A stretch of DNA of 64,000 nucleotides, from NCBI GenBank assembly GCA_050239825.1, contig JBFXGO010000001.1, positions 78,258 through 142,257 on the forward strand, written 5' to 3'. The notes below the pieces were generated by a model. That model saw only the letters and a list, made by a program, of their open reading frames with translations. It ran no database searches and had not been told where the DNA came from. Of this stretch, positions 1 through 64,000 are shown piece after piece. Numbering within the stretch: the first letter of the stretch is position 1; each line of letters opens with the position of its first letter. The position numbers and the translations under genes were made by a program. The stretch comes from a bacterium (GTDB taxonomy: Bacteria; Hydrothermota; 32-111).

Positions 1-2
1 CA

Positions 3-2270
3 AGAAAGATAGAGGATTATCCGATTCTTGTAGTTACTACCTCACGATATTCGGATGACGGCTCAAAAATTACACTGCCTGTCGAAGCGGAGTGTCCTGT
101 GAATGAAATTACAGTTGGCCTATTTGACCTTGAGCAGAGCAGGGATTATATTTCAAAACAGCTTATATTTTCGCCATCCGAAAATCTGATAGAGAAAATT
201 TTTCAAAAGACAGAAGGCAATCCTTTCTACATAGAACAGATATCTTTGTATCTTATCGAGAATGAAATCCTTGAAATAAAGAATGATGAGTATTGCCTGA
301 AAAAGGATATTGAAGATATTCCGCAAGGGATAAATGCAATAATCATTGCGAGAATTGACAGGCTAACGAGAGAACTGAAGGAGATGGTGCAGAGCGCCGC
401 AGTGTTGGGCAGAGAGTTTGAAATAGATGTTCTTTCGAAAATGCTTTCGGGAAGGATGGATGAAAAATCCCTTTCTGAAGGCGTCGATGAGAAAATATGG
501 CAACCCCTAAATCAGTTGAAATATATATTCAAGCACAACATGATGAGAGATGCGGCATACAATATGCAGTTGAAAAACAAACTGAAAGAGCTTCATCTTG
601 TAGCGGCGAATGCTCTTGAAAGAATCCACGGAAAGGAGATGGAAAAATATGCGGATATGGCTTATCACTATGAAAAAGGCGAAGTTTTCGACAAAGCCAA
701 ATACTATTATAAAGAAACAGGAATTGAATCCAAAAATAATTTTAGAAACTATGATGCGGAAAAATATCTTCTGGCGGCATTGAAATACTCTGATGACAGG
801 AATGAATATTTTGATCTGAACCTTGCTCTGGGGGAGGTATACTACCAAATGGGGGAATGGGAAAAAACGAAAATTATTTACGAGAATCTTGTTTCCGGCA
901 TGAAAGAAGCGGACGATGATATCAGGAAAGCCAGAACATTTCTTGCCTATGGAGAACTTTTGTTTGAAAGAGGCGAAATAGAGATGTCCAAAGAATCTTT
1001 TAAAAAGGCGGAAGTGATTTTCCAGACCGCTCAAAACAGAGAGGGCATGACAATGGTGCTGATGGGAAGAGCTCAGACATGTTGGAGAGCGGGCGATCTT
1101 GACATCAGCAGGGAGCTGTATCAAAAGGCGCTTGATATGGCTGAAGAGCTCAATAACAGCAAGTTGATAGCTGAAATACTTTTAACCATGGGCAACATCA
1201 ACAAAGACAAGTGTGAATTTAATGAGGCGATGGAGTACTACGAAAAGTCAAAGAAGCTTTGCACGGAGAATAATCATAAAACAGGTCTCTGCGGAGTAAT
1301 AGGCAACATGGGGTTGATAGAATGGATGAAGGGAAATTATGAAAAGGCTATGGATTATTTCAATGAAGAGATGGAGGTGGCAAAAACCATAGGTAGTAAA
1401 TTCGTGCTTAGTTACATATACGGAAATATGGGTTCGGTCTATTTTCACATGAACCTCTTTGACAAGGCGGAAGAGCACTATCTAAAACAGATTGCAATTG
1501 CCGAGGAGCTGGGTGAGAAAAAAAATATCAGGATTGCGCTCAACAATCTCGGCGGAGTATGCGAAATGAGAGGAGATTATGAAAAAGAGCTCGATTATTT
1601 CCAGAAGAGCCTGAAGATAGCGGAGGAGCTGAATGCGAAAATGGGAATAAGGATAGTGTTGAGCAATATAGGAAATGTGTATGGAAAGTGGGGTCAGCAT
1701 GATAAATCTCTGGATTATTTCACAAGAAGCCTGAAGATCGCTGAGGAGCTGGGCGATAAAAGAGGAATTTCCATTTTGAAAATGAATCTTGCATGTTCAT
1801 ACAATCTTCTTGGAGATATTGAAAGGGCGGAAGAGAATATTGATGAAGCATTGAAGATAATGATTGAATACAATCTAAATCCTAATATGGCAAAAGCGCT
1901 TTTAGAAAAATCGAAAATACTCTTTAAAAAAGAAAAGTATGATGAAGCTTTAGTTAAAATTGAAGAGGGGTTAAAAGCTCTGGAAAAAGGTGAAGTGCTC
2001 CTATCGGAGAGTGAAAGAATAGGGCTCATTATTCTGAAGTGTCTCATGATTTCTAAAAGAAACAAGGAAGAGGGGAAAGAAAAACTTTTAGAATTGCTCA
2101 ATGACGCCAAAGAAAAATCGGATATAGGCGATGTGTATAATGCATTGCTTGAAATATCAGGAGACGATTCATACAGGATTAAGGCGATTGAATCTTATGA
2201 GCAGTACTACTCATCCCATCCGGTAAAAGAAATAGAAGACAAAATAAAATCTCTCAGGAGAGAAAAATGA
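3..2270 (+). CDS. 5'-truncated STAND/AAA-type NTPase C-terminal region with long TPR array (probably an adenylate/guanylate cyclase-AAA-TPR protein)
   Basis: Frame is open from base 3, so the gene starts before the window. GNPFYIEQ, IIARIDRL, AAVLGREF and YIFKHNMMRDAAY motifs are typical of AC-AAA-TPR proteins, followed by many TPR-like repeats. Confidence 0.8.
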   Translation, partial: RKIEDYPILVVTTSRYSDDGSKITLPVEAECPVNEITVGLFDLEQSRDYISKQLIFSPSENLIEKIFQKTEGNPFYIEQISLYLIENEILEIKNDEYCLKKDIEDIPQGINAIIIARIDRLTRELKEMVQSAAVLGREFEIDVLSKMLSGRMDEKSLSEGVDEKIWQPLNQLKYIFKHNMMRDAAYNMQLKNKLKELHLVAANALERIHGKEMEKYADMAYHYEKGEVFDKAKYYYKETGIESKNNFRNYDAEKYLLAALKYSDDRNEYFDLNLALGEVYYQMGEWEKTKIIYENLVSGMKEADDDIRKARTFLAYGELLFERGEIEMSKESFKKAEVIFQTAQNREGMTMVLMGRAQTCWRAGDLDISRELYQKALDMAEELNNSKLIAEILLTMGNINKDKCEFNEAMEYYEKSKKLCTENNHKTGLCGVIGNMGLIEWMKGNYEKAMDYFNEEMEVAKTIGSKFVLSYIYGNMGSVYFHMNLFDKAEEHYLKQIAIAEELGEKKNIRIALNNLGGVCEMRGDYEKELDYFQKSLKIAEELNAKMGIRIVLSNIGNVYGKWGQHDKSLDYFTRSLKIAEELGDKRGISILKMNLACSYNLLGDIERAEENIDEALKIMIEYNLNPNMAKALLEKSKILFKKEKYDEALVKIEEGLKALEKGEVLLSESERIGLIILKCLMISKRNKEEGKEKLLELLNDAKEKSDIGDVYNALLEISGDDSYRIKAIESYEQYYSSHPVKEIEDKIKSLRREK

Positions 2271-2782
2271 ACAGAGAGCAGAATTTCCTTCTTACGAGAA
2301 GAAGCACGAGAAAGTATTCTGACAAAGAGATTGAAAAAAAAAAGATTGAAGTTATTTTGAAAGCTGGAATGTATGCTCCGTCAGCCCACAACACTCAGCC
2401 GTGGCATTTCATTGTCATCAGAAATAAAAATCTTATGTGCGAAATATCCAAAGTGCACAGATATGCCGGCATGACAAAGAATGCATCAGCGGTGATACTT
2501 GTATGTGCTGACACTGCAAGGCAGGATGACCCCGGATACTTTTCGCAGGACTGTTCGGCGGCGACAGAGAATATACTCCTTTCTGCACACATTGAGGGCA
2601 TAGGGGCATGCTGGATTGGCATTTACCCGGTAAAGGAAAGGATGGAGAAGATTTCCGCACTTCTAAAACTCAAAAAAAATCTCGCTCCTTTCTCACTGAT
2701 TGCGCTGGGTTATCCGGGAGAAACAATCGCAGGCAAAGACCCCGAAAGGTATGATAAGAAAAAGATAGAATTCGTAGATTGA
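2267..2782 (+). CDS. Nitroreductase family protein
   Basis: RRSTRKY, APSAHNTQPWHF, ATENILLSA and GIGACWIG motifs. Confidence 0.92.
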   Translation: MNREQNFLLTRRSTRKYSDKEIEKKKIEVILKAGMYAPSAHNTQPWHFIVIRNKNLMCEISKVHRYAGMTKNASAVILVCADTARQDDPGYFSQDCSAATENILLSAHIEGIGACWIGIYPVKERMEKISALLKLKKNLAPFSLIALGYPGETIAGKDPERYDKKKIEFVD

Positions 2783-2823
2783 AATAAAATCGGGGCGACC
2801 TGTTTTACTATCAAGCAAAAAAC

Positions 2824-3642
2824 TTAAAGAAGAAACATGCTGAATATTATTATCACAAGGGAAATATACTAATGAGGACTCAGACGCTCTTTGAACATGA
2901 AGACGGATACTGTAGCAGTGACAGAAGGGCTTGAACAGAATATCGGAGATGCCAGTGATATGGGAATTTTAACTGCCGAATAATAAAAAAGCATAAGACC
3001 CGAGGATACAAGAACGGCAAATCCAACTGCACGACTTCCGCATTCTTTTCTCTTCTTACTGCTATTATAAATAAGGAGTCAAAAGAGAAAAAGAAAGAAT
3101 TGAGTTAAAGAAAGAGAGTTCGTTAGGTTTGACTTCTAACAGCATGACTTTCGATAGAAATGCCCAGATTCCCAAGAGTAGAGTAGCGGCAAGAGTCAGA
3201 GCGAGCCACAGATACCTCTTTTTTTTCTCCTCCGCGGACCTATTGCCATCAAATGAAATTCCTATGCTTTCTGAAATTATAAGAAGCACTGCGATTCCCT
3301 GAACCACTGAAATCTTTTCTTTCAGAACAATTATTCCCAAAACAACACAGAAAATTGATGATGCAGAGAGTATCGCCGTAAGTATGGATACATCTCCATG
3401 AAGAAACGCAATTATGCAGAGCAGATAGGCGAGAATTGAAACAACCTGAACGGCAGAAAGTTTCAAAAGAAGATATTTATCCGGAAATTCGCCCCTCATG
3501 ACATAAAAAAAGAGTCCATTGAGAATCAGTTGAATGATTCCGGAGATAACCATTAGACGCCCGGTTTTAGGCGCATCACTGCGTATTTTGAAAAGGCATC
3601 TGCAATACCTATAAACAATGCGGCAAGTAAGGCAAAAATCAT
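2824..3642 (-). pseudogene. EamA/DMT-family transporter pseudogene
   Basis: Three hydrophobic segments in different frames: MIFALLAALFIGIADAFSK (from 3642), ORF 3553-3065 with GIIVLKEKIS, then AVGFAVLVSSGLMLFYY...VFMFKERLSPH*YISLVIIIFSMFLL*. There are frameshifts and an in-frame TAG. Confidence 0.8.
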
Positions 3643-3739
3643 TACTTCAGTATCTTGATAAAAATCAAATTGTAAAGATGTGCATATTGACAACCGATGT
3701 CTAATCATTATTATTTTAGATAATAAAAAAGAGGAGATT

Positions 3740-6700
3740 ATGATTGGAAAATTTTTTTTCGCGGACATATCAAATTTCACAAAGACAACTGAAATGTTTA
3801 TCAAAAAGAGTCAATACGGTCAGGAGGTTATAAGGGATATCGTGGACTCGGTATTTTCCGGCGCAATTCAGAAAATATATGAGAAAGACGGGTATGTAAT
3901 TCTATTTGCAGGCGACGGACTCCTATTCTATCTCTCTCCCGAGTTTTCAAATTCCGTCAGAAGCGAGTTTGAAAAAAACATAGATAAGTTCAACAGAAAA
4001 ATGTCAACCGAGCTGGGCATAAAAATAGAAGAGATGACTGAAAATCTATTTCCTCATATCGTAAAAGCAGAAAAAAGAGAGTTTATCTACTTTCATCCCC
4101 AGATATCTTCTTTCACCTATGAGGATATAAAAGAGAGTATCAATCTCGATTTTCCTCCCGTAATAGGGGAGATGAGAAAAAAAAATTCTCTTGGCGAGCT
4201 GAGGGAGATACCTGCAGGTTTCATAAATATTGCAGAGGAGAAGAAACCCGAGGATTTGAGAGAGTTTTTCGAGCAGATGATTTCAGAGGCAGACAGAGAA
4301 CAGGTTTATGTCAATAAAATAGAATGGGCGGATAAGGGATGGATGGTTCTTGTTGCCTGTGGGATGCCTGTCTCCGTGGAGAATGCTCCGATGCGTCTTC
4401 TTTACTATATGAATTACCTGCTCAAAAAGGCTGAACAACTTGGAATAGAGATTAAAATCGGATGCACCCTGAAGAAGGGATATGCAGGAATAATAGGCGG
4501 AGAAGAGAGATGGGAATACACATTCATTGGGGGAAACATAAATCTGGCGGCAAGAATTGCAGTCAAGGGGGAGAGTATGAAGATATTCTCCGACAAGAGT
4601 TTTGCGGATGCAGTATCGTCATCCGCTCTGTTTGACAAATACGGCGATTTTACTTTCAAAGGAATAAATGAACCGGTCGAAGTCATGTGTTTCAAAGAGT
4701 TTTCTGATTCATCAAAAAAGGATTTGTTTGTCGGCAGGCAGAAAGAGACCGCAGAGGCGATCTCTGCTCTCTCGAAAGATTCAACATGTCTTTTGGTCTC
4801 CGGAGAGGGGGGAATCGGAAAAACCCATTTTGTAAATTCAGTTTTGAAAAGTATTCCGTTTTCAACCATAAAGACTATCTGTTCACAGAGAAAAGAGCCA
4901 TTCTTTCTTGCGATGAAAATTCTTTTGGAAATGGATAAAGCAAGAGACAGCATAGATTCCTATGAGTCCGTCTTTCTAAGATTATCAAAAATGCAAACAG
5001 TCAAAGAGAGATTCAAGCATCTTTTAAATTCATTCACCAAAAGTGTTTTGATAATTATTGACGATTCACAATATATTGATTCTGAGTCCCTAGAGCTTTT
5101 GAATTGGGTCTTTTTTGAGAGACCGGAGCATATCAGGTTCATATTTATAGGAAGGGAAATGAAGAATCTTTCATTCATAAAATCAAAGCTCTCTAAATTT
5201 GCTTATACTGAAATAAATTTGATTGGTTTCAATGAGGAAGGCATTTCGGATTTTCTCTTCAAAAGCACAATGCTAAAGCCAAAACCTGAGGATGTGCGCG
5301 AACTTTCCCGCATTTCTGGAGGAAATCCGCTCTATCTAAACCAGATTATCTCTTTCATGCTAAAGGAAAACAACATCGAATCAAAGGGAGGATATCTTAA
5401 TTTCAAATCAAGAATTCAGGATTTTCCATATTCTCTTAAAGAGCTCATTCTGGTGAAGTTCGACAGATTCCCCGCTGTCACCAAGAATTTTGTGGAAACA
5501 GGCTCTGTGATAGGGGAAGAATTCGTAAACTCAATAGCTTTGAATTCAACGGGATCGGAAGACAGCATAGAGAATGCAGTGACGCCTGCGGTGGAAAATA
5601 AAATTCTAAGCAGAAAATACGAAACAGTCTCAATGTTTTATCATTCGATAGTCAAACAGACAATATTTGACAGAATGCTCAAAAAAAGAATTGATGAAAT
5701 CTGCGTCAAAGTGGGTGATGAGATGGCAAGGAGCAGTGATAATCCGTTTATGCTTCTTCAGGCTGGGGATTTTTACGCTTCAGCCGGACACAGCAGGGCA
5801 TTCGATATGTTCATCTCCGCGGCGAGGCTTTTTAAGAATGACAGGAACTCAATTTATGCTTCTCACTCTCTTAATAAAGCTCTCTCACAGAGTGTGCCTC
5901 CGCAAAAACAGCTTGAAGCGGTCATTCTGTACCCGGAAATTTCCAGACAGCATGTCGATAAAGAGTTCTTAGAAAACGCATTTTCAGCTCTTATCAGAGT
6001 AAAAGAAAAGCTTAGCAAAGATGATGCATCCGTTTATGAGTCCATAGCATACGGTTTTTTGAATATTCTAAGGGAAAACAAAAAGACAGAGCATGTACTG
6101 CGCCTTTATAAAGAGAAGTGCGGAGAGACATTCGGATACTGCATGCTCAAGGGAAGATTGGAGAAGGAAAAAAAGTCGATAGCCGGAGCCTTGAAGGTTT
6201 ATAAGGATATCAAAAAGAGATTTAAGATGAATTTTAACGAAGAATTTGAATATTATCTTGCAGTTGCATCATTTTATTTTTTTAATACAACCGACAGGAA
6301 AAATCTCGCAGTTAATCTGAAGAAACTCGAACTTGCAAGCAGAAAATTAAAGGATTCTGCAAAGAAAGCTGCTTACTTTGATTTTATGACATCCGTTTTC
6401 CTGCACACCAATGAAATTAAAAAGGCAGAGGCGTTCGCAGATAAGAATCTTCTGTTTGCGAAAAAAAGCGGTCAGACAGACCTTTTGACATCTCTCTACA
6501 ACACATTCGCAATAATCAACTCAAACAAATTCTTCAAAACGAAGAACCGCAAGTATGAAAAACTCTCATTGAAGTATCATAAAAAAATCTACGATATTTA
6601 CAAAAAGGATATGAACCTCTCAGCTCTTCCGCTGATCACGACTAATTTGGGAATGGCATATCTAATGGCCGGTGACGCAAAAAAGAATTTTCACTACCTT

Positions 6701-7468
6701 TATGAAGGACTCCTCTACGGACTTGAAATAGACCACCCTGTCGAGGTTCCTTACAATTACATACTGCTCTCTCTCTACATGTATGAACGAGGTGCCGAAA
6801 AAGCGGCATTTAATCTTTCCGATTTCATAATAAATTACAAACACAAAATCGATATATGCTCCACATCATTTTTCATGAAATATCTGCAGACCAGAGAAAG
6901 AAAATTTCTGAAGAGAGGATTGAACATTTCAGAGCGTTACCTGAAGAGACAGAATACACCGCCATATCAGATATACTATGATTTGATGTTTATGAAGCAT
7001 TACAGAGACAAGAACACAGACGAAATGAAGAGATTGATGAAACAGATATCCGAATTTGAAAAGAAGGCGAATCTGAGGCAAAATACGAAAAATAAGTTCA
7101 GGCAGATGAAACTGATTTCTAAACTGGAGTCAGGCTCTGCAGATGCCGTTGAAGCAGAAAAATCGGTAAATGAGGCGATGAAGATGAAGCTTTACTCGGC
7201 GACTGCGATAATGCTGTTTTTTTCCTACGGAAAATTCCTTATCTCGAAAAATAAGATTGACGAAGGGTTGAAGAGCATTGCAGAAGGACGCAGACTTTCA
7301 AAAAAACTTCTGTTCTTCAACCACACCCTTGCGATTGATGAGTATCTATCGGCAGAAATTAAAATGAACGCGGCTTCCATAAAGAGAACAGAAGAGAGCA
7401 GAAATACCCTGAAAATAATATCAAGCTTTGAAAATCTTGAGCAGTTCAAAGCATTCATCGAAGAGTAA
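3740..7468 (+). CDS. Soluble-adenylyl-cyclase-like class III cyclase + STAND ATPase + helical/TPR-like protein
   Basis: FADISNFT, FAGDG, NKIEWADKG and NINLAARI cyclase motifs; Walker A GEGGIGKT; Walker B IIIDDSQ; GGNPLYL. Start placed at ATG 3740 after GAGGAG. Confidence 0.85.
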   Translation: MIGKFFFADISNFTKTTEMFIKKSQYGQEVIRDIVDSVFSGAIQKIYEKDGYVILFAGDGLLFYLSPEFSNSVRSEFEKNIDKFNRKMSTELGIKIEEMTENLFPHIVKAEKREFIYFHPQISSFTYEDIKESINLDFPPVIGEMRKKNSLGELREIPAGFINIAEEKKPEDLREFFEQMISEADREQVYVNKIEWADKGWMVLVACGMPVSVENAPMRLLYYMNYLLKKAEQLGIEIKIGCTLKKGYAGIIGGEERWEYTFIGGNINLAARIAVKGESMKIFSDKSFADAVSSSALFDKYGDFTFKGINEPVEVMCFKEFSDSSKKDLFVGRQKETAEAISALSKDSTCLLVSGEGGIGKTHFVNSVLKSIPFSTIKTICSQRKEPFFLAMKILLEMDKARDSIDSYESVFLRLSKMQTVKERFKHLLNSFTKSVLIIIDDSQYIDSESLELLNWVFFERPEHIRFIFIGREMKNLSFIKSKLSKFAYTEINLIGFNEEGISDFLFKSTMLKPKPEDVRELSRISGGNPLYLNQIISFMLKENNIESKGGYLNFKSRIQDFPYSLKELILVKFDRFPAVTKNFVETGSVIGEEFVNSIALNSTGSEDSIENAVTPAVENKILSRKYETVSMFYHSIVKQTIFDRMLKKRIDEICVKVGDEMARSSDNPFMLLQAGDFYASAGHSRAFDMFISAARLFKNDRNSIYASHSLNKALSQSVPPQKQLEAVILYPEISRQHVDKEFLENAFSALIRVKEKLSKDDASVYESIAYGFLNILRENKKTEHVLRLYKEKCGETFGYCMLKGRLEKEKKSIAGALKVYKDIKKRFKMNFNEEFEYYLAVASFYFFNTTDRKNLAVNLKKLELASRKLKDSAKKAAYFDFMTSVFLHTNEIKKAEAFADKNLLFAKKSGQTDLLTSLYNTFAIINSNKFFKTKNRKYEKLSLKYHKKIYDIYKKDMNLSALPLITTNLGMAYLMAGDAKKNFHYLYEGLLYGLEIDHPVEVPYNYILLSLYMYERGAEKAAFNLSDFIINYKHKIDICSTSFFMKYLQTRERKFLKRGLNISERYLKRQNTPPYQIYYDLMFMKHYRDKNTDEMKRLMKQISEFEKKANLRQNTKNKFRQMKLISKLESGSADAVEAEKSVNEAMKMKLYSATAIMLFFSYGKFLISKNKIDEGLKSIAEGRRLSKKLLFFNHTLAIDEYLSAEIKMNAASIKRTEESRNTLKIISSFENLEQFKAFIEE

Positions 7469-7470
7469 TT

Positions 7471-8415
7471 TCATTTCTTTTTGCAGTAGTAGATGTCAGC
7501 CTCTATTATATTGACTGAAGAATCCATATAATGATGAACGAAATAAATATTGCCTTCGGAATCAATGGTAGGCTCTCCTGCGAAATTGGAAATTATCTCT
7601 TCCGGTTCGCTCCACACTCCATTTGTTTTCAAAGACCTGAACACCGCCGGTCCTGTGTATCCGAGTTTGCTGTCAGAAGTGTACCAAAGTTCATTTCCGT
7701 TGTCTGCAAGGCATGGCTGATTTTCATTCTTTGAAGTGTTCAGCGCCGATACTGCGGCAGGATTCTTCCATTCACCGTTTACATTCGAAAGAACCCATAA
7801 GTCATAATCAGTACCATTGTATTTCCCATAGTATAGAGTCGATTTGTCATCCGAGATATGGAATTCCCCAATGTCATAGGTTACATTCAGAGCTTCTCCG
7901 CAGTTTGTGACATCCGCATAGTCATCACCATTCCACACTGAAGTAAAGATGTCAATTTCACCGAGATTTCCGGTTCTGACTGAGGCAAAATAGAGAGTAT
8001 CTCCGGCTGCAAAAGCGCATCCGTCAAGGCATTCTATTGATTCAAGATATACTCTTCTCGGTTCAGTCCAGGAAAGGCCGCTCTTTTCGCTCATCCATAT
8101 TCCTGTGACAGTATCAACGAGCTGTTCAGTCAAAGGCACTCTCACATCAGGAGTAAAAAAGAAGAAAAACCTGCTCATGTCATCAGTTATAAAAGGCGAG
8201 TCCTCAGCGCCGAGAGTGTTTACCTGTCCCTCCATAGGCATCGGAGTCTCCCATTCATCTGACTGCATCACAGGCTTGAAAATGTCATTTTCCGGTGTTC
8301 CCTTGACTATATCCGTTGGAAGTTTATCCTCTCGGGAGATATCAAAATCGAAATTGTTCTGAGAGCATGAGGCAAGCATAACCGTCAAAGCAAGCAAAAA
8401 AATTATTCTGTGCAT
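7471..8415 (-). CDS. Lipoprotein with PD40/TolB-like beta-propeller repeats
   Basis: Lipobox LASC after MHRIIFLL; RBS AAGGAG; repeats such as VNTLGAEDSPFIT, LYFASVR and LNTSKNENQPCL. Confidence 0.7.
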   Translation of the reverse strand: MHRIIFLLALTVMLASCSQNNFDFDISREDKLPTDIVKGTPENDIFKPVMQSDEWETPMPMEGQVNTLGAEDSPFITDDMSRFFFFFTPDVRVPLTEQLVDTVTGIWMSEKSGLSWTEPRRVYLESIECLDGCAFAAGDTLYFASVRTGNLGEIDIFTSVWNGDDYADVTNCGEALNVTYDIGEFHISDDKSTLYYGKYNGTDYDLWVLSNVNGEWKNPAAVSALNTSKNENQPCLADNGNELWYTSDSKLGYTGPAVFRSLKTNGVWSEPEEIISNFAGEPTIDSEGNIYFVHHYMDSSVNIIEADIYYCKKK

Positions 8416-8522
8416 TCTCTCTCCTTTTTGATTGATACTATCAGAAATTGTCGGATAAATCAATTGATTTTTCCATTGCTTGATTATTGACATTTTTTCT
8501 GTTAAAGGCATAATAATCAATT

Positions 8523-9461
8523 ATGAAAAGAGCGTCCCTTGTTATTTTTATCATCTCTGTGACTGCAGTTCTCATCGCATGGTCTCTGCTTAACAGAAGC
8601 CTCATAAATAAAGCAATGACAATTCATGCCCCTGAAATAGGCGGCAATGTAAAGACTCTCATTATGGGAGATTCGCATGCGCAGACCGCTCTTGACCCTT
8701 CCCTGATGAAAGACGCTATAAGTCTTACATACAGCAATGAAAATTATTTCTTTACTTACTATAAGCTGAAGTGGGCTCTTGAAAGAGGCAGGAATATTGA
8801 AAATGTCATAATTGGTTTTTCCATCCATAATCTTACGGATGCGCAGGAGAGAGTGATAAAGGAGAGAACATTCTTTCTTGAGCATGGATTCCTTCTTCTT
8901 GATGATTACGGAAAGAATATTGTCAAAAAAAAATCATCAGACCTCTACAACTATTTCAAACTCAAGTATGAGTTCGGAGCGCCTATGAATTTTTACAACA
9001 ATGACCTTCTTCTGATCAATTTTGCGTCTGATAAGGAAGAATTCCGCGAAAAAATATGGGGTGGGTATAAAAAGATGTCATCTGCCAATATGACTGAAGA
9101 GCAGAAGCAGAAACTGATAAAAGAGAAGAACACCAAGGATTACATATCGTCGCCTCTGATGACCGAATATCTTCTGAAAATAGTCTCCCTCTGCGAAGAG
9201 AGGAAAATATCCCTCTACCTTCTGAACACTCCCATTCACAAACTTTATTTTGAAAGATATACTGAGGAGACTGTGATAACATTTTTTAAAGACATAGAAT
9301 TTTTAAAGGAGAACGTTGACTTCAGGTATCTCGACTATCAGTGGTTTATGCAGGATGATTCTTTCTTCTATGACGGAGAGCATTTGAATGAAAGGGGAGC
9401 GGAAATCTTTTCCCGCATTATTGACAGTATAGTATCTGGAGGAGAGAAAAGTGCTATTTAA
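8523..9461 (+). CDS. Membrane-anchored SGNH-hydrolase-like protein (partner of the MBOAT acyltransferase)
   Basis: N-terminal TM helix, GDSH block I, C-terminal FYDGEHLN (DxxH); overlaps the downstream MBOAT gene. Confidence 0.65.
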   Translation: MKRASLVIFIISVTAVLIAWSLLNRSLINKAMTIHAPEIGGNVKTLIMGDSHAQTALDPSLMKDAISLTYSNENYFFTYYKLKWALERGRNIENVIIGFSIHNLTDAQERVIKERTFFLEHGFLLLDDYGKNIVKKKSSDLYNYFKLKYEFGAPMNFYNNDLLLINFASDKEEFREKIWGGYKKMSSANMTEEQKQKLIKEKNTKDYISSPLMTEYLLKIVSLCEERKISLYLLNTPIHKLYFERYTEETVITFFKDIEFLKENVDFRYLDYQWFMQDDSFFYDGEHLNERGAEIFSRIIDSIVSGGEKSAI

Positions 9462-10926
9462 TTCGTTGCAATACTTTATATTTTTCCCATTAGTAGCTGT
9501 TTTTTATTTTATAATCCCATTCAATTATCGCTGGATATGGCTTCTTTCAGCCAGTTTCTATTTTTATATGGCTTGGAAGCCGGAGTATGTTGTTCTTATG
9601 ATTGCGGCGATTCTCATAAATTACTCTGCGGGAATAATGATTCAAAGAAGCAGAAAAAAAGAATGGAAAAAATTTCACATGCTGTTTGGAGTATGCGCCA
9701 GTTTCTTTATTCTTTTCGTTTTTAAATATTTCAATTTCATTAACTCATCTGTGAGGGCTCTGTTTTCTTATTTCGGCATGGATTATCCCATAAGCGGCCA
9801 CAGTCTGCTACTGCCCGTGGGCATATCTTTTTACACCTTCCAGACTTTAAGCTATACTATTGATGTTTACAGGGGTAAAGAAAAAACGCAGAAGCATCTC
9901 GGAATATTTGCTCTTTATGTAACTTTCTTTCCCCAACTGGTTGCAGGACCGATAGAAAGATCCACAAATCTTTTGCCGCAATTCTTCAAAAAAAATGCCT
10001 TTGACCTGCAGAGGGTTCTTGACGGAGGAAAACTTATACTTTGGGGGCTTTTTAAGAAAATTGTAATTGCGGACAGACTTGCCGTTCTTGTCAATACGGT
10101 TTTCAACAACCCCCACGGTTATTCGGGGTTCCAATTTGTGACTGCAATAGTATTCTTTGCGTTTCAGATATACTGTGATTTTTCAGGTTACTCCGACATA
10201 GCCATAGGAAGCGCTCAGATAATGGGGTACAAGCTGATGGATAATTTTAACAGGCCATACTTTTCCAAATCTATTTCAGAGTTTTGGAAACGATGGCACA
10301 TATCGCTTTCAACATGGTTCAGGGATTATCTGTACATACCCATGGGAGGAAGCAGAACCTCAATTCCCAAGTGGTATTTCAATCTGTTTGTCACATTTCT
10401 TGTCAGCGGAATATGGCACGGGGCAAACTGGACATTTGTGGCATGGGGGGCATTGAACGGCCTTTACATTGTGCTTGAGACAGCGGGTATGAAGAGAATC
10501 AAGAGGATTGAAAATAAATTGAGATTGAATGAACATAAGACTTCGCTGAAAATCTTAAAAATCTCAACAACATTTTCCCTTGTTCTTTTCGCCTGGATTT
10601 TTTTCAGAGCGAATACAATTTCGGATGCTATATATGTGATATCAAATATCCCTAAAAATTTCATGGCGACATTCTGGGAAATCGCCACATTGAATGAACA
10701 TGCACTTAAGAAAATGGGAATAGAGAGAGTGGATTTTGTGATTTCCATAGCTGTGATACTCTTCATGGAATCAGTGCATGCGCTTCAGAGGCACAGGGGC
10801 ATTCGCTCAATGCTGAAAAAGAAGCCTCTGGCTTTGAGATATGTGGTTTATGCGGCATTTATCTTTGGAATAATTGTTTTCGGCACCTATATCAATTCCG
10901 CATCATTCATCTATTTCCAATTCTAA
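9451..10926 (+). CDS. MBOAT family O-acyltransferase (AlgI/DltB-like)
   Basis: LPVGISFYTFQ, FFPQLVAGPIER, YCDFSGYSD, FWKRWHISLSTWFRDY, SGIWHGANW, C-terminal FIYFQF. Confidence 0.95.
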   Translation: MLFNSLQYFIFFPLVAVFYFIIPFNYRWIWLLSASFYFYMAWKPEYVVLMIAAILINYSAGIMIQRSRKKEWKKFHMLFGVCASFFILFVFKYFNFINSSVRALFSYFGMDYPISGHSLLLPVGISFYTFQTLSYTIDVYRGKEKTQKHLGIFALYVTFFPQLVAGPIERSTNLLPQFFKKNAFDLQRVLDGGKLILWGLFKKIVIADRLAVLVNTVFNNPHGYSGFQFVTAIVFFAFQIYCDFSGYSDIAIGSAQIMGYKLMDNFNRPYFSKSISEFWKRWHISLSTWFRDYLYIPMGGSRTSIPKWYFNLFVTFLVSGIWHGANWTFVAWGALNGLYIVLETAGMKRIKRIENKLRLNEHKTSLKILKISTTFSLVLFAWIFFRANTISDAIYVISNIPKNFMATFWEIATLNEHALKKMGIERVDFVISIAVILFMESVHALQRHRGIRSMLKKKPLALRYVVYAAFIFGIIVFGTYINSASFIYFQF

Positions 10927-10977
10927 TACAATAAAAAATACTTTATTTTTTCTATTATTATGATATAATAACAAACT

Positions 10978-12315
10978 ATGAACTTGAGAATTTTTACTCT
11001 CATCCTGCTTCTGGCGGTTCTATCATCGTGCGCCTATTTTAACACATTCTATAATGCACGGAAATACTATGAAGACGGAGTGAGGCCTCTTGAAAATGGC
11101 GGGATAGTCAACAAATCCCTTCTCGACAGGTCGATAGAAAAATCATCAAAAATTCTGCAGTTTCATTCAAAATCGGAATATGTCGACGATGCCCTTCTTC
11201 TGATAGGAAAATCATATATGTACACCGGCGAGTACACCAAAGCTATCAGGAAATTCACGGAGCTTCTTGATTATTTCCCGAATTCAAAATTTTCCGACGA
11301 GACGCTCTTTTTTATGGGCAAGACATATCTTCTTCAAGGTGAGAGCGAGGTGGCAAAGACGATCTTTAAGCAGGTTGTGGCGCGAAACAGGAAGTATCGC
11401 ATAGAGGCCGTCTCCGAGTGCATAGAGATAATGCTTGAAAAATCATCTCATGAAGAGGCAGACTCATTCATCAATCAGCTGTCAGACAGGGACAAAAAAA
11501 ACAATAAGGTAAAATTTCTTTCCGGAAAGGTTAAGTGGACTTCCGGGCTTTATGATGAAGCATTGAGGTATCTGTTGAATGTGAATTCCGGAAAGCTTTC
11601 AAAGGACGATGGTTTCGACTACTATAGAATCATCACCGACCTCTATCTGAAAAAAAATGAGATAATAAAAGCTGAAAAATCAATAAACAATGGTATAAGA
11701 ATTTTTCAGGATCATGCATACAAAAATTCCCTCTACCTGATGAAGGCAAAGATTCTAACTGCAAACAAAGAATATGAAAAAGCAGAGGAACTTCTCTCGG
11801 AAGTTCTCATACAACCGGGAGCAACCGCCAAGGATTCTCTTATCTTTTTCAAAGGGATCCTATATGAAACTTATTTTTCGGATTATGAGAAGGCCCTTGA
11901 ATCTTACAGGCAGATAGTGAATGAGGAAAAAAATTCAAAGCTCTTTGCAGAGGCAGAGATGAAGGTGAAATCTCTTGAACTCTTCATTTCTCTCTCAAAT
12001 GATTCTCTGGGAGAAAATGTCGAACAAAATATCGAAAACAGATTCCTTCTGGCGGAGATAAACTATCTGAATCTTGACAGAATCGATGAATCCATAATCA
12101 AATACAAGTCGATTGCCGATTCATTTCCCCAATCGGTTTATGCCCCCAAAAGTTTGTTTGCGCTTTCATATATTTATCTCAAGGATAAGAATGATTCTTT
12201 TTTGAGCGCTGAATACCTTAGCAGGATTACCGACAAATATCCGAATACGGAGTATTCTGTTTTAGCTGAAGAAAAACTAAAGGAGTTTAAACTTGCTCTC
12301 GACACTCTTAGATAA
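10978..12315 (+). CDS. TPR-repeat outer-membrane lipoprotein
   Basis: Lipobox LSSC followed by AYFNTFYNA; repeated TPR units (YVDDALLLIGKSY, YPNTEYS). Confidence 0.8.
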   Translation: MNLRIFTLILLLAVLSSCAYFNTFYNARKYYEDGVRPLENGGIVNKSLLDRSIEKSSKILQFHSKSEYVDDALLLIGKSYMYTGEYTKAIRKFTELLDYFPNSKFSDETLFFMGKTYLLQGESEVAKTIFKQVVARNRKYRIEAVSECIEIMLEKSSHEEADSFINQLSDRDKKNNKVKFLSGKVKWTSGLYDEALRYLLNVNSGKLSKDDGFDYYRIITDLYLKKNEIIKAEKSINNGIRIFQDHAYKNSLYLMKAKILTANKEYEKAEELLSEVLIQPGATAKDSLIFFKGILYETYFSDYEKALESYRQIVNEEKNSKLFAEAEMKVKSLELFISLSNDSLGENVEQNIENRFLLAEINYLNLDRIDESIIKYKSIADSFPQSVYAPKSLFALSYIYLKDKNDSFLSAEYLSRITDKYPNTEYSVLAEEKLKEFKLALDTLR

Positions 12316-13009
12316 ACAGGAATTGACAGAAAATATTTTTCTGATGACTTTCAGCAGGAACGATGACTCTGTTTTATATCCGGGTCAGTTTCTAAGTATT
12401 CTCCATTCAAGCAGGGAGAAGATATTGAGAAGGCCGTTCTCTGTTTTCAGCTACACCGATAGAAAGGTATCAATTCTTGTGAAGAGAGTCGGAGGAGGCA
12501 CGGATGCCATAACACAGATGCAGGTTGGATGCTCCGCAGATATCCTCTGTCCTCTGGGTAAGGGATTTACCGAAACTCTTGACAGTGAAAAAACCCTCTT
12601 CATAGCAGGAGGGATAGGTATAGCAGGCATTTATTCTTTCATAGGACAAAGAAAAAATTCCAAGATAATATTCGGAGACAGGGAGGGAGAATTCGGAAAG
12701 GTGATTGAGTTTTTGAAAATTCAATGCCTCTATGCTTCTGAAAAGCAAGGTAAAGGCAGAACAGGAAGGGTGACGGATTTCATAGAAGCTTTTGATTTTG
12801 ACACCATAGTCGCATGCGGTCCCAAAAAGATGCTCAAAGCAGTTAAGGATAAGGCAAACGGAAAAAGATATCTTGCCGTGTGCGAGGAGATAATGGCATG
12901 CGGAGTCGGACTCTGCAACGGGTGCATGGTCAAATACGATGACAACACATTTTGCAGAGTGTGCGCCGACGGACCGGTGCTTGACGGCAACAGGATAGTA
13001 TATGATTAA
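12293..13009 (+). CDS. pyrK: Dihydroorotate dehydrogenase electron transfer subunit
   Basis: PGQF, LRRPFS, AGGIGIA, ACGP and MACGVGLCNGC...VCADGPV 2Fe-2S motif; adjacent to pyrD. Confidence 0.92.
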   Translation: MLSTLLDKQELTENIFLMTFSRNDDSVLYPGQFLSILHSSREKILRRPFSVFSYTDRKVSILVKRVGGGTDAITQMQVGCSADILCPLGKGFTETLDSEKTLFIAGGIGIAGIYSFIGQRKNSKIIFGDREGEFGKVIEFLKIQCLYASEKQGKGRTGRVTDFIEAFDFDTIVACGPKKMLKAVKDKANGKRYLAVCEEIMACGVGLCNGCMVKYDDNTFCRVCADGPVLDGNRIVYD

Positions 13010-13913
13010 TACTCAAATAAAGGTTGGAAAGACAATTCTCAAAAAACCGATTCTCGGCGCAAGCGGTTGTTCCGGCTGGGGAGAGGAGCTTGTCAGATTC
13101 AATGATTTTTCAAAAATAGGCGGTTTTGTCACAAAATCAATAACACTAAATGAAAAGCGCGGCAATGAAATGCCGAGGATAATGGAGACATACGGAGGAC
13201 TTCTCAATTCAATAGGGCTTGAGAACAAGGGAGTAGATTATTTCGTAAAAAACATTCTGCCGATTCTGAAGAATCTTCAATGCGCAAAATTCCTGAACAT
13301 TGCGCCTTTTGAAAAAAACGAACTTGGAAAAATGATAGGAATTCTTGATTCTGAAGACGGATTCGACGGCTATGAGATAAACATCTCCTGTCCCAATGTT
13401 TCTCACGGAGGAATTTCTTTCAACGCATCGATTGAGGATGCCGTCTCTCTTATAAACGGGGCGCGGAAGATGACAGAGAGAACTCTTCTGTTAAAACTAT
13501 CTCCCGCATATGAGAATTCTTTTCAGATCGGCAAGATAGCCGAAGACTGCGGATTTGACGGTCTGACATTCACCAACACTTATATTGGAACTGCGGTTGA
13601 TATAAAAACAAAAAGCTTTGTCTTCAAAAACAAACAGGCGGGTTTGTCGGGTCCAGCAATAAAACCGCTCTCTCTTTTGAATGTCTTCAAAATGAAAAAA
13701 AGTGTGTCAATTCCCATTTTAGCCGCAGGGGGGGTCAGAACCGCAGATGATGTTTTGGAATTCTTAATTATAGGCGCATCAGCCGTACAGGTAGGAACTC
13801 AGCTTCTGATAGAGCCGGATATTCTTGAGAAGCTTTCCAATGGACTTGAAGAGAGAATGAAAGAACTGAAGATTGAAGATATAAATAATCTTATCGGATC
13901 AATAAAGGAGTGA
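13002..13913 (+). CDS. pyrD: Dihydroorotate dehydrogenase class 1B catalytic subunit
   Basis: LLNSIGLEN, EINISCPNV, GLSGPAIKP, GASAVQVGT. Confidence 0.95.
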   Translation: MINTQIKVGKTILKKPILGASGCSGWGEELVRFNDFSKIGGFVTKSITLNEKRGNEMPRIMETYGGLLNSIGLENKGVDYFVKNILPILKNLQCAKFLNIAPFEKNELGKMIGILDSEDGFDGYEINISCPNVSHGGISFNASIEDAVSLINGARKMTERTLLLKLSPAYENSFQIGKIAEDCGFDGLTFTNTYIGTAVDIKTKSFVFKNKQAGLSGPAIKPLSLLNVFKMKKSVSIPILAAGGVRTADDVLEFLIIGASAVQVGTQLLIEPDILEKLSNGLEERMKELKIEDINNLIGSIKE

Positions 13914-13915
13914 TA

Positions 13916-14647
13916 ATGAAGTTGAATGACAGACTGATAATCCCGCTTGATGTTGAGAAGTTGAGCGATGCTGAGAAGATTGTCCGTGAGCTTGAAGATT
14001 CCATAACCACTTACAAGGTGGGTCTTCAGCTGTACACAAGGGAAGGAAAAAAAGTAATTGAGATGCTTAAAAAATACGACAAATCTATTTTCCTTGACCT
14101 TAAGTTCCACGACATACCGAATACAGTAATGGGAGCAGTCAAATCAGCGCTCGACCTTGGAGTCGACATGATGACAATTCACGCGATGGGCGGATTCGAC
14201 ATGATGGAGGGTGTTGCAAAGATGCTCTGGCAGAGAAAGAATGACGGAAAACACACCCCCATAATTTTTGCCGTGACATTGCTGACATCTCTTGATTCGG
14301 CATTTCTTATGGATGTGATAGGCACTACGAATAGAACTGTGGACGATGAGGTTGTCATACTCGCAGGCGCGGCGCAGTCTGCAGGTATAGCCGGAGTTGT
14401 GGCATCGCCTCAGGAGATAAAAAGCATCAGAAAGAAATATGGAAAAGAGCTTCTCATTCTGACACCGGGAATAAGACCGGCCGGAAGCGATAAAAATGAC
14501 CAGCAGAGGACAGCCACTCCATTTTCTGCAATGAAGGATGGTGCGGATTTTATAGTGGTAGGCAGACCGATTCTTCAGGCAGAAGATAAGATAAAAGCTG
14601 TAAAAAACATACTAAGGGAGATGAAGGATGGACTTAAAGACTCTTGA
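13916..14647 (+). CDS. pyrF: Orotidine-5'-phosphate decarboxylase
   Basis: FLDLKFHDIPNTV, TPGIRP, DQQRTATP, VVGRPI. Confidence 0.97.
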   Translation: MKLNDRLIIPLDVEKLSDAEKIVRELEDSITTYKVGLQLYTREGKKVIEMLKKYDKSIFLDLKFHDIPNTVMGAVKSALDLGVDMMTIHAMGGFDMMEGVAKMLWQRKNDGKHTPIIFAVTLLTSLDSAFLMDVIGTTNRTVDDEVVILAGAAQSAGIAGVVASPQEIKSIRKKYGKELLILTPGIRPAGSDKNDQQRTATPFSAMKDGADFIVVGRPILQAEDKIKAVKNILREMKDGLKDS

Positions 14648-15182
14648 AAAAGAGAATGTAATATTGAAGGGGCATTTCCTTCTGACAAGCGGGCTTCACT
14701 CTGACACCTATTTTGAGAAGTTCAGGCTTCTCGAAAATCCGAAGATTCTTGTTGAACTTGTCTCCAATGCGATAAAAAAAATGACATTCAGGGATATTGA
14801 CTATGTGCTCGGACCGACCGTAGGAGGAATAGTCGTTGCTTATGAATTTGCGCGCCAGCTAAAATGCAGGGCGGCGTATCTTGAAAAACGCGAAGACAAA
14901 ATGGGTTTGTACAGGCAGACTCCGGTTTCGTCAAGTCACAGGCTTCTTTTAGTGGATGATGTTCTTACAACAGGAAAATCAATACATCAGATGATAGATG
15001 CGGTGAATGAAATGAAAGGAAACATAAAGGGAATAGCAGTTCTGATAGACAGAAGCAGAGACTCTAAATTCGACTGGCCTCTGTTTAGCGCCATGGCAGT
15101 TGAAGCAGAGATTTATGCACCGGAATCATGCAAACTGTGCGACAAGAAAATTCCCATCGTGCGTCCCGGCGGAAAAAGATAA
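14628..15182 (+). CDS. pyrE: Orotate phosphoribosyltransferase
   Basis: GHFLLTSGLHS; PRPP motif LVDDVLTTGKS; operon context. Confidence 0.95.
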   Translation: MDLKTLEKENVILKGHFLLTSGLHSDTYFEKFRLLENPKILVELVSNAIKKMTFRDIDYVLGPTVGGIVVAYEFARQLKCRAAYLEKREDKMGLYRQTPVSSSHRLLLVDDVLTTGKSIHQMIDAVNEMKGNIKGIAVLIDRSRDSKFDWPLFSAMAVEAEIYAPESCKLCDKKIPIVRPGGKR

Positions 15183-15203
15183 AAATCAAAAAGGAGGATA
15201 TAA

Positions 15204-15953
15204 ATGTCAGGACACAATAAGTGGAGCACAATCAAGAGAAAGAAGGCAGTGGAAGACAACAAGAGAGGCGCCATCTTTACAAAACTCATAAAGGAAATCA
15301 CTCTTGCGGCAAGAGACGGCGGCGGAGACATTGAGAGCAACGCCAGACTCAGAGCGGCAGTAGCTTCGGCAAAGAAAGCCAACATGCCTGCGGACAATGT
15401 CGAGAGGGCAATAAAGAAGGGCACAGGAGAGCTTCCCGGCGTCATTTATGAAGAGGTTACATACGGAGGCTATGGAGCAGGCGGAGCGGCCATTTTAGTT
15501 GATGTGGTCACAGATAACAAGAACAGAGCCACAAGCGAGATACGTCACATATTCTCAAGATACGGGCGTGAGCTCGGCGATGTGAGCTCTGTTGCATGGA
15601 TGTTCGACAGAAAGGGTCTCATAGAAGTCGACGGCACCAAGCACAAGTTTGATGATATTCTGGAAGTCGCGATAGACGCAGGCGCCGAGGATGTTGTTGA
15701 CGGCGGAGAAGTTATAAACATATATACGGCTCCCGAAGCCCTTTACAAGGTTAAAAAGATGCTGGATGAAAAGAAGATAGAATCTCATTCGGCAAATCTC
15801 ACAAAGAAAGCCCAGTCCCTTGTTATTCTAAGCGAGAGCGATGCTTCAGTCATGATACGGCTAATGGATGCTCTTGAAGAGAATGATGATGTGCAGAATG
15901 TTTATTCAAACTTTGATGTGTCCGATGATGTTGCGGAGAAGCTCTCAAAGTGA
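15204..15953 (+). CDS. yebC: YebC/PmpR family protein
   Basis: MSGHNKWSTIKRKK, TDNKNR, DDVQNVYSN. Confidence 0.97.
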   Translation: MSGHNKWSTIKRKKAVEDNKRGAIFTKLIKEITLAARDGGGDIESNARLRAAVASAKKANMPADNVERAIKKGTGELPGVIYEEVTYGGYGAGGAAILVDVVTDNKNRATSEIRHIFSRYGRELGDVSSVAWMFDRKGLIEVDGTKHKFDDILEVAIDAGAEDVVDGGEVINIYTAPEALYKVKKMLDEKKIESHSANLTKKAQSLVILSESDASVMIRLMDALEENDDVQNVYSNFDVSDDVAEKLSK

Positions 15954-16408
15954 ATATAATCGGTTTTGACCCGAGCTTGAGGCAGACCGGATATGCCATT
16001 GTTGACGCGGAAAAGCAGAAGATTATAACTGCGGGAGTCATAAAGACAAATTCCGAAAAGGACCTCAATGAGAGAATCTTTGAGATATTCAGGAATGCCG
16101 GAGAAATTCTTGAAAAACATAATGTCTCCCACTCGGCTTTTGAAGAATCATTTTACCATAAAAATGTGCGCACCTCCAACATTCTCTCTCAGGTGAGAAC
16201 CGCGCTTATCATCAGCTGTATGGAGCGGGGGCTTACCATCTCGGTCTTCTCCCCCAACAATATAAAAAAATGCGTCACAGGAAGAGGACACGCCTCAAAA
16301 GAGCAGGTTCTCTACATGATAAAACAGATATTTAAAATAACCGAGGATGTGCCTGACGATGTCTCGGATGCTCTTGCCATCGCATACACATTCCTTGCGA
16401 GGTCATAA
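15950..16408 (+). CDS. ruvC: Holliday junction resolvase
   Basis: IGFDPS, TGRGHASKEQV, DDVSDALAIA; precedes ruvAB. Confidence 0.95.
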   Translation: MNIIGFDPSLRQTGYAIVDAEKQKIITAGVIKTNSEKDLNERIFEIFRNAGEILEKHNVSHSAFEESFYHKNVRTSNILSQVRTALIISCMERGLTISVFSPNNIKKCVTGRGHASKEQVLYMIKQIFKITEDVPDDVSDALAIAYTFLARS

Positions 16409-16968
16409 TGAACTCATTCATAAAGGGAACCCTTGTTCAGAAAACCTTCTCATATATTGTGATTGAAAACAACGGAATAGGCTATATGATGAGAATTTCC
16501 CTCTCTTCTTATGACAAACTTCCGCCGACCGGCGAGGATGCAATGCTACTAACATTCCTGTCGATAAAAAACGAAGAGGTGTCAATCTACGGTTTTTCTG
16601 ATGAGAAGGAGAGGTCTCTTTTTTTAAAGCTTATTGATATACCCAAGATCGGCCCAAAGACTGCGCTTTCTATTTTCAATGCGATGACTCCTGAGGATTT
16701 TGAGGGATTTGTATTAATGAGAAACAGCGCATCAATCGCAAAGGCAAAGGGCATAAGCAGAAAGACGGCTGAAACGATAGTTCTGGAGCTTTCAGGAAAA
16801 ATATCTGCTGATGGAGCGCGGATTGCCAATGACGCATACGATGCGCTTCTGGCATTGGGATTCACGGTCAAGGATATTGATGCGGTAATCAAAGATGTTA
16901 TGGATTCTGTTGAAGACAAGACTGACACTGAAAACATTGTCAAAGAAGCATTGAAGAGGCTCAGATGA
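16408..16968 (+). CDS. ruvA: Holliday junction branch migration protein RuvA
   Basis: NGIGY, YGF, IGPKTAL, DALLALGF. Confidence 0.95.
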   Translation: MNSFIKGTLVQKTFSYIVIENNGIGYMMRISLSSYDKLPPTGEDAMLLTFLSIKNEEVSIYGFSDEKERSLFLKLIDIPKIGPKTALSIFNAMTPEDFEGFVLMRNSASIAKAKGISRKTAETIVLELSGKISADGARIANDAYDALLALGFTVKDIDAVIKDVMDSVEDKTDTENIVKEALKRLR

Positions 16969-17975
16969 ACAAAGAGATAATCACATCCTCAAAACTGATG
17001 GAGGATGCGGAGATAGAGGAATCCCTAAGACCGAAGAAACTTAGTAATTTTGTCGGTCAGAGCCGTTTAAAAGAGAATCTCGAAATAGCTATAGAATCCG
17101 CAAAAAGGAGAGATGACATTCTCGACCACATCCTTTTTTTCGGTCCTCCCGGTTTGGGAAAGACAACTCTTTCATACATTGTGGCAAATGAAATGAATGT
17201 AAAAATATACTCAACAAGCGGCCCTGTGCTTGAACGGCCTGGCGACCTTGCCGGAGTGCTTACAAAGCTTGAGAAGGGAGATATACTTTTCATAGATGAA
17301 ATTCACAGGATAAACAGGGTGGTTGAAGAGTATCTTTATCCTGCAATGGAGGATTTTGCCATAGACATTCTTATTGATTCCGGTCCCTCTGCGAGGAGCG
17401 TCAAGCTGAAGCTGAAACCATTCACACTCATAGGCGCAACGACAAGAAGCGGTCTTTTGACTGCTCCCATGAGGTCCAGATTCGGCATGTCGACCCGTCT
17501 TGACTTTTACAATGATTCGGATATTGCCGAGATTCTTAAACGGTCAGCAAAGATACTGAAAATTGAGTCGGATGAAGACGGATTTTTTGAAATAGCAAAA
17601 AGGTCCCGCGGGACTCCGAGAATCGCCAATCGTCTTTTAAAGAGAGTAAGAGACTATGCCGTGGTAAAGTCCGACGGAACAATAAACAAAGAGAAGGCAG
17701 AAAAGGCAATGGAGACCCTTGATGTTGACTCCCTCGGGCTCGATGATATGAGCGTCTTGATACTAAAGACAGTAATCGAAAAATACGATGGAGGTCCGGT
17801 GGGGGTCTCCACTCTCGCCATATCCATAGGAGAGACATCCGAAACGATAGAGGAGGTTTACGAGCCCTTTCTTATTATGAAAGGACTTATGAAGAGAACT
17901 CAGAGAGGAAGAGTCGCGACAAAACTGGCTTATGACCACCTCGGCATCAAGAGAGAGGGTCAGCTCTTCGAATAA
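16965..17975 (+). CDS. ruvB: Holliday junction branch migration ATPase RuvB
   Basis: GPPGLGKTT, LFIDEIHR, RGTPRIANRLL. Confidence 0.98.
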   Translation: MNKEIITSSKLMEDAEIEESLRPKKLSNFVGQSRLKENLEIAIESAKRRDDILDHILFFGPPGLGKTTLSYIVANEMNVKIYSTSGPVLERPGDLAGVLTKLEKGDILFIDEIHRINRVVEEYLYPAMEDFAIDILIDSGPSARSVKLKLKPFTLIGATTRSGLLTAPMRSRFGMSTRLDFYNDSDIAEILKRSAKILKIESDEDGFFEIAKRSRGTPRIANRLLKRVRDYAVVKSDGTINKEKAEKAMETLDVDSLGLDDMSVLILKTVIEKYDGGPVGVSTLAISIGETSETIEEVYEPFLIMKGLMKRTQRGRVATKLAYDHLGIKREGQLFE

Positions 17976-18997
17976 TGCCGCACCTGAAGGATTTTGATTA
18001 TAAACTGCCAAACGAGCTCATTGCATACTCGCCAAAAGAGAGGGGAGAGAGCCGACTTTTGATAGTGGAAAGAAAGAGCGGATCTTTTAAGGAATCCGTG
18101 ACAAGAGAGATCCCCTCGATTATAGAGTATCCTGCAGTTGTGGCGAGAAACATCACCAAAGTTGTCAAAACGAGATTCTACGGACAAAGAGAGAGCGGAG
18201 GCAGAATTGAGTTTCTTGTCTTAAATCCGTACCAGAGTTCAAATGAATATTCATCACTCATAAAACGGTCGTCGAAACTGAAAATAGGCGATGCACTGCA
18301 GATAGCACCCGATGCAAAGGTTGAAATAATCGGAAGAGAGAGTAGCGTGTGGAGAATAAGAATAGAGACAAAGATGAGCAGTGCACAATTTTTTGAAAAA
18401 TACGGGCATACGCCGCTTCCTCCCTACATAAAGAGAGCTGACGAGAGAATTGATGAAGAGAGCTATCAGACAGTCTATGCTTCGATTGATGGGTCTGCGG
18501 CCGCTCCTACGGCAGGGCTTCATTTTTCGGATAGCATGATTGAAGAAATCCGGAAAAGGGGGGGAGATTTTGCAGACATAATCCTTCATGTGGGACTCGG
18601 AACATTTGAGAGCGTGAAGGAGGAGGATGTAAGTAAGCACAAAATGCACTCAGAATACTTCTCTGTGACAAAGAGCGCCGCTGAGAAGCTTAACAGAGCC
18701 AAGGTAAAGAATCAAAAAATTGTTTCAATAGGCACCACAACTCTGAGGGTGCTTGAAACAGTATTCAGCGAGTCGAAATTTTCAGAACAAAATGGAATGA
18801 CCGACATTTTCATTTATCCACCCTACAAAATAGAGAGCGCCGACATTCTGCTCACCAATTTTCATCTTCCGCAATCAACCCTTTTGATGCTTGTCTCGGC
18901 ATTCGCCGGTAGAGAACTAATACTCGACGCATATAATTATGCAATAGAACGAAGATTCAGATTCTTCTCATACGGGGATGCGATGCTTATATTATGA
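17975..18997 (+). CDS. queA: S-adenosylmethionine:tRNA ribosyltransferase-isomerase
   Basis: PLPPYIKR, YQTVYA, AAPTAGLHF, TNFHLP, RFFSYGDAML. Confidence 0.98.
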   Translation: MPHLKDFDYKLPNELIAYSPKERGESRLLIVERKSGSFKESVTREIPSIIEYPAVVARNITKVVKTRFYGQRESGGRIEFLVLNPYQSSNEYSSLIKRSSKLKIGDALQIAPDAKVEIIGRESSVWRIRIETKMSSAQFFEKYGHTPLPPYIKRADERIDEESYQTVYASIDGSAAAPTAGLHFSDSMIEEIRKRGGDFADIILHVGLGTFESVKEEDVSKHKMHSEYFSVTKSAAEKLNRAKVKNQKIVSIGTTTLRVLETVFSESKFSEQNGMTDIFIYPPYKIESADILLTNFHLPQSTLLMLVSAFAGRELILDAYNYAIERRFRFFSYGDAMLIL

Positions 18998-20058
18998 ATA
19001 TTTTCAAGATAAAAAAATCATCAGGAAAGAAGAGGCGCGGAGTGATAGAGACCGCGCATGGAACTGTGGAGACACCCAATCTTATGGTTGTGGCAACTCA
19101 GGGCTCTGTCAAAGCCGTCTCGGCAGTAGACCTTAGGGAATGGGGAAGCGAATTCATAATAGCAAATACATACCATCTCTATCTTAGACCCGGGCTTGAG
19201 ATTCTTAATGAAGCCGGCGGTCTTCACAGGTTTATGAATTGGGATAAAACAATTTTTACAGATTCAGGAGGATTTCAGGTATTCTCTCTCTCAAAACTAA
19301 GAAAATTCAAAGATGACGGCATAATATTTCAGTCCCACATTGACGGGTCATACCATACATTCACTCCGGAAAACAATGTGAGGATGCAGAGGTCGATAGG
19401 AGGAGATGTGATGATGGTGCTTGATGAGTGTATGGAGTTCCCTGTCACTCACGCCTATGCGAAACATTCTGTGGAGCGAACTGTAAAGTGGGCTGAGAGG
19501 GCGCGCAGGGAGTTTGAGGAAAGTTCTCCTCTCTACGGCTATAATCAGAGTCAGTTCGGCATTATCCAGGGGTCTACATTTCACGACCTAAGAAAAATGT
19601 GCGCCGAAAAACTATCTGAGATTGATTTTGAAGGTTATGCAATGGGCGGTGTCGCAATTGGAGAATCGAAAGACTACATCAGGAAGGTTATAGACATGGC
19701 TGATGAGATAATGCCGAGAGAAAAATGCAGATATCTCATGGGAGTCGGAGAGGAGGATGATGTAAGATATGCTGTGGAAAACGGGTTTGATATTTTTGAT
19801 TGCGTCATTCCTACGAGGAATGCGAGGAACGGGGCTTTATTCACGAAGAACGGAAGGATGCTGATAAAGAATGCAAAATTCAAAAAGGATTTTGCTCCGG
19901 TGGAAGAGGGGTGCGATTGCCATCTTTGCAGAAATTATTCAAGGTCATATCTGCATCATCTGTTCAAAGCGGGAGAGATGCTTGGAGGGATTCTTGCGAC
20001 AGAGCATAATGTAAATTATTATCTGCGTCTTATGAAAGAGATAAGGGATTCTATTTGA
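18994..20058 (+). CDS. tgt: Queuine tRNA-guanine transglycosylase
   Basis: ANTYHL, TDSGGFQVFSL, RYLMGVG, Zn motif CDCHLC...HN. Confidence 0.98.
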   Translation: MNIFKIKKSSGKKRRGVIETAHGTVETPNLMVVATQGSVKAVSAVDLREWGSEFIIANTYHLYLRPGLEILNEAGGLHRFMNWDKTIFTDSGGFQVFSLSKLRKFKDDGIIFQSHIDGSYHTFTPENNVRMQRSIGGDVMMVLDECMEFPVTHAYAKHSVERTVKWAERARREFEESSPLYGYNQSQFGIIQGSTFHDLRKMCAEKLSEIDFEGYAMGGVAIGESKDYIRKVIDMADEIMPREKCRYLMGVGEEDDVRYAVENGFDIFDCVIPTRNARNGALFTKNGRMLIKNAKFKKDFAPVEEGCDCHLCRNYSRSYLHHLFKAGEMLGGILATEHNVNYYLRLMKEIRDSI

Positions 20059-20084
20059 GAAAAGATTATTATTTGTTATTCGCT

Positions 20085-21115
20085 GATGGCAGGCGTAGCG
20101 TCGGCTCGCACACTCCGCTTCGCCGCTTTATCAAGATGGGATAGCGGAGCAAGGAGAGAACCACTTGATGGGCGTCTGCGCGGAGCGTCCTCGCCGACTT
20201 GTAGCTTTCACTTTCAATAAGTTAATTAATTGAATGAATCTTCTAAAACCATTGGCGCGGGTGTAATGTGCGCGAACGTCCATGATAGAAAGAACGGGTT
20301 GCACCAGAAGTTTTAGAAGATTACTGAAAAGACTAAATATTAATCAACTCCCCGTATTAAGCTCATGGCACACGGCACACGGCTCAGGGCTGATTTAGTG
20401 GCTGCACGCGGGCATAGCATCGGCTCGCACACTCCGCTTCGCCGCTATATCAAGATGGGATAGCGGAGCAAGGGGAGAACCACTTGATGGGCGTCTGCGC
20501 GGAGCGTCCTCGCCGACTTGTAGCTTTCACTTTCAATAAGTTATTTAATTGATTGAATCTTCTAAAACCATTGGCGCGGGTGTAATGTGCGCGAACGTCC
20601 ATGATAGAGGTATCGGGTTGCACCAGAAGTTTTAGAAGATTACTGTAAAGAATAAATATTAATCAGCTCCACGTATTGTATTTAAACTCGCAACTCGTAA
20701 CCCGTAACTCGAAACTGAATTATCTTTTAATATTGATGACTGCACTGGAATTTTTCCTCGGAACTGTAAAGGCAAGTCATTTACTCATCTCTCCGTATTT
20801 TGCTCATGGCACATGGCTCAAGGCTCAGGGCTGATTTTGGGGGCTGCTGGCAGGCGTGCGTCAGCTCACACACTCCGCTTCGCCGCTTTATCAAGATGGG
20901 ATAGCGGAGCAAGGGGTCGCCCACTTGATGGGCGTCTTCGCGGAGCGTCCTCGCCGACTTGTAGCTTTCACTTTCAATAAGAACCTGTTGTGGGGACACA
21001 CCGAAGGAATGTCCCCAAACATTGAATAGCAGTGCGGAGATGCACTGGAATTTTTCCTCGGAACTGTAAAGCCAAGTCATTTACTTAATTCTCCGTATTA
21101 TGTTTAAACTCGTAT
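20085..21115. repeat. Non-coding mosaic array 1 of hairpin modules with three copies of the 99-nt core
   Basis: Core copies at 20100-20198, 20419-20517 and 20860-20958. 13-bp inverted-repeat module at 20237-20322 and 20556-20641. GGGGACA/TGTCCCC hairpin near 20990. Heptamer tracts at 20361, 20685 and 20802. Confidence 0.95.
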
Positions 21116-21199
21116 TCAGCACCTCTTTGCCTTTTAACCTTTTTACTTTTTTTACCCAGTACATATTATATTGTAATTGTAATTTAGAGACATTATCTA

Positions 21200-21227
21200 T
21201 TGACTCTGATTCATTTTATTGTAAAAT
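21200..21227 (+). promoter_or_regulatory. Putative sigma70 promoter, probably giving a leaderless or near-leaderless mRNA
   Basis: TTGACT-N16-TAAAAT, 6 nt before ATG 21234; no SD sequence. Confidence 0.5.
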
Positions 21228-21233
21228 TAAAAT

Positions 21234-22913
21234 ATGAAGAGATTGAATGAAAAGAATTTTTTTATTATTTTTCTACTTATATGTTTCATAATTCTTACGC
21301 TGATAGGCATTGCGCATTTGATATCAGTCTATTATGTCAATAATACTATTTATGAAAACCACAGAAATCTCACAGAAAGACTCTTAAAGACAGCAGAAAA
21401 CGGAATAACCTATTACATAAATGAAATTCAAAATGACATGACTGTCTTATCAAAGGCTGAGGATATAAAGTATTTCAGCAGGGGGGGAGAGAATCATGTG
21501 GAGCAATTTCAGCAGAGCAACAAAGATATATACACGAATGTGTCAAGATTGGATAAGTATGGCAAATTAAAGTATACTTTTCCAAAGAATCCCGCGTCAC
21601 TGGGAAAGGACCTGCTTTTTCAGGAACACAACAAAAAGCTCTTTGAAGAAAAAATAGCTGTTATATCAAGGCCATTCATGGCTGTTCAGGGATATAAAGC
21701 CATAGCAATTGCCATTCCGGTTTTTCAGGGAGATTCTTTTGACGGGTGTATTTCCGGACTAATTCCTTTTGACAGAATGTGGGAGCTGTATGTGAAGCAT
21801 ATAAAACCCACGGATAATTCTTTTGTCATACTTGCAAATCAAGAGGGAGGCATAATATATTCACCTGAATATATGTGCCAGTATGACAATGTCAGGCAGA
21901 TGATGGATATATTCAGATTTGACGATTCTCTGTCATTTGATACGACATCGGACTATGCTCTTCAAAGAATTTCCGTTATTAAAGACCAAAACAACAAGCT
22001 TAAAAACAGCAGGTACTCTCTTATAAAATCCTCTCTCAGAATAGGAGACGACATCTGGTATCTGCTTGTTTACACGCCTGACAATGACATAAAATCTATA
22101 TATCAGCTTGTCTTTAAGAGCCAAACTGTCTTTGCCTACCTGATAATTTTCCTGCTCGTTTTTACTGCCATTTCATTTATCAAGATACTAAATCAAAGGA
22201 TCGAAGAGAAGAACAAACTGGTGCAGGAGATTTTTGAGGAGAAGCGTTTCTCAGAGGGAGAGAAGGAGTTTCTTGAAAATATCATAAAATCAATAATAAA
22301 AGTCAACGGACTCTATCTATTTGTTCTGAAATCATCGGGAGAAATTGTCTTTCACAATCAGCAGGTTCTTGATGCTAAAAACTTCTACGAACTGACTGAT
22401 TCCGCAAAAAAGAAGCATGTAAAGGAGTCCTTTGATTTTATTTACGAAAAGAACAGAGTGACTGCCATGATGATAGAGTTGGAGCTCTCTTCAAAGTATA
22501 TAAATATTCTTTTCAACATTTCATCATTCACATTTAAGGAGGAGAGGTTCATTGTTCTTATGGGATTTGAATATTCAAAAATAAAGGATGTAAGCATAAT
22601 TTCGGACATTTTTGCAGATTCTTTCAAGAAATGGTATACCAATGATAAGATGCTCTGCTTCATTGAAAGTTCGGGCAGGATTATCGCGGCGAACAGGATG
22701 TTTCAGAGGAGGTTTAACAGCCCCGAGTCGATTCTGTCGATAAAGAACTCCGATGAAAATCCACCTCTGGAAAAGGTTATAGCTGAAGTGTATGAGAATG
22801 TGAACGAGGTTGTGATTGACCTGCGGCTTGACGGGAATAACAATAAAATGACCCTCATACCCATTGTAAACGAATTCCTCAAAGTGGAATACATAGCCGT
22901 AGAGATAAGCTGA
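21234..22913 (+). CDS. Membrane sensor with dCache-like periplasmic domain and cytoplasmic PAS-like domains; no output domain recognised
   Basis: Two TM helices flanking VISRPF...IAIAIPV...GCISG; coiled coil; PAS-like segments (LCFIESSGRIIAANRMF). Confidence 0.7.
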   Translation: MKRLNEKNFFIIFLLICFIILTLIGIAHLISVYYVNNTIYENHRNLTERLLKTAENGITYYINEIQNDMTVLSKAEDIKYFSRGGENHVEQFQQSNKDIYTNVSRLDKYGKLKYTFPKNPASLGKDLLFQEHNKKLFEEKIAVISRPFMAVQGYKAIAIAIPVFQGDSFDGCISGLIPFDRMWELYVKHIKPTDNSFVILANQEGGIIYSPEYMCQYDNVRQMMDIFRFDDSLSFDTTSDYALQRISVIKDQNNKLKNSRYSLIKSSLRIGDDIWYLLVYTPDNDIKSIYQLVFKSQTVFAYLIIFLLVFTAISFIKILNQRIEEKNKLVQEIFEEKRFSEGEKEFLENIIKSIIKVNGLYLFVLKSSGEIVFHNQQVLDAKNFYELTDSAKKKHVKESFDFIYEKNRVTAMMIELELSSKYINILFNISSFTFKEERFIVLMGFEYSKIKDVSIISDIFADSFKKWYTNDKMLCFIESSGRIIAANRMFQRRFNSPESILSIKNSDENPPLEKVIAEVYENVNEVVIDLRLDGNNNKMTLIPIVNEFLKVEYIAVEIS

Positions 22914-22915
22914 AT

Positions 22916-23932
22916 ATGAAGGGCGTCCTTATGGGTGTGTCCGGAGGAATCGACTCTCTCGCGGCATCGCTTTATTTCAAGGAGAACAAATACAATGTAA
23001 TTCCGGCATATATAATTCTGACAGATATGCACTCTAATAAAGCTGACTCAGTTAGAAAGCTTTATGATTCATTTGGCATGAAAGTCGAAGTTAAGGATGA
23101 GCGCAGACTTTTCAAAGAGAAGGTAATCGACTACTTTTCAAATGCGTATAGAGTGGGCATCACTCCGAACCCCTGTGCCATGTGCAACAGAATGATAAAA
23201 TTCCCACTTCTAAAAAAATACTCTGAGGAATTTGAGTGCGACTTCTTTTCCACAGGGCACTATGTGAGAATTCTCAACAGAAGAATATTCAAAGCCAAAG
23301 ACGAATCGAAAGACCAGTCGTATTTTTTGTCAACAGTAAAAAAGGAAGACCTTGATAAATTCATCAATACTCCTTTGGCAGATGCCAAAAAAAAGGATAT
23401 CAGAGAAAGACTGATTGATAAGATTGAAATCACAGAGAAAGAATCTCAGGAGATATGCTTCATAGACAACAATGATTATGCTGACTTCCTTGAAACTTAT
23501 AGAGGGTTTAAGGAGCAGAGAGGCAGTTTCATAGATGATGAAGGAATGAAAATCGGAGAACATCGCGGATACTACAGGTACACTGTCGGAGAGAGAAGAA
23601 ACCTCGGGATGGGATTTAACAGGAGAATGTATGTAAAGTCAGTTGACAGTGAAAAAAATGAAGTTCACTTGACTGACAGGGAGAATCTCAAGAGTAAGAG
23701 ATTTTCCATTGAAATTATTGAGATGTTTGAAAAACTCTCGGACAAAGAGTATTTAGTAAAAACAAGGTACAGGCAAAAAGAAGTTCCGGGCAGAGCCTCT
23801 TTGACAAGTGAAAATTCAGCGGATATAATTCTGAATGAAGATATGGAGGCAATCACACCCGGCCAGATATGCGCAGTTTATGAAAAAGATATGGTTGTCG
23901 CATCGGGATTTATCACTAAAGAAACATGGTAA
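22916..23932 (+). CDS. mnmA: tRNA 2-thiouridine(34) synthase
   Basis: SGGIDS, TPNPCAMCN, TGHY, KDQSYFL, ESQEICF, AITPGQ. Confidence 0.97.
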   Translation: MKGVLMGVSGGIDSLAASLYFKENKYNVIPAYIILTDMHSNKADSVRKLYDSFGMKVEVKDERRLFKEKVIDYFSNAYRVGITPNPCAMCNRMIKFPLLKKYSEEFECDFFSTGHYVRILNRRIFKAKDESKDQSYFLSTVKKEDLDKFINTPLADAKKKDIRERLIDKIEITEKESQEICFIDNNDYADFLETYRGFKEQRGSFIDDEGMKIGEHRGYYRYTVGERRNLGMGFNRRMYVKSVDSEKNEVHLTDRENLKSKRFSIEIIEMFEKLSDKEYLVKTRYRQKEVPGRASLTSENSADIILNEDMEAITPGQICAVYEKDMVVASGFITKETW

Positions 23933-23935
23933 GAA

Positions 23936-24016
23936 TGCCGGGGAAGGGACTTGAACCCTTACGGGAATCCCACACGCCCCTTAAACGTGCGCGTCTGCCA
24001 GTTTCGCCACCCCGGC
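23936..24016 (-). tRNA. tRNA-Leu with anticodon AAG
   Basis: Reverse complement GCCGGGGTGGCGAAACTGGCAGACGCG CACGT TTAAGGG GCGTG...GGGTTCAAGTCCC TTCCCCGGCA; long variable arm; anticodon loop TT-AAG-GG; CCA not encoded. Confidence 0.9.
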
Positions 24017-24028
24017 ATGTAAAAGAAG

Positions 24029-24101
<73 letters not shown>

Positions 24102-24112
24102 GTGAATTGAAT

Positions 24113-24140
24113 ATAATACATATTACCGAAAAAAAGTCAA
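24113..24140 (-). promoter_or_regulatory. Putative sigma70 promoter of the tRNA-Phe/tRNA-Leu pair
   Basis: Minus strand TTGACT-N16-TATTAT, 11 nt upstream of tRNA-Phe. Confidence 0.55.
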
Positions 24141-24292
24141 GAGGAAACAAAAAAAAGAAACAGATTGTTCGTCAAAAACAAAACTTTTTTGTTTTGCTGT
24201 TTTCTCTTCATGTCGGCTTTTTCTTAATTAGGTATTGAAATAATTATAATAATTATTATAATATAAAACTCAAATTACAAATTGGAGGTCTT

Positions 24293-25381
24293 GTGATAAA
24301 GAAAACCGCATTTTTCGATATGCATGTTCAGAACAAAGGCAAGATAGTACCCTTTGCCGGTTTTGAAATGCCGGTTCAGTTCAAGGGCGTCATTGATGAG
24401 ATAAAAAGAGTGCGCTCAACAGTGGGAGTCTTCGATGTATCCCACATGGGGGAATTCATAGTGACAGGAGAGAGAAGGAAGGAGTTTGTTGATTATATCA
24501 CCACCAACTCTGTCGCCTCTATGGAGGACCATCAGGTTCAGTATTCAAACTTTCTCTATGAGAACGGAGGAATAGTCGACGACCTTCTTGTCTACAACCT
24601 TAAGGATAAGATAATGCTTGTGGTGAATGCATCAAACTGCGAGAAAGATTTCGATTGGGTCATGAAAAACAGGTGGGATGATGTCATTGTCGAAAATATT
24701 TCCGACAAAATTTCACAACTGGCGGTTCAGGGTCCGGTCGCTGAAAAGGTTATTCAAAAACTAACGGACTATCCGCTTGAAAAGATGCCCTTCTACTACT
24801 GCGCCGAAACAAAGGTGTGCGGAATTGAAATGGTCATATCCCGCACCGGATACACGGGAGAGGACGGGTTTGAGCTTTACTTCTACAATGAAAACGCAAA
24901 GAAGATGTGGGACGAAATATTCAGCGCAGGCAAAGAGTTTGACATAGAGCCGATAGGACTGGCGGCGCGCGACACTCTGCGCCTTGAAATGAGGTATATG
25001 CTCTACGGGAATGATATAAACCAGGATACAACTCCCCTTGAAGCAGGCACAGGCTGGGCTGTCAAAATGGAGAAGGGCAAATTCATAGGAAGGGATGCTC
25101 TGATAAGGCAAAAGGAAGATGGCCTCAAGAGAAAGCTTGTTTGTTTTGAAATGCTTGATAAGGCTATACCGAGGCACGGATACGAAATATTTGCAGAAGA
25201 CAAAAAAGTGGGAGAGGTGACAAGCGGAAACTTCTCACCTTCCACCGATAAATACATAGGTCTGGGGTATGTCGATTCACCTTACAACAAACCCGGGCAG
25301 GATCTATTCATAGAGATTAGAGGAAAGAAAAAAGCAGTGGTTGTAAAACCGCCTTTCTATAAAAATGCAACACACAAATAA
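24293..25381 (+). CDS. gcvT: Glycine cleavage system aminomethyltransferase T
   Basis: FDVSHMGE, SRTGYTGEDGFE, GLAARDTLRLE. Confidence 0.97.
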   Translation: MIKKTAFFDMHVQNKGKIVPFAGFEMPVQFKGVIDEIKRVRSTVGVFDVSHMGEFIVTGERRKEFVDYITTNSVASMEDHQVQYSNFLYENGGIVDDLLVYNLKDKIMLVVNASNCEKDFDWVMKNRWDDVIVENISDKISQLAVQGPVAEKVIQKLTDYPLEKMPFYYCAETKVCGIEMVISRTGYTGEDGFELYFYNENAKKMWDEIFSAGKEFDIEPIGLAARDTLRLEMRYMLYGNDINQDTTPLEAGTGWAVKMEKGKFIGRDALIRQKEDGLKRKLVCFEMLDKAIPRHGYEIFAEDKKVGEVTSGNFSPSTDKYIGLGYVDSPYNKPGQDLFIEIRGKKKAVVVKPPFYKNATHK

Positions 25382-25397
25382 CAAATGAGGAGGAACA

Positions 25398-25787
25398 ATG
25401 AATACGCCCAATAATCTTAAATACACAAAAACCCACGAATGGGTTAAAATAGAGAATGACACGGCAATTGAGGGAATAACCGATTTTGCCCAGTCGGAGC
25501 TTTCCGACATAGCATTTGTAGAGTTTCCTGAAAAGGGAAGAAAAATCGCGCAGGGTGATGTTATAGGAACGATAGAGGCGGTAAAGGCTGTCTCAGACCT
25601 TGTAGCGGCTGTATCAGGAGAGATAATCGAAGTCAACGAAGCTCTGAAAAGCTCCCCGGATAAGATAAACACAAGCGCATTTGAAGAGGGCTGGATAGTC
25701 AAAATCAAGATTTCAAATCCTGATGATGTGAAAAAGCTGATGAACGCCGATGAGTATGCCAAGCATTGCGAAACAAGCCACCACTGA
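25398..25787 (+). CDS. gcvH: Glycine cleavage system H protein
   Basis: YTKTHEW, GITDFAQ, lipoyl-Lys context IEAVKAVSD. Confidence 0.96.
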   Translation: MNTPNNLKYTKTHEWVKIENDTAIEGITDFAQSELSDIAFVEFPEKGRKIAQGDVIGTIEAVKAVSDLVAAVSGEIIEVNEALKSSPDKINTSAFEEGWIVKIKISNPDDVKKLMNADEYAKHCETSHH

Positions 25788-25794
25788 GGGAAAA

Positions 25795-27129
25795 ATGAAA
25801 TATATTCCGGCAAATGAGGCAGAGAAAGAGAGACTATTAAAAGAAATTGGAGTTTCTTCTTTTGAGAAACTTATAGATTACATTCCGAAGAGTGTGCGCG
25901 AGTGCTGTCTTAACCTTGAAAACGGGAAAAGCGAACATGAACTTTTGAGGGAGTTCAAAAAACTTGCAGACCAAAATATCACAACCGATGACAAAATCTC
26001 TTTTATGGGATGCGGCATATACGACCACTATATTCCGCCGGTGATAAAGCATATAATCTCTCGTCCGGAGTTTTACACAGCGTATACTCCATACCAGCCG
26101 GAGGTATCGCAGGGCACCCTGCAATCAATCTATGAATACCAATCGATGGCCTGTGAACTCTTCTCTATGGAGATAGCAAATGCTTCAATGTATGACGGAG
26201 CAACCGCAACAGCAGAAGCCTGTCACATGGCAATGTCTATCAAAAACAAACACAGGGTTCTTTTAAGCGACGGTCTTCATCCTGTCATAAAAGAGGTAAT
26301 ACACACCTATCTGAAAGGTCAAAATATTGAATGCGAGAGCGTGAATCTTAAAGACGGGGCTCTTGATATTGAAGATCTTAAAAATAAAGCTGGAGATGCC
26401 TATGCGGCATTCGTACTTCAGACACCCAACTTTTTTGGAGTCATAGAGGACGGAGAAGCGATAGGAAGCATAGTGAAAGAGAAGGGAATGATGTATATAG
26501 TAAACCAGAATCCCATGTCTCTTCCTATACTTAAACCGGCTGGAAAGATGGGAGCAGACATTGCAGTGGGAGAGGCGCAGGTCTTTGGAATAAGCCAGTC
26601 ATACGGCGGACCGCTTCTTGGAATGTTTACTTCAAAGAAAGAGTTTTCAAGGAGCATGCCGGGAAGAATAATCGCCAGAACAGTCGATAAAAACCAAAAG
26701 CAGGGCTTTGTGATGACTCTTCAGACAAGAGAACAGCACATCAGAAGAGAGAAGGCAACATCCAATATATGCACAAATGAGGGGCTATGCATGCTTATGG
26801 CGACAGTATATCTGGAATCAATGGGAAAAGCAGGTTTAAAGCAGGTTGCGGCAGATTCACTTCTATCAGCTCATTATCTTGCGGAACAATTGTCGAAAAC
26901 AAAGGCAGAGCTTCTTCATCCCTCTCAGGAATTTTTCAATGAGTTTGCAATCAGATTAGACAATCTTGATGAAGTCTACGGGAAGATGAAAGAGAGAGGT
27001 TTTTTAATGGGCGTCAAGCTCGAAAGGTTTTCGAAGGACTACAAGAACATTCTGCTTATTGCTTCCACTGAGACTAAGAGCAAAGACGACATAGACAGTT
27101 TCATTAAAAATATGAAAGAGGTAATATGA
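25795..27129 (+). CDS. gcvPA: Glycine dehydrogenase (decarboxylating) subunit 1
   Basis: TAYTPYQPEVSQG, NASMYDGA, REQHIRREKATSNICTN; start moved to ATG 25795. Confidence 0.96.
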   Translation: MKYIPANEAEKERLLKEIGVSSFEKLIDYIPKSVRECCLNLENGKSEHELLREFKKLADQNITTDDKISFMGCGIYDHYIPPVIKHIISRPEFYTAYTPYQPEVSQGTLQSIYEYQSMACELFSMEIANASMYDGATATAEACHMAMSIKNKHRVLLSDGLHPVIKEVIHTYLKGQNIECESVNLKDGALDIEDLKNKAGDAYAAFVLQTPNFFGVIEDGEAIGSIVKEKGMMYIVNQNPMSLPILKPAGKMGADIAVGEAQVFGISQSYGGPLLGMFTSKKEFSRSMPGRIIARTVDKNQKQGFVMTLQTREQHIRREKATSNICTNEGLCMLMATVYLESMGKAGLKQVAADSLLSAHYLAEQLSKTKAELLHPSQEFFNEFAIRLDNLDEVYGKMKERGFLMGVKLERFSKDYKNILLIASTETKSKDDIDSFIKNMKEVI

Positions 27130-27368
27130 TATTTGTTTCAACTCTTGAAATAATTACCGGTAAAACAGATGAGGCGCTTGACCTTGTAAAACATGTTAAG
27201 CCGTCGGAAGAAGTCAAGGTACTCCATTTCCTGCAGATGTTCGGCAAGCCTGATTTCTTTTTAATATTTGAAGCTCCGAATGAGGAGGTTGCCATGGATT
27301 TTGTTTTGAATTTCTCGACAGCTATGGAATCCTCAACCCAGCTTGGCGTATCGGTAGATGAGCTGTGA
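27126..27368 (+). CDS. Small GYD/ferredoxin-like-fold protein
   Basis: 80 aa, translationally coupled on both sides; FGKPDFFLIFEAPNEE resembles the GYD motif. Confidence 0.6.
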   Translation: MIFVSTLEIITGKTDEALDLVKHVKPSEEVKVLHFLQMFGKPDFFLIFEAPNEEVAMDFVLNFSTAMESSTQLGVSVDEL

Positions 27369-27883
27369 TGGCTAAAGGATACATACACATATATACAGGC
27401 AGTGGCAAGGGAAAGACCACTGCGGCGTTTGGACTTGCGGTAAGGTCGCTTGGACATTCAAAGAGAGTCGCCGTCATTCAGTTTCTCAAGAACGATGTGA
27501 ATTACGGAGAAGTTAAGTTCCTCTCCAACTCTGCGGCGATTTTCCAGTTCGGCTCAAAAAAATTCGTTGACCCGAAGAATCCCACCAAAGACGACATTGA
27601 TCTTGCGAAAGAGGCGCTTTTGAAGAGCAGGGAAATTCTTTCTTCAGAGAGTTATGATTTGGTTATTCTGGATGAAATTATTGTTGCCGCATCATTGAAA
27701 CTGATATCCGAAAATGATGTGCTTTCACTGATGAAGGGCAAGTCCGAGAGCATTGAGCTTGTTTTGACAGGCAGGGGTGCGACTGAGAGAATGATAAATG
27801 AAGCAGACCTTGTCACTGAGATGAAGGAGGTTAAGCATTATTTCAAGCAGAAAGTCAATGCGCGGGAAGGAGTTGAATATTGA
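27365..27883 (+). CDS. cobO: Cob(I)alamin adenosyltransferase (CobA/CobO/BtuR)
   Basis: YTGSGKGKTTAAFG, QFLK, LVILDE, ELVLTGR, ADLVTEM. Confidence 0.93.
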   Translation: MMAKGYIHIYTGSGKGKTTAAFGLAVRSLGHSKRVAVIQFLKNDVNYGEVKFLSNSAAIFQFGSKKFVDPKNPTKDDIDLAKEALLKSREILSSESYDLVILDEIIVAASLKLISENDVLSLMKGKSESIELVLTGRGATERMINEADLVTEMKEVKHYFKQKVNAREGVEY

Positions 27884-28827
27884 ACCATCAGACTCTGCTT
27901 GTTGATTTCAAAGCAGGAAAAAGGTCTGCCCTCGCGAGAATGATAACTCTTGTCGATAATGAAGAGCATGAAGGTCTTGAATTTTTAAAAGAGAATTACG
28001 ACAAAAGAAATGATTCTTTCCGTCTCGGAATCACCGGCCCTCCGGGTGTCGGTAAATCCTCACTTATGAATCATCTTATAGAAAAGTTTGCTCAAAAATA
28101 TGGAAAAGTAGGGGTTATAGCAATTGACCCTTCAAGTCCCTTCACCGGAGGCGCGCTTCTTGGAGATAGGCTCAGAATGAACAAACTTTATGATTATGAA
28201 AATGTCTTTGTGCGTTCTCTGGCATCAAGAGGTTCTCTCGGCGGACTCTCTACATCAACCGAAAATGTCGCGCAGGTCATGGAGATTTACGGAATGGATA
28301 TTGTTTTGATCGAAACAGTTGGAGTGGGGCAGTCTGAGCTTGATGTGATGGAGATAACAGATGCTGTGGCAGTTGTATTGGTTCCTGAATCCGGAGATTC
28401 CATTCAGGCGATGAAGGCCGGATTGATGGAGATAGGAGACATCTTCATAGTAAATAAATCAGACAGAGAGGGCTCCGACAGGGCTGTTGAATTTATAAAA
28501 TCATCTCTCTCCTTCAAAAAAGCAAATGAAGCAAGAGATGTTCCGGTAATAAAAACCAGCTCGCTTAAAGATGAAAACATAGACCTTTTAGTTTCAGAGA
28601 TAGAGAAGACAAAGGAATACCTTACGGAATCGGGAAAGATAACAGAGAAAAGAAAAAACAGAAGAGAGAAAGAGGTAAGGGACCTTATCAGGGATATGTT
28701 TATTAAATCTATTGACAAATACATAAAAAATATGGAAAATATAGATGCCTCTCCCTATGAGAAGGCAAAGAGCATTATGGAAAAAACAGGATTAAATATT
28801 ACGGAGGATTTATGGAAAGAAAAATAA
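27880..28827 (+). CDS. meaB: Methylmalonyl-CoA mutase-associated GTPase
   Basis: [39 protein letters not shown]. Confidence 0.95.
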
Positions 28828-29246
28828 GAGTTTTAGTGGCTAAGCCGGGTCTCGACGGGCATGACCGCGGCGCAAAAGTCATTGCGGCCGCCTTGACCGA
28901 TGCGGGAATGGAGGTTATCTATACGGGGCTTCACCAGACTCCGGAGAAGATAGTCAGAACAGCTATTGAAGAGGATGTTGATGTTATAGGCCTCTCGGTT
29001 CTTTCCGGAGCCCACATGTCGATATTTCCCAAAGTGATGGAGCTTCTGAAGAAGGAAGAAAAGAGAGACATTCTTCTCACCGGAGGCGGAATAATTCCGG
29101 CAGAGGATATGGAGGCGCTTCAAAAGATCGGAGTCGGAAAATTGTTCGGTCCCGGTTCGAAGACTCAGGACATTGCCGACTATATAGTCAACTGGCACAG
29201 TAAAAACCGAAAAAAGGAGAACACAGATGCACCTGCTTCTCAGTGA
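28812..29246 (+). CDS. Acyl-CoA mutase cobalamin-binding small subunit
   Basis: [13 protein letters not shown] (DxHxxG), [14 protein letters not shown]. Confidence 0.95.
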
Positions 29247-30393
29247 AGAATTGATAGAAGTCAAAAAACTTTCCCGTCAGATTGCTGAAGAGAAAGTTAA
29301 GCCTGTCAGGGAGGAGTTTGATGAGAAGAAGGAATTTCCCTATGAGATAATGAAATACTTGGGAAAATCAGACCTTTTCAGAGTATTTATACCTGAAGAG
29401 TATGACGGCATGGGTCTCGGAATCTCCGGTATGTCAATTGCAACAGAGGAACTTTCGCGCGTCTGCGCGGGTATAGCCCTCGGATATGCAGGCACCGGCC
29501 TCGGCACAATGCCGATAATTTTATTTGGAAGCGAAGAACAGAAGAAGAAGTATCTTCCTCAGATTGCTTCAGGTGAGAAGCTTGCGGCATTCGGCCTAAC
29601 GGAGGCAAATGCCGGGAGCGATGCTTCAAATATCCAGACGATAGCAAAAAAAGACGGTGACTATTTTGTTCTTTCCGGAACCAAGCAGTTCATAACCAAT
29701 GGCGAGGTTGCTGGAATATATACTGTCATTGCAAACACCGACCCTTCAAAGGGGATAAGAGGCCTCTCCGCATTCATAGTTGAAAAGGGAAGAGAGGGAT
29801 TCACATTCGGAAAGCATGAAAACAAAATGGGAATAAGGGCATCCGCAACTTCAGAGCTTGTCTTTGACAATTGCAGGGTTCATAAATCAGATATGCTTTC
29901 ATCTGAGGGGCAGGGATTCAAGGTTGCAATGAAGACTCTGGAATATTCAAGGCTCGGAGTGGGATCGCAAGCCCTCGGAATAGCACAGGGTGCATTTGAA
30001 GAGGCGGTTAAGTACGCCAATGAAAGAGTGCAGTTCAATCAGAAGATAATATCCTTCCAGATGATCCAGCAGATGATTGCTGACATGGCAATTGCAATTG
30101 AAGCGGGCAGGGCTCTTGCATACACAGGAATGAGGTATGTAGACGGAGGCGGAGCAGATGTTGCAAAGATAGGGTCAATGATAAAAACATACTGTTCGGA
30201 TATGGCGATGAAGGTCACCACCGATGCGGTTCAAGTTCTGGGCGGATACGGATACATAAAGGAGTACCCCGTGGAAAAGATGATGCGCGATGCTAAAATC
30301 ACGCAGATCTATGAGGGGACAAACCAGATTCAGAGACTGGTGCTTGCACAGGAGATATTAAAAAAGGGTTGTGAGATAAACGATATGTATTAA
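29227..30393 (+). CDS. Acyl-CoA dehydrogenase
   Basis: [40 protein letters not shown]. Confidence 0.96.
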
Positions 30394-30405
30394 TTGGAGG
30401 TAAAG

Positions 30406-31005
30406 ATGAAAAAGGTTGTTTCAATGATTGTTTTCGGGGTTATTCTTGTTTTTGCGGGATGCACCCTTCTTCCGTGGGTAAAGGATGCCAACAATATCTA
30501 TGACTGGTTTAAAAAACCGACAGAGGATGTTGTCTATTTATACAGAACCATAACTTATATTGACAATATAAATTTTAGCGATACAGAGAACTACCAGTTG
30601 AAATTCACCGATGTGGATGAAAATGATGATAATATCACAGTTCTTGTCAATGACGACGGCACAAACAGATACCTTGTGGCTGACAGGGATGAGAATATTA
30701 TATTCTACGGAAGAGACCAGTACTTCACAGATTATGACGAAGATGAAGTTTATCTTGAAGCGCCGGTCAATCTTGACAACTCATGGCCATGCAAAAAAGA
30801 GACAAGGTCTGTTGTTTCAATAGACACAACTGTAACTGTTGATGCAGGGACTTTTTCAGATGTGGTGAAGGTCAAGATAATAGAGGAGGATGCCGATTAT
30901 ATAGGATACTACTACTGGTCTATTTCAAGAGGACTCATATATTATGAAATAACATATGAGGATGGCTCTTATGTTAAGACGGAACTGACAGACATAGACG
31001 AGTAA
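30406..31005 (+). CDS. Acidic lipoprotein of unknown function
   Basis: GGAGG RBS; lipobox FAGC; VTVDAGTF motif. Confidence 0.7.
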   Translation: MKKVVSMIVFGVILVFAGCTLLPWVKDANNIYDWFKKPTEDVVYLYRTITYIDNINFSDTENYQLKFTDVDENDDNITVLVNDDGTNRYLVADRDENIIFYGRDQYFTDYDEDEVYLEAPVNLDNSWPCKKETRSVVSIDTTVTVDAGTFSDVVKVKIIEEDADYIGYYYWSISRGLIYYEITYEDGSYVKTELTDIDE

Positions 31006-31009
31006 AAAA

Positions 31010-32728
31010 ATGGAACTCTTCAATATAAGGGACCTGCCTGAAGCTTCGGCAAAAAAATTCGGAAGCAAGATAGCTCTGCAGATAAAATCCGGCTACTCAT
31101 TCTCATCAGTGACTTACGAACAGCTCAACATAAAGACATCACAGCTTGCGGAGTATCTGATGAGCATTGGAATAAAAAAAGGCGACGCCTTTGCTGTATA
31201 TGGAGAGAACAGGCCGGAATGGGCGATAGCATATCTCTCAATAGCCCGCACCGGAGCATACATAATTCCGATAGACTCAATGCTGAAAGAGCAGGAGATA
31301 AAACTTATACTCCATTTCATAGGAGCAAAGGGAATTATTGTCTCTCCCAGATACAATGATATTATAAGGGAAATAAAAGAGGATCTGCCGGAGCTGAAAA
31401 GCGTAATTTCAATGGACGAAGCAAAACATCCCTATGAAATGCCGTTTAATGAAGCTCTTGAAAAGGGGCGGATTCTCATTGAAAATGGTTCATTGAAGCA
31501 CAGAGAAGTTAAAATGGAGCTTGACGACCCTTATGTAATACTCTTCACATCAGGGACCACAGGCCAGTCAAAAGGAGTTATGCTCACCAACAGAAATGTT
31601 TCGCATGACATCGTAAAAGCGACAAAACTCATAGAATTCAGCGAAAGCGACAGATTCATTTCAATGCTACCGCTTCACCACACATTTGAAGCGACAGCGG
31701 GTTTTCTCGTGCCTCTCTTTTCCGGTTGCACAATAACATACGCTCGTTCTTTGAAGCCGGTTGAAATAATTGAGGACATAAAGGATTCCCAGTCAACCAT
31801 AATGCTGGGTGTGCCCCTCCTCTTTGAAAAACTAATATTGGGGATAAAGAGAGCGATAAAAGCCTCTCTTGTTAAATCAACGGTTGTGAACGGAATGCTT
31901 GCAGTTGAAAAAGGCTCAAAATTTCTCTTGGGAGTAAAGCTCGCAGGTCCGATCTTCAAGAGCCTCAGAGACCAGTCGGGATTATCTACAATAAATCTCA
32001 TGATATCGGGCGGCTCTGCATTAAAACCTGAGGTTGCTCAGGCATTTGAGGATTTCGGATTCACTCTCTTTCAGGGTTACGGATTAACCGAGACATCGCC
32101 TATTGTAACAATAAATCCGAGAAATAAATACAAACACGCATCCATAGGGGTGGCTATTGAAGGAGTCGAAGTTGAAATAGATTCTCCAAATGAAAACGGA
32201 GAGGGCGAGATAAAGGTTAAGGGACCAATAGTGATGAAAGGATATTACAATAACAAGACAGCTACGGACGAGGTCATAAAAGACAACTGGTTCTATACAG
32301 GAGATGTCGGTTACAAAGACAAAGAGGGATATTTCTACATCTCCGGCAGGAAGAAGGCGATAATAGTCACGGAGGCTGGGAAGAATGTCTATCCGGAGGA
32401 GCTTGAAGAGAGACTCTGTGAAAGCAACATGATTGAGGAGGCTCTTGTGCTTCCGGTCATAAACAATCAATCGAAGCGCGAGGAGGTGGGAGCCATAATC
32501 TATCCGAATCCGGAGCTTATAGAATCGGTGCTGAAGAAAAACATGAGCGAAGAGGAGAATGAAAAAGAGCTGAGACAAATCATTAAAGAGGTCATCAATT
32601 CTGTCTCCGAAGAGGTCGCGGATTACAAGAGAATCAAGCATTTTGAGTTAAGGTATGAAGAGTTTCCAAAGACAACCACAAAAAAGATCAAGCGCTATCT
32701 TTTTATCAATAAGCATATTAACGGTTAG
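31010..32728 (+). CDS. Long-chain acyl-CoA synthetase (AMP-binding)
   Basis: FTSGTTGQSKG, QGYGLTE, YTGD, GKNVYPEELE. Confidence 0.93.
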   Translation: MELFNIRDLPEASAKKFGSKIALQIKSGYSFSSVTYEQLNIKTSQLAEYLMSIGIKKGDAFAVYGENRPEWAIAYLSIARTGAYIIPIDSMLKEQEIKLILHFIGAKGIIVSPRYNDIIREIKEDLPELKSVISMDEAKHPYEMPFNEALEKGRILIENGSLKHREVKMELDDPYVILFTSGTTGQSKGVMLTNRNVSHDIVKATKLIEFSESDRFISMLPLHHTFEATAGFLVPLFSGCTITYARSLKPVEIIEDIKDSQSTIMLGVPLLFEKLILGIKRAIKASLVKSTVVNGMLAVEKGSKFLLGVKLAGPIFKSLRDQSGLSTINLMISGGSALKPEVAQAFEDFGFTLFQGYGLTETSPIVTINPRNKYKHASIGVAIEGVEVEIDSPNENGEGEIKVKGPIVMKGYYNNKTATDEVIKDNWFYTGDVGYKDKEGYFYISGRKKAIIVTEAGKNVYPEELEERLCESNMIEEALVLPVINNQSKREEVGAIIYPNPELIESVLKKNMSEEENEKELRQIIKEVINSVSEEVADYKRIKHFELRYEEFPKTTTKKIKRYLFINKHING

Positions 32729-33149
32729 CCTCTTTTTGTCAGGCTGCGTTTACTCTTTTGTAAAGGGAACAATCTCTATAAAGGAGTATTATTTGGGTTC
32801 TATTCAAAACAGTTCGCTCAATGCCGAATTACAACCTCTGATTTATGATGCTCTTCAAAAACAGATGCCCCAATATGGCAATATTGAAATTCTTGAAACA
32901 GGGGATGCGAAGGACACTCTATCTGTTGAAATAAAGGAGTATTCAAGAAAGGAGGATGCCTATGACGGGAAAGGCAACATCCTTTCATACAGGTATTCTT
33001 TGTTTGTCGAGTATATTGCCTCAAATAAAAAAATGCTGGTAAGCTCTATAAAAACATTTGATTCCTCTTTAAGCGAAGAAGAGTGCAAGGATTCCATTGC
33101 AAATGAATCTGTAAAAGGATTCATAGATAAATTGAGAGGTGATTTTTGA
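32655..33149 (+). CDS. LptE-like lipoprotein (start uncertain)
   Basis: LSGC-VYSF lipobox and size resemble LptE-family proteins; overlaps the upstream gene. Confidence 0.5.
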   Translation: MKSFQRQPQKRSSAIFLSISILTVSLFLSGCVYSFVKGTISIKEYYLGSIQNSSLNAELQPLIYDALQKQMPQYGNIEILETGDAKDTLSVEIKEYSRKEDAYDGKGNILSYRYSLFVEYIASNKKMLVSSIKTFDSSLSEEECKDSIANESVKGFIDKLRGDF

Positions 33150-33233
33150 ATAAGTGTATGAAAATAAAACACTTGACTTTTAAAAGATTTGTTATAAAAT
33201 CTAAAAACTGAAATAATAACACAAGGGGGAACA

Positions 33234-33521
33234 ATGACTGTAACCAAAGCTGATGTTATTGACATTATAGCGGAGAAGACAGGAGTAATGAGAAAAGATG
33301 TTGAAATGTGCTTTCAGGCACTCATTGATGTAATATCTGAAACTCTTGAAAAAAAAGACAGAATTGAGATAAGAGGACTCGGTGTCTTCAAGACAAAAAA
33401 GAGAAGCAAGAGAATAGCGCGCCATCCTAAGACAGGCGCAAAGGTTGAGGTGCCGGAGAGGTATGTGCCTGCATTTAAACCTTCCAAACTTCTAAAAGAA
33501 AGAATGGAAAAGGTAAAGTAA
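33234..33521 (+). CDS. HU/IHF family DNA-binding protein
   Basis: TKAD, IEIRGLGVF, ARHPKTG, PAFKPSK. Confidence 0.95.
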   Translation: MTVTKADVIDIIAEKTGVMRKDVEMCFQALIDVISETLEKKDRIEIRGLGVFKTKKRSKRIARHPKTGAKVEVPERYVPAFKPSKLLKERMEKVK

Positions 33522-33532
33522 GAAAAATAATA

Positions 33533-33560
33533 AGGTACCGGGTACTAGGTACTGGGTACT
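33533..33560. repeat. Heptamer tandem repeat (RGGTACY)x4
   Basis: aggtacc gggtact aggtact gggtact. Confidence 0.8.
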
Positions 33561-33580
33561 ATAAACACAGGAGGTAAAAA

Positions 33581-33670
33581 GTGCCGTGCGGTAGAAAAAG
33601 AAAGAGAAAAAAGATAGCGACCCACAAGAGGAAGAAGAGAAGAAAAGCAATGCGTCATAAGAAGAAGTAA
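33581..33670 (+). CDS. bS22/AURKAIP1-COX24-type small basic ribosomal protein (29 aa, below the ORF-track cutoff)
   Basis: GGAGG then GTG; MPCGRKRKRKKIATHKRKKRRKAMRHKKK*. Confidence 0.88.
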   Translation: MPCGRKRKRKKIATHKRKKRRKAMRHKKK

Positions 33671-33671
33671 T

Positions 33672-33745
33672 GCACCCGTAGCTCAACTGGACAGAGCGGC
33701 GGATTCCGGTTCCGCAGGTTGAAGGTTCGAATCCTTTCGGGTGTA
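33672..33745 (+). tRNA. tRNA-Arg(CCG)
   Basis: GCACCCGTAGCTCAACTGGACAGAGCG GCGGA TTCCGGT TCCGC...GGTTCGAATCC TTTCGGGTGTA. Confidence 0.93.
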
Positions 33746-33875
33746 AAATAAGGTATTGACTTTTTTATAATTCTGTATAATAATATATAAAAAAGAAGGA
33801 GGAAAAATTAATAAGAGCGGTCTTGTTAAAAAATCAGTTTTCAAAGGAAACATGTTAAACCAAATAGGAGGTACA

Positions 33876-35804
33876 ATGAAAAAAGTATTCGTTGTAACGA
33901 TTCTTTTGGTATTTGCAGTACTATCAGTATTTGCAATGCCCAAAGATGAGGCAGTCAAGAAGTTTGATCTCATGACATCAGTGACACAGGATGGAAAGCT
34001 TCCCGAAATCGCGGCTGTGAAAGACTCATTTGCGCAGGCGGCTGGATTCAAGGGAATTCTATTCCTTGACGGCGATTTCAGAGGATTTGCGCCGACACCT
34101 TCAAACAGTTCGGTCTCATCAAAAGACGGAGATACAATTCAGGTTATCTCAGGTCTTTCAGATCACGGAGACCTTGTGGGAATGCTCGGTGTTTATTACA
34201 CAGTTTCATTTGATGGCGGAGCAACATGGACAGCCCCTCTTCTTATAACCTCAGCAGGTCCATTCTCAAGAAATTACAATGAAATAGCAGTTGCAGACGG
34301 ACAGTATCCTTATGTTTTAGTTAATTACAGAACACCTGCTTACTTTGGCAATTGGTTCACAACAGACCCGCTCGGACCAAACGGCGGCGGATGGACATCA
34401 CCTCTTCTCGTAACAGACACGGCAAACTTTGCGGCTTATATGCCTACAATTTCTGTGAATGCGGCGGGAGACAAGGTCTGCATGCTTGCTTATGATGCAG
34501 TCGGCGGAATAGGTTCGAACTATTCAACAGATTACGGCGCCACATGGTCAACATACGACCTTCCTGCAGAGCTCAATGATTCAATATGGGGACCTGATGT
34601 ATGCGCATCAAGGTGGGGTCAGGGCGATGTAGTTCATGCAATAGTCGGAATGTCATGGTACGATGAAGTTCGTTATGACATTGCAGGAGCAAGCGCGGCA
34701 TTCTATGAAGGATATTCAAAATCAATTGACGGCGGAGCGACATGGTCAGTTCCTATAGGAATTTACAATGGCGAGAGAAGGACAAATATTCCTTCAATCA
34801 ACGGAGATACATTTACCTATTACATAGACACCATTGACAATGAGGCAGTTGATTCAACAGCAGTCTTGGCATACCTTGACGAAGCAACAGGATACTGGGC
34901 AGATGACCAGGGCATCATTGATGGCGGTGCTTTCGGCTTCGGAACATGGTGGTACTGGTGGGATGCAGAGTATTTCGCAGAGGAAGACAGATTCTTCTAC
35001 GCAATACCTATGGCAGACCTCTTCATAGATTATTATGTTTCAGGCGACCTCTACACATACCAGTGGCAGGGTCAGTCAATCCTCTTCGGTTTCAAGGATG
35101 ACGCAGATGCAGAATTTACATACGATTACATTGACATACATGATGCGGCAATCATAGACACATTAGGAGCGTCAGCTACATGGAGAGGAAATGCCTACTC
35201 GGCAAGTGTTACTTATGACAAGGCAGATGGTTCAATCTACATTATATACAATGATTATGTTGACACAACTACAGGAGAGGGTTCTGTTGAAGCATTAAGG
35301 ATAAACAACTTTGAAATACACAGAGCAACACTCTCACTCAATGCGGCTCCATACTCGGTTGAAGCATCGGCATACATCTCAGATGACCACTTTGTGCATG
35401 TAGTAATGGCACCCGGCACACTTGATTCAATCTACTACAAAGCGATTGATGTTACTGATGCAGGACTTGTCTGGGAGTATCTCGGAGTTTCAAGCTATGA
35501 TTCAAAATTTGACGGAGTCAACACAGGCAGAGTTATTGCAAATGCAGAAAACAGCATATTCAGCATGCCGTCAATAGTGAAGAATGACTCAAAGATTTCA
35601 TTCACTCTCAAGTCAAACATGGAAGTCAACATTTCACTCTATGATGTCACGGGAAGAATCGTGAAGAACCTTGCAAACAATTCATTCACAAAGGGAACCC
35701 ACACTATCAACATGAATTCAAATGATTTCAATCAGGGCGTCTATTTTGTGAAAATCAATGCAGGCGACACGAGCGTTTCAAAGAAAGTGATTGTTGTCAA
35801 ATAA
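33876..35804 (+). CDS. Secreted Asp-box/BNR-repeat protein with T9SS type A-like C-terminal sorting domain
   Basis: Signal peptide; SFDGGATW, STDYGATW and SIDGGATW Asp-boxes; C-terminal YDVTGR...GVYFVKI...KKVIVVK. Confidence 0.85.
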   Translation: MKKVFVVTILLVFAVLSVFAMPKDEAVKKFDLMTSVTQDGKLPEIAAVKDSFAQAAGFKGILFLDGDFRGFAPTPSNSSVSSKDGDTIQVISGLSDHGDLVGMLGVYYTVSFDGGATWTAPLLITSAGPFSRNYNEIAVADGQYPYVLVNYRTPAYFGNWFTTDPLGPNGGGWTSPLLVTDTANFAAYMPTISVNAAGDKVCMLAYDAVGGIGSNYSTDYGATWSTYDLPAELNDSIWGPDVCASRWGQGDVVHAIVGMSWYDEVRYDIAGASAAFYEGYSKSIDGGATWSVPIGIYNGERRTNIPSINGDTFTYYIDTIDNEAVDSTAVLAYLDEATGYWADDQGIIDGGAFGFGTWWYWWDAEYFAEEDRFFYAIPMADLFIDYYVSGDLYTYQWQGQSILFGFKDDADAEFTYDYIDIHDAAIIDTLGASATWRGNAYSASVTYDKADGSIYIIYNDYVDTTTGEGSVEALRINNFEIHRATLSLNAAPYSVEASAYISDDHFVHVVMAPGTLDSIYYKAIDVTDAGLVWEYLGVSSYDSKFDGVNTGRVIANAENSIFSMPSIVKNDSKISFTLKSNMEVNISLYDVTGRIVKNLANNSFTKGTHTINMNSNDFNQGVYFVKINAGDTSVSKKVIVVK

Positions 35805-35819
35805 CAGAAGCGCAGTCTT

Positions 35820-35850
35820 AAAAAGGGGAAACTTAGTTTCCCCTTTTTTT
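35820..35850 (+). terminator. Intrinsic terminator
   Basis: AAAAAGGGGAAAC-TTA-GTTTCCCCTTTTTTT. Confidence 0.85.
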
Positions 35851-35878
35851 ATATTCATGATAAAAAAGGAGAGTAGGT

Positions 35879-38800
35879 ATGTTCTTTAAAAGAGGGCTAA
35901 TCTACCTTGCAGTCCTGACTCTGATTTTGGCATTCTCATTTAATGTTTTTGCCGGAGTCACAGGAAAGATTACAGGTAGAGTCATTGACAAACAAACTAA
36001 AGAGGGTATCCCGGGCGTGAACGTGATAGTGCCTGAACTAGGCATTGGAGCGGCCACAGACCTTGACGGATACTACTTTATTTTGAATGTTCCTGTAGGA
36101 GAATATTCCGTACAGGCTCAGATCATTTCATATCAGACGCAGACAAAATCAGGTGTCTCTGTCTCAGCTGATATCAACACTACGGTCAATTTTGACCTTT
36201 CTCTCGGCGCTATCGAGTATGATACTGTGATAGTTGAGGCGAAAGAGTCAAAGATACAGACAAATGTGACTCAGAAAGAGAGAACGATGAATCAGGAACT
36301 GCTCAACGAAGCAGTTTCAAGCAATATCATGGCGGCAGTGGCTAACAATGCCGGAGTAGTCGGGTCAGGCAACAACCTCCATGTTAGGGGCGGCAGAACC
36401 GATGAAGTCGGATACATGGTTGACGGTATGTCAATCGTTGACCCTGTCACAAAGGGTCTCGGAGCCACAATCAACAAAAACGCTGTCTCCGAAGTAAAAT
36501 TCATCTCAGGCGGTTTCAATGCCGAATACGGGGAAGCCATGTCCGGAGTTCTCAACATAGTCACCAGAGAAGGCGCAGGCAAATATGAAGGTACTGTCAA
36601 GTATGAAGGCAATTCTTTCCTTCCGAGCGCCTTCAACTATGGAGATAACAGGATAGAGCTTTCATTGGGCGGACCGATATATAAGGACAAAGCCCGTTTC
36701 TTTTTCTCAGGCGATGTTTACACTACAAATGATTGGAGTCCAATGTTCATTACAACCCCTGATTTCATCTATGTCAATGACAGCAATGACATAGCATTTG
36801 AATACGATCTTTACGATTATGTTTTGAATTATGACAGCACGGGAGCATATCTGGATTCAGTGCCGAGTCATATAACCTACAACGATGATTCTGTGCCGTA
36901 TTTCACATACGACCTTGACACTGTCTTTGATTCCACTGGAGCTATATACGGAATTTATAACAGAGTTATTGTTGATACCGTGTTATGGAACAGGTACGGG
37001 CCCTCATACTGGGAGAATCTCGGTATAGTTGCTCCTCATCACAAGAGGCACGAATATCACGGACAGGCAAAGTTCACATTCAAACCGACCAACAACATCA
37101 AGCTGAATATCGGAGGCTTTGTCTCTCACTCTTCATATCAGCAGTTTAACAATGATTTGAAATATAATCTTGAAAGATTTGTTTCAAGAAATACTGATGG
37201 ATATCAGTTGAATTCAACAATGAACTGGATGTTCAATCAGTCCAATTTCATCACATTGACGGCGAGCTATTTCCACACTCAGACATACCTAGGACCTGAG
37301 TTTGATGATACTATTATTACAACTGTAGGTAAAACTCTGAATCCTCCGGAGACAATCATACCGGAGTGGTATGCAGTGTGGCAGCCATACGGAATAATGG
37401 ATACGACTGCATTCAAGAATCTTCCTTCAATAAATGACAAATGGGCATCCAATTCGCCATGGGGCTGGTGGAATGACCCTCAGCTCATCTATCCCAATTG
37501 GTACGGTTCTGCTTCATACAGGTATTCAAATTACCTTGCATTGAAGGGCGACTGGACAAGCCAGGTGGGAAGATATCATGAAGTCAAATCTGGTATCGAA
37601 TACAAAGCATACGAACTCTATCTATGGGACCTCTATCTGCCCTGGTCTCCGAATCCATTTGCAGACTATTACCATGTCTATCCTCAGCAGATAGCGGCGT
37701 ATGTTCAGGACAAGATGGAGTTTGAGGGAATGGTCGTAAACCTTGGTATCAGGCTTGACTATCTTGATGCAAATACGCCATACTACAGCGATGCGACCAA
37801 CAGAAACTTCCCCCTGTACAAAGACACTGTAATAAATGAAGACACTGTCTTGGTTCCCAATATCGTAAAGCCGGCAACACCGCTTGAAGGCTACACTCAG
37901 GCTGACTGGGACTCTCTTGTTTGGCCCATCTCAATGGCATCAAAGAAGTATAAAGTATCGCCCCGTCTCGGAATATCCCACCCGATTTCCGAAACATCAG
38001 TACTGCATTTCAATTACGGACACTTCTTCCAGACGCCTCAGATGGATTACCTCTTCACAGGACTTGGAATTGATTTCTCAAAGAGAGGCAATTCAAACAT
38101 CGGTTCTCCCAATCTTGAAGCAGAGAGAACCGTCTCCTATGAATTCGGTATAGCAACTCAGGTCGGCGCAGACATGGCTATCGACTTTACAACATACTAT
38201 AAGGACATATATGGACTCATAGGTTCGAGAAAGGTCTATGCACTTCCCAGCGCATACTATGCTCTTCAGAATGTTGAGTATGGAAATGTGAAGGGATTTG
38301 AAGTTGCATTCTCAAAATCTTCAAAGTACTTCTCTACGGATATTGCATACACACTCTCCTTTGCAAAGGGTACTGCATCCGATGCATGGGACGGCTACTA
38401 TGACACATACTCGCAGAGGGACCCTGTAACAGGCGGAGATGTCATAATGCCTAAGATTCCATACTACCTTGATTTTGACCAGAGGCACACAATCAATGTC
38501 GGATTCGTCTTCAGAATGCCTGCAAAGGAGCTTCCTATCTATGCAGACAATTGGACAATTGCTGTTGACAATGCTATAAGCTCAGGCCAGCCCTACACCC
38601 CTGTCAATGAAAAGGGTGTAAAGACCGGAGTTACGAACAGCGAAAGGAAACCCTGGTCATTCAACACAGACATGAAGTTCAGAAAGGGATTTTTGTTCGG
38701 AACATTTGAACCGAATCTATATATTTCTGTCTTCAATGTCTTAAATATAAAGAATGTTGTTGATGTTTATGCTTCAACAGGGCTTCCTGACAGAAATGCC

Positions 38801-39010
38801 GCAATAGGCAGTTACAGCGTGACTGATTTCCCGACAAACCACATTGGTGAGCCCGGGTATGATGTCAGAAGAGACACAAATCAGGACGGAACAGTAACAC
38901 CGCAGGAATACTATGATGTATTCATAGCGGCTTACACTGATTATCTTAATGATCCGACAAATTACTCGACACCGAGAACAGTTACAGTCGGTATTGAGTT
39001 CTCATTCTAA
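35879..39010 (+). CDS. TonB-dependent receptor with N-terminal carboxypeptidase-regulatory-like domain
   Basis: TGKITGRVID, VRGGRTDE, GGFNAEYG, SPRLGISHPI, FNYGHFFQ, C-terminal EFSF. Confidence 0.92.
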   Translation: MFFKRGLIYLAVLTLILAFSFNVFAGVTGKITGRVIDKQTKEGIPGVNVIVPELGIGAATDLDGYYFILNVPVGEYSVQAQIISYQTQTKSGVSVSADINTTVNFDLSLGAIEYDTVIVEAKESKIQTNVTQKERTMNQELLNEAVSSNIMAAVANNAGVVGSGNNLHVRGGRTDEVGYMVDGMSIVDPVTKGLGATINKNAVSEVKFISGGFNAEYGEAMSGVLNIVTREGAGKYEGTVKYEGNSFLPSAFNYGDNRIELSLGGPIYKDKARFFFSGDVYTTNDWSPMFITTPDFIYVNDSNDIAFEYDLYDYVLNYDSTGAYLDSVPSHITYNDDSVPYFTYDLDTVFDSTGAIYGIYNRVIVDTVLWNRYGPSYWENLGIVAPHHKRHEYHGQAKFTFKPTNNIKLNIGGFVSHSSYQQFNNDLKYNLERFVSRNTDGYQLNSTMNWMFNQSNFITLTASYFHTQTYLGPEFDDTIITTVGKTLNPPETIIPEWYAVWQPYGIMDTTAFKNLPSINDKWASNSPWGWWNDPQLIYPNWYGSASYRYSNYLALKGDWTSQVGRYHEVKSGIEYKAYELYLWDLYLPWSPNPFADYYHVYPQQIAAYVQDKMEFEGMVVNLGIRLDYLDANTPYYSDATNRNFPLYKDTVINEDTVLVPNIVKPATPLEGYTQADWDSLVWPISMASKKYKVSPRLGISHPISETSVLHFNYGHFFQTPQMDYLFTGLGIDFSKRGNSNIGSPNLEAERTVSYEFGIATQVGADMAIDFTTYYKDIYGLIGSRKVYALPSAYYALQNVEYGNVKGFEVAFSKSSKYFSTDIAYTLSFAKGTASDAWDGYYDTYSQRDPVTGGDVIMPKIPYYLDFDQRHTINVGFVFRMPAKELPIYADNWTIAVDNAISSGQPYTPVNEKGVKTGVTNSERKPWSFNTDMKFRKGFLFGTFEPNLYISVFNVLNIKNVVDVYASTGLPDRNAAIGSYSVTDFPTNHIGEPGYDVRRDTNQDGTVTPQEYYDVFIAAYTDYLNDPTNYSTPRTVTVGIEFSF

Positions 39011-39027
39011 GGTATGGAGGAATGTTT

Positions 39028-42000
39028 ATGAATAAATTTATGAAGAGATTCCTTATAACCTTCCTCGCACTTGTTCTTGTAATGCCAATTATGGCAAGAA
39101 CAGCAGTTGAAAACGACGGTTCAAGAATAATGGACCAGCAGCTGCTAAACATGAATGAAATGAATATGTACATCTCCAACTTCGGTATTTACGGACAGAA
39201 CAACTGGACAGGAAATTCCGGAGGATGGTGGCCCAGGGCGTATCCTTCAGAGACATACATATTCGGAGCAGGTGTGTGGGTGGGTGCATTGGTTGACACT
39301 GGATTTACAGTTGACGGTACAGACACGACATGGCTTACCGATACTCTTGTAACATGCGGATACGATGCTAATTCGGGAACGACAGAGTTTGTTCCCGGAG
39401 ATATTGATCCGAATGCTCCAGACAGGCCGTCACCATGGACAAATGCATGGGACATTGTTTATGTCTCGACAGAAGAGAATGGCGGACAGCCGTGGCCAAT
39501 AAAGACCACAACAGGCGCAGATTCCGTTGTCTCAATGCAGGATTCATACTGCGAATACAATGACAAAGACTCTGCAGCGCATATAGCTATTGAAAATAAA
39601 CCCCTTGAAATAGAGGTGATGCAGACATCATACGCATGGGTCGGACCTCTAAAGGAGGACATTGTATTCCTGAAGTTCGACATAAGAAATGACAGAACAG
39701 ACGGCGAGGATTTAAAGAAGTGCTTTATAGGCCTTGCGGCAGACAATGACATAGGAAATGAAGCAGATGATGCGGCTAATGACCTTCTCGGTTTCATAGA
39801 CACAATGACTGTCGATTACAATGGAGTTGAAGACACTTTGATGCAGATCAATGTCGGCTATCAATTCCAGCTTGAATCTGAAGCCGGATGGCATGATACC
39901 CCTGGAATAATAGCTTACAAGTATATGCAGTCGCCAATAGCAACTGAGAGAGTTGATTTATATCACGACGAATCAGTAGTCATTGAACCCGGACTTGACA
40001 CTATTTACACTGATTCGACAAGAACGGTCATTGACACAATTCTTCCGAGGCAGATCGGAATGACAACATTCAATTACTTTACGATTGCCACAGACCCTTC
40101 AACAAAACAGGCAAGGTATGTCACTCTTGCCGGCTATGACCATACAGCATTCAATCCTCTCGATCCTGATGTATCATTCAGACCATTCCCTGTATGGGGA
40201 ACAGGAGTAGCGGGATTTCCTGGACAGACACAGGACCCCTCACTTGCCGCTGACAAGCGCTTTGTGATGAGCTCAGGTCCCTTCACACTCTTCAATGATT
40301 CAACTGTAACAGTCATCATAGCAATAATCATGTCAAAAAATTCAGACGAGATGCTTGACAAAATGCTGATAGCGCAGTCAATCTATGACGGCGGATGGCT
40401 CGGTCCGGTTGCTCCGGGACAGGTCAACTTTGACCTTGTCGGTCTTGACAAAAAAGTTCAGATATATTGGGACAATGCACAGGAGCTGAAGGCAGACAAA
40501 TACTACACCATAGTTTCTGACCCGGGTTCACCTTCCTATAACCCTGCTTACAGGGATTTTGACATTGAAGGATACAATATCTATAGGTCAAAGACCGGAG
40601 CAGTGTGGGAACTTTTGGCGAAATATGACAAAATCAATGAATATACAGCAATAGTAATGGATTCGCTTATCTATGTTGACAATCTGACCGGAGCGTGGGA
40701 GACTACATACTACTATGAGACTCTCGGCACAAACACGGGAATACCATACTATTTCGTAGATTCAAATCTTGTCAACGGAGTAACCTATTACTACACAATC
40801 AAGGCGTATGATTTCAATTACAATGACTTTGACACAATCACCCTTGAAGGAAAATCACCCATAATACTTGAAGGAGCAGGCAAGACAAAGGCGGTCGTTC
40901 CGAGAAGTTTGACATCAAATTACACTGCAGGAACCCATAACATAGAGTTCATTTCAGGCAACATTGATACAAATGCAATAGAGATGGACATTGTGCAGGT
41001 TCTTGACACTCTTGTGCAGGATATGGCAAAGGACACATTCACTCTTACCTTCGGACTTGCTGACAGCTCAATCCTCAATACAATGCTTCCCGCATACAAC
41101 TATGTAATTACAAACAAAGCAGGAACAATTGTCGGAGAGGATAAAATTTCAATGGACACTCTATGGAGGTTTGATGAAGAGGCAAATGCCCAGATAAAGG
41201 TAATCTCAAACATTGTAGAGAATGCCAATGCCCACAGCGGTTTTGTATTCAAGATTAATAAGTATGAACTTGATACATTAAACTGGCCTACGGGTGCAAA
41301 CAGCGCTCTTGATGTCAGCATTATCGAAGGCACATACAATGATTCAATACTTAGGGCAGAGATGGCCGCAGCGGGACGCCAGTTCTATCACGCAAGCAAA
41401 CTCTATCGCTTGACTTGGAGTGAGGTGGTTTATTCAACTCTTACAGTTATCGGCACAGATACATTCCTGCCGAATGACACAAATCTCACACTCACAATAC
41501 TTGATGTTGATAACAACATTGAGATACCCTATAACAGCAGAGTTATAGGCGATAACTGGCACTTTAATTATTCAACGACAGCTACACCGGCACAGTGCGG
41601 CCAGTATCTCAATACAACCTCTTTGGCAACAGAAAAAACCGGTATTTACTTCTCCAACATGAAGCTTTCATTCAATTATACAGACAGACCAAGAGCTATA
41701 GTGTGGACCGCCAGACCAAAGGACGGAGATGTGTGGGAAATAGAAATTACACCAAATGACACTACATTGACTTATGTCTATCCTCCTTATAATTCCGTTT
41801 ACAAATTCACGGTTACACCCTCTTCATTCACTGAACTTAATGATTCAATACTTGACAATATTAAGGTTGTGCCGAATCCTTATGTAGTGCGCTCAGAGCT
41901 TGACCTTGATTACAATTACAGAAGGATTCTCTTCACAAATCTTCCGAAGGCCTGCACAATAACAATCTACACTCTTGCGGGAGAGCTTATAAAGACAATA

Positions 42001-42189
42001 GAGCATAATACGGATTATTATGTCTATTCAGGCACGGATTCAACTTTGGTTTATGACAATACCAACGGTTATGCGGAATGGGATGTTTTGACTCAGAATG
42101 ATCAGATACCGGCACCCGGAATCTACATCTATCATATCAATACACCTGCAGGTATAACCAAAATCGGCAAATTTGCTATTATTAAGTAG
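39028..42189 (+). CDS. Large secreted protein with C-terminal sorting domain
   Basis: Signal peptide; fibronectin-like GYNIYRS...GVTYYYTIKAYD; C-terminus IKVVPNPY...FTNLP...GIYIYHI...GKFAIIK. Confidence 0.85.
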   Translation: MNKFMKRFLITFLALVLVMPIMARTAVENDGSRIMDQQLLNMNEMNMYISNFGIYGQNNWTGNSGGWWPRAYPSETYIFGAGVWVGALVDTGFTVDGTDTTWLTDTLVTCGYDANSGTTEFVPGDIDPNAPDRPSPWTNAWDIVYVSTEENGGQPWPIKTTTGADSVVSMQDSYCEYNDKDSAAHIAIENKPLEIEVMQTSYAWVGPLKEDIVFLKFDIRNDRTDGEDLKKCFIGLAADNDIGNEADDAANDLLGFIDTMTVDYNGVEDTLMQINVGYQFQLESEAGWHDTPGIIAYKYMQSPIATERVDLYHDESVVIEPGLDTIYTDSTRTVIDTILPRQIGMTTFNYFTIATDPSTKQARYVTLAGYDHTAFNPLDPDVSFRPFPVWGTGVAGFPGQTQDPSLAADKRFVMSSGPFTLFNDSTVTVIIAIIMSKNSDEMLDKMLIAQSIYDGGWLGPVAPGQVNFDLVGLDKKVQIYWDNAQELKADKYYTIVSDPGSPSYNPAYRDFDIEGYNIYRSKTGAVWELLAKYDKINEYTAIVMDSLIYVDNLTGAWETTYYYETLGTNTGIPYYFVDSNLVNGVTYYYTIKAYDFNYNDFDTITLEGKSPIILEGAGKTKAVVPRSLTSNYTAGTHNIEFISGNIDTNAIEMDIVQVLDTLVQDMAKDTFTLTFGLADSSILNTMLPAYNYVITNKAGTIVGEDKISMDTLWRFDEEANAQIKVISNIVENANAHSGFVFKINKYELDTLNWPTGANSALDVSIIEGTYNDSILRAEMAAAGRQFYHASKLYRLTWSEVVYSTLTVIGTDTFLPNDTNLTLTILDVDNNIEIPYNSRVIGDNWHFNYSTTATPAQCGQYLNTTSLATEKTGIYFSNMKLSFNYTDRPRAIVWTARPKDGDVWEIEITPNDTTLTYVYPPYNSVYKFTVTPSSFTELNDSILDNIKVVPNPYVVRSELDLDYNYRRILFTNLPKACTITIYTLAGELIKTIEHNTDYYVYSGTDSTLVYDNTNGYAEWDVLTQNDQIPAPGIYIYHINTPAGITKIGKFAIIK

Positions 42190-42197
42190 GAGGCAAA

Positions 42198-43250
42198 ATG
42201 AAAAGATTAGTAATAATACTCATATCATTGCTCCTTCTTGCAAACTTTGCCTATTCAGCAAATGAGGGAACAACAGGCGCTCAATTCCTTAAGATTCTTG
42301 TCGGCTCAAAAGCATCAGGAATGGGAGGCGCATTTGTGGCAAACGGAGACGACCCGTCAGTTCTTTACTACAACCCGGCAGGGATGGCCAACATGAACAA
42401 GATGGGAATTCTCTTCAACTATGTCAAATGGCCTGCAGAGATAAGCTACTCATATCTTGCATTTGTAATGCCTATGGGCATTACGGGAAGCTTCGGTCTT
42501 CAGGCAGGTCTCATGTCAATGCCTTCAATGGAAGTGACTACAATAGAACAGCCTGAGGGCACTGGAGAGTACTTTTCCGCAATGAGCTATCAGGTGGGAG
42601 TCTCTTACGCGAAGCCGTTTACAGACAAACTCTCAGCAGGATTGACATTCAAGTACATTTCAGAGATGATTGTTGATGCAAATTCTACAATCATGGCATT
42701 TGACGCAGGAGCCACATACAAGACAGGATTCAAATCCCTCAGGATAGGCATGGCAATTAGGAACTTTGGATCAGAGGGCGAGTTCACAGGCGGCACTGTT
42801 CTTACCGATAAGTACCAGAGATGGACTGACGGACAGACAGAGCTGAATATTTACTATAAGACAGACCCGTATCCGATACCGATGAACTTCAATTTCGGAG
42901 TGGCCTATGACTTCCTTGAAGGTCCGACCAATTTCCTCACAGGCGCTCTTGAGTTCCAGAATCCAAATGACGGAACAGAGAATGTGCGCATGGGCTTTGA
43001 ATACAATTTTGCAAAAATTGTGTCTCTCCGCCTCGGCTACATTTTCAACTATGACAGATTTAAGGCAGTGCTTGACGGCTTTGACGATCTGACTGCAAAC
43101 GAGAAATCAGAAAACCTCACAGCAGGACTGGGCTTCAAGTACGGATTCTCAGGAGTGGATGTCGGAATTGACTATTCATACACTGAGATGGGTCTTCTCT
43201 CTGATTCATACATGAATGGACACAGAGTGACTTTAACCGTTGCTTTCTAA
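42198..43250 (+). CDS. PorV/PorQ family outer-membrane beta-barrel
   Basis: AQFLKI..G...GMGGAF...YYNPAG; C-terminal DYSY...HRVTLTVAF. Confidence 0.88.
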   Translation: MKRLVIILISLLLLANFAYSANEGTTGAQFLKILVGSKASGMGGAFVANGDDPSVLYYNPAGMANMNKMGILFNYVKWPAEISYSYLAFVMPMGITGSFGLQAGLMSMPSMEVTTIEQPEGTGEYFSAMSYQVGVSYAKPFTDKLSAGLTFKYISEMIVDANSTIMAFDAGATYKTGFKSLRIGMAIRNFGSEGEFTGGTVLTDKYQRWTDGQTELNIYYKTDPYPIPMNFNFGVAYDFLEGPTNFLTGALEFQNPNDGTENVRMGFEYNFAKIVSLRLGYIFNYDRFKAVLDGFDDLTANEKSENLTAGLGFKYGFSGVDVGIDYSYTEMGLLSDSYMNGHRVTLTVAF

Positions 43251-43268
43251 AGAGGCAACTCTCAAAAT

Positions 43269-43300
43269 AAAAGAGGGGTTTTTTAACCCCTCTTTTTTTT
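43269..43300 (+). terminator. Intrinsic terminator
   Basis: AAAAGAGGGGTT-TTTT-AACCCCTCTTTTTTTT. Confidence 0.85.
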
Positions 43301-43304
43301 ACTT

Positions 43305-45176
43305 ATGAAAAAACTTTGTTTGATTTTATTGCTTATAACAGCATACAGTTTATCGGGGGATGTTGTATTTGCAGTGTATATGGCTACGGACAACAGCATG
43401 TACTCTGCCTACTGCCAAAATATTGAGCAGATGAAACTTGGTTCGGCAACCGTTGAAAATACCAAAATACATGTTTTTGCGGACACGCCTCTGGAATCAT
43501 ACAAATTCATAATCCATGATTCTCTGATAGATACTGTGAGTGTTGTCTCCAATGTCAATTCAGGAGACCCTAAAGTAATATCTGATTTTTTTTCCGATGT
43601 ATTCGTCAGGTATCCGAATGATATAAAAATAGCGGTAATATGGGACCATGGAAACGGCTGGTATAATTTTAAATCATCAAAATCAGTTCTTTTTGACAGC
43701 AATCCGGATGATTTCATCTCAGTCACTGAAGGTGAGCTTAGAGAGATATTTTACAAAATAATGAATAGAGTGTCTGAGAGAACCGACATTGTTGTTTTTG
43801 ACGCCTGTAAAATGCAGACCCTTGAAGTTGCTTATGAGTTAACGGGTCTTGTAGATTATATAGTCGCCTCCGAGGATTCTGTTCCTTATTTAGGAATGCC
43901 TTATGCAGATGTTCTAAAGGCGGTTGATTCATCAAAAAGCTCTGAAGACGCCGGTAGAAGAATGTGCGAAGAGTACTATTCCCACTATGAGAGCCTTGAT
44001 GCGCATCCTGTAATATCTCTGATGAAGCTCAGCTCTCTTGAGGATGAATTGAAAGGCATATCATTTGAAGAGAGGGAATCATTCACTGAAATTGATTCAA
44101 TTGATGTCTCTGTCTCTCTTCAGAAAAGCATTATACTCAACAAATCATACAGCGATAAGTTCAAGGGGGCAAAGCTCTTTTATCCTGTTTATTTTGAAAT
44201 GCTGAATGAGCTCTACCCTGAATACATAAAACTGAAATTAGACATAGATTTCGACATAGTAAGAAAAGAGTTTATCTGGCACGCTATGCCGGATACATTC
44301 AAACCCCTGCCTGTTGAAACCTGCACGCTTTTATTTATAGGCAATGAAAATTACAGGGTGTTTTTTAATGAATCTTTTGATTTTTCAAAGATAGCGGAAT
44401 ACAACTTTCGCCATTCTGCCGACTTCTCCAAGAGAAACGAGAATTTTAATTCACTGCCTCCCGAAGTCTCCGGAACAGTAATCCTCTCCGACTTTCAGCC
44501 TAATTCAAAACCATACTCTCTCTATGCAAAATCTCTTACAATGAACATGGAAATGAGCAGTGAAAGTAATTTGGTGGAGTTTTACCTGAGAGGCATCTTT
44601 GCTGAGAATCCATTCACAGTAAAAAATAACGGAGAAGTCATCTACTCCAATAACAGGTACACTCCTTTATGGAAACCTGTGAGATTTCTTGCTGAAAAAG
44701 GAGTGTTGACATTTGAATTCAATACAACAGAATCACCATCTCAGGATTACCTTTATCTGGATGATCTGTCAATATACGGATTCACATCACTCAATACGAC
44801 AGTCCTAAAAGACACAACGGGTATATGCCATAAGATGTTTTCAGGAGAGAATACAGTCTTTGTCACCGCTGTCGATGAATTCGGAAATGTATCGGACATA
44901 GGCGAAATATTTGCTTTTGCTATTATAGACAGCGTAAAAGCAGTCATCTATCCAAATCCTGCAAAAGACCGCTTCAAAATAAAAACAGAGTATGAGGGAG
45001 ATTACATACTTAAAATATTCACAGCTTCAGGCGGTCTTGCGGCTGAATTTGAAGGAAGGCAGACGAATAGAGAAATAAATGTTGAGCTTGAAAATCCTCT
45101 AAAGCCCGGCATCTACTTCTATGTTTTGATTATAGGTGGAAAATCAATGAAAGGGAAAATCGGCATCATAAAATGA
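43305..45176 (+). CDS. Clostripain-family (C11) cysteine peptidase with C-terminal sorting domain
   Basis: VYMATDN, IWDHGNGW (catalytic His), FDACKM (catalytic Cys), IYPNPA...GIYFY...KIGIIK. Confidence 0.88.
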   Translation: MKKLCLILLLITAYSLSGDVVFAVYMATDNSMYSAYCQNIEQMKLGSATVENTKIHVFADTPLESYKFIIHDSLIDTVSVVSNVNSGDPKVISDFFSDVFVRYPNDIKIAVIWDHGNGWYNFKSSKSVLFDSNPDDFISVTEGELREIFYKIMNRVSERTDIVVFDACKMQTLEVAYELTGLVDYIVASEDSVPYLGMPYADVLKAVDSSKSSEDAGRRMCEEYYSHYESLDAHPVISLMKLSSLEDELKGISFEERESFTEIDSIDVSVSLQKSIILNKSYSDKFKGAKLFYPVYFEMLNELYPEYIKLKLDIDFDIVRKEFIWHAMPDTFKPLPVETCTLLFIGNENYRVFFNESFDFSKIAEYNFRHSADFSKRNENFNSLPPEVSGTVILSDFQPNSKPYSLYAKSLTMNMEMSSESNLVEFYLRGIFAENPFTVKNNGEVIYSNNRYTPLWKPVRFLAEKGVLTFEFNTTESPSQDYLYLDDLSIYGFTSLNTTVLKDTTGICHKMFSGENTVFVTAVDEFGNVSDIGEIFAFAIIDSVKAVIYPNPAKDRFKIKTEYEGDYILKIFTASGGLAAEFEGRQTNREINVELENPLKPGIYFYVLIIGGKSMKGKIGIIK

Positions 45177-46036
45177 TAAGTGCAATAATAATAAATTATA
45201 ACGGAAAGAGATTTGTTGACAAACTTGCAGATTCTTTGAATTCGCAGTCATCTCCTTATGATGAAGTTGTGATTGTTGACAACAACAGCACGGACGGAAG
45301 CGGAGAACTGCTCTTCAAGGAACTTCGAAATTGCGTTCTCTTGAAAATGAGTGTCAATAAGGGCTTTGCCTCTGCGGTCAATTTGGCGGTAAATCAATGC
45401 TCTGGAGAAAACATAATGCTTCTGAACAATGACCTTTACATTGATGTCTGCTTCATAGAGAGAGCGTTGAAAAATATTGATGAAAATGATAAAACATTCT
45501 TCGCCCCTTTGGTGATGGATTACAGCGGAGAGAGAATAGATTCTGCCGGAGATGAAATATCTGCCGGATTCAGGCCAGTAAAAAGATTTTCCGGGCAGAA
45601 GAGAGAAAACATCAAGAGAGAGATGGTTAAGGGATTTTCAATGTCAGCCGCCTATTTCAGAAAGAAAGATTTTATCTCTCTTTGCGGTCTTGATGAGAAA
45701 TTCTTCATGTATTTTGAGGATGTTGATTTTTCAATAAGGGCATCTCAGAGAGGTTATACCATTCTGTTTACTCCCGAGTGCGTCGCTTATCACTATGTCT
45801 CCGCGGGCACAAAGAGCATAGGCAAGGGACTCTACTCTCCACAAAAAACATATTGGGAGGCAAGAAACCGAGTGTGGGCTTTCTTTAAATCATCTTATGC
45901 AAAGAATCCGCTTAAAGTAATGGAATTCATTTTTGGAACAGCTTCATCAATGAGGTTTCATGCAGTCAAATCAAAGTATATTCTGGAATACATGGAAGGT
46001 CTTATTGCCTCATTGAATCCTGGAAGAAGAAAATGA
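45173..46036 (+). CDS. Glycosyltransferase family 2
   Basis: VDNNSTDGS, GFASAVN, LLNND, FFMYFEDVD. Confidence 0.93.
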   Translation: MISAIIINYNGKRFVDKLADSLNSQSSPYDEVVIVDNNSTDGSGELLFKELRNCVLLKMSVNKGFASAVNLAVNQCSGENIMLLNNDLYIDVCFIERALKNIDENDKTFFAPLVMDYSGERIDSAGDEISAGFRPVKRFSGQKRENIKREMVKGFSMSAAYFRKKDFISLCGLDEKFFMYFEDVDFSIRASQRGYTILFTPECVAYHYVSAGTKSIGKGLYSPQKTYWEARNRVWAFFKSSYAKNPLKVMEFIFGTASSMRFHAVKSKYILEYMEGLIASLNPGRRK

Positions 46037-46839
46037 AATATTCCATTATAGTGCCATTTTACTCTCACCCTATAGATTCTGTTTTGGCAGTTGCAGAGGG
46101 AAGAAACGATACTGAGGTCATAATCTCCTTAACCGGAGAGAAAGAACTAAATTCACAATCATCGATGCTGATAATAGTGCAGTGCAGAGGTTGTGGTTAT
46201 GGGGAAGCTGTAAACAGAGCAGTTGAGATATCAAGAGGAGATGTTCTGATAGTGATGAATGATGACATAATACTCGAAAATGATTTCATAGACAAGATTG
46301 ATGTTCTTGACTTTGATATTCTCATTCCGCATGTGATTGACATTAAGAGCGGAAATACCGAATCATACTATGCAGTTTTAAATTCTTTTTGGTATTCCAA
46401 ATTAAGAACCAAAATATCAAATAAGGATGATAAATACATTCCCGGGTCGATTTTTGCTGTTAAGAGAGAAATTTTCATGAAGAGCGGAATGTTTGACAAA
46501 GATTATTTTATGTACTATGAGGACATTGATTTATCAAAGAGAATTAAGAAAACAGCAAAGGTTTCTCTCGCTCCCGAAATAAAGGCATTTCACAAACACT
46601 CATTCTCGGACGGAGGAATGAAAAGATACTATCTGCAGAGAAACCGGCTTCTGATGATATTGAAAAATTGCGCATCATGGATGCTCATACCTTTTGTCTT
46701 ATATGCGATGACTTTTGAGAATCTGATAATGGTTGTTCAGATTGTAAGGCAAAAAAATCTTCTTCCGCTTAAAGCAAGGTATGACTTTTTCAGAATGTTC
46801 CCCAAGTTTTTCAGGAAGAGACATGAAAATACTCGTTGA
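46033..46839 (+). CDS. Glycosyltransferase family 2
   Basis: GYGEAVN, MNDD, FDKDYFMYYEDID, RNR. Confidence 0.88.
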   Translation: MKYSIIVPFYSHPIDSVLAVAEGRNDTEVIISLTGEKELNSQSSMLIIVQCRGCGYGEAVNRAVEISRGDVLIVMNDDIILENDFIDKIDVLDFDILIPHVIDIKSGNTESYYAVLNSFWYSKLRTKISNKDDKYIPGSIFAVKREIFMKSGMFDKDYFMYYEDIDLSKRIKKTAKVSLAPEIKAFHKHSFSDGGMKRYYLQRNRLLMILKNCASWMLIPFVLYAMTFENLIMVVQIVRQKNLLPLKARYDFFRMFPKFFRKRHENTR

Positions 46840-47854
46840 TGGAGCGACTCTCTCAAAGGGCGGCGGAGTGGCAGTATATTTGGAGAACATATTGAAAAAT
46901 TTTACTGAGAGGAATATTATTATTCTTCTTGTGAGAGAAGAAAAGGATGGCTTGAAGTTTAAAGACAAGAAGAATGTTGAGTGCAGGAGAATGCCTTTTT
47001 ACAATCTTTTAACGAGACTCTTTTATGAGCACCTTCTGATTCCTCTCTATGCATTTGTTAGAGGTGCGGATGCGATTTTTCTTCCTAAACAGTATGCGCC
47101 TCTTTTAAGAACAGTCAAGATAATAACCACAATACATGATTTCATACCCGATAAGAAGGAGAGCGGTGAAAATCTTATAACCCGCATCTATTGGTCATTG
47201 CAGTATAATTTAATCAGCTTAAAGAGCGATGCTATAATATTTCCTGCAAGAACGGTGATTGATGAATACAGAAATAGATTCAAAAACTTGAACAGCAAAA
47301 AGCATGTTTTCATACCTGACGGTTTTGATAATTATGAGAAGAGAGCGGAGCAGAAGAAGATGTATATTTTGATACCTTCAACAATAAAGAAGAGAAAAAA
47401 CATAGAGATTTCATTGAAACTTGCAAATAGGATAAAAGAGGATTACAGTGACAAAGAGATTGTGATAACGGGAAGAGTGGATTCAATGGATATTATGGAG
47501 AAACTGAAAAAAGAGTGCGTTAAATGCACTCTGCTTGGATACGTGTCAAAGGAGAAAATGGAGGAGCTGTTCAATGACGCCTTTGTGATTCTTTATCTCT
47601 CTGAGCAAGAGGGATACGGACTTCCAATTGCGGAAGCGATATCTTTGGGCAAATATGTAGTTGCGGCGGAGACAGCTTTGAATAAGAGTATTTACGGGGA
47701 TTTACCGATTTACTATAATCTTTCAGAGAGTCTTGATAAAAATTACGAAAAAATAATGAAAAAACTAAAGGAAGGCATTAAATATGAAGAAAAGACAAGA
47801 ACCTGGAAAGAAGCAGGAAGAGAGACGGAAATTTTCATTGAATCTCTTATCTGA
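46823..47854 (+). CDS. Glycosyltransferase family 4 (GT-B)
   Basis: GGVAVY, TIHD, RKNI, EGYGLPIAEA. Confidence 0.9.
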   Translation: MKILVDGATLSKGGGVAVYLENILKNFTERNIIILLVREEKDGLKFKDKKNVECRRMPFYNLLTRLFYEHLLIPLYAFVRGADAIFLPKQYAPLLRTVKIITTIHDFIPDKKESGENLITRIYWSLQYNLISLKSDAIIFPARTVIDEYRNRFKNLNSKKHVFIPDGFDNYEKRAEQKKMYILIPSTIKKRKNIEISLKLANRIKEDYSDKEIVITGRVDSMDIMEKLKKECVKCTLLGYVSKEKMEELFNDAFVILYLSEQEGYGLPIAEAISLGKYVVAAETALNKSIYGDLPIYYNLSESLDKNYEKIMKKLKEGIKYEEKTRTWKEAGRETEIFIESLI

Positions 47855-49559
47855 CAAGAGATTCCTCCTTCTGCTCGCCGTTCTTTCTCTGTTATCGGTT
47901 CTGCCTCTTTTAACGACCTTAAACTATCCCTTCCAGTTCGATGATTATCCCACAATATTTGAAGACCCCAATGTTGACAGTTTTAATGATATTTTTTCTC
48001 TGAAACTCTCCGAAAGGCCGATAAGGAAGATATCAATAATATTCGACAGAATGCTCTTCAAAGATAATGTATCTCTTTACAGAGGAGAGAATATCCTGCT
48101 TTATTTTATTACCATACTGCTGACCGCTCTTCTTGTTTACAGGATGACGAAGGATAGAGCTTTTGTCGTCTTAACTCTCTTCATCTTCGCTTTTCATCCC
48201 GTGCACATGGAAAATGTGCTGATAATAACGCACAGAAAGGAACTCTTTCTTTACATATTCTCAATGCTCTCTTTCTATGCCCATATTGAGAAAAAGAACA
48301 TCTTGTCTGTTGTTTTCTTTTTTCTTGCGCTCTTCTCAAAGGAGGTCGCAGTTGTTCTTCCCTTGATATATTTTCTCTACGACAGATTGTTTAAAGTGCA
48401 GATAAACAAAAAACTCTACTATGTGTATTCCGGAATATATCTAACTGGAATAATATCTGTAACACTTCTCTCGGATTTGACAGGTTTTTACCTGCCGTCT
48501 TTGACAAATATGAAGGAGTATTTCAGTGTCAACAGGATGCTGAGAAATGCGGATTATTTTGATATCATTAAGATTCAGCCGATACTTTTTGTGCAGTATA
48601 TCAAAAACCTTATTGTTCCATTCAATCTCAATGTAGATTACTATATCCCAGTCACAGAAGACATAAATTTGAAGTGGGCAGTCATGACCATTCTCTCTGC
48701 TGCATTTTTTGCGGGATTGTATTTTGCCAGAAAAAACAAGATACTTTTGTTCTCAATGCTCTTTTTTGTCATATCTTATGCGCCTCTCTCAAATTTCATA
48801 CCCGTACTAAATCTCTTTGCCGACAGGTATCTCTTTTTCCCCTCCTTTGCTTTAATTCTGTCTCTTTTTGTTGTCTTTAAAAATCTTGGCAGATACAGGT
48901 ACGTTATCTATCTTCTTGCTCTTTACTATCTTGTCGTCTCTCTCTCCTACATTCCTTTTTTCAAAAGCGAGAAGAGCTTATGGGAGTATGTGGTGTCAAA
49001 GAATGGGAAATCCGTTGTAGGGCTGAACAATCTCGGTCTTTTCTCTTTAAAAGAGGGTGATTTTGACAATGCAGAGAAGTATCTCATAAAGGCGGTGGAG
49101 ACGGATTCTATGTACGGAAATGCATACATCAATTTGGGAACCCTATACGCACAGAGAAGGGATTTTCGAAAAGCACTTATCTTTCTTGAAAAGGCAAACG
49201 AAGTAGAGCCTGACAATGTGAAGGCGCTGTACAATCTCGGCCTCACATATATGAATTTGGGAATGGCTCAGAAGGCTCAGGAGACAATGAAGAATATAAT
49301 TAGAATATCTCCTGAATCCTCTCTTGCTTACAACAATCTCGGTGCGTCCCATTTTGAAGAGGGAGTTATGTACGAGAGCGCCATGAAGCTATTTTACACA
49401 ACAATGTGCTATGGACTCTTTCCGTTTTTTATTGAGAATGCTCTTGAAAGTTATATTACTGCAAAGGGGTATTTTGAAGAGGGATTAAAGATGGACAAGT
49501 CCTATGAAAAACTCAAACAGAATGTTGAAAGGATAAATAAGAAAGTGCGCGGAGAGTAG
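47838..49559 (+). CDS. TMTC-like GT-C membrane glycosyltransferase with C-terminal TPRs (start 47784 or TTG 47838)
   Basis: FDD, RP, FAFHPVHMENV, ALFSKE, ADRYLFFP, TPR repeats. Confidence 0.8.
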   Translation: MNLLSDKRFLLLLAVLSLLSVLPLLTTLNYPFQFDDYPTIFEDPNVDSFNDIFSLKLSERPIRKISIIFDRMLFKDNVSLYRGENILLYFITILLTALLVYRMTKDRAFVVLTLFIFAFHPVHMENVLIITHRKELFLYIFSMLSFYAHIEKKNILSVVFFFLALFSKEVAVVLPLIYFLYDRLFKVQINKKLYYVYSGIYLTGIISVTLLSDLTGFYLPSLTNMKEYFSVNRMLRNADYFDIIKIQPILFVQYIKNLIVPFNLNVDYYIPVTEDINLKWAVMTILSAAFFAGLYFARKNKILLFSMLFFVISYAPLSNFIPVLNLFADRYLFFPSFALILSLFVVFKNLGRYRYVIYLLALYYLVVSLSYIPFFKSEKSLWEYVVSKNGKSVVGLNNLGLFSLKEGDFDNAEKYLIKAVETDSMYGNAYINLGTLYAQRRDFRKALIFLEKANEVEPDNVKALYNLGLTYMNLGMAQKAQETMKNIIRISPESSLAYNNLGASHFEEGVMYESAMKLFYTTMCYGLFPFFIENALESYITAKGYFEEGLKMDKSYEKLKQNVERINKKVRGE

Positions 49560-49571
49560 AACCCTCCGCGC
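49547..49571. terminator. Hairpin between convergent genes
   Basis: GCGCGGAG-N9-CTCCGCGC followed by an A-rich tract (U-tract on the minus strand). Confidence 0.55.
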
Positions 49572-49591
49572 TAATAAAAGAAAAAGTTGTA

Positions 49592-50080
49592 TTACTTTAT
49601 TGCAATTACACCGAAATCAAATGATTCAGAACAGGTTTTGTTGTATCCGTAGTTGTCCTTTCCGTGAAGAAAGACTCTCAGAGTGACTCCTTCCCAATCA
49701 TTTTCAACCATTTTATCCCAAACTTCATCAGGCAGAGGAAAAGGAAGATTTTCAATAGTGGCTGTACCTACAACTATAGAATCTCCGACTGACTTGTTGG
49801 CGGGTAAAAGAATATTCATGGACATAAAAGTGTCGGTTGGGGAATCATATATAATAATGCCATTTTTGATATATTGATAAGTTGATCTGTAAATGACTGT
49901 CTCAACTGCCGCATTATTCTGAATTTCCAACTCGTCAATAATTACAAAAGAAGTGTCTGAACCGACAGCATAGCCATTATTACTTAACCATGTAACAGAA
50001 AAATCCGGATTTGGTGTTATTGTCGAACATGATGCGACAAATAATGCCAAAAGAACGATAATTAACATTCTGAATTTCAT
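49592..50080 (-). CDS. Lipoprotein of unknown function (divergent fourth member of the tandem set)
   Basis: AGGAGG RBS; lipobox VASC. Confidence 0.75.
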   Translation of the reverse strand: MKFRMLIIVLLALFVASCSTITPNPDFSVTWLSNNGYAVGSDTSFVIIDELEIQNNAAVETVIYRSTYQYIKNGIIIYDSPTDTFMSMNILLPANKSVGDSIVVGTATIENLPFPLPDEVWDKMVENDWEGVTLRVFLHGKDNYGYNKTCSESFDFGVIAIK

Positions 50081-50139
50081 CAAAACCTCCTTAAATTTAA
50101 TATAAATATCATAATATCAAAATCTTTAAAAGTCAATAT

Positions 50140-50667
50140 CTACGGTTTGACCAGTAAAAACGGTTTCCTAACAGGCAGAGACGAATACTCATCTCCCATC
50201 TCATCCGTGTATCTGACCTGAACTTCAAGAATGCCTCTTCCGACATTGTCATGCACTCCGTCGGAGACATCAATGTCATATGCTGTGTTTTCGGCTACAA
50301 TGATTTCAAGTGAAGGCTGGATATCAATTGTGTCCGACTCAGTTATCTCGAGGGGGATTTGAAATTCATATGAACCATCCTCAATCTCATTATTATCCAC
50401 TATGAGAGAGTAGTCAATCCTGTAAATGTATGCATTCTTCTCCTTGATTTCAGTTGCTTCTGTGGAAAGGTAGTAGGTGTCTGCTCCGATATCCATCCAA
50501 TTGTAATTTTCCCACCCGTCAGCATCAGTATCAGGAACGGAGAATGTTATTTCAAACGTATCTTCAATAATTTTGACTATGGGTTGGTCTGTGTAAATAG
50601 GAACGGGTCCTATAGAACATGAAGCAAGGAAGAGAACTATTGTTGAAAGCAAATATATTTTTTTCAT
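50140..50667 (-). CDS. Acidic lipoprotein, tandem paralog
   Basis: LASC; DQPIVKI; DIDVSDGVHDNVGRG; ends LVKP. Confidence 0.8.
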   Translation of the reverse strand: MKKIYLLSTIVLFLASCSIGPVPIYTDQPIVKIIEDTFEITFSVPDTDADGWENYNWMDIGADTYYLSTEATEIKEKNAYIYRIDYSLIVDNNEIEDGSYEFQIPLEITESDTIDIQPSLEIIVAENTAYDIDVSDGVHDNVGRGILEVQVRYTDEMGDEYSSLPVRKPFLLVKP

Positions 50668-50676
50668 TATTTCCTC

Positions 50677-51192
50677 CTATGGTTTTACGGCAATGACATC
50701 TCTATAAAAAGAGCGCGAAGTGAAGGTGACTCCGTTGTTGTCATAGAATTTCACATTTATTTCGGCAATGCCGTAAGCCACTCCGTCTTCAGCCCCGTCC
50801 TCTTCATCAAGGTCATTCGCATAATGTCCGTTCAAAAAGAAGAGAATCTTAAGAGTATCTTCAGTATTAGCCTTCAATTCCTGAGGAGCTGTGAATATTT
50901 TTGTAAAATGCTCTCTCGTGTTGCCGTTATAATCGCTTATGCTCCAAGATACTTCTGTGATAAATGCGTCAATGCCCTCTGTCTCAGTAAATATAACATC
51001 AAGATTTATTGAATCCTCATCTTCCCAGTTCCAAATGTCATCCTCTCCCGGATCAATAGAGAATTCAAGCGTGTCGGAAAGAGAAATCTCAATCACCGGT
51101 TGATAGTATTTTATTGCTGTCGGAGACATGTAGCATGAAGTGAGGATAATGATAAATAGAATTACTGTGAATATTTTTTTCATTTTAGCCAC
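50677..51192 (-). CDS. Acidic lipoprotein, tandem paralog
   Basis: LTSC; YQPVIEI; DLDEEDGAEDGVAYG; ends AVKP. Confidence 0.8.
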   Translation of the reverse strand: MAKMKKIFTVILFIIILTSCYMSPTAIKYYQPVIEISLSDTLEFSIDPGEDDIWNWEDEDSINLDVIFTETEGIDAFITEVSWSISDYNGNTREHFTKIFTAPQELKANTEDTLKILFFLNGHYANDLDEEDGAEDGVAYGIAEINVKFYDNNGVTFTSRSFYRDVIAVKP

Positions 51193-51196
51193 CTCT

Positions 51197-51706
51197 CTAC
51201 GGTTTGATTACCTTTACAGGCAGATAGAAGGGAAGGGATTCAAATTTATTTGCCCTCTCATCATAGTAAACAATCTTAATGATGATTACTCCGCTTCCGA
51301 CATTGTCCTGAATACCGTCTGAAATGTCTATGTCGTAAGCATCGTGCTCCTCTATCACAAGCGGTATTTCAATTGAATCAGATGCGCTCTTTTTGAGCTC
51401 GAGCGGAGAGAGAAGTACAATGTTGCCTCCATTGACATTGCCGTCCAGTTCAGTGACAATGTTCCATTCAATGTCTGTAATGTATGCGGCGACATCCTTT
51501 ATCTCCTTAAGAACTATTGAAAATTTCAGCGAATCTACTCCATCGCCGGCCCACCAGCCGTCAGGCTCAAGGTCATCAACATAGAATGACTGTTCCGTTG
51601 TGTCAGCTTCGATTTTCACCACCGGCTGATATGTATAGACATATACAGGCCCCATGGTGCATGAAGCAAGAAGAAGTGTCAAAACAACAATACATATAAA
51701 TTTCAT
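51197..51706 (-). CDS. Acidic lipoprotein, tandem paralog
   Basis: LASC; YQPVVKI; DIDISDGIQDNVGSG; ends VIKP. Confidence 0.8.
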   Translation of the reverse strand: MKFICIVVLTLLLASCTMGPVYVYTYQPVVKIEADTTEQSFYVDDLEPDGWWAGDGVDSLKFSIVLKEIKDVAAYITDIEWNIVTELDGNVNGGNIVLLSPLELKKSASDSIEIPLVIEEHDAYDIDISDGIQDNVGSGVIIIKIVYYDERANKFESLPFYLPVKVIKP

Positions 51707-51822
51707 TCAACCTCCTTTCAGATTAAATAAACTATATAATCAATTCATATTGATGTCAATATGATAATTGATTTTTCAATCTATATTATGTTATAATTAT
51801 AAAAATTGAATAAGGAGAAAAG

Positions 51823-52158
51823 ATGATAAAAAATTTTATTAAGGAGAGTGATTTTGGACTTACAATATGCGACAAAGAGGGCGTAATAATTTATATGAAT
51901 GACAAGGCTAAAATAATATTTAGAAATTATGGAGATGATCTTATAGGAAAGTCGCTCTTTGACTGCCATCCCGAACCAGCAAAAAGCAAACTCAGGGAGA
52001 TGCTTAAAAGCGAGACAAAAAATGTCTATACAATAGAGAAGAACGGGATAAAGAAAATGATTTATCAGATGCCTCTCTATGAAAGCGGAGCATACGCCGG
52101 GTTCTATGAACTTTCCCTCGAAATCCCTATGAACATGCCCCATTTCAAAAGAGACTGA
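51823..52158 (+). CDS. Stand-alone PAS domain protein
   Basis: TICDKEGVIIYMN, LIGKSLFDCHP, NVYTIEKNG; AAGGAG RBS. Confidence 0.85.
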   Translation: MIKNFIKESDFGLTICDKEGVIIYMNDKAKIIFRNYGDDLIGKSLFDCHPEPAKSKLREMLKSETKNVYTIEKNGIKKMIYQMPLYESGAYAGFYELSLEIPMNMPHFKRD

Positions 52159-52196
52159 CATAAATCCATCAGCTTAATATCTCACTATTTCAGTTA

Positions 52197-54500
52197 CATT
52201 GTACAGAGAAGCGCTGTGGACAGGCTTCTCATTCGGAACTGTAAAGGCAAAATCTTTCTCAACCGTGTCACCCTGAACGCCTCTATGGTTATGACTATCG
52301 TGAAGGGTCTATCAGTTTATTGTTAATTGAAGTTTGTTTATAGGCTACTGACGGGTGTAGCGTCGGCTCACACACTCCGCTTCGCCGCTTAATCAAGATG
52401 GGTTAGCGTAGCAAGGAGACAACCATTTGATGGGCGTCTTCGCGGAGCGTCCTCGCCGACTTTAAGCTTTCGTATATCAATAAGTTAATTAATTGTTTGT
52501 TGCAGTGGGGACACACCGAAGGAATGTCCCCACATTGGCGAGGGCGTAATGGACGCGAGCGCACATGATAGACGCCTTGGGCTGCACCAGAACTTTGTGA
52601 AGATTACTGTAAATACAAAATCTTACTCAGCAGTGTCACCCTGAACGCCTCTATGGTTATGACTATCGTGAAGGGTCTATCATTTGATTGATTATTGATA
52701 ATTGAAGATTGAGCTGGGGCTGCACGCGGGCGTAGCGTCGGCTCACACACTCCGCTTCGCCGCTTTATCAAGATGGGATAGCGGAGCAAGGAGACAACCA
52801 CTTGATGGGCGTCTGCGCGGAGCGTCCTCGCCGACTTGCAGCTTTCGTGTATCAATAAGTTAATTAATTGTTTGTTGCAGTGGGGACACACCGAAGGAAT
52901 GTCCCCACATTGGCGAGGGCGTAATGGACGCGAGCGTCCATGATAGAAAGAATGGGTTGTACCAGAAGTTTTAGAAGATTACTGAAAATACAAAATCTTA
53001 TTCAACAGTGTCACCCTGAACTACGCTTTAGTTATGACTATCGTGAAGGGTCTATCATTTGATTGATTATTGATAATTGAAGATTGAACTGGGGCTGCAC
53101 GCGGGCATAGCGTCGGCTCGCACACTCCGCTTCGCCGCTTAATCAAGATGGGATAGCGGAGCAAGGGGTCGCCCACTTGATGGGCGTCTTCGCGGAGCGT
53201 CCTCGCCGACTTGTAGCTTTCGTGTATCAATAAGTTAATTAATTGTTTGTTGCAGTGGGGACACACCGAAGGAATGTCCCCACATTGGCGAGGGTGTAAT
53301 GTGCGCGAGCGCACATGATAGACGCCTTGGGCTGCACCAGAACTTTGTGAAGATTACTGTAAATACAAAATCTTACTCAGCGGTGTCACCCTGAACGCCT
53401 CTATGGTTATGACTATCGTGAAGGGTCTATCAGTTGATTGATTATTGATAATTGAAGATTGAGCTGGGGCTGCTGGCGGGCTTAGCGTCGGCTCACACAC
53501 TCCGCTTCGCCGCTTTATCAAGATGGGTTAGCGGAGCAAGGGGTCGCCCACTTGATGGGCGTCTTCGCGGAGCGTCCTCGCCGACTTTAAGCTTTCGTGT
53601 ATCAATAAGTTAATTAATTGATTGTCCTCATGAGAAGCATTGTACAGAGAAGCGCTGTGGACAGGCTTCTCATTCGGAACTGTAAAGACAAAATCTTACT
53701 CAACTGTGTCACCCGGAATTATTCAGTAGTTATGACTCAACAATGTCACCCTGAACGCCTCTATGGTTATGACTATCGTGAAGGGTCTATCAGTTGATTG
53801 ATTATTGATAATTGAAGATTGAGCTGGGGCTGCACGCGGGCATAGCGTCGGCTCACACACTCCGCTTCGCCGCTTTATCAAGATGGGTTAGCGGAGCAAG
53901 GGGTCGCCCACTTGATGGGCGTCTTCGCGGAGCGTCCTCGCCGACTTTAAGCTTTCGTATATCAATAAGTTATTTAATTGATTGAATCTTCACAAAGCAT
54001 TGGCTTGGGAGAAATGTGCGCTAACGCACATGATAGAGGTATCGGGTTGCACCAGAACTTTGTGAAGATTACTGTAAAGACAAAATCTTACTCAGCAGTG
54101 TCACCCTGAACGCCTCTATGGTTATGACTATCGTGAAGGGTCTATCATTTGATTGATTATTGATAATTGAAGATTGAGCTGGGGCTGCACGCGGGCGTAG
54201 CGTCGGCTCACACACTCCGCTTCGCCGCTTTATCAAGATGGGATAGCGGAGCAAGGAGACAACCACTTGATGGGCGTCTGCGCGGAGCGTCCTCGCCGAC
54301 TTGCAGCTTTCGTGTATCAATAAGTTAATTAATTGTTTGTTGCAGTGGGGACACACCGAAGGAATGTCCCCACATTGGCGAGGGCGTAATGGACGCGAGC
54401 GTCCATGATAGAAAGAATGGGTTGTACCAGAAGTTTTAGAAGATTACTGAAAAGAATAAATCTTGCTCAGCTCCCCGTATTTTGCTCACGGCTCATGACT
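52197..54500. repeat. Non-coding mosaic array 2: six tandem units of about 355-375 bp
   Basis: 99-nt core at 52362, 52737, 53112, 53487, 53847 and 54202 (spacing 375, 375, 375, 360, 355), interleaved with TGTCACCCTGAAC...GAAGGGTCT, GGGGACA/TGTCCCC and CATTG...ACTGWAAA modules. Confidence 0.97.
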
Positions 54501-54595
54501 GACTTGGTTGGCAACAGCGTAACCGCTCATCATCCCTTGACTATTATTTTTTTATACATACAATATATGTGTTATTTTAATTATAGGAGGATTTT

Positions 54596-55663
54596 ATGCA
54601 TAAAAAATTGTTCATTCCCGGGCCCACAGAGGTCGTCAAAGAGGTCCGCGATGCGATGGCCTGTGAGATGATCGGGCACAGGATGAAGGAGTTTACTGAG
54701 CTCTACAATGCTGTTGAGCCGAAACTCCAGCAGGCTCTCTACACAAAGAACAGAGTTCTCATGGTCACTGCTTCTGCAACAGGATGTATGGAGGCGGTTG
54801 TGAGAAACTTCTCAAAGAAGAAGATTTTGTCGGGAATGTGCGGTGCCTTTTCTGACAGATGGTATGACATTGCAGTAGGCAACGGCAAACCGGCAGGACA
54901 GTTGAAAGTCGAATGGGGAAAAGCAATAAAACCTGAAATGGTTGATGATGCTTTAAAGACAGGAGAGTACGATGTCTTTACTCTTGTACACAATGAGACA
55001 TCAACCGGAGTCAAGAACCCCATAGAGGAGATTTCAGAAGTTATGAAGAAGTATCCTGATGTGATTTTTGCTGTTGACGCTGTCTCTTCTCTCACAGGGT
55101 ACAAGATTGATGTTGATGCTTTGGGTATAGACATCATTCTCGCAGGCGTTCAGAAGTGCTTCGCCCTTCCCCCCGGACTTGCAGTTATGTCTGTCTCTCC
55201 GAAATCTATTGAGAGGGCAAAGACTGTTGCAAACAGGGGCTACTACTTTGATGTAATAGATATGCTCAAGTATGATGAAAAGGGCCAGACTCCCTCCACA
55301 CCGTCGGTTTCCCACATTAATGCTCTTAATGTGCAGATGGACAGGATGTTGAAAGAGGGCTTGGATAACAGGTTCGCGCGCCACAAGAAGATGGCAGACA
55401 TGGTATTTGACTGGGCGAAGAGCAAGGGCATAGAACTCTTCCCTGAAAAAGGCTATGAGTCATGGACTGTGGTTACTATGAAGAACAACAGGAATTTCAA
55501 TATTTCCGAACTCAACAAGGAGCTTGGAAAGAGGGGAAAGACTTTGTCAAACGGGTACGGCAAATTAAAAGAGGTGACATTCAGAATAGCCGCGATGGGA
55601 GACCTCATGCCCGCAGACATACACGAACTCCTTAATGATGTCAATGACATCCTTAAAATATAG
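54596..55663 (+). CDS. Class V PLP aminotransferase (serine-pyruvate/alanine-glyoxylate/phosphoserine type)
   Basis: LFIPGPT, VHNETSTG, VDAVSS, GVQKCFALPPG. Confidence 0.93.
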   Translation: MHKKLFIPGPTEVVKEVRDAMACEMIGHRMKEFTELYNAVEPKLQQALYTKNRVLMVTASATGCMEAVVRNFSKKKILSGMCGAFSDRWYDIAVGNGKPAGQLKVEWGKAIKPEMVDDALKTGEYDVFTLVHNETSTGVKNPIEEISEVMKKYPDVIFAVDAVSSLTGYKIDVDALGIDIILAGVQKCFALPPGLAVMSVSPKSIERAKTVANRGYYFDVIDMLKYDEKGQTPSTPSVSHINALNVQMDRMLKEGLDNRFARHKKMADMVFDWAKSKGIELFPEKGYESWTVVTMKNNRNFNISELNKELGKRGKTLSNGYGKLKEVTFRIAAMGDLMPADIHELLNDVNDILKI

Positions 55664-55671
55664 GAGGAGAA

Positions 55672-56574
55672 ATGAAAGTCCTTGTGAGTGACAAAGTCGC
55701 CGATAGTGCAGTCGAACAAATGCGCCAACAGGGGCATGATGTAACTGTCAAGACGGGATTAGCTCCTGAAGAACTTGAAAAAATCATCGGCGAATTCGAA
55801 TGCATTATTGTGAGAAGCGCCACAAAAGTGAAGAAGAACATAATTGATGCAGGCAAGAATCTTAAGCTCGTCATCAGAGGCGGTGTCGGAGTCGACAACA
55901 TTGATGTCGATTATGCAAAATCAAAAAACATTGAAGTGAAGAACACTCCGGCGGCATCAAGCGAATCAGTGGCAGAGCTTGCTATATCACATATGCTTTC
56001 CCTCGCGAGAGCGCTACCGATAGCGGACAAATCAATGAAAGAAGGAAAGTGGGAAAAGAAAAAATTTGAAGGAACGGAACTTTATAAAAAAACTCTCGGA
56101 GTCATAGGACTCGGAAGAATCGGACGCGAAGCCGCCAGAATAGGATTTTACGGCTTCTCAATGAATGTTCTCGGCTATGACCCATTTGTGAAAGAGGTAT
56201 CTGAACCTCCGGTAAAGATAGCCACTCTTGAACGGATACTTAAAGAGTCGGATTATATCACTCTTCATCTTCCCTTGACAGAGGATTCCAAACACATGAT
56301 TTCGACAGAGCAGTTCAAGATGATGAAGAAGAGCGCATTCCTTGTCTCCTGCGCAAGGGGAGGCATAGTGGATGAAGCGGCTCTTTTGGAAGCTCTGAAG
56401 AACAATGTGATAAAGGGCGCGGCCCTTGATGTTTTTGAAACTGAACCACCGGCAAGAAGTGGGCTTTTTGACCTTGAAAATTTCTTATCAACCCCTCATG
56501 TGGGAGCTCAGACTCTTGAAGCTCAAGAGAGAGTGGCAGACGAGATAGTCAAGATAATGGCCAGCTACAAGTAA
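55672..56574 (+). CDS. serA: D-3-phosphoglycerate dehydrogenase-like D-2-hydroxyacid dehydrogenase (no ACT domain)
   Basis: IVRSATKV, GVGVDNID, GLGRIG, ARGG, TPHVGAQTLEAQ. Confidence 0.8.
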   Translation: MKVLVSDKVADSAVEQMRQQGHDVTVKTGLAPEELEKIIGEFECIIVRSATKVKKNIIDAGKNLKLVIRGGVGVDNIDVDYAKSKNIEVKNTPAASSESVAELAISHMLSLARALPIADKSMKEGKWEKKKFEGTELYKKTLGVIGLGRIGREAARIGFYGFSMNVLGYDPFVKEVSEPPVKIATLERILKESDYITLHLPLTEDSKHMISTEQFKMMKKSAFLVSCARGGIVDEAALLEALKNNVIKGAALDVFETEPPARSGLFDLENFLSTPHVGAQTLEAQERVADEIVKIMASYK

Positions 56575-56580
56575 TCTTCT

Positions 56581-59280
56581 ATGAAGAAGGAAATCTTCGG
56601 ATTTCTTGCAGGTAAATATCTGAAGCAGAGAATCATTGATTCTCTGCTTCTTTTTTTATCGCACTCTCTTGTGATTTGTGGGTTATCAGCATTCTTATAT
56701 AATCTTCTCTTCATGAACCGCACACTTTTTGTGGTTTTTCTTGCGGTTGCATTTGTTTTTGATTTTTACAAGGTTTTTCTCTTGTTTTTCAGGGAGTATG
56801 AGAGCATAAAGGACATAAACAGAATCAATCCGAAGATGAGGAATTTGATCCTTGCCGCCTATGAAGAAAAACTGCGCGGCAAAGAGTTTGACCTTCAGAG
56901 GGAGCTTGATAAATCGAATGTAAATGATTTTAACTGCATCTGCCTTGAAAAGAGAGTGAAGATAATGAGAATTCTGGCTTTGACGATAATTCAATTTTTA
57001 CTGCTTATTTTGCTCTTTCCACTACATTTTTCAAATGCCGCCGGGTTGACCGAGAAAAGAGCGGTAGTGAGCATAGAAGAGAATAAAATTATTGTTAAAG
57101 GATATAATCTTGGCTCCATAACAGGAGATTTCTTTATTGAGGATTTGTATGGCGCGCAAAAGTTTGACGAATCAAAAAAATACCCTTCAGTTTCGCTTCT
57201 CTTCTTCAAAGGTCCGAGGGTAATCAGCAACAAAATAAAGTTCGGGCTTTTAAGCAGAATGACTGTCGATTCTTTGATTACTCTTGTTCAGCCTCATCCA
57301 TATCAAAAGAGAGATGGTTATACTGAAAATTCCACAATTGTTTATATTCCCGAATATGCAGATGTAAAATCAACTGCTTATGCTTTCGAAAACACAAGGA
57401 CTTTCTTCACACAAGAAAGATTTGAGAATGACACAATTTTGAAAATACAGGGAACATCCGATTCACTCACCCTTTTGCTGATAAATGACGCCGCTCCGGC
57501 TGTAAAAATACTTGTTGACAGTGAGAGCATCAGGAACAGAGATATAGTTCTTCTTCCCTGTGCTTACGCAGATGATTATGAAGTAAAGAGAGTCGGAGTT
57601 ATAATTAAGACAGAGGCGGATTCAATAACCTTCTTTGTTGACAGCCCGAATGAATCCATCTCCTTCTTTGAAATCAATCTGTCCAATATAGCCGGTAACG
57701 AGGGCTGGATAAAGGCATTCGCCAGCGATAACAATCCATTCAGAAATCAGACATCCTATTCACAGGAACTGCGTTTCAGTAAAAAGCTTGATGTCATTGA
57801 ACTGCTTGAAGAGATTGAAGCCAATGAAGTATTCTCCGGATTTTCCGAGATGACCGAAAGGATGACTGATGAGCTGAGCGAGAGGAGAATGGAGATTGAA
57901 AAAAAGAGCATAGAGGAGACGATCGATAAATACAGTGAGAATCTGAAGGATGTGAGCGAAGCCCTAAAAGAACTTGAACAATCATTGCAGGATGCATCAC
58001 GAAAGAGTCTGCCCGAAGAAATCATGAAACAGATGTATGAAATAAAAAAAGAGATTGACAAAATAGATGAAGAGGTTCTCTCGAAAATAATAGAGAAGGT
58101 TGATAAAATAGAGAAGTCCGAAATGAATCGTGAAGCGGCAATGGAGATGATGAAGAGAGATTCAAAGATGATTGAAGAGTCATTGAAGCAGCTGCAGAAA
58201 ATGCTTGAAACTCTGAACAAACTCAGTGAATTGAAGAATTTTCAAGAGAGAATTGAAAACATGGAAAAGATGATGGAAAACGAAAACAATAAACAGAAAG
58301 ATGTGACGGATGAACTGGGGAAAGAAAAGGAGAGGGCTGAAGAATCCGAAAATCTAAAAGAGTGGACAGAAGATTTGGATGAAGCAGAGAGTTTATCCAA
58401 GGCGGCAGAAGAGGATTCAAAAAAGAAAAGCAGTGTGAAGGAAAAACTTGAGAAGATAAAAAAAGAGGCGCAGGAGAAGATGAATTCCCTATCGGGAAAT
58501 CAAAAGTATGACAAGGATCAGGTCATTCTCACACTTCTTGCTCTTAACGAGATGATCACAGAGAAAAAATCGGCTCTCGGCGTATATGCATCAGTTTTAA
58601 ATTTTGCGCATGCGGAAAATGACCCTAAAAATCCTCTTTTTCTCCTTATACAGCGAGGCAGAATGATTGTTGAGGAAGCCAACTCCTCTGTTGACGACAT
58701 AATAAATTATAATTTCTTTATAATATCGCACCTTTTGAAGAAAATGCCCCCATCCGGAGGAGGAATGTCCATGGAGCAGATGATGGATGCGCTCTCCTCT
58801 CTCAGTGAAGAGCAAAAGTCATTGTCTGAAACATTGTGGAATATGTTCGATTCACAGAATATGGGTTCAGAGATGATGAACGAGATTTCAAGGTATCAGA
58901 AAGAGATAGCCCGGAAGCTGAAGGAGCTTGGAGAAAAGAGCGGAGACGGAGGAGGGATGTCACAGCTCGGAGACTCCCTTGCAGATGTCGCCGAAAAGAT
59001 AGAAAAAAATGAAATCAATGAAGATATTCTGAAAAAGCAGGACAGAATTTTAAACAAGATGCTTAAGATGACAAAAGCTCTATACAAAGAGGGAATAACA
59101 GAGAAGAGGGAGTCAAAAACCGGAAAGGAGTATGCAGAACCTGTGAGGCTTGCAGTGCCTGAGGACTATGGGTTTAAAAAGTCATCTTTTGAAAAAATGC
59201 TCAAAAAGTTTTTAACTGAATATAGAGACGAGAGCATTGAGTTTATCATAAAGAAATATTACATGGAGCTTTTAAGATGA
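56581..59280 (+). CDS. Membrane protein with long coiled-coil region (DUF4175-like architecture)
   Basis: N-terminal TM helices; DAAPAV...ADDYEV...FASDNN; E/K/Q-rich coiled coils; ends KKYYMELL. Confidence 0.6.
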   Translation: MKKEIFGFLAGKYLKQRIIDSLLLFLSHSLVICGLSAFLYNLLFMNRTLFVVFLAVAFVFDFYKVFLLFFREYESIKDINRINPKMRNLILAAYEEKLRGKEFDLQRELDKSNVNDFNCICLEKRVKIMRILALTIIQFLLLILLFPLHFSNAAGLTEKRAVVSIEENKIIVKGYNLGSITGDFFIEDLYGAQKFDESKKYPSVSLLFFKGPRVISNKIKFGLLSRMTVDSLITLVQPHPYQKRDGYTENSTIVYIPEYADVKSTAYAFENTRTFFTQERFENDTILKIQGTSDSLTLLLINDAAPAVKILVDSESIRNRDIVLLPCAYADDYEVKRVGVIIKTEADSITFFVDSPNESISFFEINLSNIAGNEGWIKAFASDNNPFRNQTSYSQELRFSKKLDVIELLEEIEANEVFSGFSEMTERMTDELSERRMEIEKKSIEETIDKYSENLKDVSEALKELEQSLQDASRKSLPEEIMKQMYEIKKEIDKIDEEVLSKIIEKVDKIEKSEMNREAAMEMMKRDSKMIEESLKQLQKMLETLNKLSELKNFQERIENMEKMMENENNKQKDVTDELGKEKERAEESENLKEWTEDLDEAESLSKAAEEDSKKKSSVKEKLEKIKKEAQEKMNSLSGNQKYDKDQVILTLLALNEMITEKKSALGVYASVLNFAHAENDPKNPLFLLIQRGRMIVEEANSSVDDIINYNFFIISHLLKKMPPSGGGMSMEQMMDALSSLSEEQKSLSETLWNMFDSQNMGSEMMNEISRYQKEIARKLKELGEKSGDGGGMSQLGDSLADVAEKIEKNEINEDILKKQDRILNKMLKMTKALYKEGITEKRESKTGKEYAEPVRLAVPEDYGFKKSSFEKMLKKFLTEYRDESIEFIIKKYYMELLR

Positions 59281-60116
59281 AGAAAGTGCAACTTTTGATT
59301 GTTGTTTTAACTCTCTCCTTATGCATCTTTTCTTTGGAGGGTGTCAAAAAAGAGGGTGAGTTTGAAGCATTTGCTGATGATTACTTTGAAGCAAAGCGTG
59401 AGGGAGATAAATCAGCTATCTTGTTCTTGAAGGATGCTTCAAATAAAAATCAAAATGCAGGTTTTATGGGAAAATTGGCTTTATATGATCTGACGGTTGA
59501 CTTTACTGATTATCTAAAAGATAGTCCGCAAAAACAATTTTATGCGGATGTTTTGGAGGCGCTAAAAACAGAATCCTATGACAAAGAGGGAACAGACGAT
59601 TACTCATTGATGGCTCTTCTTTTGTCCCGCAGGTTTGATGACTTCAGGGAATTGTCAAAGAAAACATCTGTTTCAAAAGAGATTGAATACATGAATCTGC
59701 TGTGCGACCTCTTCTCCTCAGAGCATGAAAATTTTAAAAACAACCTCTCTGTTTATCTCTCAAAATACAACAATAATTTTGAAAGATACAAGCTTGTCAG
59801 ATACTCTCTGATGACTTCATACGCATCAGACGGGGAGATGTTTTTACAGCATTTCAAAAAGAATAATGCAAAGACCCGCATTATAGCGTCAATAACTGCA
59901 AAGGAGACACCAGTAATGTATGAAATTTTATTGGAGGAGGGCAAAGAGAAGGAAGCAGAAAAGCTCAAGGAGCTATTAAAAAAGAGTCCATCTTATTTTG
60001 CCGAGGTCATTCTTATAGATCATGAGCATGGACGACTTGATAAAAAAGATTTAAAAGAGTTTGTCTTTGCTCACAAAGAATTTCCTCTGAATGTATTTTT
60101 CCTGGAGCTACAATGA
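59277..60116 (+). CDS. Hypothetical exported protein
   Basis: Signal-peptide-like N-terminus; ATGA coupling on both sides. Confidence 0.65.
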   Translation: MKKVQLLIVVLTLSLCIFSLEGVKKEGEFEAFADDYFEAKREGDKSAILFLKDASNKNQNAGFMGKLALYDLTVDFTDYLKDSPQKQFYADVLEALKTESYDKEGTDDYSLMALLLSRRFDDFRELSKKTSVSKEIEYMNLLCDLFSSEHENFKNNLSVYLSKYNNNFERYKLVRYSLMTSYASDGEMFLQHFKKNNAKTRIIASITAKETPVMYEILLEEGKEKEAEKLKELLKKSPSYFAEVILIDHEHGRLDKKDLKEFVFAHKEFPLNVFFLELQ

Positions 60117-61336
60117 TGTTCATGCTGATTCTCTTTTTCTCTGTCTCGCTAAAAGCGGATGTTTTTATTCCGATGGATGAGTCGCAGACCGACCACTTGA
60201 AAGCTTATGGTGTTGTTTACAGAATGCTTGAAAAAGGAAGCAAATGCCACTGGCTTCTAAACTACATGGGCGGGAGCTTCATCATAGAGGATGACAAAAC
60301 AGCTCTTGAAGAGTGCGGCAATGAAATTGTCGCATGCGAAGCCATCACAGAGAGCCGGAGGAATTTCATCATAAGCAAAACAAATGAATCCGGAGGAAAG
60401 GATGTCATCCTTGAAAAAGCTCCCAAAATAGCAGTTTATTCTCCGCCGGGTAAGGAGCCGTGGGATGATGCTGTCACTCTCGTGCTTGATTACACAAAGA
60501 TTCCATACGCAGTTATTTACGACAAAGAGATACTTATGGGAAAGATTTACGAGTATGAATGGCTTCACCTCCACCATGAAGATTTTACGGGGCAGTTTGA
60601 CAGATTTTACCTGAATTCTCTTAATCAAAGCTGGTTGATTGGGATGATTGAATTTCAGAAAACATTGTCTAAGGAACTCGGCTACTCCAAGTACTGGATG
60701 ATGAAGAGAGATGTTGCAAAAGAGATATCCAACTATGTAAAACGAGGAGGTTTTCTCTTCTCCATGTGCTCCGGAACGAACACACTTGACGATGCTTTGG
60801 CATTGTCGCATCAGGATATTATACCGGCGCTTCTGGATGGGGATGGAACTATAGAGCCGAAGCTGGACTATTCCAATACATTTGCATTCACGGCTTTCAA
60901 GATGAATTCGGCGTTTTCTATTGATATTGACGATATCAATTACGAACCGGAGGCAAAACTCTACTGGGAGAATGAAAAATTTACGCTGACAAAATTCTCT
61001 CCGCAGACCGATCCGGTTGAGGCAATGCTGACACAGAATCATACATTAAAAATAAATGAGTTTCTCGGGCGCACCACTACATTCAGAAAAGACAAACTTA
61101 AGCAGACGACAGTGATTCTCGGAGATGCATTTGACAATAAGTACGCAAAGTATATTCACGGCGCATACGGTGAGGGATTCTTCACATTTCTTGCCGGCCA
61201 TGATCCTGAGGACTTTGTTCATTATGTGAATGACCCTCCAACCGATTTGCAGTTTTACAAACATTCTCCGGGCTATCGCCTGATTCTCAACAATGTTCTC
61301 TTCCCCGCATCTCAGGAGAAGAAAAAGAAAACATAA
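60113..61336 (+). CDS. Conserved exported protein with class I glutamine-amidotransferase-like region (family often labelled asparagine synthetase B)
   Basis: IPMDESQTDHLKAYG, PWDDAVTL, WLHLHHEDFTGQ, GHDPED, GYRLILNNVLFP. Confidence 0.7.
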   Translation: MMFMLILFFSVSLKADVFIPMDESQTDHLKAYGVVYRMLEKGSKCHWLLNYMGGSFIIEDDKTALEECGNEIVACEAITESRRNFIISKTNESGGKDVILEKAPKIAVYSPPGKEPWDDAVTLVLDYTKIPYAVIYDKEILMGKIYEYEWLHLHHEDFTGQFDRFYLNSLNQSWLIGMIEFQKTLSKELGYSKYWMMKRDVAKEISNYVKRGGFLFSMCSGTNTLDDALALSHQDIIPALLDGDGTIEPKLDYSNTFAFTAFKMNSAFSIDIDDINYEPEAKLYWENEKFTLTKFSPQTDPVEAMLTQNHTLKINEFLGRTTTFRKDKLKQTTVILGDAFDNKYAKYIHGAYGEGFFTFLAGHDPEDFVHYVNDPPTDLQFYKHSPGYRLILNNVLFPASQEKKKKT

Positions 61337-61484
61337 GAGTAGAGGATATACTGCGGATTACCCTTTTTTCAGAAAGCAATAATAAATTATTTTCCATAAA
61401 AATGTTTAAATGATAATTTACAACTTGACAAAGACTAAAATATAGTTCAGCATTTTATTAACTACAACTTAAAGGAGGAATAAT

Positions 61485-61810
61485 ATGGAAAGGAAACAGA
61501 CCTTATCACTGAGGAATTTGGTTTCCTCTCTCTCTCTCTCTACAAAATCAGCGTTTAAGCTTATATTAACATTTCTGACATTAATTTCTATTTCGACATC
61601 AATATATGGATTGGATGACATAACAAGAGACAGTATAGAGGTATTATTCAATTCGCGGATAACTTTTACGGAAGGGAGCGAGAAAAACATCTATGAGATA
61701 TGCGACAGCCTACTTGATAGTAATTACGGTATAGGTAATGATAAGGGTGAGCTGTCATGGGGAGTTGGGATTGACATAAAGGAGATGATAAAATTATATG
61801 AGACGACGAT
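61485..61810 (+). pseudogene. N-terminal fragment of a secreted protein interrupted by an IS256 remnant
   Basis: GGAGG RBS; signal-like segment; the frame reads into the IS end at 61811 and stops at 61835. Confidence 0.6.
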
Positions 61811-62330
61811 GAGACTTGTCAAGGAAGTTGTGTAAAGAGGGATTAGTATTCATAAGGGAGTTCTCCAAAGAGATTAACGAAAGATTGGCGGAGGTAATAT
61901 AATTTAGCAATGATTTTAGGGTAACCTTTTTTCCATAAACATCTTTTCTGCCGTTGAAGTCCATACCAATTGCCGTAAAAGTGCTTGTATTTTTTACTTC
62001 TCCGTCATATCCCACAGGTGATTCATAAGCGTCTATATAGAGTGCTATAAGATCGTGGGGTATCGGCCGCTTATTCTATATATCTATCCGCTCATCAATG
62101 TCTCTCTTGTATCTATCCGGCAAAACCTGCGAACGAAACTCTCCTGTCCGAGTTCTCGGAGATGACAATGAAAGTTTTTATAGAGGTGTTCCAAGTCCCC
62201 GTTCAATATATCCATTAGCATAATCATCATTACTTGACAGATATATCTCTCGCTCACTCTTCATTATTCGGTTCAATATCTCCTCCAATAACAAGCGCAA
62301 AGAACTGTTGCTTAATTCATTAATGTCAGA
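61811..62330 (-). mobile_element. Decayed, internally deleted IS256-family element
   Basis: One minus-strand frame gives LLEEILNRIMKSEREIYL...ANGYIERGLGTPL*KLSLSSPRTRTGEFRSQVLP...*...LYIDAY...TAIGMDFNGRKDVYG. Terminal TTTACACAACTTCCTTGACAAGTCTC (61836-61811) resembles IS256 right ends. Confidence 0.82.
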
Positions 62331-62351
62331 TATTTGTCAGGGATGGGAGAA

Positions 62352-62406
62352 AGCCGTGAGCCGTGTGCCTTGAGCTTGGGGACATGTACTTGTACTGTCC
62401 CCACAA
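62352..62406 (-). repeat. Orphan inverted copy of two array modules (GGGGACA hairpin plus heptamer tract)
   Basis: Reverse complement TTGTGGGGACA-gtacaagtac-ATGTCCCCAA-GCTCAAG GCACACG GCTCACG; compare 20988 TTGTGGGGACA-caccgaagga-ATGTCCCCAA and the tract at 20361. Confidence 0.8.
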
Positions 62407-62424
62407 TCAAGAACCAATACATAA

Positions 62425-62613
62425 TATGGAATACAAACAAGAGAAGCAACATTAACAGTTTACGATATATCAGGCAGGGAGTTAATCAGAGAGGAATCAG
62501 AGACAGCAGGTGAACATAAGACCAACATCAGACACTTAAAGAACGGGATATACTTTATAAAACTCAGTACCGGTAACCAATCAATCACAGAGAAGATGGT
62601 AAAGATAAGATAG
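62425..62613 (+). pseudogene. Orphan T9SS type A-like C-terminal sorting domain
   Basis: YGIQTREATLTVYDISGRELI...LKNGIYFIKLSTGNQSITEKMVKIR*; in-frame stop just upstream and no start codon. Confidence 0.8.
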
Positions 62614-62661
62614 CTAAACCTTCAATAAAACAGACTTCTCGTTCAAATTTTTGATTTCTTC

Positions 62662-62689
62662 TTGACAATCCCGATTATAATGTTATAAT
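62662..62689 (+). promoter_or_regulatory. Sigma70 promoter of tRNA-Val
   Basis: TTGACA-N16-TATAAT with extended -10 TG. Confidence 0.7.
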
Positions 62690-62716
62690 AAAAAACTATG
62701 AAAAATCAAAAAAATC

Positions 62717-62793
62717 GGGCGAATGGCTCAGTTGGTCAGAGCGCCGGTCTCACATACCGGAGATCACAGGTTCAACTCCTGTTTCGCCCACCA
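62717..62793 (+). tRNA. tRNA-Val(CAC)
   Basis: GGGCGAATGGCTCAGTTGGTCAGAGCG CCGGT CTCACAT ACCGG...GGTTCAACTCC TGTTTCGCCCACCA. Confidence 0.93.
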
Positions 62794-62843
62794 TTAACGG
62801 GGAAGAGATGAACGTCAGAAAAAATTTCAATGACGGAAATAAC

Positions 62844-62878
62844 AGAGGGTGTACCGAAGGGTGCACCCTCTTTGTTTT
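62844..62878 (+). terminator. Terminator-like hairpin after tRNA-Val
   Basis: AGAGGGTGTACC-GAAG-GGTGCACCCTCT followed by TTGTTTT. Confidence 0.7.
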
Positions 62879-62889
62879 AAGGAGGAATT

Positions 62890-63615
62890 ATGCTTGATGA
62901 AGTTATGGAACTCTTGTATGAACTTGCGAAAAAGGACAATGAGATAGCGGGAATCAAGAGAAAAATGGGGGACGAACCGTTGAAGAGAAAGCAGTTTCAG
63001 GTACAGCTTGAAGAGACTGAGAAGAATTTTGCCTCTGTGAGAGACAAACGGGACGAAAATGAAAAGAACAACAAACTCATGGAAGAGGAGATAAATACTT
63101 TAAAAGAAAAGATGCGCTCCGACAAACAGTATCTGTCGACCGTAAAATCCAATGAAGAGTATATGATGATTCTTGAGGGCTTGAAGCACAAGCAGGACAA
63201 GATAAATGAGAATGAGAATGCACTCCTGAAAAATCTCACTGAAAATGAAAAATATGAAGAGATAATGAAGAAATATGAAGGCGACTCCAGCAAGGCTAAT
63301 CAACTGAGAGGAGAGATAGCAAAGATAAACGAAAATCTGAAGCTTTACGAACAGGAACTGCTTGTGAAAAATGACGAAAGGATGAAAATTATAAGACGCC
63401 TGCCTGATGATCTGAGCAAAAAGTATCAAAGGATCTTTGAAAAGAGAAGGGGAGTAGGGATAGTGATAATCGAAACACCCCACTGTCAGGGATGTTATGC
63501 CGAAATACCTGCCCAACTCTACGACAAGGTAAGGTCTATGAAGAGCGTCGAGTTCTGTCTCAGCTGCGGAAGGATGCTTCTTCACAAAAAAGATGAAGGC
63601 AGTTCTAAAGTTTGA
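62890..63615 (+). CDS. Coiled-coil protein with C4-type zinc ribbon
   Basis: Long coiled coil, then CQGC...CLSCGRML. Confidence 0.9.
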   Translation: MLDEVMELLYELAKKDNEIAGIKRKMGDEPLKRKQFQVQLEETEKNFASVRDKRDENEKNNKLMEEEINTLKEKMRSDKQYLSTVKSNEEYMMILEGLKHKQDKINENENALLKNLTENEKYEEIMKKYEGDSSKANQLRGEIAKINENLKLYEQELLVKNDERMKIIRRLPDDLSKKYQRIFEKRRGVGIVIIETPHCQGCYAEIPAQLYDKVRSMKSVEFCLSCGRMLLHKKDEGSSKV

Positions 63616-64000
63616 CGGAGGTTCCCGGGGCAATCCCGGACCGTCTGCCTGCGCATACCTTATTGAATGCGACGGCAAAATTCTGATTGACGGAGATTCT
63701 CTTGGAAATGCTACAAACAATTATGCCGAATGGATGGGTCTTGTAAATGGGCTCAAAACTCTAATGAGAAGAGTTGATCCTGATAAGACGGATTTAGAGA
63801 TCTTTGCAGACAGCGAACTGGTTGTAAAACAGATTACAGGAGAATACAAAACAAAGAATGCAAATCTCGCGCCTCTTAGAATGATGGCGATGAGAATTCT
63901 CTCCGATTTCAAATCATACAAAATTTCTCATGTAAAAAGAGAATTCAATAAAGAGTGCGACACTAAGGTAAATGAAATACTTAATCATTTAAAACAATAA
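63593..64000 (+). CDS. rnhA: Ribonuclease HI
   Basis: FDGGSRGNPGP, TNNYAE, DSELVVKQ, HVKREFNKECD. Confidence 0.92.
   Translation: MKAVLKFDGGSRGNPGPSACAYLIECDGKILIDGDSLGNATNNYAEWMGLVNGLKTLMRRVDPDKTDLEIFADSELVVKQITGEYKTKNANLAPLRMMAMRILSDFKSYKISHVKREFNKECDTKVNEILNHLKQ

Follow-up and report, generated by a model that had tools for sequence, protein, structure and literature searches.

We identified one tandem array in the window (the whole 64,000-nucleotide stretch of DNA analysed), located at 52238-54471 with a period of 375, 6.1 copies, 83% matches, 4% indels and a score of 2967 (Tandem Repeats Finder); it is the largest and longest of about 48 arrays of its family in the genome. The initial annotation had described six co-oriented units with periods of 375, 375, 375, 360 and 355, and the A-to-A spacings from nhmmer (375, 375, 375, 360 and 355 after model-start correction) reproduced them. 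Iterated nhmmer scans with profiles of five modules (T, A, G, B, and C) returned exactly the module order that had been proposed, C′(52192) T A G B T A G B T A G B T A C T′(53701) T A B T A G B, with every module copy in the 2.3-kb array on the + strand. The T, G, and A sequences quoted earlier are all present in the array, and only the length of the A core needed correction, from 99 nt to 105 nt by profile. The flanking PAS and aminotransferase genes were likewise recovered, and the features are as follows:

51823-52158, + strand: upstream flank, 111-aa PAS-domain ORF (Pfam PAS_4, PF08448, E 8.9e-07; PAS_9, E 2.2e-06)
52192-52248, + strand: module C, 5′-truncated (profile positions 6-62), at the 5′ edge of the array (nhmmer E 1.7e-16)
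52260-52311, + strand: module T, copy 1 (nhmmer E 1.8e-18)
52357-52461, + strand: module A, copy 1 (nhmmer E 4.9e-33)
52500-52532, + strand: module G of unit 1 (nhmmer E 7.6e-12)
52535-52594, + strand: module B of unit 1 (nhmmer E 3.5e-16)
52628-52969, + strand: unit 2, with T 52628-52679, A 52732-52836, G 52875-52907, and B 52910-52969 (nhmmer)
53003-53344, + strand: unit 3, with T 53003-53054, A 53108-53211, G 53250-53282, and B 53285-53344 (nhmmer)
53378-53689, + strand: unit 4, with T 53378-53429, A 53483-53586, and C 53628-53689 replacing G-B (nhmmer)
53701-54059, + strand: unit 5, with a partial T′ 53701-53737, T 53738-53789, A 53843-53946, and B 54000-54059, without G (nhmmer)
54093-54434, + strand: unit 6, with T 54093-54144, A 54197-54301, G 54340-54372, and B 54375-54434 (nhmmer)
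54436-54529, + strand: the family's usual 3′ end (tail profile, heptamer module, and comparison with other array ends)
54537-54564, + strand: promoter-like site TTGACT-16-TACAAT for the downstream gene (consensus scan, 10 of 12 matches)
54596-55663, + strand: downstream flank, class-V aminotransferase gene (Pfam PF00266, E 1.9e-23)
20095-21017, + strand: a second, smaller array of the family in the window, A B A B A G (nhmmer, array list)

The stop codon of the PAS ORF and the first module are separated by 33 nt. At the other end, the tail carries GCTCCCCGTATT at 54470-54481, then two heptamers (about 54484-54497) and, by eye and unscored, a degenerate module-A start (about 54514-54529). The heptamers, already noted at this end of the array, are a sixth recurring module with 29 copies in the genome, and the tail profile has 30 co-oriented matches just past arrays, at 27 of the 48. 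The promoter-like site lies a few bases past the array end; a consensus scan found neither promoter-like nor terminator-like sites within the array, nor a promoter-like site before any unit. The aminotransferase gene shares 92-93% identity with its copies in two sister species. Farther downstream, an 899-aa ORF (56581-59280), used as a query for related loci, gave one partial relative, whose context was uninformative. We rejected a protein-coding reading of the 95-97-aa ORFs on the minus strand of the array, since they occur in only three of the six units and have no Pfam match; the array carries no coding signal and is non-coding.

If dispersed copies had been misassembled and no true 2.3-kb tandem block existed, one might expect some of what is seen here: units 2 and 6 share 100% identity across 369 nt, many contigs of the source genome (G000) end inside arrays, and the short-read (Logan) contigs, the only public read-derived data found, break at 52239, with 0 spanning the array. 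Such an artefact is nevertheless highly improbable, given that the array is embedded in a 142-kb contig and has unique sequence to either side, that its units carry ordered differences, that 47 other arrays have the same grammar, that repeat modules are found directly 5′ of the same aminotransferase gene in a sister species (G001), and that repeat depth in the raw-data contigs is 82-3834 versus 22 for the unique flank. The joints in the short-read contigs (e.g., 52250 to 54466) are indistinguishable from the junctions of the family's other arrays. The 2.3-kb array is confirmed as real, whereas its exact unit number and order, as given by the assembly, are provisional.

The modules are long hairpins, several of them tagged. 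Module T (about 45 nt) is a TGTC-tagged hairpin with an ACCCT/AGGGT stem, tandem G-A mismatches, and then AC/GU (alifold); module A is a 105-nt compound hairpin with the 5′ tag GTAG-CGTC and the ends GTAGCGTCGGC ... GCCGACT; and module G is a hairpin with an 8-bp stem, TGGGGACA...TGTCCCCA, 27 nt long plus its tag. The GTAG before A and the TGTC at the start of T, both pointed out in the initial annotation, hold genome-wide: NTAG precedes 101 of 104 A stems (GTAG 71, ATAG 20, TTAG 10, each followed by CGTC), and TGTC tags 35 of 41 T copies. The tags before G (n=46; GCAG 20, GTTG 13, GTTA 7) fall partly inside published degenerate forms. A 376-nt unit folded as single-stranded DNA had z = -3.0 on the + strand and -2.9 on the - strand, and 0 of 100 shuffles were as stable. 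The description of the array as long, multi-hairpin, and non-coding is borne out by the folding and the missing coding signal. The terminal inverted repeat (R) of a Y1 transposase gene elsewhere in the genome is also a module of the family.

The 2.1-Mb source genome, from an uncultured WOR-3 bacterium, contains 121 A, 71 T, 65 B, 48 G, and 21 C copies in 58 clusters, 48 of which have at least two modules (the arrays), together 37.4 kb or 1.77% of the genome. The modules run head to tail on a uniform strand in 44 of the 48 arrays and are joined by conserved linkers; truncated ends and shuffled modules are found among the arrays. Copies of A inside G000 are 93% alike. For 23.5 of 81 A copies the nearest relative belongs to the same array, versus 2.2 expected, and the non-adjacent units 2 and 6 of the window's array are identical; these are strong signs of local amplification and homogenisation of units within arrays. 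An exact 17-nt pattern from module A gave at least 96 stretches in a collection of genome contigs, nearly all of them chance matches. By the initial annotation's own reasoning, so many genomic copies make this a REP/BIME/MITE-type element, and its term "novel system" was too strong; the random orientation that it associated with an ordinary REP is, however, far from what we observed. Arrays are co-oriented with same-direction gene neighbours in 16 cases and anti-oriented in 1, a count built on crude longest-ORF gene calls that misread the PAS gene upstream of the window's own array, and array direction tracks the sign of the flanking GC skew in 39 of 46 arrays. Because gene orientation and GC skew correlate (r = 0.88) and disagree at 4 arrays only, transcription and replication are inseparable as the cause of this orientation.

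By blastn the unit was found in 3 of 41 genomes, and a covariance model of A, the kind of search that had been recommended for this array, recovered the family in 3 of 151 genomes of the phylum (1 of 76 genera). Among the phylum genomes examined the family was found only in this genus and appears to be genus-specific. No published description of it was found in the literature on WOR-3/Stahlbacteria repeats, as represented by titles and abstracts, or in the portions covered of the literature on mosaic repeat families.

Several arrays have empty counterparts in the sister species. The array at C50:24528-25655 is missing from both, and it sits precisely after a stop codon and before an intrinsic terminator, so it should be co-transcribed; another array follows a terminator. 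The arrays at C3:55308, C9:57616, and C27:41118 are each missing from a spanning contig of one sister species, where the spacers are 99, about 49, and 257 bp. At these four empty sites, a sample biased in that array-bearing sites break contigs in the sister species, the flanking DNA is 72-81% alike between species versus 93% among the A copies of G000. This presence and absence shows the family to have been mobile since the species split. For the window's own array, the corresponding spacers in other genera (97 and 130 bp in G006 and G003) do not amount to a true empty site, because synteny upstream of the aminotransferase gene is not kept there.

The initial annotation had offered, as one of two readings, a polycistronic structured RNA, in which a + strand transcript would be processed to RNAs of about 375 nt or of module size with a cellular function. 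The 16 to 1 co-orientation with neighbouring genes would suit it, as would the C50 array, placed after a stop codon but ahead of the terminator, and the finding of no terminator-like site from the PAS gene to the window's array; yet another array sits past a terminator, and no unit has a promoter-like site in it or ahead of it. In the alignments, 99% of paired cells are standard pairs, 3 pairs have compensatory changes versus 0.9 in shuffles, and module C has 26 G-U versus 3 A-C cells on the + strand, all in the direction expected of an RNA. The G-U and A-C counts are, however, inconsistent across modules as a sign of strand asymmetry, the two strands fold equally well, and there is little real covariation because the A copies are about 93% identical. 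We rejected membership of any Rfam RNA family, since the array has no match at gathering score (the whole window gave 4 tRNAs only) and, at E up to 10, just four chance-level matches, whose 11-12.5 bits compare with cut-offs of 39-100. Mobile repeats typically show such a copy number, shuffled modules, truncated ends, and presence or absence from one species to the next, and we consider the RNA reading, which found no direct support, improbable.

The other initial reading, in which a nuclease or transposase acting in trans maintains a large mosaic family, agrees with the roughly 120 A copies, the 48 arrays, the empty sites, and the identity of R with a repeat of a Y1 gene. G000 has four PF01797 genes, and each lies between inverted repeats 25-36 nt in length with 94-100% complementarity. 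One of them encodes a 259-aa transposase at C5:4333-5109, and its 33-nt terminal inverted repeat is module R. Two of the Y1 proteins were analysed further: they match PF01797 (E 3.1e-11 and 2.9e-12) and, over the whole model, NCBIfam REP_Tyr_transpos (73 bits for the C5 protein and 56.6 for the second, both below the cut-off of 80), and both have a C-terminal HTH (HTH_23, E 2.9e-05 and 4.3e-04; HTH_28, E 6.7e-03; all below Pfam cut-offs). HYH and YIHNNP, which we take to be the catalytic motifs, are visible in the Y1 translations. A phmmer search of PDB sequences with the C5 transposase gave no match at E up to 0.01. The C5 gene site is conserved in three species, beside a tRNA gene.

The initial annotation had advised looking for adjacent RAYT/HUH genes, and the arrays have a physical link to a gene of this kind through R: modules A, T, G, B, and C adjoin none of the four Y1 genes, and R, the repeat of a Y1 (HUH) gene, lies in or next to 12 of the 48 arrays. 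The C5 repeat subtype has 17 copies, 2 of them flanking the gene; of the 15 gene-distant copies, 13 are found no more than 200 bp from module clusters, which make up 2.8% of the genome (binomial p = 6.5e-19), and 12 of these 13 are co-oriented with the modules. Scored more loosely (14-nt core, up to 2 mismatches), R lies 50-159 nt ahead of the first scored module in 7 arrays and inside 5 more. The same pre-A segment, followed by A or an A start, comes after R in all 13 module-associated copies of G000 and also in both copies on a stray contig. In G001 the orthologous gene has a different repeat subtype, which its 5 gene-distant copies share, and 2 of the 5 abut the pre-A or A-start segment; in G002, 1 of 6 gene-distant repeat copies adjoins a known module. 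At the G001 site matching the G000 array C35:20533, an A-start fragment lies beside another Y1 gene. These repeats also bound a 215-bp element, of which three copies share 95-96% identity and a fourth has diverged, so ends of this kind have mobilised DNA in G000. Matching Y1 genes occur in 13 of 14 genomes of the taxonomic family (1-19 matches each) and the repeats in one genus, so the gene family alone does not predict the repeats.

The arrays could instead be a passive, satellite-like mosaic spread by homologous recombination, gene conversion, and slippage, with R an unrelated mobile element that targets the array hairpins. This would agree with the strong signs of local duplication and homogenisation, with the 36 of 48 arrays (the window's own included) that lack R, and with G002, where the repeat copies are mostly away from modules. 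Inside arrays, the A copy ahead of R stops at about position 35, resembling an insertion or a break in A; but no matching 3′ remainder of A follows, a misfit for simple insertion, and the constant pre-A plus A after R does not suit an unrelated element either. In addition, G000 and G001 have different R subtypes, each matching the gene of its own species, and recombination alone leaves new arrays at unique stop-codon/terminator sites unexplained. We consider a purely passive origin unlikely, if the most serious of the alternatives. At C50:24528 the insert starts 32 nt before R, which means that R is not the exact insertion boundary there.

We compared the family with the known repeat systems that it resembles. 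According to excerpts of Di Nocera et al. (2013, PMC3733652), the inverted repeats on either side of TIRYT genes also make up repeat families, and many of the long terminal inverted repeats of TIRtrons carry the motif GGGGWSAS; excerpts of Quentin et al. (2018, PMC6006769) equate TIRYT with TnpA-Y1 subclass 2.1, whose proteins have C-terminal HTH_23, HTH_28, or DnaA_C domains and near whose genes REP-like sequences were not found. The genes described here are similar: their proteins combine a Y1/HUH domain with a C-terminal HTH, 25-36-nt inverted repeats bracket them tightly, and the repeat copies are scattered in the genome and partly clustered. The repeat head (T/A)GGGACGG resembles the published motif (the heads AGGGACGG and GGGGACGG match it at 6-7 of 8 positions, and the G hairpin arm GGGGACAC at 8 of 8). 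The TIRYT assignment is based on domains and inverted repeats rather than on the published length and residue signatures. The difference is that the published families, in the same excerpts (PMC3733652 and PMC6006769), consist of the inverted repeat alone, whereas here the repeat is one module in a larger mosaic of long hairpins with head-to-tail arrays of up to 2.3 kb. What is new here, apparently, is that the terminal inverted repeat of a RAYT-like Y1 gene of putative TIRYT type is itself a module.

As described in PMC3733652, a REP is a palindromic unit of 20-40 bp with an unpaired GTAG or CGTC/TGTC motif at one stem end, and REPs mostly form inverted pairs (head-head or tail-tail), head-to-tail dimers being rare; dRS3 is given there as a CGTC-tagged REP that occurs in large clusters. 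Similar to REP/BIME and REPIN-RAYT systems (E. coli, Pseudomonas; GTAG-tagged REPs), the family is high-copy, intergenic, and hairpin-forming, lies mostly after coding regions, makes mosaic clusters with recurring linkers, carries 5′ tags (NTAG on A, GCAG/GTTG on G), and has a member at the ends of a Y1 transposase gene. Unlike REPs, its units are about ten times longer than the classical form; among the modules, A is 105 nt and T about 45 nt, and only G is within the 20-40 range. Its copies run head to tail, uniformly in 44 of 48 arrays, and there are four paralogous Y1 genes here versus one in REPIN-RAYT systems. A REPtron is a RAYT gene flanked by the REPs of its genome; here the C5 gene has at its flanks R, which also sits in or next to 12 arrays, and no A, T, G, B, or C. 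BIMEs are mosaics of REPs in alternating orientation with conserved linker motifs between them, and we rejected a BIME in the strict sense since the linkers are present but the orientation never alternates. The NIMEs of Neisseria are also intergenic arrays built from a limited set of modules (50-150 bp), and T has a TGTC tag; their modules are delimited by inverted 20-bp dRS3 copies, whereas the family here has no such delimiter and is built of modules that each form a long hairpin. In architecture the arrays also resemble the BOX elements of Streptococcus pneumoniae (boxA-boxB(n)-boxC), which are modular, non-coding, structure-forming elements of fixed direction with variable numbers of internal modules; a BOX element measures about 100-300 bp and repeats a single module type, as opposed to five to seven module types and up to 2.3 kb here, and we know of no transposase link for BOX.

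Three further candidates were rejected. ToxI-like type III toxin-antitoxin arrays consist of tandem repeats of about 36 nt beside an endoribonuclease toxin gene, which does not agree with a period of 375 nt, PAS and aminotransferase neighbours, and 48 arrays at unrelated sites. A CRISPR array was dismissed since every inter-hairpin segment is itself repeated genome-wide. Integron attC sites are hairpins with RYYYAAC ... GTTRRRY ends between variable cassettes; A does not have such ends, and the "cassettes" between its copies are a few fixed sequences.

Overall, the family looks like a variant of REP/BIME-type repeats and not a new kind of system, and on balance we favour, as probable but well short of certain, a mobile REP/BIME-like mosaic repeat whose spread or maintenance involves a TIRYT enzyme and whose amplification is due to recombination. 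The hairpin modules T, A, G, B, C, heptamer, and R, joined head to tail in one orientation, would form hairpins in single-stranded DNA; a domesticated-looking TIRYT (TnpA-Y1 subclass 2.1) encoded elsewhere, at C5:4333-5109, may then recognise and nick these structures, so that module blocks would be seeded or moved into intergenic DNA. Unequal recombination or replication slippage between units could make arrays grow, shrink, and homogenise, and selection would keep only those arrays that lie past a stop codon or terminator but ahead of the next promoter and that point the same way as the neighbouring genes and the leading strand. We infer catalysis by the TIRYT, the single-strand mechanism, and a host effect, for example stabilising, as REPs do, the upstream mRNA at its 3′ end.

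A bolder form of this proposal is possible but doubtful: the TIRYT itself would cut and join the long compound hairpins in single-stranded DNA and so build the shuffled head-to-tail arrays, a REPIN-RAYT-like partnership with a new architecture. If so, a large population of structured repeats in an uncultured phylum would have one TIRYT as its partner, and the arrays, fixed in orientation within 3′ untranslated or pre-promoter DNA, could at the same time serve as transcribed 3′ structures. Hairpin repeats of the REP/RAYT kind with their domesticated Y1 transposases are a model for the long-term coexistence of selfish DNA and host. The TIRYT branch is little studied, and to our knowledge its enzymes have no substrate population or role beyond their own inverted repeats; the TIRYT gene and the 37-kb population of hairpin modules that embeds its end sequence offer a concrete, testable pairing.

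The repeat family also accounts for many contig breaks in the assemblies of this genus. Repeat-laden contigs can mislead binning as well; a 30-kb contig rich in these repeats is part of a MAG named as Bacillota.

Tandem Repeats Finder reported the array as one tandem block at 52238-54471 of the window (period 375, 6.1 copies, 83% matches, score 2967). We took the five modules of the initial annotation (A, T, G, B, and C) from unit 2 and iterated their profiles with nhmmer over the whole source genome. The module order proposed there was reproduced as C' T A G B / T A G B / T A G B / T A C / T' T A B / T A G B (primes mark partial copies), a unit count and order that are as assembled, with public short-read contigs ending at 52239. 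All matches are on the + strand, and the proposed unit periods were recovered as well, with A-to-A distances of 375, 375, 375, 360, and 355; units 2 and 6 are 100% identical over 369 nt. At its 3′ end the array has a tail, then two heptamers, then an apparent degenerate A start (recognized by eye), and the promoter-like site of the aminotransferase gene starts at 54537, a few bases past the array end. Promoter-like or terminator-like sites were found neither inside the array nor from the PAS stop codon to the array. The two genes named as its neighbours do bracket it:

51823-52158, PAS ORF of 111 aa, upstream flank of the array
54596-55663, class-V aminotransferase gene, downstream flank of the array

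The window also holds the following:

20095-21017 (+), another array of this family, smaller and reading A B A B A G (nhmmer)
49592-51706 (-), a tandem run of four ORFs (163-175 aa) without Pfam match, whose N-termini resemble those of lipoproteins (signal peptide ending in Cys); three of them are paralogues (30-37% identity)
56581-59280 (+), ORF of 899 aa without a Pfam family at E up to 0.001, with one partial relative only in a pattern search of the genome contigs

The initial annotation had proposed either a structured-RNA array or a mosaic repeat maintained by a nuclease or transposase, and had called for a comparison with Rfam. In that search no part of the array reached an Rfam threshold (extending it to E up to 10 returned only four chance-level matches). 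ARAGORN found no tRNA or tmRNA in the array, and its ORFs reach 97 aa at most, are confined to three of the six units, and match no Pfam family. Folded as single-stranded DNA, one unit is stabler than 100 of 100 shuffles on either strand (z = -3.0 and -2.9). The structured-RNA reading is a less likely one that nothing specific supports: besides the missing Rfam match, the array has no promoter-like site, and its two strands fold alike.

Module A is a compound hairpin of 105 nt, with an outer stem (GTCGGC/GCCGAC), a middle stem (CTCCGC/GCGGAG), a third stem, and an apical arm (ATCAAGATGG/CCACTTGAT). In an alignment of 65 copies, sister species included, 99% of the paired cells are standard; three of the 20 pairs changed on both sides, compared with 0.9 in shuffles (1 of 500 shuffles was as high), which is thin evidence of covariation because most pairs are invariant. 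The tip of A is exchangeable: besides the standard form, a G hairpin is found inside A in 5 of the 65 distinct copies and a short form in 3. As for the sequence tags pointed out initially, NTAG precedes A in 101 of 104 copies (GTAG in 71) and is followed by CGTC, and TGTC opens T in 35 of 41 copies. Module G, a hairpin of 27 nt, follows GCAG or GTTG, and the fold of T has an ACCCT/AGGGT stem with tandem G-A mismatches. A sixth module consists of three heptamers (GGCACAY GGCWCAY GGCTCAA); 23 of its 29 copies lie in or within ~140 bp of arrays, all co-oriented. A tail profile matched within 250 bp after 27 of 48 arrays, and only 1 of its 113 matches precedes an array. Several arrays break off within an A copy, 14-27 nt from its start.

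The source genome (2.115 Mb, 67 contigs, with the window at C50:78258-142257) contains 131 blastn matches to one unit, and the profiles count 121 A, 71 T, 65 B, 48 G, and 21 C modules. These form 58 clusters, 48 of them with at least two modules, and amount to 37.4 kb or 1.77% of the genome; many arrays reach contig ends, so the true copy number is higher. The window array is the longest, and in 44 of the 48 arrays all modules share one strand. In public raw-data contigs, depth is 22 at a unique flank and 82-3834 summed over the array bins, in line with a high-copy repeat. The A copies of this genome are on average 93% alike (94.8% within arrays, 93.0% between arrays), and 23.5 of 81 A copies have their closest relative in the same array, where 2.2 would be expected.

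By blastn, the unit was found in the source genome and both other species of its genus (the sister species G001 and G002), and in none of 38 other genomes sampled. The covariance-model search of relatives suggested at the outset agrees: module A was confined to the same three of 151 phylum genomes, one of 76 genera.

We compared six array sites of the source genome with their orthologous sites in G001 and G002. The array at C50:24528-25655 (the contig of the window) is absent in both species, where the flanks directly adjoin; in the alignment, a 1.16-kb insert (C50:24496-25655) sits exactly between the stop codon of the upstream gene and its intrinsic terminator. The array at C3:55308-57143, which lies past the terminator of the upstream gene, is absent in G002 (spacer 99 bp); its right end, an A copy truncated near nt 27, abuts the -35 box of the gene that follows, only a few bases away, and the window array ends similarly close to such a box. 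The array at C9:57616 is absent in G002 (spacer about 49 bp), and that at C27:41118 is absent in G001 (spacer 257 bp). The C35:20533 site in G001 holds 1.37 kb, partly masked by Ns, in which an A-start fragment and a further module accompany a Y1 transposase gene (297 aa) that has inverted repeats of its own. N runs lie at about 1894-3335 of locus L137 and at G001:C91:27256-27370 (loci L158 and L160), and one N run in G001 covers the left inverted repeat as well as the stretch from the A fragment to the Y1 gene. At the window site, the G001 contig, whose first base is 254 bp ahead of the aminotransferase gene, opens with heptamers and an A-start fragment, indicating that repeats are present there too; the G002 contig stops within that gene. 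Other comparisons had flanks on separate contigs, which biases the resolved sites toward empty ones. Flanking DNA at the four empty sites is 72-81% alike between species, whereas A copies are 93% alike; the family has thus spread or been homogenised after the species split, through dispersal as well as local duplication.

The array family is very probably a mosaic repeat of the REP/BIME/NIME/BOX kind that is mobile, non-coding, and specific to this lineage. It has in common with REPs a terminal tag and a high intergenic copy number, but differs from classical REPs in unit size and in lacking inverted pairing, and it does not share the alternating orientation of BIMEs. In the titles and abstracts covered, which took in the known mosaic families, neither this family nor any WOR-3 repeat is described.

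Four PF01797 (Y1/HUH) genes, all TIRYT-like, were found in the source genome (loci L137-L140):

C5:4299-5154
C14:63633-64523
C56
C18

All four are closely bracketed by inverted repeats (25-36 nt, 94-100% complementary). The two translated products (259 and 273 aa) each have an N-terminal Y1 domain and a weak HTH_23/HTH_28 match at the C-terminus; their NCBIfam REP_Tyr_transpos scores (73 and 56.6 bits) both fall below the cut-off of 80. Di Nocera et al. (PMC3733652) name a Y1 gene with bracketing inverted repeats a TIRtron with a TIRYT gene; for Quentin et al. (PMC6006769), TIRYTs are TnpA-Y1 subclass 2.1, with C-terminal HTH domains and REPs absent nearby. The Y1 genes here show every TIRYT feature tested. 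The C5 gene adjoins a tRNA gene, ~1.5 kb from a 16S rRNA gene, and C5-type genes lie just past the 3′ end of a tRNA gene in all three species; the G002 orthologue (75% identity) has the same repeat, and the G001 orthologue (61% identity) a different subtype.

The terminal repeat of the C5 gene also occurs as an array module. The repeat core, TAGGGACGGTGGTT, has 52 occurrences in the source genome at up to two mismatches. The subtype flanking C5 has 17 copies, two of them at the gene; 13 of the other 15 lie within 200 bp of modules, which cover 2.8% of the genome (binomial p = 6.5e-19), and 12 of these 13 point the same way as the array. With a looser 14-nt core, the repeat is found 50-159 nt ahead of the first scored module in seven arrays, beside unique DNA, and inside five arrays, behind an A copy truncated near nt 35. 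Each of the 13 copies so placed leads into one shared pre-A segment, GGGGCTGCACGCGGGC, with A or an A start next, and so do both copies on a stray contig of another record. In G001, the five copies away from the gene carry that species' own subtype, and two of the five abut a pre-A or A-start segment. That such repeat ends move DNA is suggested by a MITE-like element of 215 bp that has the inverted repeat of the C14 gene at its ends, with three copies at 95-96% identity and one diverged copy, in unrelated flanks:

C14:36253-36467
C28:13894-14108
C47:6390-6605
C41:22134-22347

Several observations count against a simple link. None of the four Y1 genes is flanked by modules A, T, G, B, or C; the Y1 gene family is widespread (1-19 matches each in 13 of the 14 genomes from this taxonomic family) and the repeats are genus-specific; only one of six non-gene repeat copies in G002 adjoins a module; and at C50:24528 the insert begins 32 nt ahead of the repeat. 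The C5-type repeat is also absent from the window array and 35 other arrays. We propose only tentatively, with a little less than even confidence, that a TIRYT-type Y1 enzyme seeds or moves the repeat blocks, which unequal recombination or slippage would amplify locally.

A second repeat-end family was also seen in the source genome (TGGGGACGGTGCTT then GACATCTTGACATTT or similar, ~12 copies, often at contig ends), and a closely similar repeat brackets a 297-aa Y1 gene in G001 (C91:27420-28313). Examples are:

C9:56433, C13:69388, C18:7619, C54:4210
Contig ends C10:178, C21:173, C28:113, C67:106

Array orientation was scored on crude longest-ORF gene calls. Between same-direction genes, 16 arrays point with the genes and one against; ten others lie between divergent genes, eight between convergent genes, and 13 at contig edges. 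The window array is wrongly counted as divergent, since its 111-aa PAS ORF loses to a 126-aa antisense ORF in these calls. The 16 co-oriented arrays have medians of 104 nt from the upstream stop and 220 nt to the next start. Of 46 arrays, 39 run in the direction given by the sign of the flanking GC skew and 37 in that of the majority gene strand. For relatives of IS200/IS605, PMC6006769 describes action on one DNA strand at the replication fork, and an enzyme of that kind would fit the strict head-to-tail polarity and the orientation bias. Selection on the transcribed orientation would fit them as well; with a correlation of r = 0.88 between GC skew and gene strand, replication is inseparable from transcription as a cause. 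A host effect, for example 3′-end mRNA stabilisation, is possible, judging from the one array between a stop codon and its terminator.

Modules of this WOR-3 repeat family were also present in a MAG titled Vulcanibacillus sp. (JBFXJF010000028.1, contig C28 of G151), with seven of seven matches on one 30-kb contig (loci L057, L058, L060, and L268-L273). Neighbouring proteins on this contig are only 25-44% identical to those of the source genome; the contig has probably been mis-binned and would derive from a relative of the source organism.

Follow-up and report, generated by a model that had tools for sequence, protein, structure and literature searches.

ERIC/IRU elements are 127-bp imperfect palindromes of Enterobacteriaceae, which are mostly solitary and act in RNA. 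NIMEs of Neisseria and the pneumococcal BOX elements are modular non-coding arrays delimited by hairpin-forming repeats, and the attC sites of integrons carry boxes with the consensus RYYYAAC/GTTRRRY (R''/R'). The closest described counterparts of the repeat reported here are the REP/BIME/REPIN elements with their RAYT (TnpA_REP) transposases, as presented in PMC3733652, PMC3116915 and PMC3333891. The first of these sources describes GTAG-tagged REPs, coexisting loop variants, tandemly reiterated clusters and TIR-flanked RAYT-like genes (TIRYT); in the REP families covered there, GTAG was kept in more than 90% of the members, with degeneracy at positions 2-3 and not at position 1. Y1 enzymes take as their substrate the single-stranded DNA of the lagging-strand template (10.1101/279083).

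The window, which is the whole 64,000-nt stretch of DNA analysed, came from the 2.1-Mb genome of an uncultured WOR-3 bacterium. A pattern count placed nine copies of a 99-nt core in it, against none expected by dinucleotide shuffles, and these were arranged in two arrays:

20064..21128, + strand: array 1, situated downstream of tgt and made up of three units (C50:98321-99385 by self-BLAST depth)
52197..54503, + strand: array 2, a mosaic of six units placed head to tail, every one containing a single 99-nt core (repeat extent C50:130454-132760 by self-BLAST depth)
52737..52835, + strand: exemplar core, 99 nt, identical in sequence to the copy at 54202
20100-20198, 20419-20517, 20860-20958, 52362-52460, 53112-53210, 53487-53585, 53847-53945 and 54202-54300, + strand: the remaining cores of the window

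The unit periods of array 2 were 375, 375, 375, 360 and 355 (TRF: period 375 x 6.1). As claimed in the preliminary description, all nine window copies were exactly 99 nt long, with substitutions and no indels inside the core; the sole indel of their alignment lay in the 5' flank of the copy at 20860. The variant feet ATCGGC (copy at 20419) and GTCAGC (copy at 20860) and the two occurrences each of GCGGAGC (core 45-51 and 81-87) and CCGCT (core 16-20 and 24-28) were also found as described. In the whole genome, 104 near-full cores were spread over 43 head-to-tail arrays, which total 43.2 kb or about 2% of the genome. The invariance of length applied within the main 99-nt subfamily (91 copies) and did not extend to the family, since 13 of the 104 cores measured 114 nt (eight) or 77 nt (five). 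In these variants the change was limited to the apex or the inner helix, and the outer stem was retained.

These repeats resemble the REP/BIME/REPIN elements in being high-copy (>100) extragenic palindromes, here 104 cores with a covarying stem, to some extent in the unpaired tag ending in TAG at the stem foot, in the complementary stem changes between subfamilies, and in the presence of alternative loops, clusters with linker motifs and RAYT-like Y1 genes. A REP measures 20-40 bp, whereas the core has 99 nt (77 or 114 in the variants) and five helices that together comprise about 31 bp. REPINs and BIMEs form inverted pairs or alternate, whereas the units here followed one another head to tail every 288-419 bp. 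The tag of REPs is GTAG, in contrast to NTAGC with a variable first base here, and a REPtron is a RAYT flanked by the same REP, whereas the Y1 genes here were flanked by other inverted repeats. ERIC/IRU elements, likened by description only, are similarly intergenic imperfect palindromes of about 100-130 nt with internal insertion or deletion variants, but they are not known to form arrays of mosaic units. NIME and BOX arrays likewise have recurrent non-coding pieces between hairpin-forming repeats; their modules and sizes differ, and here one 99-nt hairpin per unit predominated, with the orientation of the arrays following the GC skew. What is new here is this orientation, the 5' NTAGC tag and the interweaving of the arrays with the terminal inverted repeats of Y1 genes.

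The 99-nt core folds as one nested long hairpin, in which the 6-bp foot and the internal loop lead into two GC-rich helices, a further helix and the apex; its parts are given for the exemplar:

52732..52736, + strand: 5' tag GTAGC, unpaired, abutting the basal stem
52737..52742, + strand: 5' arm of helix H1, GTCGGC, paired with GCCGAC at 52830-52835
52743..52749, + strand: conserved internal loop TCACACA, facing GTCCTC at 52824-52829
52750..52755, + strand: 5' arm of H2, CTCCGC, paired with GCGGAG at 52817-52822
52758..52763, + strand: 5' arm of H3, with two possible registers
52767..52776, + strand: 5' arm of H4, ATCAAG-A-TGG, paired with CCA-CTTGAT at 52798-52806
52777..52797, + strand: variable, exchangeable apex (core 41-61)
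52836..52842, + strand: 3' flank TTGCAGC, which is TTGTAGC in most copies
52760..52784, + strand: the two arms of the alternative pairing proposed between core 24-30 and core 42-48, for which support was not found

The nested stem, originally read by eye, was borne out by an alignment to which three species and metagenomic loci contributed 87 distinct copies; 93.6% of its cells were paired compared with 32-53% when the partners were slid. The substitutions were not random with respect to the stems: both-side changes were seen in 16 of 31 pairs, where shuffled alignments gave 4.7±1.4 (0/500). RNAalifold independently recovered H1, H2 and the base of H4, and 10 of its 13 predicted pairs showed compensatory change. 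H1, which was part of this prediction, was paired in 97.7-98.9% of the cells and had changes on both sides. All six pairs of H2 were changed on both sides, pair 16/84 being CG in 86, TA in 13 and GC in 4 cases, and H4 was paired in 100% of the cells, with pair 31/70 being AT in 106 and GC in 9. For H3, register A (CGCC/GGCG, core 22-25 with 72-75) contained one pair with a both-side change; register B (GCCGC/GCGTC, core 23-27 with 73-77) had six cells with changes on both sides, where shuffles gave 1.4, but was mismatched as C·T in 82 of the 87 rows. The folding energy did not set the fold apart from shuffled sequences (z of only -1.1 to -1.8, as RNA or DNA, on either strand), so the fold is supported by covariation, thermodynamics alone being insufficient.

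Conservation was stricter in the unpaired loops and in the NTAGC tag than in the stems, a pattern that suggests a protein recognises them. In the variant of the sister species G002 the inner-stem sequences differed while the foot and loops were the same, and TCACACA and GTCCTC were retained despite the altered stems. Before 124 core starts, the tag was GTAGC in 81 and NTAGC in 117, the first base being G, A or T. On the 3' side of 106 cores, TTGTAGC was found after 54, TGYAGC after 60 and ..AGC after 103. The proposed extension of the stem by GCTGCA/TGYAGC existed but was weak (76.7% of the cells paired, with TGYAGC after only 60 of the 106), and the 3' flank could either pair weakly with GCTGCA at 52719-52724 or represent a second direct GTAGC. 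The apex varied as claimed and, in eight genome copies, was replaced by a GTGGGGACA...TGTCCCC hairpin, but there were other hot positions too; across the 91 copies of this length in the genome, these were core positions 9, 30, 42, 43, 48 and 79.

A switch or pseudoknot had also been proposed, in which CCGCT(AT) would pair with (AT)AGCGG across the H4 helix. The 7-bp complementarity CCGCTAT/ATAGCGG can be read in the sequence of the copy at 20419. Over the whole alignment, 74.4% of the cells of this pairing were paired versus 74.2% after shuffling (248/500), and no covariation was seen. Its end pair 30/42 was statistically independent (TA 34, AA 20, TT 19, AT 17), G48 of the core was replaced by T in about 40% of the copies, the 3' arm was wholly absent from the 114-nt and 77-nt variants, and copies of the sister species disrupted the pairing without compensation. 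Covariation was likewise sought, and not found, for the competing helix between CTCCGC and the first GCGGAG. Pairing at the level of shuffles, no covariation and loss of an arm in the length variants led us to reject the pseudoknot or switch. A protein-coding repeat was rejected as well: no frame was open in all copies (the best ones were stopped in 33-38 of 85), the variable columns were spread over the codon phases as 15, 17 and 11, and the core had no match in Pfam.

All 43 arrays lay between long ORFs, spurious overlaps aside, flanked by divergent genes in nine cases and convergent genes in seven, with 17 in tandem-gene contexts. A single core orientation was kept within 42 of them. Their ends were ragged and their module junctions mosaic, without one fixed cut site. 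The "cassettes" between cores consisted of a handful of recurrent non-coding modules, and 5'-half fragments of the core were amplified as 90-nt units. The core was present in three of the 151 genomes of the phylum, all three belonging to one genus (3/41 in a BLAST of relatives). A metagenome scan with a gapped pattern gave 55 loci with true copies at only eight (nine covariance-model hits in total), and a 15-mer scan of genome contigs gave nothing beyond chance matches in high-GC genomes. In G002 the site of array 1 was empty, the gap between tgt and the next gene being 34 nt compared with 1144 nt here. Exact element ends or a target-site duplication, sought at the array edges and at this empty site, were not definable because of the ragged array ends and the strongly diverged spacer of the empty site. 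Comparison of core copies across species showed that each genome has its own compensated version of the stem, which indicates recent amplification from masters that kept the hairpin.

The functional strand could not be chosen from the wobble mismatches, since A·C was as common as G·U; the earlier comment that both strands are indicated by the wobble-compatible variants was thus correct. The orientation of the arrays agreed with the flanking GC skew in 35 cases, disagreed in four and was mixed in four (sign test p=3e-7), and it agreed with the majority strand of the ORFs in 31 and disagreed in eight. The + strand as written was usually the G-rich, gene-sense strand. Because gene strand and GC skew are coupled here, the bias fits co-transcription with genes equally well.

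Four Y1_Tnp genes were found in the genome (on contigs C5, C14, C56 and C18), with REP_Tyr_transpos as the best NCBIfam match; two of the four had C-terminal HTH-type matches, mostly below the Pfam cut-offs. Each gene was bracketed by inverted repeats of 25-36 nt, as in the TIRtrons or TIRYT described in Di Nocera 2013 and Quentin 2018 (subclass 2.1), and these terminal repeats were also seen within the arrays and at their edge. They belonged to families of moderate abundance, in which some copies formed doublets with a spacing of about 200 bp. Ends of the GGGACGGTGG type occurred at 36 sites, 13 of them in arrays (six at the 5' edge and six internal), where 12 of the 13 were co-oriented with the cores. 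The terminal 9-mer of the core, TAGCGTCGG, matched those of the transposase repeats, TAGCGGCGG and TAGGGACGG, at 8/9 and 7/9 positions, which, on sequence comparison, could be chance. Unlike the ends of a TIRYT, the 99-nt core was not a copy of the Y1 terminal repeats and had only the terminal TAGSGNCGG 9-mer in common with them. A covariance-model search for the core near the four Y1 genes gave a best E of only 0.19; the defining link of REP and RAYT is therefore missing, since the 99-nt core flanks none of the Y1 genes. Y1 homologues were present in 30 of 41 relatives, yet the core was confined to one genus. In each of the three species, the Y1 gene on C5 and its repeats adjoined one and the same tRNA.

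We favour, with a probability of roughly 55%, the reading that the core is the hairpin module of a genus-specific, non-coding, high-copy mosaic repeat akin to REP/BIME, ERIC and NIME elements, selfish in the manner of REP/BIME elements and probably acting as single-stranded DNA. The hairpin would form in single-stranded DNA, with the strand as written being mostly the lagging-strand template, and would be the feature required for the spread of the element. The likeliest agents would be the RAYT/TIRYT-like Y1 (HUH) transposases of the genome, whose terminal repeats are incorporated in these arrays and have the near-identical TAGSGNCGG start. Unequal recombination between units may afterwards expand or shrink the arrays, and the arrays may be co-transcribed with the genes beside them, which could have side effects on the mRNA. 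The ragged ends, the head-to-tail units, the variable tag base and the balanced wobbles sit awkwardly with such an element. A more specific version, which we regard as speculative, is that the tagged hairpin is a substrate in trans of the TIR-associated Y1 transposases (TIRYT), that is, a giant head-to-tail "REP" whose orientation would be locked to the replication fork by cutting and joining as single-stranded DNA on the lagging-strand template. We know of no repeat partner of TIRYT enzymes beyond their own ends; if this version were true, the core would be their first high-copy client and the arrays a new mode of HUH-mediated spread.

The selfish DNA hairpin has to be weighed against a structured RNA module, in which the arrays would be transcribed, either by themselves or within untranslated regions of adjacent mRNAs, and the hairpin would stabilise the RNA, offer a site for processing or for RNase III, bind protein as a decoy or act as a ribozyme of an unknown type. 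The match of orientation with the local gene majority (31 versus 8) and the co-orientation with both neighbours in 16 of the 17 tandem-gene contexts, as read from the table, point in this direction, as do the covarying helices with G·U-type pairs and the precedent of REPs acting in RNA (PMC3733652). The module is nevertheless doubtful, since A·C mismatches, which would wobble on the other strand only, were as common as G·U, arrays also lay between divergent and convergent genes, and about 100 copies in ragged mosaic arrays would be unusual for an RNA gene. Rfam at the gathering score identified only four tRNAs in the whole window and left the core unmatched; even at E<=10, positions 52200-54500 gave only two chance-level matches (a lncRNA and P24) and no known ribozyme. 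Sigma-70 promoter-like sites numbered two in the array against 3.6 expected from shuffles, neither recurring, and no intrinsic terminator was detected, by scans that may not suit this phylum.

A passive satellite without a dedicated enzyme, spread by recombination, slippage and template switching at hairpins, would account for the ragged ends and mosaic junctions, the identical units within one array (52737 and 54202) and the amplified 90-nt units, and its pairing could be retained through arm-to-arm copying of the palindrome during repair. This explanation seems to us rather unlikely, because 43 separate loci and the empty site in G002 require transfer to new sites, and because loops and tag stricter than the stems suggest protein recognition. 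Recombination sites of an integron-like cassette array are far more remote. Like attC, the cores are imperfect palindromes folded in a single strand, in which some unpaired bases are conserved and the terminal structure varies, and stand in co-oriented arrays; but the consensus boxes were not readable at the core ends, the "cassettes" were a few recurrent non-coding modules with no conserved ORF, the 43 arrays were scattered and not assembled on one integrase platform, and none of the three tyrosine-recombinase matches above the cut-off adjoined an array in the window. A TnpB/IscB guide RNA was dismissed for lack of a PF07282 match above the cut-off, and a retroelement was dismissed too, the lone reverse transcriptase (C17:34300) lying about 18 kb from the nearest array.

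The candidate riboswitch-like or ribozyme RNA is thus struck off and reassigned to selfish or structural hairpin repeats. Hairpin repeats of this kind accordingly occur beyond Proteobacteria, in a little-studied phylum, where they fill 2% of a genome. The orientation bias and the interleaving with TIR-flanked Y1 repeats provide a testable hypothesis for the spread of long hairpin repeats and for the targets of TIRYT enzymes, which are widespread. Many of the arrays were located at contig ends, which indicates that they break assemblies.

The element is a real, well-folded hairpin; it belongs to a repeat element, of which it is the core, and not to a switch-like RNA. A pattern search of the window found nine + strand copies of the core where the preliminary description had placed them, and none was expected from shuffled sequences. 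As described there, every window copy was 99 nt long, from GTCGGC (ATCGGC and GTCAGC as variants) to GCCGAC, and the alignments showed substitutions only, without indels. The claimed length invariance was true of the main subfamily and not of the genome, since 114-nt and 77-nt cores also occurred. A blastn search of the full 67-contig, 2.1-Mb assembly gave 120 core HSPs. Near-full cores numbered 104: 91 had the 99-nt length (85 of these being distinct), 8 the 114-nt length and 5 the 77-nt length. In addition, 5'-half fragments spanning core positions 1-32, 1-35 or 1-44 were present.

A covariance model was built from the nine window copies on the nested structure proposed earlier: H1 (the GTCGGC/GCCGAC foot), H2 (CTCCGC/GCGGAG), H3 (the CGCC/GGCG region) and H4 (ATCAAG-A-TGG/CCA-CTTGAT). 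The alignment fitted to it contained 90 rows (87 distinct), drawn from the window, from 17 other loci of the source genome (G000), from the sister species G001 and G002, and from 8 metagenome loci. Standard pairs filled 93.6% of the cells of the nested structure, towards which such an alignment is biased, compared with 91.5±0.2% after shuffling (0/500) and 32-53% with the partners slid. Changes on both sides were found in 16 of the 31 nested pairs versus 4.7±1.4 in shuffles (0/500), and H2 was the strongest helix, with all six pairs doubly changed. RNAalifold, run on the same alignment, predicted 13 pairs, which make up H1, H2 and the base of H4, and 10 of them showed compensatory change. Pairs were also counted separately in 116 distinct cores, a single 104-nt G002 variant being dropped from the 117 collected. 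Pair 16/84 was CG in 86, TA in 13, TG in 10 and GC in 4; pair 18/82 was GC in 110 and TA in 4; pair 31/70 was AT in 106 and GC in 9; and pair 17/83 was CG in 99 and a C·A mismatch in 13. Two registers were possible for H3, of which 23-27/73-77 showed some covariation but, in 82 rows out of 87, included a C·T mismatch. The proposed GCTGCA/TGYAGC flank extension proved to be a weak helix, paired in 76.7% of cells. H2 was compensated in genome-specific versions: G000 carried CTCCGC/GCGGAG, a G002 copy CTTTGC/GCAAAG, one metagenome CTTCGC/GCGAAG, and G001 copies CTGCTY/RNNCAG. Because each genome had its own compensated H2, the comparison points to amplification of the cores from masters that keep the hairpin.

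Folding energies of single sequences were unexceptional (z -0.6 to -1.8). The minimum-energy fold of the + strand (-49.9 kcal/mol, versus -39.3 kcal/mol for the nested structure) took a competing helix between CTCCGC and the first GCGGAG. This helix showed no covariation in the alignment (90.2% paired versus 89.6% shuffled, 34/500), and where the 5' arm was changed to CTTTGC or CTTCGC in sister species, compensation was found in the distal GCGGAG and none in the proximal one. The CCGCT(AT)/(AT)AGCGG pairing, which had been proposed as a switch or pseudoknot, was paired in 74.4% of cells versus 74.2% shuffled (248/500), and double changes were not in excess. Its pair 30/42 was distributed as expected from independence (TA 34, AA 20, TT 19, AT 17), pair 24/48 was mismatched as C·T in 34 copies out of 90, and its 3' arm was entirely absent from the 114-nt and 77-nt variants. 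A switch or pseudoknot was therefore not supported.

The length variants revealed which parts of the hairpin stay constant. In the 114-nt cores, the apex AGCGGAGCAAGGGGACAA was swapped for a GTGGGGACA...TGTCCCC hairpin, the same hairpin that was found as a separate linker module in the units. In the 77-nt cores, the whole ATCAAG..CTTGAT helix and the apex were swapped for a short TCTCGGNAGACCTCGA piece, and the closing pair switched between A-T and G-C on both sides together. The 104-nt G002 variant differed in its inner-stem sequences but kept both the GYCGGC/GCCGRC foot and two unpaired stretches, TCACACA and CGTCCTC. Since all of these variants kept the outer parts, the outer stem and loops are constant and the apex is exchangeable. 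A second long-hairpin family was also seen, with the same TAGCG tag and CGTCCTC/ATCCTC motif, in which a CTCATTCGC direct repeat at both ends replaced the GTCGGC/GCCGAC foot.

Second long-hairpin family
L005:716-864 and L022:792-940, G000 contig C54
L050:1873-2006 and L045:1796-1928, G002
L232:772-872, metagenome

The cores of the genome grouped into 43 clusters (43.2 kb summed), and orientation was uniform in 42 of them. The array units, with periods of 288, 320, 355, 375, 388 and 419 bp, were mosaics built from recurrent modules; the six-unit array of the window consisted of 6.1 copies of a 375-bp unit (TRF). Array ends were ragged, and many 3' ends broke off in the 5' flank of the core or in its first 9-32 nt. 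The gene context, read from a rough ORF map, was tandem for 17 arrays, divergent for 9 and convergent for 7. Linker modules with 7-nt periodic motifs (CAYGGCW repeated; CCGTAAC/CTCGTAAC repeated) were often found at the 3' edge of arrays, and a module of about 37 nt could be repeated two or three times in tandem within one unit. The four tRNA genes of the window, Leu-AAG, Phe-GAA, Arg-CCG and Val-CAC (23935-24101, 33671-33746, 62717-62793), did not adjoin its arrays.

Linker modules
window 52510-52540, 52885-52915, 53255-53285, 54345-54375, 20990-21020: perfect 9-bp hairpin GTGGGGACA-N11-TGTCCCCAC
window 20330-20400, 20790-20840, 54470-54500, also 20670-20720: 7-nt periodic motifs
window 53690-53790 and G000 C9:58560-58690 (reverse strand): ~37-nt module TGTCACCCTGAACGCCTCTATGGTTATGACTCAAC..

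Compared with the GC-skew sign of the flanking 15 kb, 35 arrays were oriented in agreement and 4 in disagreement, and 4 had mixed flanks (p=3e-7). Compared with the strand of most ORFs, 31 agreed, 8 disagreed and 2 were ties; arrays sharing one contig are not independent in these counts. The + strand as written was usually the G-rich strand, i.e. the lagging-strand template. Because GC skew runs parallel to gene strand in this genome, an effect of replication cannot be separated from one of transcription.

The core was found in 3 of 41 relatives by BLAST and in 3 of 151 sampled genomes of the phylum by the covariance model, all from one genus out of 76. Most copies in the sister assemblies sat at contig ends. 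The distance from tgt to the next gene was 34 nt in G002 versus 1144 nt in G000, so the three-unit array is either an insertion in G000 or a loss in G002. At the site of the six-unit array, array modules were also present in G001, and both sister contigs broke there.

No reading frame was open in all core copies (the best carried stops in 33-38 of 85), and 95-97-aa ORFs spanning cores had no Pfam match. Rfam gave only tRNAs at gathering score, and two chance-level matches within the array at E<=10. Sigma-70 promoter-like sites in the array numbered 2 versus 3.6 expected from shuffles, neither recurring in units, and the scan found no intrinsic terminator there. No TnpB was found in the genome, and no array lay near its single reverse-transcriptase match (G000 C17:34300-34725).

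Four Y1_Tnp genes (259-301 aa) were found in G000, each flanked by inverted repeats of 25-36 nt. The best NCBIfam match of the proteins was REP-associated tyrosine transposase (RAYT; 57-73 bits, under the cut-off of 80), and two of the four had C-terminal HTH-type matches, most under Pfam's cut-offs. Genes and repeats together form the TIRYT/TIRtron arrangement of Di Nocera et al. (PMC3733652), an arrangement that also fits subclass 2.1 of Quentin et al. (10.1101/279083). The gene on C5 and its repeats adjoined the same tRNA in G000, G001 and G002. The end motif GGGACGGTGG occurred at 36 sites, including two gene flanks and doublets about 200 bp apart; the gene-less doublets resemble miniature derivatives of the MITE or REPIN kind.

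Y1 genes and gene-less repeat doublets, G000
C5:4333-5109, C14:63662-64483, C56:11012-11902, C18:43111-44016 (L077-L080): Y1 (HUH) RAYT/TIRYT-like genes, outside the window
C14:36255-36470, C28:13896-14110, C41:22136-22350, C47:6392-6610: gene-less doublets of Y1 terminal repeats, 110-290 bp apart
C22:10781-10910, C19:6836-6985 and 9972-10120, C9:37880-38180: further gene-less doublets

Thirteen GGGACGGTGG sites lay in arrays (six at the 5' edge, six internal, one at the 3' edge), 12 of them co-oriented with the cores, and five of the six internal sites (C14 twice, C16, C39, C54) came straight after a core truncated near position 32. The termini of the Y1 repeats were TAGGGACGG and TAGCGGCGG, and the tag and foot of the core read TAGCGTCGG; this 9-mer likeness may be due to chance. 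A specific link between core and Y1 genes is also opposed by the lack of a core flanking any of the four genes and by Y1 homologues in 30 of 41 relatives.

A literature search combining WOR-3 or Stahlbacteria with repeat terms found no description of such repeats. What the present analysis adds is covariation statistics, a rejected pseudoknot, a bias in array orientation and a possible TIRYT link. The core resembled the GTAG-tagged REPs described in PMC3733652 in that a tag adjoins the stem, stem subfamilies differ by complementary changes, several loop variants coexist, elements cluster with linkers, and the genome has RAYT-like genes. It differed from them in size (99 nt versus 20-40 bp), in its head-to-tail rather than inverted arrangement, in its variable first tag base and in flanking no Y1 gene. 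The same source reports a GGGGWSAS motif for TIRYT repeats, and GGGGACAC, from the recurrent linker and the apex hairpin of the 114-nt cores, matched this motif.

Follow-up and report, generated by a model that had tools for sequence, protein, structure and literature searches.

Module B is best understood as a hairpin cassette that belongs to a non-coding mosaic repeat restricted to a single genus. The matching changes in its stems would be differences among a few palindromic versions, and its fold would be likely to matter in the 3′-UTR of sense-strand transcripts; we give this reading as a whole an even chance. The repeat itself is of the REP, BIME and BOX kind, selfish-looking and stacked behind genes. 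It is an ordinary kind of bacterial element, and an RNA gene is not proven. Something that preserves palindromes certainly operates on B, and across a few alleles it is the hairpin potential, not the sequence, that has been kept, be it by selection or by template-switch copying.

The window (the whole stretch of 64,000 nt that was analysed) contains a head-to-tail array of approximately six units of 355-375 nt, composed of modules T, A, and B or E, at 52238..54471 on the + strand (repeat-block estimate approximately 52197-54503). It starts approximately 39 nt after an upstream + strand gene and ends approximately 93 nt before an aminotransferase gene at 54596. A second + strand array, with units of approximately 319 nt, lies at 20076..21100, its repeat-block estimate beginning 6 nt past the end of the upstream gene. 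The pieces from which arrays are built are modules A, B, T and E, a hairpin (H) and a motif that also flanks Y1 transposase genes. Module A (e.g. 53830..53975, + strand) is GC-rich and forms an imperfect long hairpin of approximately 100 nt with the stems GTCGGC/GCCGAC, CTCCGC/GCGGAG, CGCC/GGCG and ATCAAG/CTTGAT; there are 101 copies in the genome. Module T (e.g. 54071..54163, + strand), the core of which was found in 50 copies, has the stem ACCCT/AGGGT and a small hairpin, ATGGT-tatg-ACTAT, with G-U pairing on the + strand. Hairpin H occurs in 48 nearly identical copies and in many contexts. ORFs of 95-97 aa were also seen on the - strand inside the units, and these had no match to a Pfam family.

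Genome-wide, 33 arrays contain B and cover 38,146 bp (approximately 38 kb, 1.8% of the genome). Units run head to tail with all B copies of an array on one strand, whilst the array edges fall at differing module positions from array to array. Every B copy is preceded by a common upstream module tail or by H and followed by a common ACTG(T/A)AAAG, and in none of 63 copies was B found apart from its neighbouring modules. Since these neighbours are always the same, B is not inserted on its own. This also separates it from a MITE: inverted arms are present, but every copy has the same flanks and array edges lie at different module positions.

Module B has two inverted 13-nt arms, 60 nt apart, with an inner hairpin nested between them. 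In the copy at 53985..54070 (+ strand) the outer stem is of form 1, AATCTTCACAAAG at 53985-53997 pairing with CTTTGTGAAGATT at 54058-54070, and the inner hairpin at 54014-54031 is ATGTGCG-ctaa-CGCACAT. Form 2 of the outer stem, AATCTTCTAAAAC/GTTTTAGAAGATT (also given as TCTAAAAC/GTTTTAGA), is carried by the + strand copies at 20237..20322 and 20556..20641. For an 86-nt B copy the folding energy is -29.5 kcal/mol (z -3.7) for the + strand and -30.6 (z -6.4) for the - strand, with none of 200 shuffles as good. The earlier note had compared these stems, together with the inner hairpins ATGGACG-cgag-CGTCCAT (starting at 52924 and 54389) and ATGTGCG-cgag/ctaa-CGCACAT (starting at 53299 and 54014). 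When the window was re-read each quoted string was found in its place, and the module T variants ATGGT-tatg-ACTAT and TAGT-tatg-ACTA were likewise recovered.

A closer inspection of the individual copies revealed further variation. Both copies that had been cited for the TCTAAAAC stem have inner hairpins (at 20266 and 20585) that are mismatched hybrids, ATGTGCG/CGTCCAT. A copy with its inner hairpin at 52549, absent from the earlier note, has the hybrid ATGGACG/CGCACAT with 2 mismatches. Moreover, the 52.2-54.5 kb array has five B copies, and in four of them the site of the 5′ arm is occupied by H (TGGGGACA...TGTCCCCA). These four, all on the + strand, are 52506..52605 (H at 52506-52532, a partnerless form-1 3′ arm at 52593-52605 and the hybrid just described), 52881..52980 (form-2 3′ arm, inner ATGGACG/CGTCCAT), 53256..53355 (form-1 3′ arm, inner ATGTGCG/CGCACAT) and 54346..54445 (form-2 3′ arm, inner ATGGACG/CGTCCAT). 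The outer stem cannot form in these copies because H replaces the 5′ arm, and folding of one H-bearing copy from this array left the 3′ arm unpaired.

A pattern search of the genome returned 63 complete B copies in the 33 arrays. The loose pattern gave 525 matches, reduced by filtering to 64 candidates, of which one was dropped as a chance match; the set also excludes a copy at the end of a contig (C45) and two that are interrupted by N runs (C14:11598, C67). Two arms are present in 41 copies, of which 35 pair perfectly (26 with the form-1 stem, 9 with form 2) and 6 imperfectly; three of the 41 are mismatched outer-stem recombinants. The 5′ arm is missing, with H in its place, from 22 of the 63. 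The inner hairpin is perfect in 53 copies, contains a G-U pair in 4, is a hybrid in 5 and has a C-A pair in 1 (59 copies were parsed by pattern and the other 4 read individually). The break point of the hybrids lies in the inner loop. Public short contigs from three DNA runs stop at 52239 and resume at 54432, at the array edges; array interiors, and hence the hybrids, may include assembly errors.

The perfect stems fall into a small number of versions. Two outer forms exist in this genome and a third in its sister species, giving three perfect forms across the genus, and the inner hairpin has three forms in this genome and five across the relatives, each of them a perfect palindrome. One relative (G002) has the perfect versions AATCTTCGCAAAG/CTTTGCGAAGATT and GGAGCC/GGCTCC. 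The perfect version GTGTG/CACAC was found in L107, with intermediates in the present genome having the G-U pair (4 copies) or the C-A pair (1 copy). A scheme in which form 1 was derived within this species from an ancestral form 2 was dropped, as G002 carries a form-1-like stem.

The mirrored changes are far above chance. Assuming equal numbers of changes, simple arithmetic puts the chance that three changes in a 13-nt arm are mirrored by complementary ones at approximately 1 in 7722, and that for two in a 7-nt arm at approximately 1 in 189. Over 46 sequences 97.9% of the cells pair. Compared with shuffles, figures which overstate the case because B copies are not independent (as do the binomial figures for orientation below), 60 cells were changed on both sides (20.0 in shuffles, 0/500 as high) and the covariation score was 0.184 (0.062 in shuffles). 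All of the top 12 of 1131 column pairs were arm or inner-stem columns, with arm-to-arm being the strongest long-range signal in the alignment; association is 0.81-0.94 from arm to arm and 0.34-0.58 from arm to inner hairpin. However, the pair-count measure was not significant (6 versus 5.1 in shuffles, 56/500 as high). Combinations of arm columns that do not pair with each other reach the scores of the true pairs. Rare variants are only mildly fewer in the stems (6 in 40 positions versus 16 in 46, p = 0.087). The earlier note took the compensatory changes as evidence of selection on structure, with the fold rather than the sequence being conserved. The mirrored changes are real, but they are a few allele differences inherited by many copies; hairpin potential is kept across those few alleles, but selection copy by copy is not supported, with one-armed copies and hybrids present.

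With this in mind, it is rather improbable that B, together with T, is a discrete structured RNA of the + strand with purifying selection acting on the fold of every copy, a reading that follows the earlier note. The perfect pairing of most two-armed copies, the covariation score, the mild deficit of rare variants in stems, the G-U pairs of module T and the sense orientation of the arrays are what such an RNA would show. However, the 5′ arm is missing from a third of the copies, including most of the array that had been cited, B always comes with its neighbouring modules, and it has no strand signal of its own. The mean fold of B is -30.4 on the + strand and -30.3 on the - strand, and the count of wobble pairs suggested as a check gave G-U in 4 copies versus A-C in 3, i.e. 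no G-U excess. In module A the count is also close (G-U 22 versus A-C 18 cells), the consensus folds better on the - strand (-29.0 versus -17.6), and 6 copies in the relative G001 have A-C on the + strand, equivalent to G-U on the - strand. Module T has 59 versus 6 cells, but from two positions only, where G-U on the + strand is found in 42/50 and 16/50 copies. The assignment to + strand RNA finds some support in module T and in the orientation with respect to the upstream gene, but not in the strand-neutral stems of B. The interior of B between the stems is not consistently paired. At gathering score, Rfam matched only four tRNAs in the 64-kb window and nothing in the repeat, and between 51800 and 54700 there was no excess of promoter-like (3 versus 5.0 expected) or terminator-like sequences (0 versus 2.4 expected).

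The narrow distribution of the element also counts against a discrete RNA. It was found in both of the other genomes of the genus and in none of 38 more distant genomes. A public MAG record titled Vulcanibacillus sp. contains B twice on a single contig; its match to the present genome (G000) is limited to the repeats, so that it offers no orthologous comparison. Nor are the arrays comparable at the orthologous site in the relatives, because both contigs break off beside the aminotransferase gene, and one does so within repeat-like DNA. Fragments of the repeat are present in public DNA contigs from two other samples. A limited literature search on the lineage and on repeats found no published description of the family in this lineage.

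Mutation alone might produce the matching stems, through template switching between arms (quasipalindrome correction) and conversion between copies, in tolerated junk that is under no selection to fold; we regard this as unlikely, though a serious possibility. The earlier note had itself named arm-to-arm conversion, which may be the source of the pattern. The outer stems of forms 1 and 2 differ by three transversions, all in their inner 6 bp, and no paired intermediate was seen; being transversions, these changes leave no wobble path between the two stems. Such multi-base changes, preserving a stem without paired intermediates, are what template switching was proposed to create in one event by Monttinen and Loytynoja (2022, PMC8794818), in a study whose subject is RNA genes, and the mechanism is documented in further reports (PMC7202029, PMC8604942). 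Moreover, neither B nor A is biased towards one strand or towards wobble pairs, and the 22 partnerless 3′ arms have not decayed, being as intact as paired ones, so selection for pairing at the level of the copy is not visible. However, the hybrids show that mismatched stems escape quick correction, and the step from GTGCG/CGCAC to GTGTG/CACAC is transition-type, has both single-step intermediates present and looks stepwise. Inverted loops, the footprint of template switching, were not seen among the loop variants listed, and the sense orientation behind genes is left unexplained.

That orientation is pronounced. The upstream gene lies on the strand of the array in 24 of 30 arrays (p = 0.0014), and two other gene calls gave 23/30 and 25/30. 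Of the arrays flanked by co-oriented genes, 14 lie in sense and 2 in antisense (p = 0.004), and the array start is often within 60 nt of the end of the upstream gene. Arrays were also found between convergent genes in 7 of 26 cases, compared to 60 of the 785 gene pairs that these contigs carry. Because it is located directly behind genes in sense orientation, the repeat probably has a role in shaping the 3′ ends of mRNAs. The direction of replication could equally account for the orientation bias, as the + strand of B is on the G-rich strand in 29 of the 33 arrays.

Replication also enters a further account, in which B is a REPIN-like hairpin of single-stranded DNA moved or copied by a RAYT-like Y1 transposase. 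The strand bias would then come from replication, and the stems would co-vary to satisfy the need of the enzyme for a hairpin. REPINs (Bertels and Rainey 2011, PMC3116915; Nunvar 2010, PMC2817692) are similarly high-copy and extragenic, with two short inverted arms and a spacer forming a long hairpin, an architecture to which the size and the widely spaced arms of B conform; tandem clusters of REPINs with flanking pieces are described, and compensatory changes are reported to be common in their hairpins (PMC3116915). This genome encodes four Y1_Tnp (Y1/RAYT-like) genes, each flanked by its own inverted motifs of 25-37 nt, the same motifs form inverted doublets elsewhere, and one of them lies inside arrays and is the 5′ edge of 7 of the 33. 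However, neither the B arms and core (≤2 mismatches) nor H (≤5 mismatches) were found in the four Y1 loci, the flank motifs of which differ, and no array DNA matches these loci. B is never a free-standing doublet but always part of a larger unit, and the arrays run head to tail rather than alternating. A conserved tag, GTAG or CGTC, marks one end of REP palindromes (PMC3733652), but no such tag was found beside the B arms; the four bases preceding H vary (GCAG, GTTG, GTTA and others), with GTAG in 1 of 48 copies. The best match of a Y1 protein to the RAYT model is below the curated cut-off (56.6 bits versus the NCBIfam cut-off of 80). We consider movement of B by such an enzyme very doubtful.

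It is hardly credible that the arms are half-sites of a dimeric DNA-binding protein and change jointly for that reason. Such a site would suit the symmetry of the arms, which are equally conserved on the two strands, and nothing else favours it. The arms are 60 nt apart, a third of the copies are single-armed, three arm versions coexist and the nested inner hairpin co-varies independently.

BIMEs are found mostly at the 3′ ends of genes, with proposed roles in protection of mRNA 3′ ends and in attenuation, and their palindromes alternate in orientation. In the present arrays, by contrast, all modules point the same way; the units, at 320-375 nt, are much larger, and the family does not extend beyond one genus, in an uncultured lineage. 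The likeness is in the intergenic mosaic arrays of palindromic or hairpin units with other recurrent motifs (PMC2817692). BOX elements of Streptococcus pneumoniae (Croucher 2011, PMC3049150) are also modular, variable in length and strongly structured by prediction, and contain spurious open frames, comparable to the 95-97 aa ORFs here. They are over-represented between convergent genes, as are the present arrays, and are co-transcribed with their neighbours, whose transcripts they are thought to stabilise (PMC3049150). However, BOX elements have terminal inverted repeats and target-site duplications and insert individually (PMC3049150), whereas the edges here are ragged and variable, and there is no sequence similarity between the two. 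The proposed 3′-UTR role would parallel, by analogy, those put forward for REP, BIME and BOX elements.

Returning to the cassette reading, the repeat would be built from head-to-tail A, B and T units into which H and other pieces are swapped. What look like compensatory changes would be differences among a few long-lived, perfectly self-complementary versions of the cassette that are inherited by the copies. Recombination between repeats, or gene conversion, would swap pieces from copy to copy and so give rise to occasional mismatched hybrids. Judging from the sequences, the multi-base arm changes most likely arise in one step, by template switching between arms, and the versions still able to fold would be those that are continually copied and tolerated. 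The arrays are presumably transcribed, and the fold would most probably act in the sense-strand transcript, as stacked 3′-UTR hairpins that end or protect the upstream mRNA.

Taken together, these data indicate that apparent RNA-style covariation inside a repeat family can stem from a few inherited palindromic versions and recombination, and that copy counts greatly overstate the number of change events in such a family. The repeat also breaks short-read assemblies, with contigs of related genomes ending in it. A bolder and improbable reading is that the host has recruited the arrays as a sense-strand 3′-UTR system of interchangeable hairpin cassettes. Swaps, as where H takes the place of the 5′ arm of B, would change which stems can form and so tune the end or stability of the upstream mRNA, and palindrome-preserving turnover would keep the cassettes foldable. 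Seeding in that case may be by an unusual RAYT-like transposase with a C-terminal helix-turn-helix. If true, the repeats would not be junk; they would be a toolkit of RNA modules peculiar to this uncultured lineage.

The 13-bp outer stem of module B, one of the hairpin pieces that make up the intergenic mosaic repeat, pairs perfectly as AATCTTCACAAAG/CTTTGTGAAGATT at 53985-54070 (+ strand, form 1), whereas the copies at 20237-20322 and 20556-20641 (+ strand, form 2) carry AATCTTCTAAAAC/GTTTTAGAAGATT. The sequences quoted in the earlier note were all located at their coordinates, including the four inner hairpins starting at 52924, 54389, 53299 and 54014, and its observation that the outer stems differ by mirrored complementary changes, with pairing kept, is confirmed. 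By our own arithmetic, such changes at 3 of 13 positions would arise by chance about once in 7700, and on both strands the 86-nt copy has a far more stable fold than shuffled sequence (z = -3.7 on +, -6.4 on -). The mirrored changes are real and beyond chance, yet the cited examples are selective. Both copies cited for the form 2 stem contain the hybrid inner hairpin ATGTGCG/CGTCCAT, which joins arms of two different versions, and the inner hairpin at 52549 is the hybrid ATGGACG/CGCACAT. In four of the five B copies of the 52.2-54.5 kb array, a different hairpin, H (TGGGGACA-11 nt-TGTCCCCA), occupies the place of the 5' arm, and in the predicted fold the 3' arm is left unpaired.

The whole 2.1-Mb draft genome (67 contigs, the window lying within C50) holds 63 complete B copies, after exclusion of one chance match, one contig-end copy and two copies cut by N runs. 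H replaces the 5' arm in 22 of them. Among the 41 two-armed copies, both arms are form 1 in 26 and form 2 in nine, and these 35 pair perfectly; the other six have imperfect stems (three of mixed form that show two or three mismatches, one with a 1-nt deletion and two with a single A-C). Inner hairpins, parsed by pattern in 59 copies and read by eye in the remaining four, are perfect in 53 cases, in three versions (GTGCG/CGCAC, GGACG/CGTCC and GGAGTC/GACTCC); four carry one G-U (GTGTG/CGCAC), one carries C-A and five are two-version hybrids. The genome is a short-read draft and public contigs break where arrays begin or end; the hybrids may be assembly chimeras.

Pairing was tested in 46 two-armed sequences against 500 shuffles; copies and arrays are related, so significance is overstated in this and the other tests. 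Paired cells reached 97.9% compared with 89.6% in shuffles, and 60 cells were changed on both sides compared with 20.0, a value attained by 0/500 shuffles. A pair-counting measure gave 6 against 5.1 and was attained by 56/500. With an APC-corrected G statistic, the 12 top-ranking among 1131 column pairs each include a variable arm column (six in number) or an inner-stem column, and non-pairing combinations of arm columns score on a par with true pairs. Association is 0.81-0.94 from arm to arm and 0.34-0.58 from arm to inner hairpin, despite the latter lying between the arms. In our reading, the arms are co-inherited more tightly than linkage alone predicts, yet the evidence consists of few events, namely, for the outer stem, one change of three pairs and one of a single pair, and for the inner stem about four, each copied many times. 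The earlier reading of selection on structure is partly supported: palindromes are preserved beyond chance, but the pair count is not significant and the events are few.

The two other genomes of the genus contain two (G001) and six (G002) B-like copies by pattern, compared with 61 here. Among relatives there is a third outer stem with perfect pairing, AATCTTCGCAAAG/CTTTGCGAAGATT (locus L122), one outer-stem copy with U-G, one with C-A, and an inner version, GGAGCC/GGCTCC, that is the fourth. Each of the two outer stem types is shared by more than one species, so they are old cassette lineages. A fifth inner version, GTGTG/CACAC, fully compensates the G-U variant of our genome and comes from a MAG contig (record title Vulcanibacillus sp.). 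This 30-kb contig has two H-type B copies and A modules (L107, L109-L111); B copies are found nowhere else in the 2.8-Mb MAG, whose match to our genome is limited to the repeats. It could be a relative's contig that was mis-binned, or the element could have been transferred.

B belongs to head-to-tail units of 320-375 nt; of the other modules, A (101 copies in the genome) is a long, imperfect hairpin rich in GC, and the T core has 50 copies. The same neighbours surround every B copy, and B is therefore not a self-inserting element. The 33 B-bearing arrays span 38,146 bp, with edges at differing module positions. Besides this genome, the family was found in the two others of the genus and in 0/38 more distant genomes searched. 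A further hairpin module, GAGAAGC-GCTGTGGACAG-GCTTCTC (52197-52237, 53638-53678), substitutes for B in some units. H looks like the piece spreading most recently; its 48 copies are nearly identical and occupy many contexts (in the window at 52506-52532, 52881-52907, 53256-53282, 54346-54372 and 20990-21016). It sits in place of the B 5' arm, in place of the module A tip or between other modules, and a variant in G002 (L118) has a stem longer by one pair. H also lies directly 3' of apparent tRNA 3' ends (..TCGAATCCCAGCCTCTCC..) at C7:59637, C7:59800 and C27:45378, where GGGATTCGAACGC, which partly repeats the tRNA T-arm region in inverted orientation, comes next. The - strand of array units has recurrent open frames of 95-97 aa (52604-52891, 53021-53314, 54069-54356); they match no Pfam family, and the GC-rich module A most likely gives rise to them as by-products. 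The sister species G001 also carries repeat-like DNA at the orthologous site upstream of its aminotransferase orthologue (L103 1-253), with a GGCACA/GGCTCA-rich module and an A fragment, and its contig stops at this point. Throughout the genus, these repeats interrupt assemblies.

Four Y1_Tnp (RAYT-like) transposase genes (L001-L004) lie at C14:64115-64453, C5:4741-5079, C56:11573-11872 and C18:43162-43449. One encodes a protein of 273 aa that has a helix-turn-helix at its C-terminus and scores below the curated cut-off of the RAYT model. All four genes have, on either side, an inverted 25-37-nt motif of their own, and these motifs recur elsewhere as inverted doublets 108-278 nt apart (for example C14:36253/36449, C28:13894/14090, C41:22134/22329, C47:6390/6587 and C19:6835/6960), an arrangement resembling REPINs or MITEs. 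For one gene, the flank motif (TAGGGACGGTGGTT.CAAAAAGCTG) is also found inside arrays, directly after truncated A modules (C14:11145-11181, C14:11235-11271, C54:14730-14765, C50:24527-24559), and forms the 5' edge of 7/33 arrays. The B arms, B core and H are absent at the four Y1 genes, with up to 2 mismatches allowed (up to 5 for H), so B lacks the feature that defines a REPIN.

B itself gives no strand answer, with a mean fold of -30.4 on + and -30.3 on - and with G-U in four copies against A-C in three. The earlier note had called wobble pairs in module T consistent with + strand RNA, and counting G-U against A-C per strand does favour + for T, whose small hairpin has G-U in 42/50 copies at one pair and 16/50 at another against six A-C cells, at two positions only. 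Module A is balanced (22 against 18 cells), shows compensated pairs across species with intermediates of both kinds, and its consensus fold favours the - strand. Array orientation provides the clearest indication of strand. All B copies within an array share one strand and, when flanking genes are chosen outside repeat blocks, 24/30 arrays have an upstream gene on that strand (p = 0.0014; 23/30 and 25/30 by cruder gene calls). Between co-oriented genes, 14 arrays are sense and two antisense (p = 0.004). Many arrays start within 60 nt of the upstream gene end, and arrays are over-represented between convergent genes (7/26 arrays against 60/785 gene pairs). The same bias exists relative to local GC skew (29/33), so that replication direction is inseparable from transcription.

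With chance excluded, some process preserves the palindromes. Forms 1 and 2 differ by three transversions, which no wobble pair can bridge and which lack a paired intermediate; this favours template switching, proposed in one paper as a source of multi-base compensatory changes (PMC8794818); a single switch between the arms would most simply account for the difference. The inner change from GTGCG to GTGTG, for which both intermediates are present, looks stepwise. Selection on each copy is undemonstrated, since hybrids and armless copies persist, unpaired arms have not decayed and the deficit of rare variants in stems is only mild (p = 0.087). The repeat belongs to a known kind of element. On balance we favour, at about an even chance, a reading in which selection would act on which cassette versions go on being propagated, the fold mattering in the sense transcript behind genes, much as papers on REP and BOX elements have argued (PMC3049150, PMC3116915).
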